NCBI GenBank assembly: GCA_040879625.1
Contig: JBBDJZ010000020.1
Location: 1 to 32,813 of the forward strand
Length of the DNA: 32,813 nucleotides
Reading direction: 5' to 3'
Source: Minisyncoccota bacterium
GTDB taxonomy: Bacteria > Patescibacteriota > Minisyncoccia > Phycocordibacterales > JAXHMZ01
Shown here: one piece after another, positions 1 to 32,813 of the stretch
Numbering within the stretch: position 1 is the first letter of the stretch
Layout of the letters: each line of letters begins with the position of its first letter
Position numbers and translations under genes: made by a program
The notes under the pieces: generated by a model
What the model was told of the DNA's origin: nothing
Seen by the model: only the letters and a program-made list of their open reading frames with translations
Database searches by the model: none

Positions 1-1233
1 GAGAAAAAAGGCAAGCAAAAGGTTTCAACCGAACCCTATAAAGGTGTACGAGATTTTTATCCGGAAGATCAAGCGATAGAGAGATATCTGCTCACCAAGA
101 TGAAAGAAGGAGCTGAAGCTTTTGGATATCAGGAATATAACGCGTCACCTCTCGAGCCGAGTGACCTATATACAGGAAAAACGTCAGAAGAAATAGTGAA
201 CGAACAGACCTATACTTTTTTAGATCGCGGAGGCAGAAGTGTCACACTTCGCCCCGAGATGACCCCCACCGTAGCTCGACTCGTAGCAGCAAAAAGAAAG
301 GCGCTCTCCTTTCCTGTTCGGCTTTTTTCCCTACCAAATGTTTTTAGGTATGAACGTCCACAACGAGGACGTCTGAGAGAGCACTATCAGCTCAACGTGG
401 ATTTGTTTGGTGTGGCAAACTTAGACGCAGAAGTAGAGGTAATTTCATTGGCACACCTCTTGCTCATTTCGTTTGGACTTAAGCAGGAACAGTTTGAAAT
501 ACGTATTAACGATAGAAACTCTCTTAATCAAGCGTTAGAAAAATTAAATATTTCAGCTGAAACAAAAATTCAGGCAATAAGATTGTTGGATAAGAAATCA
601 AAAATATCTGATTTTGATGAGCAAATGACTGAACTTGTTGGACAACCTCTAGACATAGAGGAGACTGAATCTACATTAGTTCTTGAACTCATTGATAGAT
701 TAAATGCGCTCGGTATTTCAAATGTCGTTTATGATAGAACACTGGCTCGTGGTTTTGATTACTATACTGGTGTTGTTTTTGAAATTTTTGATACACATCC
801 GGAAAATAACCGGTCACTTTTTGGAGGCGGTCGTTACGATAATCTTCTAGAAATGTTTGGCGAAGAAGCTGTTCCGACTGTTGGTTTTGGTATGGGTGAT
901 GTGGTGATTCGCGACGTTCTTAGCACATACGACCTTCTTCCTAAGGATATACGCTACTCAGATGTGTATGTGGTGGTTCTAGGAGAGGAGAACAAACTTT
1001 ATGCAGGAAATGTGGCTCAAGGAGTGCGTGAGACAGGCTTACGGGTTACGGTAGACGTGAGGTATGATTCGCTTGGAAATCAGCTAAAAAGAGCATCTAC
1101 GTTTGGAAATAGATGGGCTCTTATTGTTGGAGATGATGAGCGACAGAGCGATATCCTTTCTCTTAAAAATCTAGAGACGGAAGAACAAGTACGAGTTACT
1201 TTTGAAGAACTACTAACAAGAGTAAAAGTCTAA
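1..1233 (+). CDS. hisS: Histidyl-tRNA synthetase (5' end outside window)
   Basis: Frame 1 is open from base 1 (EKKGKQKVSTEPYKGVRDFYPED precedes the listed Met at 100), so the true start lies upstream of the window. Class II aaRS motifs are present: FRYERPQRGRLREHYQ (motif 2) and GGGRYD (motif 3). A C-terminal anticodon-binding-type domain follows. Confidence 0.93.
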   Translation, partial: EKKGKQKVSTEPYKGVRDFYPEDQAIERYLLTKMKEGAEAFGYQEYNASPLEPSDLYTGKTSEEIVNEQTYTFLDRGGRSVTLRPEMTPTVARLVAAKRKALSFPVRLFSLPNVFRYERPQRGRLREHYQLNVDLFGVANLDAEVEVISLAHLLLISFGLKQEQFEIRINDRNSLNQALEKLNISAETKIQAIRLLDKKSKISDFDEQMTELVGQPLDIEETESTLVLELIDRLNALGISNVVYDRTLARGFDYYTGVVFEIFDTHPENNRSLFGGGRYDNLLEMFGEEAVPTVGFGMGDVVIRDVLSTYDLLPKDIRYSDVYVVVLGEENKLYAGNVAQGVRETGLRVTVDVRYDSLGNQLKRASTFGNRWALIVGDDERQSDILSLKNLETEEQVRVTFEELLTRVKV

Positions 1234-1244
1234 TCTTTTTCGCC

Positions 1245-1820
1245 ATGAGAAAAGTTATTTTTGACATTGAAACTAAAAATACGTTTGCGGAGGTGGGCAC
1301 GCGAGACCCTGCCCTTCTTGATCTTTCGCTTGTTTCGATTCACGATTCAGAATCAGACTCAATATCAAGCTATTTTGAAGAAGATTTGGGTCGTCTGTGG
1401 CCGATTATAGAGCGAGCTGATGTACTTATCGGTTTTAATTCTGATCATTTCGATATCCCTATACTCAACAAATACTATCCCGGTGACCTTGGAAATATTA
1501 AATCGCTTGACCTCCTGGCTGAAATTAGAAACTCCCTTGGCAGAAGAATAGGACTTGATGCTATTGCTGAAGCAACACTCGGTATCCGCAAAAGTGGGCA
1601 TGGTTTACAAGCTATTGAATGGTGGAGAAATGGCGAACTGGAGAAATTGCAACACTATTGCGAGCAAGACGTAAACGTAACGAAAGCCGTATATGATTTT
1701 GCGATAGAAAACCAATTCTTGAAATTCAGAGCTGATGATGGTTTGAGAAAAATTCCTCTGAACACGGCGCACTGGGATACGCGTGAAGAAAAATCAATAA
1801 CCCACACCCTTCCCTTTTAA
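1245..1820 (+). CDS. Stand-alone DEDD 3'-5' exonuclease, PolB-exonuclease-like (RNase H fold)
   Basis: ATG lies 11 nt after the hisS stop. Exo I is FDIET, Exo II is GFNSDHFDIPIL, and Exo III is HYCEQDVNVTKAVY (fits both H-x4-D and Y-x3-D). The GxxG..W....YCEQDV pattern is typical of predicted PolB-exo-related exonucleases. Confidence 0.8.
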   Translation: MRKVIFDIETKNTFAEVGTRDPALLDLSLVSIHDSESDSISSYFEEDLGRLWPIIERADVLIGFNSDHFDIPILNKYYPGDLGNIKSLDLLAEIRNSLGRRIGLDAIAEATLGIRKSGHGLQAIEWWRNGELEKLQHYCEQDVNVTKAVYDFAIENQFLKFRADDGLRKIPLNTAHWDTREEKSITHTLPF

Positions 1821-1872
1821 CTGAAACTTTTGCGTGCTAAAGTAATTGATATATTACTTAATAGATACTTTA

Positions 1873-2670
1873 ATGAAAAAATCTTCACCTCTTCTTTTGC
1901 CACTATCAATAGTCATCGCGGGACTGCTCATTGGTATATTCGCAGCAGGAGCCATACTTTTTACTAACAAAACAGGAGGAAGCGCTCCGGGAGCGGTCAG
2001 CGAGCCAATGGTGCGAGAAATTTCATACGCACCAGTAGCCAAAGAAGATCACGTGCGAGGAAGCCTTTCTGCAGCTGTTAAGCTCATTGATTATTCAGAT
2101 TATGAGTGTCCTTTTTGTAAAAGACACCACGAAACGCTTATTGCACTCATGGAAAACTATGACGAGGCTGAGTTCGCGTGGGTTTACCGACACTTCCCCA
2201 TTCCTCAGTTACACCAAAAAGCAATACCTGAATCAGTAGCAGCCGAGTGCGTTGCACTACAGGCGGGCTCTGGGGGTTTTTGGTCATTCACTGACATTAT
2301 TTATGAAGTTACTCCGGCAAACGACGGACTTGACCTTGCCCTTCTTCCTGAGTATGCAGAACAAGCTGGTGCCACTGACAATGCAGCGTTTCAGTCGTGT
2401 GTTGAAACAGAAGAAACGCTCGCGTTAGTGGAGTCTGACATGGAAGATGGTGAAAATGCAGGAGCAAGAGGTACTCCTTATGGACTCTTCACGACTGAAA
2501 GAGAAATCAACAAAAAAATACGCAGTGCAATTTTTGCTGAACTACAAGCCATTAACGCTGCCGAACTTGTAATTTTTGCAGAGGACGGTTCCTCAATCGG
2601 GCTTAGTGGCGCTCTTCCTCTTCTGACGCTCACCGCTATTGTTGATATTCTTATTGAATATAACAACTAG
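1873..2670 (+). CDS. Membrane-anchored DsbA-family thiol:disulfide oxidoreductase
   Basis: The listed ORF begins at a TTG (1846). ATG 1873 gives MKKSSPLLLPLSIVIAGLLIGIFAAG (N-terminal TM/signal anchor). The thioredoxin-fold active site is YSDYECPFCKRHH (CPFC at 2107-2118), with the downstream family motifs YRHFPI, AAECVA, FW.F and GTPY. Confidence 0.8.
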   Translation: MKKSSPLLLPLSIVIAGLLIGIFAAGAILFTNKTGGSAPGAVSEPMVREISYAPVAKEDHVRGSLSAAVKLIDYSDYECPFCKRHHETLIALMENYDEAEFAWVYRHFPIPQLHQKAIPESVAAECVALQAGSGGFWSFTDIIYEVTPANDGLDLALLPEYAEQAGATDNAAFQSCVETEETLALVESDMEDGENAGARGTPYGLFTTEREINKKIRSAIFAELQAINAAELVIFAEDGSSIGLSGALPLLTLTAIVDILIEYNN

Positions 2671-2684
2671 ATTCTAGTCACGAG

Positions 2685-5603
2685 TCAAAAAAGAGTCCGA
2701 GAAAGCCTGCACCACTCGCAGGTTTTTTTCGTACACCCCTTATCCACAAAAGAGCCCGAGAGCAGTTCCTTTGACATGTTTCGTATTGTTTCAATAAGTT
2801 CAGCGCGATCCTCCTGAGTGATAATAAATCGTTCTTGTTTATATATCCCACGCTCGTTTGGTTCAACAAAATCGATAACACCCTCTTTCATTGATTCACC
2901 TGTTCTCTCGAGCAGTTCAGCATAAAACACAAGCTGGCGTTTATAGTCCCCTGTCCCTGTTTTTGTTTTTCCTTCAAGATCATTTCGAGATTTCGGTTTG
3001 CCTGTTTTGAAATCAGTGACAATAAGGCCGTCTTCCTCTCTTTCAATTTTGTCAAGTTTTCCAGAGAGTTTCAGCTCTAGTGAGGGTAATTCGAGTATAA
3101 TGTGTGAATAGGAGCGCTCTGTTTCAACCTGTAGCCCCCACTCTTCTCGATGTGCATTCAGATAGCCAATGATATGTTCTTCCCCTTTCTTTAAAAAACG
3201 ATTTTTTTCACTTTCTGAAAGAATCACTGCCTCAAGTTCCCGTTGAAGAACCGCTCTCACCTCTCTGTCAGAGAGATGGATTCCGTGGTTTCTCTCCTCA
3301 AAAAAATGCTGGAGTGTGTGGTGGACAGCGGTTCCATACTTGGCGCTTGGTGATGATGCTTGTGGCAGTCTCAAAAGAGAGAGGAAATAGTATTCCCAAG
3401 GACATTTGAGATACTTGTTAACTGCGGTTGCGTTAAGCTGTCGCCCCAAAAAAAGAGAGGCAACGTATTCTTTGTCGAGAAGGGTGTGTTTTTCACGAGC
3501 GGTTCTTTTAGTAAGAGTAAAAAAGGTTTCGTCGTGGGTCTCCTTCGTCACACCATCCCCCAGCTCATCAATAAAACGTGTGGGTAAACGGGCCCTTCCC
3601 TCATCGTCAGAGGCGGACACCGTAAGTAGTAATGATTCCTTTGCTCTGGTCATTCCGACGTAGAGAAGTCGTCGTTCATCTTGTTCTGACTCACCTTCTT
3701 CACCAAGCGCAAGACCTTGAAACTCAGGTAAATAAAACAATTCCCGTTTTTTCTTTCCTCCCCATTTTTTACTATCTAGTCCGGTTATAATTACGGAGTC
3801 GAACTCGAGTCCTTTCACTCCATGGACGGTTGAGAGCGTAACGCGAGCACTCTCGTTCTGTCGCGAGCGAAATCTAAGAAGGTTGTGCGTACGAGCATGT
3901 TCAACATACGTTATAAAAGCACGAAGGTGTATCTTCCCGTCTCTTTTTTCTAAGTTTCGAGCTAAGGAGTGAAGTTGCGTTATCTCTTCAAGGGCTTCCT
4001 CTGCCTGATCAGAACGTACAATGCTTTCAATGAGTCCTGTCGTATGAAGAACATTTTCAAAGAAAGAAAAGAAAGGTGTGTTAGTAGCGGAGGCGCGTAG
4101 CACCATAAGTTTTTTGAGAGTCTGCTCACAGAGTCCGTTACCTTCAGCGGAAAGCTCTGCGAATAGGAGGTTTTCATTGCGAGCTCTTTCAATACAGCGA
4201 ACAGCCTCATCCGCGGGTATCTTGAAACAGTCATACAGCAAGGCTCGTGCAATAGAACTTTCACTAGGTGAATCAGCTAATGAAAGAAGCGCTAAAAATT
4301 GTTCGGTATACGGATGAAGCTCTCTGCGTGTGCCGGAAAGCTTCGTATACAGTATTCCCTCTTGCCTGAGCGCGGCTTCAAGCAATTGTGCATCCGTGTT
4401 GTTTCTATACAAAATGGCGATACTTTTATCAGGCGCATGATCCTGTTGCTTACGCACTTCTTTTGCAACAAAAAATGCTTCGTCGGCTTCGGTTGAAAGG
4501 GTCACAAACCTTGGTTGCACAAACGAAAGTGATAAAGACTGAAGAAGGGGCTTGGTCGAAAGTGTAGGGTTGTTTTGGATTAATGTATGGGAAATATCAA
4601 GAACCGATTGATGAGATCGGTAATTTTTTGTCAGCTCAATCATGAGAGCCGAAGGGTAACGCTCTGAAAAAAAGAGAAAGTTTTTCAACGATGCTCCCTG
4701 AAAGCGGTAGATGGCTTGTTTATCATCACCTACAATAAACAGATTTGGATTTTCGTGAAAATTTGAAAGATAGTCAATAATACGGTTTTGCGCACCATTT
4801 GAGTCCTGATGTTCGTCAACAAGAATATAGAGGTAGCGTTCTTGCAGTGTGAGAAGAAGATCATTGTCGTGCTTCAGACCTTCCAGAAGCTCCAAAATTG
4901 CGTCATCATAGTCGAAAAGTCGTAATTCAGCCTTCTTTAGCTCATATGCTTGGTAGATGCGTAGAAGCTCAAAATTTTTACGAATTTTCTTTTGGATGGT
5001 CTTATAGACACCCTTCATTTCACCCTCGTGTTTTCCCTTTGTATGCGTAAGGTCTTCTATTGATTCAAATTCCTCTATCTGCTGTTCGAGGAGCCTCTGA
5101 AATGATTCTGGATTAAAACCTTCTCGCTTGATATCTTGCAGGATGCTCGAGAGGGGTCGAAGATAGTAGTGGGGATCCCCAAGTGGTTTAAGAAGTTCAA
5201 AATCCTCCTCATCAAGAATCGATTGCAATAGTTCAAGTTTTTCTAGTTCATCAATTTGTCGAGCGCCGATAATTTTAGGAAATGAATCAGGATAGTCCTG
5301 AGTAATAGAGTTTGCAAATCCATGAAAAGTCGCAATTTCAACACTGTGCGCTGCTTTTCCAATAAGGATTTTGAGACGTGCGCGCATGGCTTGGACCCCG
5401 GCGTCGGTAAACGTAAGAGCAAGCACTCCGTGTGGCGGAGTGTCTGTCTCGTGTAATATGTGCGCAATTCGAGTTGTAAGAACCTGTGTCTTTCCTGTTC
5501 CTGGGCCCGCAACAACAATAACAGGTCCGTCTATGGTCTCGACGGCCTTTCTTTGCTCTTTATTCAGTTTTCGTAATTCTTCGGTGTAGTGAAACGTATC
5601 CAT
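2685..5603 (-). CDS. UvrD/PcrA-type SF1 helicase fused to a C-terminal Cas4/AddB-like PD-(D/E)xK nuclease with Cys cluster
   Basis: Helicase motifs: I VVAGPGTGKT, Ia LALTFTDAG, II YILVDEHQDSN, III FIVGDDKQAIYRFQGA, V TVHGVKGLEFDSVII, VI ERRLLYVGMTRAKESL. Nuclease domain (about res 720-972, nt 2688-3446): GKLDKIE, IVTDFKTGKPK, YKRQLVFYAELL, plus four Cys (C734 in KCPWEYYF and C957-x4-C962-x2-C965 in CTKKTCEWC). Confidence 0.88.
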   Translation of the reverse strand: MDTFHYTEELRKLNKEQRKAVETIDGPVIVVAGPGTGKTQVLTTRIAHILHETDTPPHGVLALTFTDAGVQAMRARLKILIGKAAHSVEIATFHGFANSITQDYPDSFPKIIGARQIDELEKLELLQSILDEEDFELLKPLGDPHYYLRPLSSILQDIKREGFNPESFQRLLEQQIEEFESIEDLTHTKGKHEGEMKGVYKTIQKKIRKNFELLRIYQAYELKKAELRLFDYDDAILELLEGLKHDNDLLLTLQERYLYILVDEHQDSNGAQNRIIDYLSNFHENPNLFIVGDDKQAIYRFQGASLKNFLFFSERYPSALMIELTKNYRSHQSVLDISHTLIQNNPTLSTKPLLQSLSLSFVQPRFVTLSTEADEAFFVAKEVRKQQDHAPDKSIAILYRNNTDAQLLEAALRQEGILYTKLSGTRRELHPYTEQFLALLSLADSPSESSIARALLYDCFKIPADEAVRCIERARNENLLFAELSAEGNGLCEQTLKKLMVLRASATNTPFFSFFENVLHTTGLIESIVRSDQAEEALEEITQLHSLARNLEKRDGKIHLRAFITYVEHARTHNLLRFRSRQNESARVTLSTVHGVKGLEFDSVIITGLDSKKWGGKKKRELFYLPEFQGLALGEEGESEQDERRLLYVGMTRAKESLLLTVSASDDEGRARLPTRFIDELGDGVTKETHDETFFTLTKRTAREKHTLLDKEYVASLFLGRQLNATAVNKYLKCPWEYYFLSLLRLPQASSPSAKYGTAVHHTLQHFFEERNHGIHLSDREVRAVLQRELEAVILSESEKNRFLKKGEEHIIGYLNAHREEWGLQVETERSYSHIILELPSLELKLSGKLDKIEREEDGLIVTDFKTGKPKSRNDLEGKTKTGTGDYKRQLVFYAELLERTGESMKEGVIDFVEPNERGIYKQERFIITQEDRAELIETIRNMSKELLSGSFVDKGCTKKTCEWCRLSRTLF
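2706..2729 (+). terminator. Candidate intrinsic terminator for the hisS-exo-dsbA unit, embedded in the 3' end of the convergent helicase gene
   Basis: CCTGC (2706-2710) / GCAGG (2718-2722) form a 5-bp stem with a 7-nt loop, followed by T7 (2723-2729), 36 nt after the dsbA-like stop. The stem is short, so this is only moderate evidence. Confidence 0.35.
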
Positions 5604-5619
5604 TTCTCCAAGTATACCA
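5604..5619 (-). promoter_or_regulatory. Extended -10 element TGGTATACT, 7 nt upstream of the helicase-nuclease ATG (candidate internal, leaderless-type promoter)
   Basis: The minus strand reads TAA(rpoD stop)-AGAACCCCTTTTCTAAAA-TGGTATACT-TGGAGAA-ATG. The same 9-mer is found at the rpoB and dnaE promoters. No convincing -35 is present. Confidence 0.45.
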
Positions 5620-5637
5620 TTTTAGAAAAGGGGTTCT

Positions 5638-6861
5638 TTAGTAGTTTTTTAGCCTGTTTGACTTTTCGTGTTCACGAATCTTTTGGTGAGCCTTCGCTTC
5701 AATTTGACGAATACGCTCTCGTGTTACCCCAAACTCCTTTCCAACTTCTTCGAGAGTATGGTTCACCCCATCAAGAATTCCATTTCTCATTTCAAGAATT
5801 TTACGTTCTTTAGGCGTGAGATCACCAAGTATTTCATTAACCTGATCAGAGAGAATTCGCTTTGAAGATTCATAGTCGGGAGAAAGAAGGGTATCGTCAG
5901 GAATAAAATCTCCAAGCGTAGACTTACCATCAGATTCATCACCAACGGGGCTTTCAAGCGAAACGGTATCCTGGTCGATTTTAATAATCGTGTATATTTT
6001 TTCGACGTCTATCCCCATCTCAGTTGCAATCTCTTCTGGCATGGGATCTCGTCCAAGATCTTGCGAAAGTCTGCGTAAAACTTGTTTGTACTTTGCAATA
6101 GTTTCAACCATATGAACTGGTATTCTGATGGTTCGTGACTGATCTGCAAGCGCCCTGGTGATTGCTTGACGAATCCACCAAGTTGCATAGGTAGAAAACT
6201 TAAAGCCTTTATTCCAGTCAAATTTATCAACCGCTTTAAAAAGACCCAGATTTCCTTCTTGAATAAGATCAAGCAGGGTTAAGTCCGGAGATCGCCCGAC
6301 ATACTTTTTTGCAATTGATACGACAAGCCTAAGGTTTGCGCGCGCCAAAAGCATGCGGGCCTCTTCGTCTCCAGTCTCTATTCGCTGCGCCAGTGTGCGT
6401 TCCTCTGCAGCTGAAATAAGAGGATACTGACCAATCTCTTTGAGATACATCTGAATGGAATCGTATGAAGATGATTTTCGAGAATAGCCACCCTTCTTCT
6501 CTACCCCATCCATTTGAAGTAGCCCCGTGCTTTCTAGCACATCAATTCCTGCTACGCTAAATTTTTCATATAGCTCCTCAAGGTCGGTTATGTTTTCTTC
6601 AATTTTGGGAAACTCTTTCAAAATTTCGTCGTAGGTAACAAAGCCACGGTCCTTTCCTTTTTTTGAAAGTCTTTCAGATTTTTTATCAAACTCCTTCTGT
6701 GCAAGCTTTGCTTTATCAATTGCCTTTGATGATTTTCTTGGCTGTGTTGTTTTTCTTGCAACCTTTTTTATGGACGACTTTTTAGAAACAGGCGTCTTTT
6801 TTCTGGGCTCTTTTTTTACTATCTTGAGAGGTTTTTTTGTCTGTTTCTTTTTGGGGCTCAT
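5638..6861 (-). CDS. rpoD: Primary RNA polymerase sigma factor (sigma-70 family) with Lys-rich N-terminus
   Basis: Region 1.2/2: [74 protein letters not shown]. Region 3/4: [31 protein letters not shown]. The ATG overlaps the dnaG stop (ATGA). Confidence 0.93.
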
Positions 6862-8618
6862 GACTTTTGTTTTAATTGTTCAATCTTCTTTAAAAGAGTT
6901 GAGTAGGTGTTAAAAATTGTTGCGGTCACTTCCTTGTCAGCACTTCCTTCTGCTTCCTTCATTTTTTCAAGCAGTATCTTAGCTTTACGTTCGAGTTCTG
7001 AGATGGTTATGCGACTAAGTAAATATTCTATGTAACTTTTTTGCTCAAGTACGGTTTGGTTCTCTTCTTCAATTTCAAACACATACTTTTCTTTTTCAGG
7101 ACTCTGTATCTTTTTGAAAACATCTTCTGGTGGTTCAGAAAAAATTTCTTGAAACCGTTCCTTAAACGTTACCATACTCGTTCTATCAATTTCAGTATTT
7201 TGCGCAAGTATGACTATGTGAGTTGCAAGAATGTGTTTTTCATTGAACGTCAGAACAGCCCTTTCTTTAGGAGGAGGTACCACGTGAGGCGTCGAACCCC
7301 CCTTCTTCATCGCACGCCCCCTAAAAGTCTCAAACTCGCTTAAAAGAGTGTCACTTTGAATGCCAATTTTTTCCGCAACAACTCCGAGGTAGTGTTCACG
7401 GTCAACACTACTCGGAACTTCAGCGATGGTCATGAAAAGCTCAGCTTGTACAGCTTTCAAAACTCCCTTCTTTTCCTTGGCGTCGTTTTGAATTGTTTGA
7501 AGTTGGAATTCAATAGCATCCTCTGATGTCTTTACGAGCCTCTTCCATTCTTTGACGTCTTTCAAGATAACATCAGCGGGGTCGCTTCCGTCTGGTAGTC
7601 GCGCCACCTTCACGTCCATACCAAGTGAAAGCGCGAGCTGAGCATTTTTAATCGTTGCAGTAATACCAGCTGTATCAGAATCAAACGCAATAACAATGTT
7701 TTTAGAGATTCGTTTTACGAGCTCAAGATTAGATACACCTGCTTCACCTTCAGTCTCCCTCCCCCTCAGTGCGGTGCCTGAGGTTGCAACAGTGTTTCTA
7801 AATCCCGCCTGGTGACTTAAGACAAGGTCCATTTGACCCTCAACAAGTATAGAAAATCCGAACTTACGAATTCCTAGCTTTGCCTTATCAATCCCATACA
7901 GAATATCTCGTTTTTTAAAGAGCGTTGTTTCCGGGCTATTAATATACTTTGCCGTTGTACTGTCAGTATCCAGTGTTCTACCAGAAAATCCCACAACACG
8001 ACCTGATGAGTCAGCAATTGGAAACATAATCCTGTTACGAAAACGATCATATTTCTTCCCCGCTTCAGATTTTATCGCAAGTCCCGCACGTTCTATTTCT
8101 TCAAAGCTATACCCCTCTTTCTCTAAACCGTCGAGGATAAAACTCCAAGTGTCAGGCGCAAACCCAATGCCAAAACGCAGAGCAGTTTCATCGGTTATTC
8201 CACGCTTAGCAGTGTAGCCACGAGCTTGTGTATCCGAAATCCATTTTTCTTGATACATTTCAGTCGCCCGAGAAAGAAGCGGGTATAACCGGTCAACTTT
8301 CTCTTTTGCTTCTTTGTCTTGCGTCGTGCTTGTATAGTGACGTATGTCTACACCAGCTCTTTCAGCAAGAATTTTAAGTGCTCCCTTAAAATCAACCCCT
8401 TCGAACTCCTCCACAAACGTAAAAATGTCTCCACCCTTATTGCAACCAAAGCAATAAAAAGACTGACGTTCAGCGGATACGGTAAAAGAGGGGGTTTTTT
8501 CTGAATGAAAAGGACAGAGTGCTTTTAGTGATTTTCCTGATTGTTTTAATTCAATATACGAACCCACTACTTCCTCTATGCCGATTTTGCGCTTTATTTC
8601 TTCGACGGGAGAATTCAT
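6858..8618 (-). CDS. dnaG: DNA primase
   Basis: Zinc ribbon [30 protein letters not shown], followed by a TOPRIM region ([18 protein letters not shown]). The listed ORF begins at TTG 8627, but ATG 8618 (MNSPVEEIK) is the more likely start, 13 nt after the rpoC stop. Confidence 0.93.
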
Positions 8619-8631
8619 GAGATACAATGTA

Positions 8632-11600
8632 TTATTCTTCTTTTTCTTTGTGATCCCTAAACACTGATACTGCTTCCTGTTTTGGAGAACCCGGAAAACC
8701 CGTACCGGCTGGGATGAGTTTACCTATAATCACGTTCTCCATAAGGCCGGTCAGATGATCCTTACTTCCCCGTACCGCTGCGTTAATAAGGACTCGCGTG
8801 GTGTTTTGAAACGATGCAGCTGATAGGAAGCTGTCTCGAGTAAGCGATACTTCGGTTATTCCTAGAATCAACTGCTGGGCTTTCGCCTCTTCTCCTCCGC
8901 TTTCTCGAACAATACGATTTACTTCCCTAAAATCACTTACCTCAACAACATCACCAAGCGAAAGGTCGGTATCGCCTATTGATTTTATTTTAACTCGTGA
9001 AAACATCTGTCGTATGATTACCTCAATATGTTTTCGTGAAATTGAAGCAGCCTGCAGTTCATAAATTTCAGAAATTTCGTTTATAACGTAATCTTGAACT
9101 TTTTCTGCACCAGCATACTTATAATAATCCTGAAGATTAAGTGATCCATCGGTAAGAATATCACCTTTTTCCACCTTATCTCCTGCGTTCACAAGTATCG
9201 TTCTACGGAAGTAAATAGGGTACTCAGTCTCAGCTTTTTTTGTTGTTTTTTTCTTATCTTCAATCTCAGGAAGAATTCGAATCAACTTTTCTCTACCGGT
9301 ATCAATGACTTCAGAGATAACTCCAGAGACCTTTGCTATCGCAGCTGAGTTTTTAGGATTACGGCGTTCAAAAATTTCTTCCACACGCGGTAGACCAGAG
9401 GTAATGTCTCCACCAGCTGAAGCGGTACCACCCTTGTGGAATGTACGCATCGTAAGCTGAGTACCGGGTTCACCAATAGCTTGTGCAGCTACTGTTCCTA
9501 TCGCCTCACCAACCTCTACTATTTCATTCGTCCCAAGATCAAGACCATAACATTTTATACATACGCCTCTGCCTGTGTTGCAGGTCATTGGAGAACGTAC
9601 AATCACCTCGTGTATTCCCGCTTCTTCAATTTTCTTTGCTTCTTCAGGAGTAATAAGTTCATTTCTCTTATAGAGCGTATTCCCCTCTCTATCTTTAACA
9701 GCCTCAGCAAGGTAGCGACCCTTGATAAGTTTTGAAAGTGGCGTGTTGAGCGAATCAGCGTTCCCTCGAATGACAACACCTTTTTTGGTTTCACAATCAT
9801 CTTCCTTTATGACAGCGTCCTGCGCCACCACGAAGAGTCGGCGCGTAAGATAACCAGCCTTTGCCGTGTTAAGCGCCGTATCAGACATACCTTTTCGTGA
9901 ACCGTGTGTTGTAATGAAGTACTCAATTGGCGTTAGTCCCTCTTTTGCTGAAGAAAGGATAGGAAATTCCATTGTTTTACCACTCGTACCAGCAATGAGA
10001 CCCTTAAGTCCTACAATGTTAGTTATTTGCGAAATAGAACCTCGTGCACCTGAATACATCATGTCGTGAACAGAACCATGATTTGCAATTGAGGCAGGTA
10101 CGATTTTTTCCACAGCAGAACGAAGTCCGTACCAGACCTCTGTCACCTTACGGTGTCGCTCGTCTTCAGACAAAAGACCGTCGTTAAACTGAGCGTAGAT
10201 AGCGTTCGCCTTCTTTTGAGCCTCTTCAATAAGTACCGTTTTTCCTTCAGGTTCTTTAACATCGTCAAGTCCCCATGTCGTGCCCGACACTGTCGCGAAC
10301 TTAAACCCCAGCGCCTTAATTCGGTCAAGAATTTGGGGGACTTCACTAATTCCGTACCGTTCTATCATATCGTTCACGATTCGAGACATAATTTTCCTTT
10401 CTACGGAGTCATTGATGTACGGATAATTACTTGGCAATACACTGTTAAAAAGTAATCGCCCCACACTTGTTTCAAATGGCTTGCTTTCAAACTGTGTGTA
10501 TTTTTCTGAATCTGTGCCCAATACTGTTATTTTTGCTCTAAAATCGATAAGTCCATAATCGTGAGCATTAATTGCATCATTTGGGCTAGAAAAAATCTTT
10601 CCTTCACCTTTTGAACCTTCGATAATTTGAGTCATCCAAAAACAACCAAGAATAATATCCTTGTCCGCAGTTACGTGAGGCGCACCATCTCCTGGCTTAA
10701 GCAGGTTTTTATGAGAAGCCATAATTTCTCGCGCTTCAAATTGCGCTTCTTCTGAAAGAGGTAGGTGTACTGCCATCTGATCGCCATCGAAGTCCGCATT
10801 GAACGCTGAACAAACCATTGGGTGTACCTGAATTGCATTGCCTTCAATAAGAATTGGCATGAATGCCTGAACCCCAAGCCGGTGAAGCGTAGGTGCTCGG
10901 TTAAGCAACACATATTTATTTTTAATAACTTGTTCAAGAATTGCCCAGACCTCCTCAACACCATCATCAATAAGCCTTCCAGCTCCCCGAATATTGTACG
11001 CAAGTTCTCGTTTGAGGAGTTCGGATATAACAAACGGGCGAAAGAGTTCAAGAGCCATGTGTTTTGGTAATCCACACTGGTTAAGGGCAAGCGTTGGTCC
11101 AATAACAATGACTGAACGAGCAGAATAGTCTACTCGCTTCCCGAGAAGGTTTGAACGGAGAAGTCCCTGCTTACCCTTAAGGTTTGAAGAAAGGGACTTA
11201 AGTGGTCGCCGTTGTGCTTGGTTTAGGGCGGTATAGCCGGTACCGCGTCGAATAGTGTTATCAATGAGGGCGTCAACTGCTTCTTGCAAGATGCGTTTTT
11301 CATTTCGAAGAATGACGTCAGGTGCGTGTATCTCCATCAACTTCTTAAGTCGATTGTTTCGGTTTATAACCCTACGATACAAATCATTAATGTCACTTGT
11401 TGCGTGTCGCCCTCCGTCAAGCGCAACCATTGGACGCAACTGCGGGGGAATAACTGGAATGCGTGTCAAAAACATCCATTCAGGACGAACGCCAGCACGG
11501 CGCATGCCCTTTACGAGACTGAGACGTTTTTGTAGCTTCAACTTTGCTGCAACAGAGGCGTTTTCAAACTCTTCCTTAAGTCGAGTTTCAAGTTTTTCGA

Positions 11601-12297
11601 GATCAAGGTTTGAAAAAAGATCAAAGATTGCTTCAGCTCCAATTCTGGCTTCAAAAAGATTCCCGTATTTGACTGAGTAGGTGTGATAAAGCGCATCATC
11701 AAAGACGACTCCTTTTTGCAAAGATTCTACCTCTTTCTTTGTTTGACTAAAAACTTCTTTCAGTTTTTCTTTGGATTTCTCATCTTGCAGTGTCTTTAAT
11801 TTTGATTTGTACTCACTTTCTATGTCTCTGAGTATTTGCTTGCGCTCTGTTTCATCCACATCAGTAACGATGTGTCCCGCAAAATAAACCACCTTTTCAA
11901 GATCGCTTGTGGTGAGACCAAGAAGAAGTGCCATTCGCGAAGGAATACTTTTTAAGTACCATATATGAGAAACAGGCGTTGCAAGATCAATGTGTGCCAT
12001 GCGCTCTCGACGTACAATGCTCCTGGTAATTTCAACTCCACATTTTTCGCAAACAATTCCTTTATAACGTATTCCTCGGTACTTACCGCAGTAGCACTCA
12101 TAGTCTTTTTCAGGTCCAAAGACTTTCTCATCAAAAAGACCACCTCGTTCGCTCCGTTGTGTGCGGTAGTTGATTGTTTCTGGTTTCTGAACTTCTCCGT
12201 GTGACCATTCGAGTATACGTTCAGGTGACGCCATTTTTAAAATAATGGTGTCAAAATCTTCTGTCGATGTTGTTGGCTTAGGTTTTGTGTTATTCAT
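8632..12297 (-). CDS. rpoC: DNA-directed RNA polymerase subunit beta'
   Basis: Zn motif CYCGKY..C.KCGVE, catalytic NADFDGDQMAVH, trigger-loop and bridge regions are recognisable. Start placed at ATG 12297 (MNNTKPK, 13 nt after the rpoB stop). The alternative ATG 12330 would overlap rpoB by 20 nt. Confidence 0.93.
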   Translation of the reverse strand: MNNTKPKPTTSTEDFDTIILKMASPERILEWSHGEVQKPETINYRTQRSERGGLFDEKVFGPEKDYECYCGKYRGIRYKGIVCEKCGVEITRSIVRRERMAHIDLATPVSHIWYLKSIPSRMALLLGLTTSDLEKVVYFAGHIVTDVDETERKQILRDIESEYKSKLKTLQDEKSKEKLKEVFSQTKKEVESLQKGVVFDDALYHTYSVKYGNLFEARIGAEAIFDLFSNLDLEKLETRLKEEFENASVAAKLKLQKRLSLVKGMRRAGVRPEWMFLTRIPVIPPQLRPMVALDGGRHATSDINDLYRRVINRNNRLKKLMEIHAPDVILRNEKRILQEAVDALIDNTIRRGTGYTALNQAQRRPLKSLSSNLKGKQGLLRSNLLGKRVDYSARSVIVIGPTLALNQCGLPKHMALELFRPFVISELLKRELAYNIRGAGRLIDDGVEEVWAILEQVIKNKYVLLNRAPTLHRLGVQAFMPILIEGNAIQVHPMVCSAFNADFDGDQMAVHLPLSEEAQFEAREIMASHKNLLKPGDGAPHVTADKDIILGCFWMTQIIEGSKGEGKIFSSPNDAINAHDYGLIDFRAKITVLGTDSEKYTQFESKPFETSVGRLLFNSVLPSNYPYINDSVERKIMSRIVNDMIERYGISEVPQILDRIKALGFKFATVSGTTWGLDDVKEPEGKTVLIEEAQKKANAIYAQFNDGLLSEDERHRKVTEVWYGLRSAVEKIVPASIANHGSVHDMMYSGARGSISQITNIVGLKGLIAGTSGKTMEFPILSSAKEGLTPIEYFITTHGSRKGMSDTALNTAKAGYLTRRLFVVAQDAVIKEDDCETKKGVVIRGNADSLNTPLSKLIKGRYLAEAVKDREGNTLYKRNELITPEEAKKIEEAGIHEVIVRSPMTCNTGRGVCIKCYGLDLGTNEIVEVGEAIGTVAAQAIGEPGTQLTMRTFHKGGTASAGGDITSGLPRVEEIFERRNPKNSAAIAKVSGVISEVIDTGREKLIRILPEIEDKKKTTKKAETEYPIYFRRTILVNAGDKVEKGDILTDGSLNLQDYYKYAGAEKVQDYVINEISEIYELQAASISRKHIEVIIRQMFSRVKIKSIGDTDLSLGDVVEVSDFREVNRIVRESGGEEAKAQQLILGITEVSLTRDSFLSAASFQNTTRVLINAAVRGSKDHLTGLMENVIIGKLIPAGTGFPGSPKQEAVSVFRDHKEKEE

Positions 12298-12310
12298 TAT
12301 GTGTTCTTTA

Positions 12311-15300
12311 TTATGCCTTTTCTTCAACATCGTCCTTTACAAGATCGACGTCAAGCGCTAGTCCCCGAAGGTTGTTGAGTAATACGTTAAACGATGCAGG
12401 AATATTCGGGTGTTTAATCTTTTCTCCTTTAATAATGGAGTCAAACGCTGCGGATCGCCCCATAATGTCGTCAGACTTAATTGTAAGCATTTCTCGTAGT
12501 GCATACGCTGCGCCATAACCAAGAAGTGCCCAAACTTCCATCTCTCCAAATCGCTGTCCACCCTCCTGAGCCTTACCCCCAAGTGGCTGTTGAGTAATAA
12601 GAGAATAGGGACCAATTGATCTCATGTGAATCTTGTCCTCAACCATGTGGTGGAGCTTCAAGATATACATATATCCAACTGCTATATCTTTTTCGTACTT
12701 TTCACCCGTTCTTCCGTCATACAGTGCAACTTTTCCACTTTCAGGATAGCCTGCTTTTTTTAGCTCTTCTCGTATCTCGTCGTTTGTCGCACCAGCAAAC
12801 GCAGGTACAATTGCCTGGTAATTAAGTTTCTTTGCAGCAAGACCGAGGTGCATCTCAAGAATTTGACCGAGGTTCATACGACTAGGAACACCGAGCGGAG
12901 AAAGTATGATGTCAACCGGGGTTCCGTCTTCCATATACGGCATATCCTCTTCGGGTAGAACTCGGGAAATAACACCCTTGTTTCCGTGTCGTCCAGCAAG
13001 CTTGTCTCCAACAGAAATATTTCTAAGCTGTGCTGTTTCAATGTAGACTTTTTTAATTATTCCACTTTCAAGCGTGTCACCTCTTTCACGTGAAAATACT
13101 TTGACCCCTATAACTCGACCTTTCTTACCGTTTTCCATTCGTTTTGAAGAGTCTTTTACGTCACGTGCCTTTTCTCCAAAAATTGAGCGAAGAAGTCGTT
13201 CTTCAGGTGTTAGTTGAGCCTCTCCTTTTGGTGTAATTTTACCAACGAGAATATCTCCCGGGAGAACTTCTGCTCCGATTCGAACAATACCTTCTTCGTC
13301 TAGGTTCTTGAGTCTGTTTTCTCCTACGTTTGGTATATCGTGCGTAGTTACTTCAGGACCAAGCTTGGTATCACGAACTGATACTTCAAACTCATCCATG
13401 TGCACTGAAGTAAACGTACCCTCTTTAATCAGTCGTTCGTTAATGACGATAGCGTCTTCGTAGTTTTGACCAGACCACGACATAAAAGCAACCAGAATAT
13501 TTTGTCCAAGAGCAGCTTGCCCATTATCTGAACTCGAGGTATCCGCAAGAATGTCTTCTTTCTTAATCTTGTCTCCAATAGAAACGATAGGGCGTTGATG
13601 AAATGCGGTGAAGTTATTTGTGCGAGAAAATGAAATGAGTTCATAGACATCTTTCTTGCCCTTGCTATTTTTTATAATGATTTTTCGAGCATCGACAGCT
13701 TCAACGATTCCTGCCTCGCGAGCAATGAGAAGACGTCCGGTATCTCGCGCAACCTTTTCTTCGATTCCCGTTGCGACAAGCGGTGCTTCTGGACGAATCG
13801 TTGGGTTTGCTTGCTTCTGCATGTTAGAACCCATGAGAGCTCTGTTGGCATCATCGTGGTTAAGGAATGGAATCATCGAGGTTGCTGCTGAGTACGCTTG
13901 GTTGGTTGCAACATCCATATAGTCAACTTCTGATTTTGAAACCATTGCGGGCTTACTGTTATATCGCACCTCAACCGTATCTCCAGTTATTTTGCCGTTT
14001 TCATCGTAAGGTGTTCCTGCGTGTGCAATTCGGTATTTTTCCTCTTCAAGGGCGTTTAGATACTCAACTTCTCCCGTAAGTAAACCTTTTTCTACTTTTG
14101 CATAGGGTGTTTCAATCATGCCGAATTCATTAATCTTTGCATGAAGAGCTAGGCGAAGAATAAGGCCGATATTCGGACCTTCCGGTGTGTGGATTGGGCA
14201 CAGTCTTCCGTAGTGGGATGGGTGAACGTCTCGAACTTCAAATCCTGCACGTTCACGCGTGAGACCACCCGGTCCAAGAGCTGAGACCGTTCGTAGGTTT
14301 TCAAGCTCGGTGAGTACGTTCTCCTGTTGCATGAACTGAGAAAGTTGGTTCGTTGTATAAAATTCTTTGATTCGAGCCTGTAGTGGTCGAGCGGAAATAA
14401 AGTTAACCGGAAGCGTGGTGTCGGTATCTGAAGTACTCATGCGATCTTGAATATTTCGTTTCATTTGTGAAAGACCGACACGCATTTTTGCTTGAAGCAT
14501 TTCACCCACAAGTCGAACGCGCCTACTTCCAAGGTGGTCAATATCGTCGGGCTCAGAGCCCGGTGTTGTATTGAGGTGCGTTATGTGTGAAGCGATAGTG
14601 ATGACATCCTCGAGTGTTAAACTTCTGTTTTCAAGACTTTTCTTATCAAGTCCTTTTTCAAAACGCTTATTGAATCGGAATCGACCTACTCGGGAAAGAT
14701 CGTACCGTTCCTCAGAAAAAATTGAGTCGATGAATCCCTTTGCATTCTCAAAGTTTGCAAGGTCTCCATCTCGTAAACGCTTGTAGATTTCAATATACGA
14801 GTCCTCAGTCGTTTTTGCTGGATCGAGCTCGATAGTTTTTTCCATCATTGCTCGCGCATTCGGATCTCCCTTAAACAAATCGAGAATTTCCTTGTCGGTC
14901 TTGACACCCATAACTCTAAAAAGAGAGCTGGCTGGAAATTTGCGCTTGCGGTCAATACGTACATAGAGAGCTTCGTCAGCCTCAGCATCAAGTTCTATCC
15001 ACGCGCCTCGAGATGGTATAACCTTTGCACCAAAAAGACGACGGCCCTTAGCATCATTCATGGTAAAGAACATACCGAAGGACCGAGCGAGTTGGGGAAT
15101 AATAACGCGTTCAACTCCATTAATGATAAAAGTCCCGTGATTTGTCATCACAGGGAAATCTGCAAGAAATATTTCTTGCTCTTTCTCAATACCTAACTGC
15201 TTATTTATTAAGTGAACCCGAGCCTTCAGAGGAGCGTCGAGTGAAACCTTGTTTTCTTTAGCCCTATGTTCATCAACCTTTGGGCTTCCAAGTTCAAAGG

Positions 15301-15475
15301 AAGTAAATCGCAGTTCAAACTTCTTTTCAGAATAATCAGTTATCGGTGAAAACTCTTTAAAGAGCTCTTTCAAACCCTCCTCAATGAACCACATAAACGA
15401 TTCACTTTGTGCCTCTACAAGATTGGGGAGATCGGCTAATGGTTTTTTGTATCTCGAAAAGTATTTTTTTTCCAT
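12311..15475 (-). CDS. rpoB: DNA-directed RNA polymerase subunit beta (compact, 1054 aa)
   Basis: Full-length similarity to beta: [70 protein letters not shown]. Confidence 0.95.
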   Translation of the reverse strand: [1054 protein letters not shown]

Positions 15476-15493
15476 ATATATAACAGCAAAAAG

Positions 15494-15512
15494 AAAGACG
15501 GAACTCGTCTTT
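15494..15512 (-). terminator. Terminator-like hairpin inside the rpoB 5' leader (candidate attenuator)
   Basis: The minus strand reads AAAGACG-AGTTC-CGTCTTT followed by CTTTTTG. The hairpin ends 18 nt before the rpoB ATG, so it sits downstream of the promoter at 15619-15646. Confidence 0.4.
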
Positions 15513-15618
15513 TGAATTAAGATTAACCTGAGCTATCTACTTTTAGTTAAAAGCAAGATATGTGTGCTACTACTATAATAAAGTGCGTAAGCCGTTACTC
15601 AATCTTGCACGTAGCGAG

Positions 15619-15646
15619 AGTATACCAGATAGGACGTACCTGTCAA
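15619..15646 (-). promoter_or_regulatory. Sigma-70-type promoter of the rpoB-rpoC-dnaG-rpoD string
   Basis: The minus strand reads TTGACA (15641-15646), a 16-nt spacer, then TGG-TATACT (-10 at 15619-15624, with extended TG). It begins 8 nt after the trmD stop codon. The predicted leader is about 137 nt. Confidence 0.65.
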
Positions 15647-15653
15647 TCCAGAC

Positions 15654-16292
15654 CTACAGATGCTCACTTCTCCACGCTTCGATGTCTTTGTGGTTTCCTG
15701 ATAATAACACCTCAGGGACGCCGTACGTTTTCCTATTCCAACGCAGCACTTCAGGTCGAGTAAAAAACTCATCGGTAGAAACCCTTGACTCTTCAAGAGA
15801 CGCCTCATTACCGAGTACGCCAGGTACAAAACGTGCAACGGAATCAATTATCATAAGTGCGGGTAATTCACCACCCGTTACGACAAATGGGCCAATTGAA
15901 ATTTTTAGAGGGTTGAGTATATTTTCAACACGTTTATCAATACCTTCATAGTGTCCACAAATAAGAATCACATCAGTATATGAGTTTTGTATCATTTGTG
16001 CTTGGCCACTTGTCCACTGTTCGCCTCGTGGCGAGAGCAACACGGTTATTGTTTTTTTCTTTCTCCCCTTCGCTTTCTTATGTGCTCGTAGGATTGGCTC
16101 TGCCTGTAATACCATTCCTGGTCCTCCACCATAGGGTCGGGCGTCAATTTTTTTATGCTTGTTATCTGTGTAGTCGCGAAGATCATACATTTTGACGCTG
16201 ATGCGTCCAGTTTTAAGAGCTCGTTTCATCATTGACTCCTCAAGTACGGGCAAAATCATATGGGGAAACGCGGTGATAACATGAAATTTCAT
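15654..16292 (-). CDS. trmD: tRNA (guanine37-N1)-methyltransferase
   Basis: MKFHVITAFPHM, YGGGPGMVL, LICGHYEGIDKRV, ISIGPFVVTGGELPA and VPEVLLSGNHKDIEAWR are all typical TrmD motifs. The protein is short (212 aa) and ends 5 residues after the WR motif. Confidence 0.9.
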   Translation of the reverse strand: MKFHVITAFPHMILPVLEESMMKRALKTGRISVKMYDLRDYTDNKHKKIDARPYGGGPGMVLQAEPILRAHKKAKGRKKKTITVLLSPRGEQWTSGQAQMIQNSYTDVILICGHYEGIDKRVENILNPLKISIGPFVVTGGELPALMIIDSVARFVPGVLGNEASLEESRVSTDEFFTRPEVLRWNRKTYGVPEVLLSGNHKDIEAWRSEHL

Positions 16293-16332
16293 ATAATGAA
16301 GTAATTGTACTACGTTGGATTAAGTATAAAGT

Positions 16333-16359
16333 AAAAAACCGTATAAAACACGGCTTTTT
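16333..16359 (-). terminator. Weak terminator-like hairpin between the KH-protein gene and trmD
   Basis: The minus strand reads AAAAAG-CCGT-GTTTTAT-ACGG-TTTTTT. Only 4 strong base pairs plus A-U extensions, followed by a TATACT box (16323-16328). Confidence 0.3.
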
Positions 16360-16387
16360 ATGGTGGGCTCAATTACGTCAGACTGAG

Positions 16388-16705
16388 TTACAGAGACACT
16401 TCGTCCGTTGTGCTTCGAACGTTTTGTGCTCGAGCTCGTTCAGAACCCTCGGGCTCATTAATTTTTAGATTAACGCGAGCGTTGTTTTTTAGACCAACAA
16501 CACGCAGAAGGGTGCGTATTGCTCGAGCGGTATTTCCCTGTCGCCCAATTATCTTTCCCATATCATCAGGGTGCACCGAGAGAGAAAGGAGAACGCCCAT
16601 TTCATCAACTGTGCGACCAATCTGTACCGCTTCAGGATTATCTACGATTGAAGTTACAACGTACTGAAGAAATTGTTTATCACCGTCTTCCGGATTCTTT
16701 TCCAT
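16388..16705 (-). CDS. KH-domain RNA-binding protein (YlqC/UPF0109-like)
   Basis: FLQYVVTSIVDNPEAVQI and MGKIIGRQGNTARAIRTLLRVV (GxxG KH loop). The conserved position between rpsP and trmD supports the call. Confidence 0.85.
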   Translation of the reverse strand: MEKNPEDGDKQFLQYVVTSIVDNPEAVQIGRTVDEMGVLLSLSVHPDDMGKIIGRQGNTARAIRTLLRVVGLKNNARVNLKINEPEGSERARAQNVRSTTDEVSL

Positions 16706-16824
16706 GGTTTTCTATAAATAGTTTTTGTAATGAGCTAGGAGTATATCTACCTCGCTAGTACCTAAATTGTAACCCACTCGTTCAAACCAAACAATCATGT
16801 TGGCCTTCGTCCGCAAGAGAGTCC

Positions 16825-17232
16825 TTACGCCTCTACTTTTGCTTCAGCTTGACTCGGAGCCCGAGAGTCAGCCTCTGTCGCAGTCTCAACCGTTGGGGCT
16901 TCTGCCTTTTTTACCGAAGCAGGTGCTTCTGCCTTTTCCCCCTCACCTTCTTTGACAAGAGGACTTTTCTTTGGAAGTACGTTTACTTTCTTGCCCGTAA
17001 TAATACCGAGTTCCACAAGGAGATTATGAGCAGTATCTGAAGGTTTTGCACCAACACTAATCCAGTGATTAACGCGCTCACCGTTTATTGTTTTCTCATC
17101 AGTTCGAGCATTGTAGGAGCCTAGGTTCTCGATATAATCCCCACTTTTTGGACCGCGCTGACTTTCGAGCACCACTAATCTAAATGATGGGTCGTGCTTT
17201 CTTCCAACTCTTTTTAGTCTAATCTTTAACAT
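16825..17232 (-). CDS. rpsP: 30S ribosomal protein S16 with Ala/Glu/Lys-rich C-terminal extension
   Basis: MLKIRLKRVGRKHDPSFRLVV is the canonical S16 N-terminus, so ATG 17232 is preferred over the listed upstream ATG 17298. The C-terminal ~45 aa are low-complexity (GEGEKAEAPASVKKAEAP...). Confidence 0.9.
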   Translation of the reverse strand: MLKIRLKRVGRKHDPSFRLVVLESQRGPKSGDYIENLGSYNARTDEKTINGERVNHWISVGAKPSDTAHNLLVELGIITGKKVNVLPKKSPLVKEGEGEKAEAPASVKKAEAPTVETATEADSRAPSQAEAKVEA

Positions 17233-17239
17233 ACGCGCA

Positions 17240-17268
17240 ATCGTACCAAACGAGTCTCTGTTGGTCAA
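17240..17268 (-). promoter_or_regulatory. Candidate rpsP promoter positioned for a leaderless transcript
   Basis: The minus strand reads TTGACC (17263-17268), a 17-nt spacer ending in TGG, TACGAT (17240-17245), then TGCGCGT (7 nt) and the ATG. Confidence 0.5.
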
Positions 17269-17346
17269 TAGTAAGAAGTACGTGCATGGATGCGTCATAC
17301 TTGCTAAACTGTCTCAGTATAAACATCTACATAATGAGAAAAGCAT

Positions 17347-19266
17347 ATGAATAATGAAGAGACACACACTGGACAGATAAGCACCAATAGTAAGGGTTTT
17401 GGGTTTTTTAGAAGTCCAGAACTTGAAAATGATATTTTTATTAGTCCCTCCGACCTCAACCAGGCCCTTAACGGCGACACAGTGACGATTAAAATAACCG
17501 GAAAGACTGATGAGGGTCCGTTTGGTGTCGTCACCGACATTATACGCCGCGCCCGAACAAAATACGTAGGAGTGGTTGATAGTCAATCAAGTGCATGTTT
17601 TGTGATGCTCGATGATAAAAAGGCATACGCTGACTTCTATATTCCTCAGAATGAACAGAAAAATGCACAGCACGGTGATAAGGTGGTCCTTGAACTCATA
17701 GAGTGGAAAAAGGAATCAAAGAACCCTATGGGCAAAATTGTCGAAATTCTTGGTAAAAAAGGAGATAACGACGCTGAGATGAGGGCTATTGTAATCGAGG
17801 GTGGTTTCGAAGGTGAATTCCCTCCTGAAGTAGAAGCAGAGGCAAGAAAGATAAAGGATGAACGCGGTGCTATTACTGAAAAGGATGTTGCTCTGCGAGA
17901 AGATTTCCGCAGAGTTACAACCCTTACGATAGACCCGGAAACTGCTAAAGATTTTGATGACGCGCTCTCACTTGCTGAAATATCTATAGGCGTCTATGAA
18001 GTTGGTGTGCACATCGCTGACGTGTCTCACTTTGTTGACTTTGGCTCAACGCTCGACAAAGAGGCGTATGAGCGTGGTTTTTCTGTCTATCTCGTAGACA
18101 GAACGATACCAATGCTACCTGAGATTCTATCAAACGATTTGTGTAGCTTAAACCCACATGAAGACAAGCATGCTTTTTCTGCAATTATCACCATAACAGA
18201 AGATGGTGAGGTTAAAGACAGAAGATTTACGAAATCTATTATCCACTCAGACAAACGTTTTTCCTATGAAGCGGCGCAAAAAACATTAAACGCCGGTTCG
18301 GGAGAGTATTTTAAAGAATTACAAACTCTTAATCAGATAGCAAAAAAACTTGTTGAAAAAAACCGAAAAGCTGGGTCTATAGAATTTGAAACAGACGAAG
18401 TTACGTTCGAGCTTGATGTACAGGGTCGTCCAGTAAGGATCGTGCGCAAAGAGCGACTCGATACGCACAAGCTTGTTGAAGAGTTTATGCTTCTAGCAAA
18501 TCGTGAGGTAGCCAAGCGCATGTCTACAGCTGTGGAAGATGACAAAGCGGATCTGTCCCTCTACCGCGTACACGACGTGCCACCCATCGAAAGAATTGAA
18601 AGTTATTCAACGCTTGTGAAAGCGCTTGGGCATACGTTACCCTTAACGGAAGAAGGTTCGGTAACCTCAAAAGACCTCGGAGCATTTCTTGCCACGCTGG
18701 ACGGAAAAGCAGAAGAAAGTCTTTTGAAAACGGCGGCTATTCGATCGATGTCAAAGGCGACCTATTCTACTCAGAACATAGGGCATTACGGGCTAGCGTT
18801 TGCGTACTATACTCACTTCACTTCTCCGATTCGCCGATATGCCGATCTCGTTATACATCGACTTTTATATAAAGTACTGAAAAGCGATACCATAACCTCA
18901 AAAGAGGCAGATTTTTATTTTGATATGATCCCTCACATAACCGAACGGGAATCTGCAGCTGTAGAAGCAGAACGAACCTCCGTTAAATATAAGCATGTTG
19001 AGTTTATGCTTACTCACGTGGGTGAGACATTCGAAGGTACGGTTACCGGTATCTCTGAGTGGGGTATTTATGTAGAAGAGAACGAAACAAAAGCTGAAGG
19101 AATGGTGAGTTTGCGCTCGCTTGATGATCACTTTACGTTTGAGCGCGAATCATACCGAGTCATAGGAGAAAAAACAAAAAAAGTATACCGACTAGGTGAT
19201 CCTGTTACCTTTAAGGTCGCACGCGCTGACTTAGATAAAAAACAGCTGGATTACGAAATTGTGTAA
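17347..19266 (+). CDS. rnr: Ribonuclease R (RNase II-family 3'-5' exoribonuclease)
   Basis: N-terminal cold-shock-like GQISTNSKGFGFF. RNB domain motifs DPETAKDFDDALS, HIADVSHFV, YLVDRTIPMLP and HYGLAFAYYTHFTSPIRRYADLVIHR. C-terminal S1 domain GTVTGISEWGIYVE. Confidence 0.9.
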   Translation: MNNEETHTGQISTNSKGFGFFRSPELENDIFISPSDLNQALNGDTVTIKITGKTDEGPFGVVTDIIRRARTKYVGVVDSQSSACFVMLDDKKAYADFYIPQNEQKNAQHGDKVVLELIEWKKESKNPMGKIVEILGKKGDNDAEMRAIVIEGGFEGEFPPEVEAEARKIKDERGAITEKDVALREDFRRVTTLTIDPETAKDFDDALSLAEISIGVYEVGVHIADVSHFVDFGSTLDKEAYERGFSVYLVDRTIPMLPEILSNDLCSLNPHEDKHAFSAIITITEDGEVKDRRFTKSIIHSDKRFSYEAAQKTLNAGSGEYFKELQTLNQIAKKLVEKNRKAGSIEFETDEVTFELDVQGRPVRIVRKERLDTHKLVEEFMLLANREVAKRMSTAVEDDKADLSLYRVHDVPPIERIESYSTLVKALGHTLPLTEEGSVTSKDLGAFLATLDGKAEESLLKTAAIRSMSKATYSTQNIGHYGLAFAYYTHFTSPIRRYADLVIHRLLYKVLKSDTITSKEADFYFDMIPHITERESAAVEAERTSVKYKHVEFMLTHVGETFEGTVTGISEWGIYVEENETKAEGMVSLRSLDDHFTFERESYRVIGEKTKKVYRLGDPVTFKVARADLDKKQLDYEIV

Positions 19267-19290
19267 CAAGACGGACATTTTCTAGACATC

Positions 19291-21501
19291 TTACTTTACA
19301 ATTTTTTCTGCCTCCTCCAAATCAATTGAGAGTAGCTCAGAGGTTGATGCGCTTCCCATCGTTACTCCATACAACATTCCTGCTCGTGACATTGTTTCCC
19401 TATTGTGTGTTATGAGTATGAGCTGTGAGTACTTTGAAAGTTCTTTTAGTGCATCGCCGTACCTGCGAGAATTCGCTTCATCTAGCGCAGCATCCGTTTC
19501 ATCAAGAATGAGAAAAGGTGGTGGATTTACTTGAGAAAGTGCAAAAATAAGAGCGGTTGAGACAAGCGTCTTTTCTCCACCAGAGAGCATTGCAACCGAC
19601 CTTAGTTTTTTGTGGGGCATCGAGAGCGTGACTTCAACCCCTCGCTCCACCTCATCACCCTCCTCGTCGTCAGGTTCAGTTTCCCCATCTCGCTTTTTTA
19701 GAGCAACAATGCGCAAGCCAGCACTACCCCCAGTAAACATCTGAGAAAAGAAGGTGGAAAAGAAGGTGCTAATCTGAGTAATTCCCTCTTTAAATTCAGC
19801 TTCAATTTTTAAGTGCAAGCTCTCTGCAATCCCAACGAGTTTTTCCGCAGTTAATTCAAGGTCTCTCATCTCAGTCTCGAGAAACTTTTCTCGCTCTTTG
19901 GCTGAAGTATACTCAGCCTCGATTTCGCGTGTGTTACCGACTTGCATACCTTCGATTCTCAGTTTTAAGCGTTCAACAGCGTGCTCACGTTCACGTAGAA
20001 CATCCCGGGTCACTTCTTCGGAGGAAAGCTCACGCGCATTTTTAATATCATCAGTGAACCGAGCTCCAGTGAGGACGACCACCTCTTCAAGCGAGCTATA
20101 CAAATATGCTTCGTTCTGTCTAAGCGTATCAATTTCTCTTTCAAGTCCCTTTTGTATAATTTCTAGTGAATGAAGCTCGAGCTCGTCTTTCTCTGCGTCA
20201 CTTTTCTCTTGTTGCTCCTTTTGAAACGTATCGGCATATGCCTTTTCTAATTCTTTTTTTCTGAGGAGAAGACGGTCTTCTTCGTCTATATTCTGAGTTA
20301 TTTGCTCGTAGAGCTTCTTCAGTTCAGCATGTATATTTTGTAGCTCAGAGTCGTGCTCGGTACGTACCTCATTTTCTTCTCGACTCCCCCCAACCTCAGT
20401 AAGAACAAGAGCCTCGGCAACCATTTCTTGAACCAGAGTTATGTCTTCTTCCGTCCGAATCTTCTGAAGAATCTCGCGAATTTGAATAAGGCGCAAAGGT
20501 GCGTCCGGGATGTGTTTCTTTGTCTCTCTCGGCGGGGTAAGATTTTCACTTAGAAGTTCAATTTTTGTTTCCAATCGTCCGACTTGACGCTCGAACTCAC
20601 TTTTTTCTTTTCTGAGACGATTCCATTCACGTGACACTGCTTCAATGTCAGTTTCTAAAGAAGCACGCAGAGTGCGATACTCTTCATCTATCGCGACTTC
20701 TTCTATTGCTTCTCCTTGTCGTTCTTTAATTGTCTGTATTGTTTCTGTCGTCTTTTTGTGTTCATGTTCTTTTTGAACAAGCTCTTTTGTACTAAAGGGT
20801 AGGTATAAACGGATATACTCCCGAGTTAACACCTCAAGTTCTCCAGAAAGTTCTTTTTTCTTTTGAATAAGCTTCATCTCACGTTCTAAATATCGAACAT
20901 GGGGGGCAAGTTCTCGTATAAGCGAGCGTATGGAGACGAGGTTTTCTTGTGTTTTGATAAGCTTTTTCAGAGCTTCGTTTTTTTTGTTTTGGTACTGCGT
21001 CAACCCGAGAGCTTCCTCAAGGTATTCCTTTCTTTCACGTGAGGTCATCGAAAGCATTTTGTCCGCTTCGCCTTGAGAAATAATATGATGCCCAGCAGAA
21101 CCTATCTTTGCCTCAGCAAGCATTTGAGTAATATCCTTTAATCGAGCTCGCGTTCCGTTTATGTAGTATTCGTTTGTTGCGTCTCTGTGAATAATTCGTT
21201 CAATCTGTATCTCATCAAAAGCTTCACGTATTTCACGTTGTGTATTATCAAAAACAAGCACGACACTTGCTCTGTTAACTCTCGACATACTTGACGAACC
21301 ATTAAATAAAAGATCTTCTGTCTTCTTGCTACGTAAGGATTTCATGGACTGTTCACCAAGTACAAATCTAAAGCCTTCAGCAATGTTAGATTTACCTGAC
21401 CCGTTAGGCCCCACAATTGCAGTAATGTGTTTTTCAAAATGAAGTCTTTCTTTTTTTGCAAAAGACTTAAATCCTTTAAGCTCAATGTACTTCAGTTTCA
21501 T
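19291..21501 (-). CDS. smc: SMC-family ATPase, unusually short (736 aa) with no recognisable hinge
   Basis: N-head MKLKYIELKGFKSF...GPNGSGKSNI (Walker A). C-head LSGGEKTLVSTALIFAL (signature), PPFLILDETDAALD (Walker B), ILITHN, and the SMC-typical YGVTM. The middle is heptad-like and charged throughout. Confidence 0.8.
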   Translation of the reverse strand: MKLKYIELKGFKSFAKKERLHFEKHITAIVGPNGSGKSNIAEGFRFVLGEQSMKSLRSKKTEDLLFNGSSSMSRVNRASVVLVFDNTQREIREAFDEIQIERIIHRDATNEYYINGTRARLKDITQMLAEAKIGSAGHHIISQGEADKMLSMTSRERKEYLEEALGLTQYQNKKNEALKKLIKTQENLVSIRSLIRELAPHVRYLEREMKLIQKKKELSGELEVLTREYIRLYLPFSTKELVQKEHEHKKTTETIQTIKERQGEAIEEVAIDEEYRTLRASLETDIEAVSREWNRLRKEKSEFERQVGRLETKIELLSENLTPPRETKKHIPDAPLRLIQIREILQKIRTEEDITLVQEMVAEALVLTEVGGSREENEVRTEHDSELQNIHAELKKLYEQITQNIDEEDRLLLRKKELEKAYADTFQKEQQEKSDAEKDELELHSLEIIQKGLEREIDTLRQNEAYLYSSLEEVVVLTGARFTDDIKNARELSSEEVTRDVLREREHAVERLKLRIEGMQVGNTREIEAEYTSAKEREKFLETEMRDLELTAEKLVGIAESLHLKIEAEFKEGITQISTFFSTFFSQMFTGGSAGLRIVALKKRDGETEPDDEEGDEVERGVEVTLSMPHKKLRSVAMLSGGEKTLVSTALIFALSQVNPPPFLILDETDAALDEANSRRYGDALKELSKYSQLILITHNRETMSRAGMLYGVTMGSASTSELLSIDLEEAEKIVK

Positions 21502-21515
21502 CCTATGTGCTGTGA

Positions 21516-22211
21516 TTACTCAACTAATCCCGCTGTATCGAGGGCTGCTCGTGCTGCGTTCTGCTCAGCGTCTTGTTTTGAAGCGCCAGAACCTTCACCA
21601 AAAAGTTTAGGTCCAACAAATACTCCCATGGTAAATGCTTTGTCATGGTCGGGGCCTGTTTCATTCAAAACTCGGTATTCAGGAGTTGTGTTATAAATTT
21701 CTTGAGCTTTTTCCTGAAAAAAACTCTTTGCATCTATCCACAGTTTGTCTTTTATAATGGGCTCAATTTTATAAAAAAGGTTGTTCTCTATAAATGTGCG
21801 CGCTGTTTCATAGCCCTGATCGGTGTACAGTGCACCCACAACAGCTTCGAAAGTATTAGCAAGTATATAACTTCGAGATCGTCCCGTACTTTTTGCCTCA
21901 CCCTTTGACAGAAGAAGAAAATCTTCCATACCAAGTTTCTTCGCAGCATCAGAAAGAGAATGGGTGTTTACAATAGCAGCCCTCACGGCAGTAAGTTCAC
22001 CCTCTGTCTTTTTTGGATACTTCTTATAAAGTTCATCGGTTACGACGAGCTCAAGAACGGCGTCTCCAAGAAACTCAAGTCGTTCGTTATGCCCAAAGCC
22101 AAGCTTTTTATTTTCGTTAACGTAGGAACGATGAACAAAAGCCTGCTGTAAAATGTCTCGATGCAGAAAGGTAAGCGCATTCTGCTGTTCAAATTCTTCA
22201 ATTTTTTTCAT
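21516..22211 (-). CDS. rnc: Ribonuclease III
   Basis: NERLEFLGDAVLELVV signature, with a C-terminal dsRBD (GPDHDKAFTMGV...GSGASKQDAEQNAARAAL). The listed ORF starts at GTG 22217; ATG 22211 (MKKIEEF) is preferred. Confidence 0.92.
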   Translation of the reverse strand: MKKIEEFEQQNALTFLHRDILQQAFVHRSYVNENKKLGFGHNERLEFLGDAVLELVVTDELYKKYPKKTEGELTAVRAAIVNTHSLSDAAKKLGMEDFLLLSKGEAKSTGRSRSYILANTFEAVVGALYTDQGYETARTFIENNLFYKIEPIIKDKLWIDAKSFFQEKAQEIYNTTPEYRVLNETGPDHDKAFTMGVFVGPKLFGEGSGASKQDAEQNAARAALDTAGLVE

Positions 22212-22232
22212 AACCACTAGACTTTAGACCTT

Positions 22233-23135
22233 TTATTCGCTGGAAACAAGTTTTTTGATTGCTTTGGTGACAATGGGAAGAGTATCGTTATAAAAATTAA
22301 GATCGAGGATATTTTTAAGTTCAAACCACTTACAATCGTCAAGCCCGCCCTCTACGTCAAGCTGTAGTTCATCAAAAGTAGACCTTGCAAGGAAATACGA
22401 TACCTTTTTACGAATCTTACCAAGTTCTGGATCAGAGGCGACATACTCATTTTCCCCAAGAGACTCTTCGAGTACCACATCGAGGCCAAGCTCCTCTTTT
22501 ATAACACGCACCACTCCGAGTTTTTCAGACTCTCCGTCGCGCACGTGACCCTTAGACAACGTCCAGTGTCCAAATACGTCATGCACAAAAGCGAGATAGT
22601 AGGTACCGTTATGCTTAGCATAGACGACAGCACCGCAGAGTCGCTTAACCGGCATCTCTTCATACGTTCTGTTAAATTTGCTTTTTTTCTTTGTGCTTTT
22701 GTCGTTCTTACCAGGCTCACCCATTTCCTTATATACAGCGCCAAGTACACCATTTATGAAGCGACCACTTGAATCACCACCAAATGATTTCGCAAGTTCT
22801 ATTGACTCATTAATAGCCACTTTTGGTGGTACCTCCTCCCTACTAGAAAAGAGAAGTTCATATAAGCCCAACCGAAGGATGTTTCGGTCAACTGTTGAAA
22901 TTTTATCAAGGGGCCAGTCGGGAGCAGCCTCAACAATAATTGCATCAAGTTTTTCTCGTTTTTCTATGATGCCATGAAGAAGATTAGCCATAAAAGAGAA
23001 ATCCCCCGTATTCGGAGCGAACTCGCGGGCGTTTTCTTCTAGGATTGTAGAAACTGATTCTTCAGGCGCACCGATAAAATCCCACTGAAAAAGTGTTTGT
23101 AGAACAATTGATCGTGATAGGTGACGATTCGCCAT
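22233..23135 (-). CDS. nusB: NusB antitermination factor fused to a C-terminal Nudix hydrolase domain
   Basis: Res 1-~138 are NusB-like (SRSIVLQTLFQWDF, DRNILRLGLYELLF, VAINESIELAK, RFINGVLGAV). A Lys-rich linker follows, then res ~165-300 form a Nudix fold with the box GHVRDGESEKLGVVRVIKEELGL (nt 22482-22550). Confidence 0.85.
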   Translation of the reverse strand: MANRHLSRSIVLQTLFQWDFIGAPEESVSTILEENAREFAPNTGDFSFMANLLHGIIEKREKLDAIIVEAAPDWPLDKISTVDRNILRLGLYELLFSSREEVPPKVAINESIELAKSFGGDSSGRFINGVLGAVYKEMGEPGKNDKSTKKKSKFNRTYEEMPVKRLCGAVVYAKHNGTYYLAFVHDVFGHWTLSKGHVRDGESEKLGVVRVIKEELGLDVVLEESLGENEYVASDPELGKIRKKVSYFLARSTFDELQLDVEGGLDDCKWFELKNILDLNFYNDTLPIVTKAIKKLVSSE

Positions 23136-23185
23136 TTAAAGGTGCGGTACTAATTTAGTAGCTTTATAGTAGTGTACATCAGTTT

Positions 23186-23219
23186 TAAAAAAGAACCAAG
23201 GGTGTTTTACTTTGGTTCT
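23186..23219 (-). terminator. Intrinsic terminator of rpmF
   Basis: The minus strand reads AGAACCAA-(12-nt loop AGTAAAACACCC)-TTGGTTCT followed by TTTTTT. The 5' stem arm overlaps the last rpmF codons and stop. Confidence 0.6.
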
Positions 23220-23449
23220 TTCTTTGATTGCTTTTTTTCACGTGACGTTTTTTCACGTACTGCTGACTGAGCTTGTACTGTTGGATCAAAAATCTTTTTT
23301 CCTCGGTAGATGCCCGTTTTCATATCAACTCGGTGTCGCAAGTGAAAGCTATTAGTAGTGGTATCTCGTGAAATACGTGGACCCTTAAGAGCGTGGTGGC
23401 TCCTTCGGTTTCCCGTATGACCTTTTGTGTGGCGCATTCGTACAGACAT
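23207..23449 (-). CDS. rpmF: 50S ribosomal protein L32 (Cys-less form, basic C-terminal extension)
   Basis: MSVRMRHTKGHTGNRRSHHAL matches the L32 N-terminal pattern (basic run ending in RRAH.AL). ATG 23449 is preferred over the listed ATG 23479. No zinc-ribbon cysteines are present. Confidence 0.75.
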   Translation of the reverse strand: MSVRMRHTKGHTGNRRSHHALKGPRISRDTTTNSFHLRHRVDMKTGIYRGKKIFDPTVQAQSAVREKTSREKKQSKKEPK

Positions 23450-23459
23450 AGTGAGTATG

Positions 23460-23487
23460 ATTATACATAGTTCACACATTTATTCAA
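23460..23487 (-). promoter_or_regulatory. Candidate rpmF promoter overlapping the rnhB stop codon
   Basis: The minus strand reads TTGAAT (23482-23487), a 16-nt spacer, then TATAAT (23460-23465, preceded by TG), then 10 nt and the ATG. Confidence 0.5.
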
Positions 23488-24092
23488 GTGTCTTTGTTGT
23501 TTTCATTGAAAATGAGCACTTTTTTCAAAAAAGAGCGCCGATGAATAGCGCACAGTCCATGCCTTCGAATGGCATCATAATGATAGAGCGTGCCATACCC
23601 TTTATTGTTTTCAAATTTGTACTCTGGCCACTTTTTTGCATAGACACCCATTCTTTTGTCTCGAGAAACCTTTGCAACAATTGAGGCAAGAGCGATTGAC
23701 CTTTCTGATTCGTCTCCCTTTATAAGCGTTGTCTGATTTAGATATGTAGAAGGAGCTTTAAGCGAACCGTCGAGGAGTATGGTGTCAGTTTCTCCTAGTT
23801 TAAGTTTCTCCAGTGCATTTTTTGTTGCGGTGCAAAGCGCTTTTGACATACCGAAACTATCAATTCTCCTAGGTGAGACATACGAAAGAGCGTAAGCCAC
23901 ACTTCCCCATTTTGCTTCTTCTTGTAAGATACAAAAAAGCCGCATGCGTTCTTTTTCGGTCAGTTTTTTAGAGTCTCGAACAGTAGCATTAGAATAGAAC
24001 TGACTCTTTGGTGTTAGTTTTAAAGCGCACACACAAAGCGGTCCCGCAAGAGGGCCGCGTCCAACCTCATCAACACCCACTACAGAGTTCAT
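23484..24092 (-). CDS. rnhB: Ribonuclease HII
   Basis: VVGVDEVGRGPLAGPL (catalytic DE motif), LDGS, ASIVAKVSRD, KGYGT. Confidence 0.92.
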   Translation of the reverse strand: MNSVVGVDEVGRGPLAGPLCVCALKLTPKSQFYSNATVRDSKKLTEKERMRLFCILQEEAKWGSVAYALSYVSPRRIDSFGMSKALCTATKNALEKLKLGETDTILLDGSLKAPSTYLNQTTLIKGDESERSIALASIVAKVSRDKRMGVYAKKWPEYKFENNKGYGTLYHYDAIRRHGLCAIHRRSFLKKVLIFNENNKDT

Positions 24093-24098
24093 CTAAAA

Positions 24099-24106
24099 AG
24101 TATACT
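24099..24106. promoter_or_regulatory. Palindromic AGTATACT giving a TATACT -10 box on both strands of the rnhB/dnaE divergent spacer
   Basis: The minus strand reads TATACT-TTTTAG(6 nt)-ATG of rnhB. On the plus strand TATACT lies at 24101-24106, upstream of dnaE. Confidence 0.4.
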
Positions 24107-24140
24107 AGATGTTGGCTTTTTGGCTGTGGAAAACTACAGA

Positions 24141-24149
24141 TGGTATACT
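24141..24149 (+). promoter_or_regulatory. Extended -10 element TGGTATACT, 7 nt upstream of the dnaE ATG (leaderless-type)
   Basis: TGGTATACT-GTGTGCA-ATG(24157). This is the identical 9-mer seen at the rpoB and helicase promoters. No good -35 is present. Confidence 0.5.
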
Positions 24150-24156
24150 GTGTGCA

Positions 24157-27100
24157 ATGTCGAAAAAAGTAGAGTTTATTCACTTGCATACGCACTCTCA
24201 CTATTCACTCCTCGACGGACTTTCAAAAATTCCTGATCTTATAAAAAAGGCGAAAGAATATGGCATGAACGCCCTTAGCCTTACCGACCACGGAAGCATG
24301 TATGGTGCAATTGAGTTCTATAAAGCATGCAAGGCAGCTGACATTAAACCAATTATTGGCGTCGAGGCATACGTTGCCGAGAGAAGTCGCTTTGATAAAG
24401 AGCCCGGAATAGATGACAAACGATATCACCTTACTCTTTTAAGTAGAAACAACGAAGGATATAAGAATCTCCTTAAGCTTGTTTCGAAGGCTGCGCTTGA
24501 AGGGTTTTATTATAAGCCCCGAATTGACGAGGATCTTTTGCGCGAACACGCGGGTGGGCTTATCTGTCTTACTGGTTGTCCCTCGGGCAAGTTCACCCAA
24601 CTTTTACGCCAGGGCTCAAAAGAAGGAGCCCGCAAACTTCTTCAGTTCTATATAGATACCTTTGGAAAAGAATATGTGTTTGTTGAAGTAATGAAACACG
24701 ATGAAGTGGACTGGTATCCCGCACTTTTGCCAGACATTATTTCTCTTGCAAAGGAGTTTGAGTTACCTGTTGTTGCTACGTGGGATTCTCACTACATCTC
24801 GAAAGAGGACAAAGAAGCTCACAACACGCTTCTTCACATCAATACCAATAACAAAAACTTTACGCTTGATGGCGACTACTCATTCATTTCCCCACAGATT
24901 GCACAAGAAATATATAAAGATATTCCAGAGGCTGTCGCAAATACTCAAAAAGTTGCAGACCTCGTCAATGTAGAACTTGAACTTGGTACGTGGACATTTC
25001 CTCGTTTTGACCTTCCAGATAACAAATCAGCTGATACGGTACTCCGTGAACTTGCTTACGCTGGTTTTGAAGCACGAAACATCCCAAAAACTGACGAGTA
25101 TACCACTCGACTAGAATACGAACTTGAAATTATTAAAAATAAGGGTTTTTCAATTTACTTACTCATTGTTGCTGATCTTCTTCGGTTTGCTCGCGAGAAT
25201 GACATTTTTTCAACAATTAGAGGTTCGGTTGCGGGTTCTCTTACCACCTACCTCACCGGTATTACTCGAGTGAACCCTATCGAATACAAACTTCCTTTCG
25301 AACGTTTCTTAAATCCAGAGCGACCCTCAGCACCTGATATCGATATGGATTATGCCGATAATCGACGTGACGAAGTAATTGCCTATGCGCGAGAAAAATA
25401 TGGCGCAGGAAAAGTTGCTCAAATTGGTACCTTTGGAACAATGGCGGCTCGAGGTGCCGTACGTGATGTCGCACGAGCGCTTGGATATCCGTATGGTACA
25501 GGCGATAAGATAGCAAAACTTATACCGATTGGTTCTCAGGGTTTTCCTATGACAATAGATCGTGCGCTTGATATTGAAGCTGACCTTAAAAAAATGTACA
25601 CAGAAGATACGGAGGTGCAGGAAATTATAAACTTAGCGCGAAAAATAGAAGGTTCTGCTCGACACATTTCAGTGCACGCAGCGGGCGTGGTGATTTCTCC
25701 TACGGACGTTACCGATTATGTACCGGTACAGGTTGATCCAAAGGCAGGAAAAACAATTACTCAGTTTGATATGCACGCGGTTGAAGACGCGGGTCTTATT
25801 AAGTTCGACTTTTTGGGACTAAAAAACCTTGCAATTCTTTCACGGGTTATAAAAATAGTACATCGTACTCAGAAGATTGACGTTGATATAGAAGACATAC
25901 CTCTTGATGATAGAAAAACGTTTGAAATGCTTGCGCGAGGTGAAACCAGCGGTCTCTTCCAGCTGAATGGCTCCGGGATGACGCGCTTCTTGAAAGATTT
26001 GAAGCCTTCAACCATTCTTGATGTTAACGCAATGGTTGCTCTGTATCGACCAGGACCAATGGAAACAATACCGAGCTACATTGAACGCAAACACAACCCG
26101 AAACTTATCAAGTATCTTGATCCTCGGATGGAAGAGATACTCAATCAATCTTTTGGGGTTATCACCTACCAAGACGACGTGCTTATGATTGCAATAAAAC
26201 TTGCTGGATATTCGTGGCTTGAGGCTGACAAACTGCGAAAAGCTATGGGTAAAAAAATACCAGCAGAGATGGAGGCACAAAAAAAGAAACTTCTCGATGG
26301 ACTGATAGAGCACGGTATGGCAAAAAAGCAGTCGGAAGAGCTGTGGGCTCTTATTGAACCTTTTGCCGCATATGGATTTAACAAAGCGCACGCAGCAAGC
26401 TACGGGCGCGTGGCTTATCAAACCGCCTACATGAAGGCAAACTTTCCAGTTGAATACATGGCTGCCGTATTAACGGCCGATTCGGGTGAGGTAGAAAAAA
26501 TAGCTGAAATTATTACCGAGTGTAAGAGAATGGGTATAAACGTACTTCCTCCAGATATTAATGAAAGCTTTGCCGATTTCACCGTCGTCGACGAAGAAAG
26601 TGACGGAGTTTCAGAGCAAAAAATTCGCTTCGGCCTTACGTCCATAAAAAACTTTGGAACAGCAATTACTGATTCAATCGTTTTAGAACGCAAAGACAAT
26701 GGACACTTTACTTCCCTATCAAACTTTTTATCACGCGTACAAGATAGAAATATAAACAAAAAATCTTTGGAATCACTGATTAAAAGTGGCGCTCTCGACT
26801 CTCTAGAAGAGCGGGCGGTATGTCTTAAGAATTTGGACTTCTTACTTGCTTTTGCGAAGGAAGCACGAACAGAGGCCGGGCAAGATTCACTGTTTTCACT
26901 CCTTGACCAAACGACGACCGACGAACTAACGCTTGAAAAAGCAGACCCGATAGAAGACAAAGTCCGCCTGGCTTGGGAGAAGGAACTTCTAGGTCTCTAC
27001 GTCTCGGGGCATCCACTAGAAGCATTCAAGCACGAGCTCGAGTTTAGAAAAATAACAATCAATGAAATAAAAGAGAAAGCAAAGAATAATTCAACCGTAA

Positions 27101-27381
27101 CACTGTGTGGAATTATTGAGGAAGTGAAAGAAATTCTTACAAAAAAAGGAGAAAAAATGGCTTTTGTAAAGATTGCAGATTTTGAAGGATCGCTTGAGCT
27201 GGTTGTTTTCCCCGATACACTTAAAAGGCTTGCGCCTTTTTTCCAGCTCGAACAATGCCTTTGCGTATCAGGTACGTTTTCTATGAGAAATGGAGAACCA
27301 AGTGTTCTTATTGAAAAAGCAAGATTGCTTAAACGCAAAAAAGAAGAGCCTGCAAGAGCGGATGAGCTACAATCGAAATAA
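24157..27381 (+). CDS. dnaE: DNA polymerase III alpha subunit
   Basis: PHP domain FIHLHTHSHYSLLDG, with palm/fingers motifs (PDIDMDY, GTFGTMAARGA, HAAGVVIS, FDFLGLKNL, KAHAASY) and a C-terminal OB fold. ATG 24157 (MSKKVEFIHLH) is preferred over the listed ATG 24109. Confidence 0.95.
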   Translation: MSKKVEFIHLHTHSHYSLLDGLSKIPDLIKKAKEYGMNALSLTDHGSMYGAIEFYKACKAADIKPIIGVEAYVAERSRFDKEPGIDDKRYHLTLLSRNNEGYKNLLKLVSKAALEGFYYKPRIDEDLLREHAGGLICLTGCPSGKFTQLLRQGSKEGARKLLQFYIDTFGKEYVFVEVMKHDEVDWYPALLPDIISLAKEFELPVVATWDSHYISKEDKEAHNTLLHINTNNKNFTLDGDYSFISPQIAQEIYKDIPEAVANTQKVADLVNVELELGTWTFPRFDLPDNKSADTVLRELAYAGFEARNIPKTDEYTTRLEYELEIIKNKGFSIYLLIVADLLRFARENDIFSTIRGSVAGSLTTYLTGITRVNPIEYKLPFERFLNPERPSAPDIDMDYADNRRDEVIAYAREKYGAGKVAQIGTFGTMAARGAVRDVARALGYPYGTGDKIAKLIPIGSQGFPMTIDRALDIEADLKKMYTEDTEVQEIINLARKIEGSARHISVHAAGVVISPTDVTDYVPVQVDPKAGKTITQFDMHAVEDAGLIKFDFLGLKNLAILSRVIKIVHRTQKIDVDIEDIPLDDRKTFEMLARGETSGLFQLNGSGMTRFLKDLKPSTILDVNAMVALYRPGPMETIPSYIERKHNPKLIKYLDPRMEEILNQSFGVITYQDDVLMIAIKLAGYSWLEADKLRKAMGKKIPAEMEAQKKKLLDGLIEHGMAKKQSEELWALIEPFAAYGFNKAHAASYGRVAYQTAYMKANFPVEYMAAVLTADSGEVEKIAEIITECKRMGINVLPPDINESFADFTVVDEESDGVSEQKIRFGLTSIKNFGTAITDSIVLERKDNGHFTSLSNFLSRVQDRNINKKSLESLIKSGALDSLEERAVCLKNLDFLLAFAKEARTEAGQDSLFSLLDQTTTDELTLEKADPIEDKVRLAWEKELLGLYVSGHPLEAFKHELEFRKITINEIKEKAKNNSTVTLCGIIEEVKEILTKKGEKMAFVKIADFEGSLELVVFPDTLKRLAPFFQLEQCLCVSGTFSMRNGEPSVLIEKARLLKRKKEEPARADELQSK

Positions 27382-27416
27382 TGCTATAGTAGGTAGTACT
27401 AACATCATAATAGAGT

Positions 27417-29183
27417 ATGAACGAAACACAGATTGAGCGACTTGAAAGGGTGAGGCATTCCTTTGCCCACCTGTTAGCAGCAGCCGTACTTATTCATTTT
27501 CCCGATGCGAAACCAACAATAGGGCCAGCAACTGACAGTGGTTTTTTCTATGATTTTTCCTTCTCAGAACCACCTTCACAATCCGACCTTAAGAAAATTG
27601 AAAAAACAATGCGCTCCCTTCTAACGTCGTGGACGTCCTTTGAGCAATCAACCGTTTCCAAGGAAGAAGCAATGCGTTTATTTGCTGAAAATCCCTATAA
27701 GCTTGAACTCATTGAAGGAATAGTAGAAGCGGGAGAGGAAATTACCCTGTACACTTCAGGAGAGTTTACTGATTTGTGTAGAGGTGGCCACGTAGAATCC
27801 ATAAAAGAACTCAAAGCAGATGCTTTTGAGCTGACCTCCATCTCTGGTTCTTACTGGAGAGGAGATGAAAGCAAAGATGCTTTAACTCGTATTTCTGGAA
27901 TTGCCTTTGAAACGAAAGAAGCATTGGATGACTATAAAAGCATGCTTGAAGAGGCGAAGAAACGTGACCATAGAAAAATTGGCATAGAAATGGATCTCTA
28001 CACCTTCTCAGACCTCGTGGGCGCAGGACTGCCCCTGTTCACCCCAAAAGGAACAATTATTCGAACCGAATTACAAAAAGCTTTGCTTGAATTCAGCAAG
28101 GATTTTGGTATGCAACCGGTAACAATTCCTCATATCGCAAAAATTGATTTGTATCATACCTCAGGACATGCTGAAAAGTTCGGGGATGAGCTCTTTAGAG
28201 TTATCGGACATTACGGTCAAGAGTTTGTAATGAAACCAGTCAATTGCCCCCACCACACGCAAATATATGCTTCAAAACCTCGAAGCTATCGCGATCTTCC
28301 TATTCGCTACATGGAATCCACAATGCAATATAGGGATGAAAAACCTGGGGAGATTGGAGGACTTACCCGCGTTCGAGCAATTACGTGTGATGACGGTCAT
28401 ATTTTTTGTAGACCAGACCAAATAAAAGAAGAAGCGAAAAATATAGCTGAAATAATTAAACGGCTCTACTCATCGCTCGGTATGTACGGCGACCACTGGG
28501 TATCACTTTCTGTTCGCGACCCTCTTCATCCAGAAAAATATATTGGTACTGACGAAGGTTGGGTTAAGGCTGAAAAGATGCTCTCAGAGCTTTCAGACGA
28601 ACTTGAACTCGGAGCACGGCGTATGGAGGGTGAGGCGGCGCTATACGGACCAAAACTTGATTTTATGTTCAAGGATTCACTTGGACGCGAGCGACAGCTC
28701 TCAACCATTCAGTTCGATTTTGCAATGCCTGCACGATTTGGGCTTACGTATACAAATGAATCCGGTGAGGAAGAAACTCCCGTAATGATTCATCGTGCAA
28801 TACTTGGCTCCTACGAGAGGTTTCTTGCGATACTTATCGAACACTTTGCTGGTAAATTTCCTCTGTGGCTTTCCCCAACACAGATTGTGCTTATTCCGAT
28901 TTCAGAAACACACTACTCAGAAACAAAGCTTGTCGCAGAAAAACTTGAAGAAGCTGGGATCCGCGTTGAAGTCTTTGGTGATAATAATTCACTTGGAAAA
29001 CGAATTCGTAAAGCAAAGCTCGAGCGAGTTCCTTATATTGGAGTCCTTGGTGACAAAGAAGTTGAGTCTCATACGCTAACCGTTGAATCAAGAGATTCGG
29101 ATTCAAAAGAAGTTTTAGAAACTGAATTTCTTATTACAAAACTGCAGTCAGAAATTTCGACGCGAAGTTTAAAAACGTCATAA
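27417..29183 (+). CDS. thrS: Threonyl-tRNA synthetase (no N-terminal TGS domain)
   Basis: The protein starts directly in the editing/second additional domain (RHSFAHLLAAAV, GPATDSGFFYDF). Class II core motifs are present (FVMKPVNCPHH, GLTRVRAITCDDGHIF, GPKLDF, HRAILGSYERF), plus an anticodon-binding domain. Confidence 0.93.
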   Translation: MNETQIERLERVRHSFAHLLAAAVLIHFPDAKPTIGPATDSGFFYDFSFSEPPSQSDLKKIEKTMRSLLTSWTSFEQSTVSKEEAMRLFAENPYKLELIEGIVEAGEEITLYTSGEFTDLCRGGHVESIKELKADAFELTSISGSYWRGDESKDALTRISGIAFETKEALDDYKSMLEEAKKRDHRKIGIEMDLYTFSDLVGAGLPLFTPKGTIIRTELQKALLEFSKDFGMQPVTIPHIAKIDLYHTSGHAEKFGDELFRVIGHYGQEFVMKPVNCPHHTQIYASKPRSYRDLPIRYMESTMQYRDEKPGEIGGLTRVRAITCDDGHIFCRPDQIKEEAKNIAEIIKRLYSSLGMYGDHWVSLSVRDPLHPEKYIGTDEGWVKAEKMLSELSDELELGARRMEGEAALYGPKLDFMFKDSLGRERQLSTIQFDFAMPARFGLTYTNESGEEETPVMIHRAILGSYERFLAILIEHFAGKFPLWLSPTQIVLIPISETHYSETKLVAEKLEEAGIRVEVFGDNNSLGKRIRKAKLERVPYIGVLGDKEVESHTLTVESRDSDSKEVLETEFLITKLQSEISTRSLKTS

Positions 29184-29184
29184 C

Positions 29185-29214
29185 AAAAAAAGCCAGCATC
29201 ATGCTGGCTTTTTT
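29185..29214. terminator. Bidirectional intrinsic terminator between thrS and the surface-protein gene
   Basis: A7 - GCCAGCA tca TGCTGGC (29192-29208) - T6. The perfect 7-bp GC-rich stem is flanked by A and T runs and lies between convergent genes. Confidence 0.8.
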
Positions 29215-29229
29215 AATTAGATTGTTTCT

Positions 29230-30165
29230 TTATGCAAGAATTTCTAAGATTCGTTCATTGTTGATTTTCACAAATCCATCTTCGCGAGGATAGGTAGCTT
29301 TTGCTCCATCTATAACTGTTGAGAGAAGCTCTAGAGAAGGACCTCCTAGTGCTTGAGACTTTGTCACAACCGCCTTTAATGCATCTTCAGAAAAGAGAAC
29401 CTTTTCTTCATGGGCATGTGAGCGAAGGATTTGTAATTCCTCAGAATCTAGTATTATTACCTCTTCTTCTTCAACAAACGTGTCTCCAAAAAATGGTGTC
29501 TCAACAGAATCAGCGGGAACTCCGGACTGTGGAGCATAGGCCGTAGCGGTGCTTTTAACAAAGACGCTTTTAATCTGTTCTTTTCTTGCTGGATTTAGAA
29601 GAGCAAAACCAAGCGCTCCTGCCCAAAGAGTAAGCGCAAGTCCAATAAGTGAGAGTCGAAGTACGTCCCCTGCTCCTGTATAAGGAATTTCGGTAAGATA
29701 CACGTAGCCTTTTTCGTCATTTGGAACGAATCTTGTTTCAAGTGTTACGTTATGATCATTTCGAAGAGTACCCGATCCTGATTCAGCTCGTTTTTCTCGG
29801 ACAACAATGCGCAACGCAACGGTGTCTTCACTACAGTCGTTTGAAACTATTAGTTCAACGCGATATGTTCCGCTGTCTTCTATCCGCCCGCTCAGTACTC
29901 CCTTATCTTCATCAAAACTGAGACCACGAGGGAGATACTTAACGTCATAGGTATCAACATCTCCGCCCTTAGTTTCTATTTCGTACTCAAAACGTTCATT
30001 TTCATTGACATAGACACGTGTTTCGTCGAGAACGATAGTAACATCCTCACATCGTTCATTACGTGTTGCACCATTCACTTCACCTGGAAGCACGCTGGTA
30101 GTGAAAGCAAGCACAGCAAATGAAAGTGCAAGAATTCTAGTTGTTTGTTTTAGTAAGCTATTCAT
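29230..30165 (-). CDS. Secreted Ig-like (He_PIG-type) surface protein with an internal IPYTG sorting-signal-like motif, TM helix and 117-aa cytoplasmic tail
   Basis: Signal peptide MNSLLKQTTRILALSFAVLAFTTSVLPGEVNG, then the putative Ig motif YLPRGLSFDEDKGVLSGRIEDSGTYRVELIV. IPYTG occupies res 160-164 (nt 29674-29688), followed by the hydrophobic stretch VLRLSLIGLALTLWAGALGFALL and NPARKEQIK. An acidic, helical tail runs to res 311. Confidence 0.7.
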   Translation of the reverse strand: MNSLLKQTTRILALSFAVLAFTTSVLPGEVNGATRNERCEDVTIVLDETRVYVNENERFEYEIETKGGDVDTYDVKYLPRGLSFDEDKGVLSGRIEDSGTYRVELIVSNDCSEDTVALRIVVREKRAESGSGTLRNDHNVTLETRFVPNDEKGYVYLTEIPYTGAGDVLRLSLIGLALTLWAGALGFALLNPARKEQIKSVFVKSTATAYAPQSGVPADSVETPFFGDTFVEEEEVIILDSEELQILRSHAHEEKVLFSEDALKAVVTKSQALGGPSLELLSTVIDGAKATYPREDGFVKINNERILEILA

Positions 30166-30188
30166 ATATATACGATTACGTAAGATTA

Positions 30189-30217
30189 ATTATATAGTGT
30201 TTTATTACAGATGTCAA
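30189..30217 (-). promoter_or_regulatory. Perfect-consensus sigma-70 promoter for the surface-protein gene
   Basis: The minus strand reads TTGACA (30212-30217), a 17-nt spacer, then TATAAT (30189-30194). The -35 box begins 2 nt after the sortase stop codon, and the -10 box lies 23 nt before the ATG. Confidence 0.7.
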
Positions 30218-30219
30218 TA

Positions 30220-30876
30220 CTAGCGAGCGGTGTCATTCACGAGCTCAGCCTGTATGACATATCTATCTTCTTTGGCACCAAATGAGTTGCACGTAGCAAG
30301 AGTGATAGTTGGCTTCTCTGCTCCAAAATTAACCCGAACCTCGCTTTCTTTTGCGAGCACATTAGAAGTCACTCGGTAGATAAAGCGATTACCATCTACA
30401 TACAGTTCAACGGTGTCTCCAATGCGTAAATCTTTAATGCGATTAAAGACCCTAAAATTTTCATTTCTTACGATTGGTAGAAAGGAGCTATGGCCAAAGA
30501 AGAGCAAGTTTGCATCTTCATGGAGGTAACCAGATCCTGGATAGTAGACAACGCCATCAAGAAGTGCAGTATCAAGAACGGCATAATCACGTGAACGTGG
30601 ATTGACTATTGTTGCATCAAGTCCAATTGAAGGAGCAACCAAGCGGTCTGGTATTGGGGGTGCACTGTTTTCTGCTTCCTTTTTAACAGGTTTTTCGAAT
30701 TCCACAAGGCCCTGAGATTGCGTTACGCTCTTTGCCTCTGCCATAACTGCTGAGACAGAGATAAACACGGGTGCATAGAGAGCACAAAATAATGTTGCAA
30801 CAGAAAGCAATGATACCGCTAATCCGGCAGTAAATGGGCCTTCCGTGTCTATTTTTTCTTTCTCAGTCATTGACAT
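30220..30876 (-). CDS. Sortase-family cysteine transpeptidase, N-terminally membrane anchored
   Basis: TM segment FTAGLAVSLLSVATLFCALYAPVFISVSAV. Catalytic triad context: LLFFGHSS (His129), ITLATCNSFG (TLxTC, Cys196), EDRYVIQAEL (Arg205). Also the typical L.APSIGLDATIV strand. Confidence 0.88.
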   Translation of the reverse strand: MSMTEKEKIDTEGPFTAGLAVSLLSVATLFCALYAPVFISVSAVMAEAKSVTQSQGLVEFEKPVKKEAENSAPPIPDRLVAPSIGLDATIVNPRSRDYAVLDTALLDGVVYYPGSGYLHEDANLLFFGHSSFLPIVRNENFRVFNRIKDLRIGDTVELYVDGNRFIYRVTSNVLAKESEVRVNFGAEKPTITLATCNSFGAKEDRYVIQAELVNDTAR

Positions 30877-30904
30877 ATCAGATTTTCAATATATAATCCG
30901 CATT

Positions 30905-30916
30905 AGAAATATTTCT
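30905..30916. repeat. 12-bp perfect palindrome AGAAATATTTCT in the sortase/CARDB divergent spacer (possible operator)
   Basis: The sequence is read directly and is its own reverse complement. The context is AT-rich, so chance occurrence is plausible. Confidence 0.3.
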
Positions 30917-31018
30917 TTTGTGAACAGATGTTAAGTGAAGTGTATTGCTATATATACCACTATTTTCAAGTATTGTCAATAGTTTCATTCCCCTTTATAC
31001 GTAACGTACCATAATCTT

Positions 31019-32086
31019 ATGAACAACGAAGAAAGAACGACACAAATGAGTGAGGAGGAGCGATCTTCCGAAGAACGGCGACTGGAGAACGATGAACCGG
31101 GTCGTCCTATTTGGATTACCATTCTTGCTGTTGCAGGAATACTTGCTGTTATTTTTGCACTTGGCATCAGCGTGTTTCAGCTTGCAACACGAGGGAGCGA
31201 CCGAGTTTCTGAAATTACAGCTGGACTCGGTGGCCTTTTCCAAAGAAGTGAGAGAATCGTTCTCAGAGTAGACAAATCTACGGTTAACTCGGAAGACGAG
31301 GTTACTATTTTTCTTGAACACCGCAACAAAGACAGGGGCGAAAATGGTATCTATACTGTTCAAATTGATTGCGAAGAAGAAGTAACGGCTCGCCTAAACG
31401 ACACTCTAGTTGCTTGCAACGAAGAGATTGAGTTGGGAAAAGAAACACCTGAATCCTTTACGGTCACACTTCAAGCAGAGAGCGAGCGCTATACTGACAT
31501 ACCCGTTATTGTTCGCTACGTGGGAGGAGATGAAGTTGTCGAGACAGACACACTTCTTACTGTGGTAAACACCGACATTGCGTCGACACCAACCAAAGAT
31601 GAAGATGCAAACGAAGATTCAGATGAAAAAACAGTAACAGACGCAGAAGATTCAGAAAAAATAACAACACCTCAGTACATAACCGTAAAACGATACGGCG
31701 GTAGGTACTCTGATCCAAATGGTATAGCGGATTTACGCGTTAGTATTACAAACACGGGCATTATTAGGAACGGAGACTTCAGAGAACGAGATGAAGTAAG
31801 CGAAAATGAACGCGCTGCTCTTTCGTTTACAGTCAGCAACGCAGGTACTAAAGAAACAGGGACGTGGTACTTTAGTGCTCTACTTCCAACCGGTGAAACG
31901 TACTACTTTAAATCCGATACTCAACAGAACCTACTTCCAGGAGATAGAATTGAGTATATTCTCGCTTTTGACGATATCGAAGGTAGGGGGGATACGAAGC
32001 TCTACGTGTATGCTGATCCGGTTAACTCTTTGGCGGAACTTTCTGAGATTAACAACATCGGGGAAGCGGTCTTCGACATCCGATAG
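31019..32086 (+). CDS. N-terminally membrane-anchored surface protein with beta-sandwich domain and C-terminal CARDB-like domain
   Basis: An acidic cytoplasmic N-terminus is followed by the TM segment IWITILAVAGILAVIFALGISVF and an ectodomain with a Cys pair (C118, C133). An acidic linker follows, then CARDB-like DLRVSITNTG, FTVSNAGTKETG and YVYADPVNSLAELSEINNIGE. The start is uncertain (ATG 31019 or 31046). Confidence 0.7.
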   Translation: MNNEERTTQMSEEERSSEERRLENDEPGRPIWITILAVAGILAVIFALGISVFQLATRGSDRVSEITAGLGGLFQRSERIVLRVDKSTVNSEDEVTIFLEHRNKDRGENGIYTVQIDCEEEVTARLNDTLVACNEEIELGKETPESFTVTLQAESERYTDIPVIVRYVGGDEVVETDTLLTVVNTDIASTPTKDEDANEDSDEKTVTDAEDSEKITTPQYITVKRYGGRYSDPNGIADLRVSITNTGIIRNGDFRERDEVSENERAALSFTVSNAGTKETGTWYFSALLPTGETYYFKSDTQQNLLPGDRIEYILAFDDIEGRGDTKLYVYADPVNSLAELSEINNIGEAVFDIR

Positions 32087-32107
32087 AAAAACAGTAAAGC
32101 TCACATT

Positions 32108-32138
32108 AAAAAACACTCTTTAAATAAGAGTGTTTTTT
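32108..32138. terminator. Bidirectional intrinsic terminator between the CARDB-protein gene and gyrB
   Basis: A5 - ACACTCTT taaat AAGAGTGT (32113-32133) - T5. The 8-bp stem lies between convergent genes. Confidence 0.75.
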
Positions 32139-32166
32139 AATTAAACTGTGTACGTGAAGCTTGCCT

Positions 32167-32813
32167 TTAAAGGTCAAGTGTTGCTGTTTTGGCGTTTGAC
32201 TGGATAAAAGATTTTCGAGCTGCGACATCAGTCCCCATCAAAATATCAAATATCTGGTCTGCACCTTGTGCGTCATCAATGTTAACTTGCTTTAACACAC
32301 GGACACTTGGGTCCATGGTCGTCTCCCACAGCTGATCTGCGTTCATTTCTCCAAGACCCTTATACCGCTGAATGGTAAAGTTCTTCTTCTTTTTTGGAGT
32401 TTCTTCGCTTCCTTCTTCCTCAGTTACATCCTCGATTACCACAACCCCCCGATCAGCTTCAGGCTCTAATCCTTGTGCTTTCAAAAAATCGTCCTTACTG
32501 CTCTCGGTGTAGAAGTAGTGAGATTCTTTTCCTCTTGATACTTTATAGAGTGGTGGTTGCGCAATATAAAGGAAACCTCCTTCGATAACGGGCTTAAAGT
32601 AACGATAGAAGAGAGTAAGTATCAGCGTCCTAATGTGCGCACCGTCCACATCCGCATCGGTCGCAATGATAATTTTGTGATAGCGAAGTTTTTCAATATC
32701 AAACGTTTCACCAATAGCAGTACCGAGAGCAAGGACCAACGACTTGATTGAATCAGAACCGAGCATGCGGTCAAGTCTCGCACGTTCTACGTTTAAGATT
32801 TTCCCTCGTAGTG
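32167..32813 (-). CDS. gyrB: DNA gyrase subunit B, C-terminal part (5' end outside window)
   Basis: The frame stays open to the window edge ([18 protein letters not shown]...). TOPRIM motif [22 protein letters not shown], plus [26 protein letters not shown] and [13 protein letters not shown]. Confidence 0.93.

Follow-up and report, generated by a model that had tools for sequence, protein, structure and literature searches.

Sortase-linked surface proteins of Patescibacteria with a predicted internal sorting signal and a folded cytoplasmic domain

Introduction

Sortase sorting signals are, by the textbook rule, C-terminal. The ultra-small Patescibacteria (CPR) live attached to host cells, and little is understood of the proteins on their surface. 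A passage of a preprint puts them at an estimated 15–50% of bacterial species (bioRxiv 10.64898/2026.03.03.709456). A sortase is encoded by more than half of their members (PMC6744442), and their envelope structure is poorly known (PMC5220378).

The DNA analyzed here (the window) is a 32,813-nt stretch of a Minisyncoccota contig. It carries a gene for a putative surface protein next to a sortase gene, and the apparent sorting signal lies inside the protein, ahead of a long C-terminal part. This raised the question of whether such a protein could be a sortase substrate, and what would become of the part behind the signal.

Results

Layout of the precursor

The features of the locus are collected in Table 1. 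The predicted signal peptide gave a hydropathy peak at residues 8–30, and its removal would leave about 279 residues. The Ig-like domain that had been predicted after the N-terminus was recovered as a Pfam He_PIG match spanning residues 48–110. It was modeled by AF2 as a beta-sandwich (pLDDT 73–91), and its Foldseek matches were domains of the Ig/Rib/SraP type.

Table 1. Features of the sortase locus (positions in the window)
Feature	Position	Strand	Remarks
Bidirectional intrinsic terminator, common to convergent thrS	29184..29214	.	A-run, GCCAGCA-TCA-TGCTGGC, T-run
Target gene, surface-protein precursor with predicted internal sorting signal	29230..30165	-	311 aa
Cytoplasmic orphan AAA+-lid-like domain (modeled), residues 241-311	29233..29445	-	71 aa; AF2, Foldseek
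Acidic cytoplasmic linker, residues 200-240	29446..29568	-	net charge -7; weakly conserved
Positively charged juxtamembrane patch NPARKEQIK, residues 191-199	29569..29595	-	
Transmembrane helix, residues 168-190	29596..29664	-	hydropathy; AF2 helix 165-190
Extended sorting motif GYVYLTE-IPYTG, residues 153-164	29674..29709	-	predicted cleavage T163/G164
Disordered stalk, residues 124-152	29710..29796	-	pLDDT <50; differs among homologues
Ig-like ectodomain (He_PIG), residues 42-123	29797..30042	-	PF05345, E=6.9e-6
Predicted Sec signal peptide, about residues 1-32	30070..30165	-	basic n-region, hydrophobic core, VNG|A; read from sequence
Sigma-70-type promoter TTGACA-17-TATAAT	30189..30217	-	12/12 consensus match; in the 54-nt spacer, directly upstream of the target
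Sortase, N-terminal membrane anchor and catalytic domain	30220..30876	-	218 aa; PF04203
CARDB-like type-II membrane protein, divergently transcribed	31019..32086	+	PF07705

The pentapeptide IPYTG was found where the original prediction had placed it (residues 160–164, nt 29674–29688). It was followed by AGD (residues 165–167), a 23-residue hydrophobic stretch and the basic patch, so that the tripartite order of pentapeptide, hydrophobic stretch and basic tail was complete (residues 160–199). Kyte–Doolittle 19-mer windows exceeded 1.5 at residues 8–12 and 167–174 only, with a maximum of 1.97 in the helix, and the net charge was -2 before the helix and +3 after it. A basic patch behind the helix is expected in any type-I membrane protein, which counts against reading it as the mark of a sortase substrate.

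The pentapeptide was followed by 147 residues. About 117 further residues had been counted from residue 195; the long extension was there, but the recount gave 112 residues beyond the basic patch (200–311), including the folded domain. The acidic run VEEEEVIILDSEE and the helix-rich end were both present. The confidently folded AF2 model of the C-terminal part was consistent with an internal signal followed by a folded cytoplasmic domain.

The adjacent sortase

The sortase gene is upstream of the target gene, with 54 nt between its stop codon and the target start codon. The product matched PF04203 at E=1.7e-18 (67 bits against a cut-off of 26.6). The triad was intact, as had been predicted, and consisted of H129 (FFGHSS), C196 (LATCNS) and R205 (DRYVIQA), which were 98–100% conserved in 42 Patescibacterial homologues. 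The sortase aligned with six solved sortases, best with 4d70 (E=5e-5, triad aligned), which is annotated merely as 'sortase family protein'.

None of the NCBIfam cut-offs for sortase classes A–F was reached. The scores were 37.6 bits (cut-off 165) for class D, 29.8 (160) for class E and 26.3 (160) for class C; TIGR01076 gave 29.5 bits against 39.35. These scores are consistent with a member of an unclassified Patescibacterial clade.

Conservation of the motif

Across all 11 close homologues (43–80% identity), the 12-mer GYVYLT[EDQ]IPYTG varied at its [EDQ] position only. Among 149 family sequences, P, T and G of the motif were invariant, Y was kept in 146, and the first position was V, I or L in 145. 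The family-wide logo was [IV]-x-L-[ST]-Q-[VIL]-P-Y-T-G-[FAV], and F-[EDG]-A-G downstream of the pentapeptide was also conserved. The motif was kept in every homologue that had an ectodomain. The conservation of the 12-mer and the family-wide invariance of P, T and G suggested that the layout and the motif are beyond chance.

The pentapeptide had been held to deviate from the consensus motifs. This view was abandoned, as [VIL]PxTG falls inside the LPXTG-like pattern. What sets the motif apart is its fixed Tyr, together with the conserved L-[ST]-Q ahead of the pentapeptide. A peptide of the YLTEIPYTGAGD type is a candidate substrate of the sortase encoded at 30220–30876.

Searches of the window protein and eight relatives gave no match to PF00746 (Gram_pos_anchor) or TIGR01167 at E<=1, and the Pfam and NCBIfam scans found no model for the motif, the helix, the lid or the extra domain in these nine proteins.

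A family with upstream sortases

The architecture had been taken as singular. An exhaustive HMMER profile search with residues 145–311 (E<=1e-3) instead uncovered a large Patescibacterial family that shares this module and comprises 368 representative clusters. [VIL]PYTG stood directly before the hydrophobic helix in 137 of the best 150 of these 368 clusters; the variants in the best 150 were VPYTG (79), IPYTG (38) and LPYTG (12). A word-indexed homology search with a diverse alignment returned 28 proteins only, against the 368 clusters. A PDB sequence search with a family alignment gave noise only.

The diverse family alignment had no conserved stretch of 7–10 columns, and a degenerate DNA pattern for L[ST]Q[IV]PYTGF was used to scan species-representative genomes. 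This pattern misses LTEIPYTGA of the window itself, and the scanned sample consists of relatives. The scan gave 120 loci, nearly all in Patescibacteria. The linkage was counted in 113 Patescibacterial species-genome loci.

A homologue of the window sortase was present within the same 8-kb block in 39 of the 113 loci, at 33–64% identity. The pairs were 39 with the sortase upstream on the same strand, two with it downstream and none with it on the opposite strand. The share with a same-strand upstream sortase was 25/38 where at least 3 kb of upstream sequence was available, 17/21 at 4 kb or more, and 8/9 at 5 kb or more. At 3 kb or more a downstream sortase was found in 2/73, against the 25/38 upstream (Fisher p=3e-13, the loci being phylogenetically non-independent). 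The survey of related genomes thus found a linkage both tight and directional. In the window's own subfamily, the sortase was directly upstream in all five homologues looked up.

No paper was found that ties VPYTG, IPYTG, LPYTG or PYTGF to a sortase, and none that describes this protein architecture, for which no Pfam or NCBIfam model was found either. The CPR literature mentions only the existence of sortases and of 'sortase motifs'. Judging from the sequences, an internal signal followed by a cytoplasmic domain is a common, undescribed layout of sortase-linked Patescibacterial proteins.

Neighboring genes and the acceptor

The terminator gave -19.1 kcal/mol (z=-5.35). The strong promoter of the target gene means that co-transcription with the sortase is not required. 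Scans of the window for tRNA and Rfam families were empty. In other loci, the genes that separate the PYTG gene from the sortase were considered as a further component; they were heterogeneous small secreted Cys-containing proteins, with no conserved component among them.

The CARDB-like gene was divergent beside the sortase in 25 of 40 sortase loci, and thrS was found in 26 sortase-linked loci. As most of these loci have this one synteny, the adjacency counts are phylogenetically non-independent, and inherited gene order could explain part of them. The CARDB-like protein is a conserved neighbor whose membership of the system is uncertain. Together with the sortase and the PYTG protein, it appears to form a core surface-display module with swappable ectodomains.

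An [IV]PxTG motif is characteristic of the pilins that class C sortases process. Tandem PYTG genes were found in several loci (L014, L032, L072, L110 and L118), the CARDB-like surface protein is a constant neighbor, and the structure of the envelope is poorly known. These observations would suit a sortase that processes the motif with an acceptor other than peptidoglycan, by pilus-like polymerization, by ligation to the CARDB-like neighbor or an S-layer, or by hydrolytic release as a sheddase. On the other hand, neither a pilin-motif lysine nor an isopeptide domain was identified, only one substrate gene lies in the window locus, the CARDB-like protein persists in loci without a sortase, and the sortase scored highest with the class D and E models rather than class C. 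We consider such an acceptor improbable.

Short-tailed siblings and stub-only genes

Some relatives with the same motif and helix end 33–48 residues past the motif, as in a canonical C-terminal sorting signal. Such short-tailed siblings were found in the sortase-linked loci L085, L063, L077 and L054; that of L085 ends in ...VPYTGFDAGPTLTFIFYALLGLWALFIAYTLVLKKKLS. This suggested that an ordinary C-terminal signal was elaborated into the internal one.

At the other extreme were three genes encoding only the part behind the motif (P0016, P0018 and P0019), with identities of about 50% among themselves and about 40% with residues 164–311 of the target protein. They occupy the same slot as the target (gyrB - CARDB-like - [stub] - thrS) and remain beside the CARDB-like gene. 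The sortase, the signal peptide, the Ig domain and the motif were all absent from their loci, where no remnants of them were seen either. Each carries its own TTGACA-17-TATAAT promoter, in an arrangement like that of the target (L123, L127 and L129). Met1 of the stubs aligned with G164, the predicted N-terminus after cleavage.

Mis-called starts and pseudogene fragments were considered for these stubs and rejected on the lack of upstream remnants, the consensus promoters, and the presence of three lineages about 50% identical. Homologues without sortases had been named as evidence against the prediction. The only such homologues found were stub genes; these also lack the motif, and the prediction was not refuted by them. 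The stubs fit equally well a helix and lid part that acts without any cleavage.

This last point bears on a different reading, in which the protein acts uncleaved, as a type-I membrane receptor or adhesin. The conserved x-L-S-Q-[VI]-P-Y-T-G would then be a juxtamembrane structural or docking element (e.g. in contacts with the wall or an S-layer), the Ig domain would stay tethered to the lid through the helix, and the sortase adjacency would reflect inherited synteny or a non-catalytic partnership. Conservation over 12 residues plus F-[EDG]-A-G, which exceeds that of typical LPXTG signals, would be expected of such an element, as would a Tyr fixed at the normally free X position. Much of the adjacency lies within one conserved syntenic block, the target promoter is independent of the sortase, and in the stub genes helix and lid work without it.

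Against this, the stub lineages have lost the sortase, the ectodomain and the motif jointly, as would follow if the motif were there for the sortase. The siblings with the same motif are textbook C-terminal signals beside the same sortase family, and the motif is an exact [LIV]PxTG, placed as far from the helix as in canonical signals. The linkage has a strict polarity and survives both the swapping of ectodomains and a fall in sortase identity to 33%. We regard an uncleaved receptor as unlikely.

The C-terminal domain

Foldseek of the full-length model gave matches to Ig domains only, and the C-terminal domain was therefore modeled alone (AF2, pLDDT 97.9, pTM 0.85). Its top PDB matches were mostly lids, from RuvB, RFC, Orc1/Cdc6, ClpX and Lon (TM 0.63–0.74, rmsd 2.0–2.7 A). 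In a profile search of the PDB, lid regions of RFC5 and RFC4 ranked top (E=0.02). The structure prediction and the profile search thus pointed to a folded, AAA+-lid-like (RuvB/RFC-like) C-terminal region, and we interpreted it as a putative orphan AAA+ lid fold. With Foldseek E values above 0.1 and sequence E values of 0.02 or weaker, the similarity is one of fold, and homology to AAA+ lids is not established.

The domain is among the best-conserved parts of the target protein, with the conserved residues A-H, L-x-S and A-K-x-x-Y-P-R-E-D-G-[WFY]. Pfam AAA_lid did not match the target protein, and an AAA+ ATPase domain was absent from all 150 best representatives. The segment equivalent to sensor 2 was not conserved, and neither was a sensor-2 arginine.

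Long forms in the family have the lid and a further 120–200 residues. One long-form relative matched holA (TIGR01128) at E=0.004. The lid-plus-extra profile gave noise-level matches in the PDB, among which the E. coli delta subunit was colinear at E~0.8, which is not significant.

The C-terminal part might also be an enlarged handle for retention, targeting or quality control, degraded after cleavage and functionless alone. The charged tail of canonical sortase substrates serves precursor retention only, the tail length after the motif ranges continuously from 33 to 455 residues, and the linker is weakly conserved, as a handle would allow. But the lid domain is highly conserved and confidently folded, and the three stub lineages keep an intact, promoter-driven lid gene after losing everything that was to be retained. 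We give this explanation very little credence.

Discussion

From the sequences, the target is probably a true substrate of a sortase, and the C-terminal product of its cleavage would have a function too. In this reading, the Patescibacterial sortase encoded next to it is its cognate enzyme. The precursor would be exported via Sec by its signal peptide, and the helix and the basic patch would keep it in the membrane as a type-I protein. The sortase would cut IPYTG between T163 and G164 and move the Ig ectodomain with its stalk onto the cell wall or another nucleophile. The genomic linkage and the stub genes, whose starts correspond to G164, lend such processing indirect support. The 148-residue product G164–A311 would stay behind, with a short external tip, one helix, the acidic linker and the cytoplasmic lid-like domain. 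It would be a functional membrane-tethered protein rather than debris. Each cleaved precursor would yield a wall-linked ectodomain and a module on the cytoplasmic face, in a stoichiometry of 1:1. We infer the cleavage itself, the acceptor, and the binding or action of the lid domain; we likewise infer that the stub may serve as an intracellular readout.

The target shares with canonical LPXTG signals (substrates of sortases A, C and F; PF00746, TIGR01167) [LIV]-P-x-T-G, a hydrophobic segment of about 20 residues, basic residues, and a nearby His/Cys/Arg sortase; a signal peptide, also part of the canonical layout, is predicted. Family members with tails of 33–48 residues are canonical in layout. 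The target differs in the internal position of the signal, with a folded domain among the residues after the motif. X is fixed as Tyr in the family, L-[ST]-Q before and F-[EDG]-A-G after it are conserved, PF00746 and TIGR01167 do not match the target, and its sortase is far below the class A–F cut-offs. The host belongs to the Patescibacteria, not to the Firmicutes or Actinobacteria.

A sorting signal between an exported N-terminal and a cytoplasmic C-terminal domain has an engineered counterpart. Navarre and Schneewind (1994) reportedly found that S. aureus cleaves Seb-Cws-BlaZ at its internal LPXTG, the BlaZ fragment staying cytoplasmic. This suggested that a large cytoplasmic extension does not, in principle, block sorting. 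That construct was artificial, whereas the Patescibacterial layout is natural, ancient and family-wide, with a conserved C-terminal domain.

In Streptococcus gordonii, the SGO_1180 two-component system senses the membrane remnant of adhesins processed by sortase A (PMC11326707, PMC11502775). As proposed here, what the sortase leaves behind in the membrane is put to use there, in reporting substrate processing. That remnant comprises only the helix and the charged tail, about 30 residues in all, and acts via a histidine kinase, whereas the remnant predicted here carries a 71-residue folded domain (in long forms, the lid and 120–200 residues). No kinase was evident near the target gene, and any signaling is hypothetical.

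The lid-like domain resembles AAA+ lids (RuvB, RFC/clamp-loader and Orc1/Cdc6) and the lid-like N-terminal domains of the B subunits of DNA polymerases alpha and epsilon in fold and in the order helix-strand-helix-helix-strand-helix. Unlike AAA+ lids, it has no ATPase core and no conserved sensor-2 arginine and is predicted to be membrane-tethered, and the signature Y-P-R-E-D-G-[WFY] is peculiar to its family.

These likenesses allow a further, tentative proposal, which we hold with well under even confidence. The sortase may act as a maturation protease that makes two proteins from one precursor, a wall-anchored ectodomain and a membrane-tethered orphan AAA+-lid protein, with a long-form extension that is faintly like the clamp-loader delta subunit (HolA). 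The amount of the lid product might report on surface display or keep step with it, as an enlarged form of C-peptide signaling across the Patescibacteria, and the lid gene would be free-standing where the surface part was lost.

A large natural family with internal sorting signals and conserved cytoplasmic domains would revise the C-terminal rule, and predictors that look for a motif plus a C-terminus would miss most Patescibacterial sortase substrates. A sortase clade with a rigid [VIL]PYTG specificity may serve orthogonal protein ligation. The stub-only genes offer a natural experiment, in which the function of the cleaved C-terminal remnant would be directly testable.

Organization of the target protein and its locus

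Translation, hydropathy and charge confirmed the predicted succession of IPYTG, a 23-residue hydrophobic segment and NPARKEQIK. The motif was followed by 147 residues and the basic patch by 112. Ahead of the motif, a signal-peptide-like N-terminus and the predicted Ig-like domain were also seen; the AF2 model gave a beta-sandwich at residues 42-123, and Foldseek matched it to Ig, Rib and SraP-type domains. The acidic run and helix-rich region expected beyond the signal, and the sortase expected 54 nt upstream, were found as well (see the table).

The target shared an LPXTG-like motif, a helix, a basic patch and sortase linkage with the LPXTG sorting signals, and would work in the same way. Unlike these, which lie at the extreme C-terminus of the protein, its signal was internal, and no curated anchor model matched the target.

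Features of the target locus, the target protein and the stub genes
Feature	Position	Strand	Description
Target ORF	29230-30165	-	311 residues; translation of the window
Signal-peptide-like N-terminus	hydropathy peak residues 8-30		followed by a site between VNG and A; hydropathy and sequence
He_PIG Ig-like domain	residues 48-110		PF05345 (Pfam)
Disordered stalk	residues 124-152		
Sorting motif GYVYLTE-IPYTG-AGD	IPYTG at residues 160-164, nt 29674-29688	-	
Hydrophobic helix	residues 168-190		23 residues
Basic patch NPARKEQIK	right after the helix		net charge +3 after the helix vs -2 before
Acidic linker	after the basic patch		net charge -7
Helix-rich end	C-terminal		71 residues
Sortase ORF	30220-30876	-	54 nt upstream of target; PF04203, E=1.7e-18 (Pfam)
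Perfect sigma-70-type promoter	30217-30189	-	in the 54-nt sortase/target spacer
Perfect consensus sigma-70-type promoter	30870-30897	+	faces the CARDB-like gene; overlaps the sortase start codon
CARDB-like protein	31019-32086	+	acidic N-terminal cytoplasmic tail, one N-terminal membrane helix; divergent from sortase
Bidirectional intrinsic terminator hairpin	29184-29214		A-run, GCCAGCA-TCA-TGCTGGC, T-run; folding -19.1 kcal/mol, z=-5.35
Stub gene, L123	1402-1842	+	
Stub gene, L127/L128	5001-5444	+	
Stub gene, L129	5001-5459	+	

The hairpin, which was missed by a simple terminator scan and found by folding, lay between the target and the convergent thrS and served as terminator for the two genes. 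A second [LIV]PxTG-plus-helix protein, tRNA genes and Rfam matches were all absent from the window. The start of the mechanical dnaE ORF (24109-27381, +) preceded the conserved MSKKVEFIHLHTH by 16 codons, and translation probably begins at the second Met.

Conservation of the motif

The whole architecture was retained in ten homologues with 43-80% identity. GYVYLT[EDQ]IPYTG was invariant among them, as were portions of the helix (W181) and a large share of the C-terminal domain (EELQxLR, LFSE, LGG and KATYPRE-G); the signal peptide, stalk and linker varied. The closest named source among the homologues was a Candidatus Campbellbacteria MAG.

A profile of residues 145-311, run exhaustively with HMMER against 1.84 billion representative proteins, matched 368 clusters at E<=1e-3. 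The predicted pairing of motif and helix held in these relatives: [VIL]PYTG lay directly before a hydrophobic helix in 137 of the best 150 of the 368 clusters, and the variants among the same 150 were VPYTG (79), IPYTG (38) and LPYTG (12). In the family sequences compared, the P, T and G were invariant and the Tyr was present in 146/149. The flanks were also conserved ([IV]-x-L-[ST]-Q upstream and F-[EDG]-A-G downstream). The smallest ectodomains were a single Ig domain, and the largest comprised over 1,600 residues of PKD, DUF11 and Ig repeats. About half of the members stopped at the 70-residue C-terminal domain, like the target, and the others added 115-209 residues. By these comparisons, the target is a member of a large family, not a curiosity.

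Relation to C-terminal sorting signals

The tail after the motif varied from 33 to 455 residues across the family. Several proteins terminated as textbook sorting signals, such as that of locus L085, which ended in ...VPYTGFDAGPTLTFIFYALLGLWALFIAYTLVLKKKLS. Loci L063 and L077 come from two independent MAGs and had identical tails. A sortase lay upstream in all four of L085, L063, L077 and L054. The short-tail subtype of motif plus helix, VPYTGF[DE]AGP...LVxKK, also ran on into the lid domain in three representative proteins (P0022, P0023 and P0037). Because the same subtype occurred in both settings, we interpreted the internal signals as homologous elaborations of the C-terminal ones. This homology is the strongest argument for internal signals being read by the sortase. 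A less likely alternative is that the target is an uncleaved receptor.

A Kaiserbacteria-type subfamily (IPYTGFDFGPVGNAMYW...AGAYLLVYY; loci L016, L024, L042-L044, L050, L064, L070, L075, L083, L100 and others) carried cytoplasmic tails of 60-130 residues that lacked the lid domain and had the conserved motif T-x-D-[SA]-M...G-x-[AM]-P-R-I-[VI]-I-x-R at their extreme C-terminus. The sorting signal thus bears cytoplasmic extensions of a second type, distinct from the lid-bearing one.

Linkage to the sortase

The window sortase scored under every class A-F cut-off. Its His/Cys/Arg triad was intact as predicted, H129, C196 and R205 being kept in 98-100% of linked sortases. All five homologue contigs looked up shared the block of gyrB, divergent CARDB-like gene, sortase, target, convergent thrS and dnaE.

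One genome per species was scanned with a degenerate DNA pattern encoding L[ST]Q[IV]PYTGF, which matched at least 120 loci, nearly all in Patescibacteria (Paceibacterota, Kaiserbacteria, Nomurabacteria and others). This pattern misses the window's own motif variant, and the window-type homologues were examined separately (the five contigs). An HMM built from the window sortase was run against the listed loci, and found a sortase within the same 8-kb block in 39 of the 113 bearing a motif-plus-helix ORF. Counted by pairs of motif gene and sortase, 39 pairs had the sortase upstream and two had it downstream, in each case on the strand of the motif gene; opposite-strand pairs did not occur. Among the listed loci, the upstream fraction grew with the upstream DNA present, from 25/38 at >=3 kb to 17/21 at >=4 kb and 8/9 at >=5 kb; on the downstream side, the fraction was 2/73 at >=3 kb (Fisher p=3e-13). 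The sortase neighbourhood proposed as a check in related genomes was thus found. Many of these loci share thrS and CARDB-like synteny and are therefore not independent events. The linked sortases were 33-64% identical to the window sortase (median 39%, listed loci). The divergent CARDB-like arrangement was present in 25/40 sortase loci, and persisted at stub-only loci that lacked a sortase.

Genes for heterogeneous small secreted Cys-containing proteins (~130-220 aa) often separated the PYTG gene from the sortase, as at nine loci (L037, L038, L056, L066, L067, L073, L085, L106 and L108); these insertions account for the usual 0.8-2 kb gap there. L037, labelled a Patiriisocius sp. MAG (Flavobacteriia, Bacteroidota), carried a Patescibacterial-type sortase and a PYTG protein; this contig was probably assigned to the wrong bin. 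No motif-plus-helix ORF was present at L033 (Singulisphaera), L041 (Bacteroidetes) or L076 (Burkholderiales), in keeping with the number of pattern matches expected by chance.

The cytoplasmic domain

The cytoplasmic part had been predicted to be folded, and residues 241-311 alone, modelled with 34 diverse sequences, gave pLDDT 97.9 and pTM 0.85 (AF2). The order of elements was helix, strand, helix, helix, strand, helix. Most Foldseek matches in the PDB were AAA+ lid domains, with RuvB (1hqc, 3pfi, 8efv) at TM 0.70-0.74, rmsd 2.0-2.7 A and probability 0.9-0.97; the E-values were just 0.4-3 because the domain is short. Further matches were RFC, Orc1/Cdc6, ClpX, Lon SSD and CbbX, as well as the lid-like domains at the N-termini of the B subunits of Pol epsilon and Pol alpha. 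Profile searches of this part, proposed with the original prediction, were answered in part: RFC5 and RFC4 lid regions took the top PDB ranks (E=0.02-0.5), and no Pfam or NCBIfam model covered any part of the motif-helix-lid module. An ATPase core was absent from every family member. The model showed an orphan AAA+-lid-like domain in fold, homology to AAA+ not being established.

About 79 representatives (including P0020, P0024, P0025, P0029, P0030, P0035 and P0040) carried an extra helical domain of 115-209 residues after the lid, with conserved F-x-F-L-R, L-D-x-x-Y-R-x-R-x-E-G and V-D-x-x-Y. These long forms weakly and colinearly matched clamp-loader/DNA polymerase III delta (HolA; TIGR01128, E=0.004), E. 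coli delta residues 200-262 (E about 0.8) and PDB 1jqj (E about 0.9). We regard this likeness as a lead only.

Stand-alone stub genes and the proposed mechanism

Three representative clusters (P0016, P0018 and P0019; 146-152 aa) consisted of helix, linker and lid alone. Signal peptide, Ig domain and PYTG motif were all absent from them, as was the sortase from their loci; tblastn found no sortase or ectodomain remnants there. The stubs occupied the slot of the target in the gene order, which was pheT, gyrB, CARDB-like gene (-), a spacer of ~270-310 nt and the stub (+), with thrS (-) following in L123; the contigs of L127-L129 stopped just past the stub. A perfect TTGACA-17-TATAAT promoter preceded each stub. 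The stubs were 48-51% identical to each other and 37-42% to target residues 164-311. Their Met1 aligned exactly with G164, the residue that cleavage between T and G would make the new N-terminus.

We interpreted these genes as cases in which sortase, ectodomain and motif were lost together, and the predicted C-terminal product was kept as a gene under selection. The retention of the helix-lid fragment speaks for its being a functional unit; on their own, the stubs do not prove cleavage. The C-terminal extension might instead be a mere retention handle, but the stub genes, which keep the helix and lid after losing all that was to be retained, argue against this.

On sequence grounds, we consider the following course likely. 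The precursor would be exported by Sec and retained in the membrane, and the sortase would cleave between T163 and G164. The Ig ectodomain would be transferred to the wall, leaving a functional 148-residue membrane-tethered lid protein that would play a separate part at the cytoplasmic face. Less likely, the ectodomain would be passed to an acceptor other than the wall, or be shed.

An engineered precedent is Seb-Cws-BlaZ, with which Navarre and Schneewind (1994) reportedly found that a cytoplasmic domain following the sorting signal does not stop the sortase. A natural precedent for the functional remnant proposed here is the S. gordonii C-peptide, a remnant of sortase cleavage that a two-component kinase senses (PMC11326707, PMC11502775). 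Sortase is encoded by more than half of CPR genomes (PMC6744442), and CPR surface proteins carry 'sortase motifs' (PMC5220378). The published CPR literature, as far as searchable, notes these two points and nothing further on the system, and no relevant paper on the PYTG motifs was found in the literature searched. Drawn throughout from comparative genomics, the target family matters to specialists in sortases and in the CPR.
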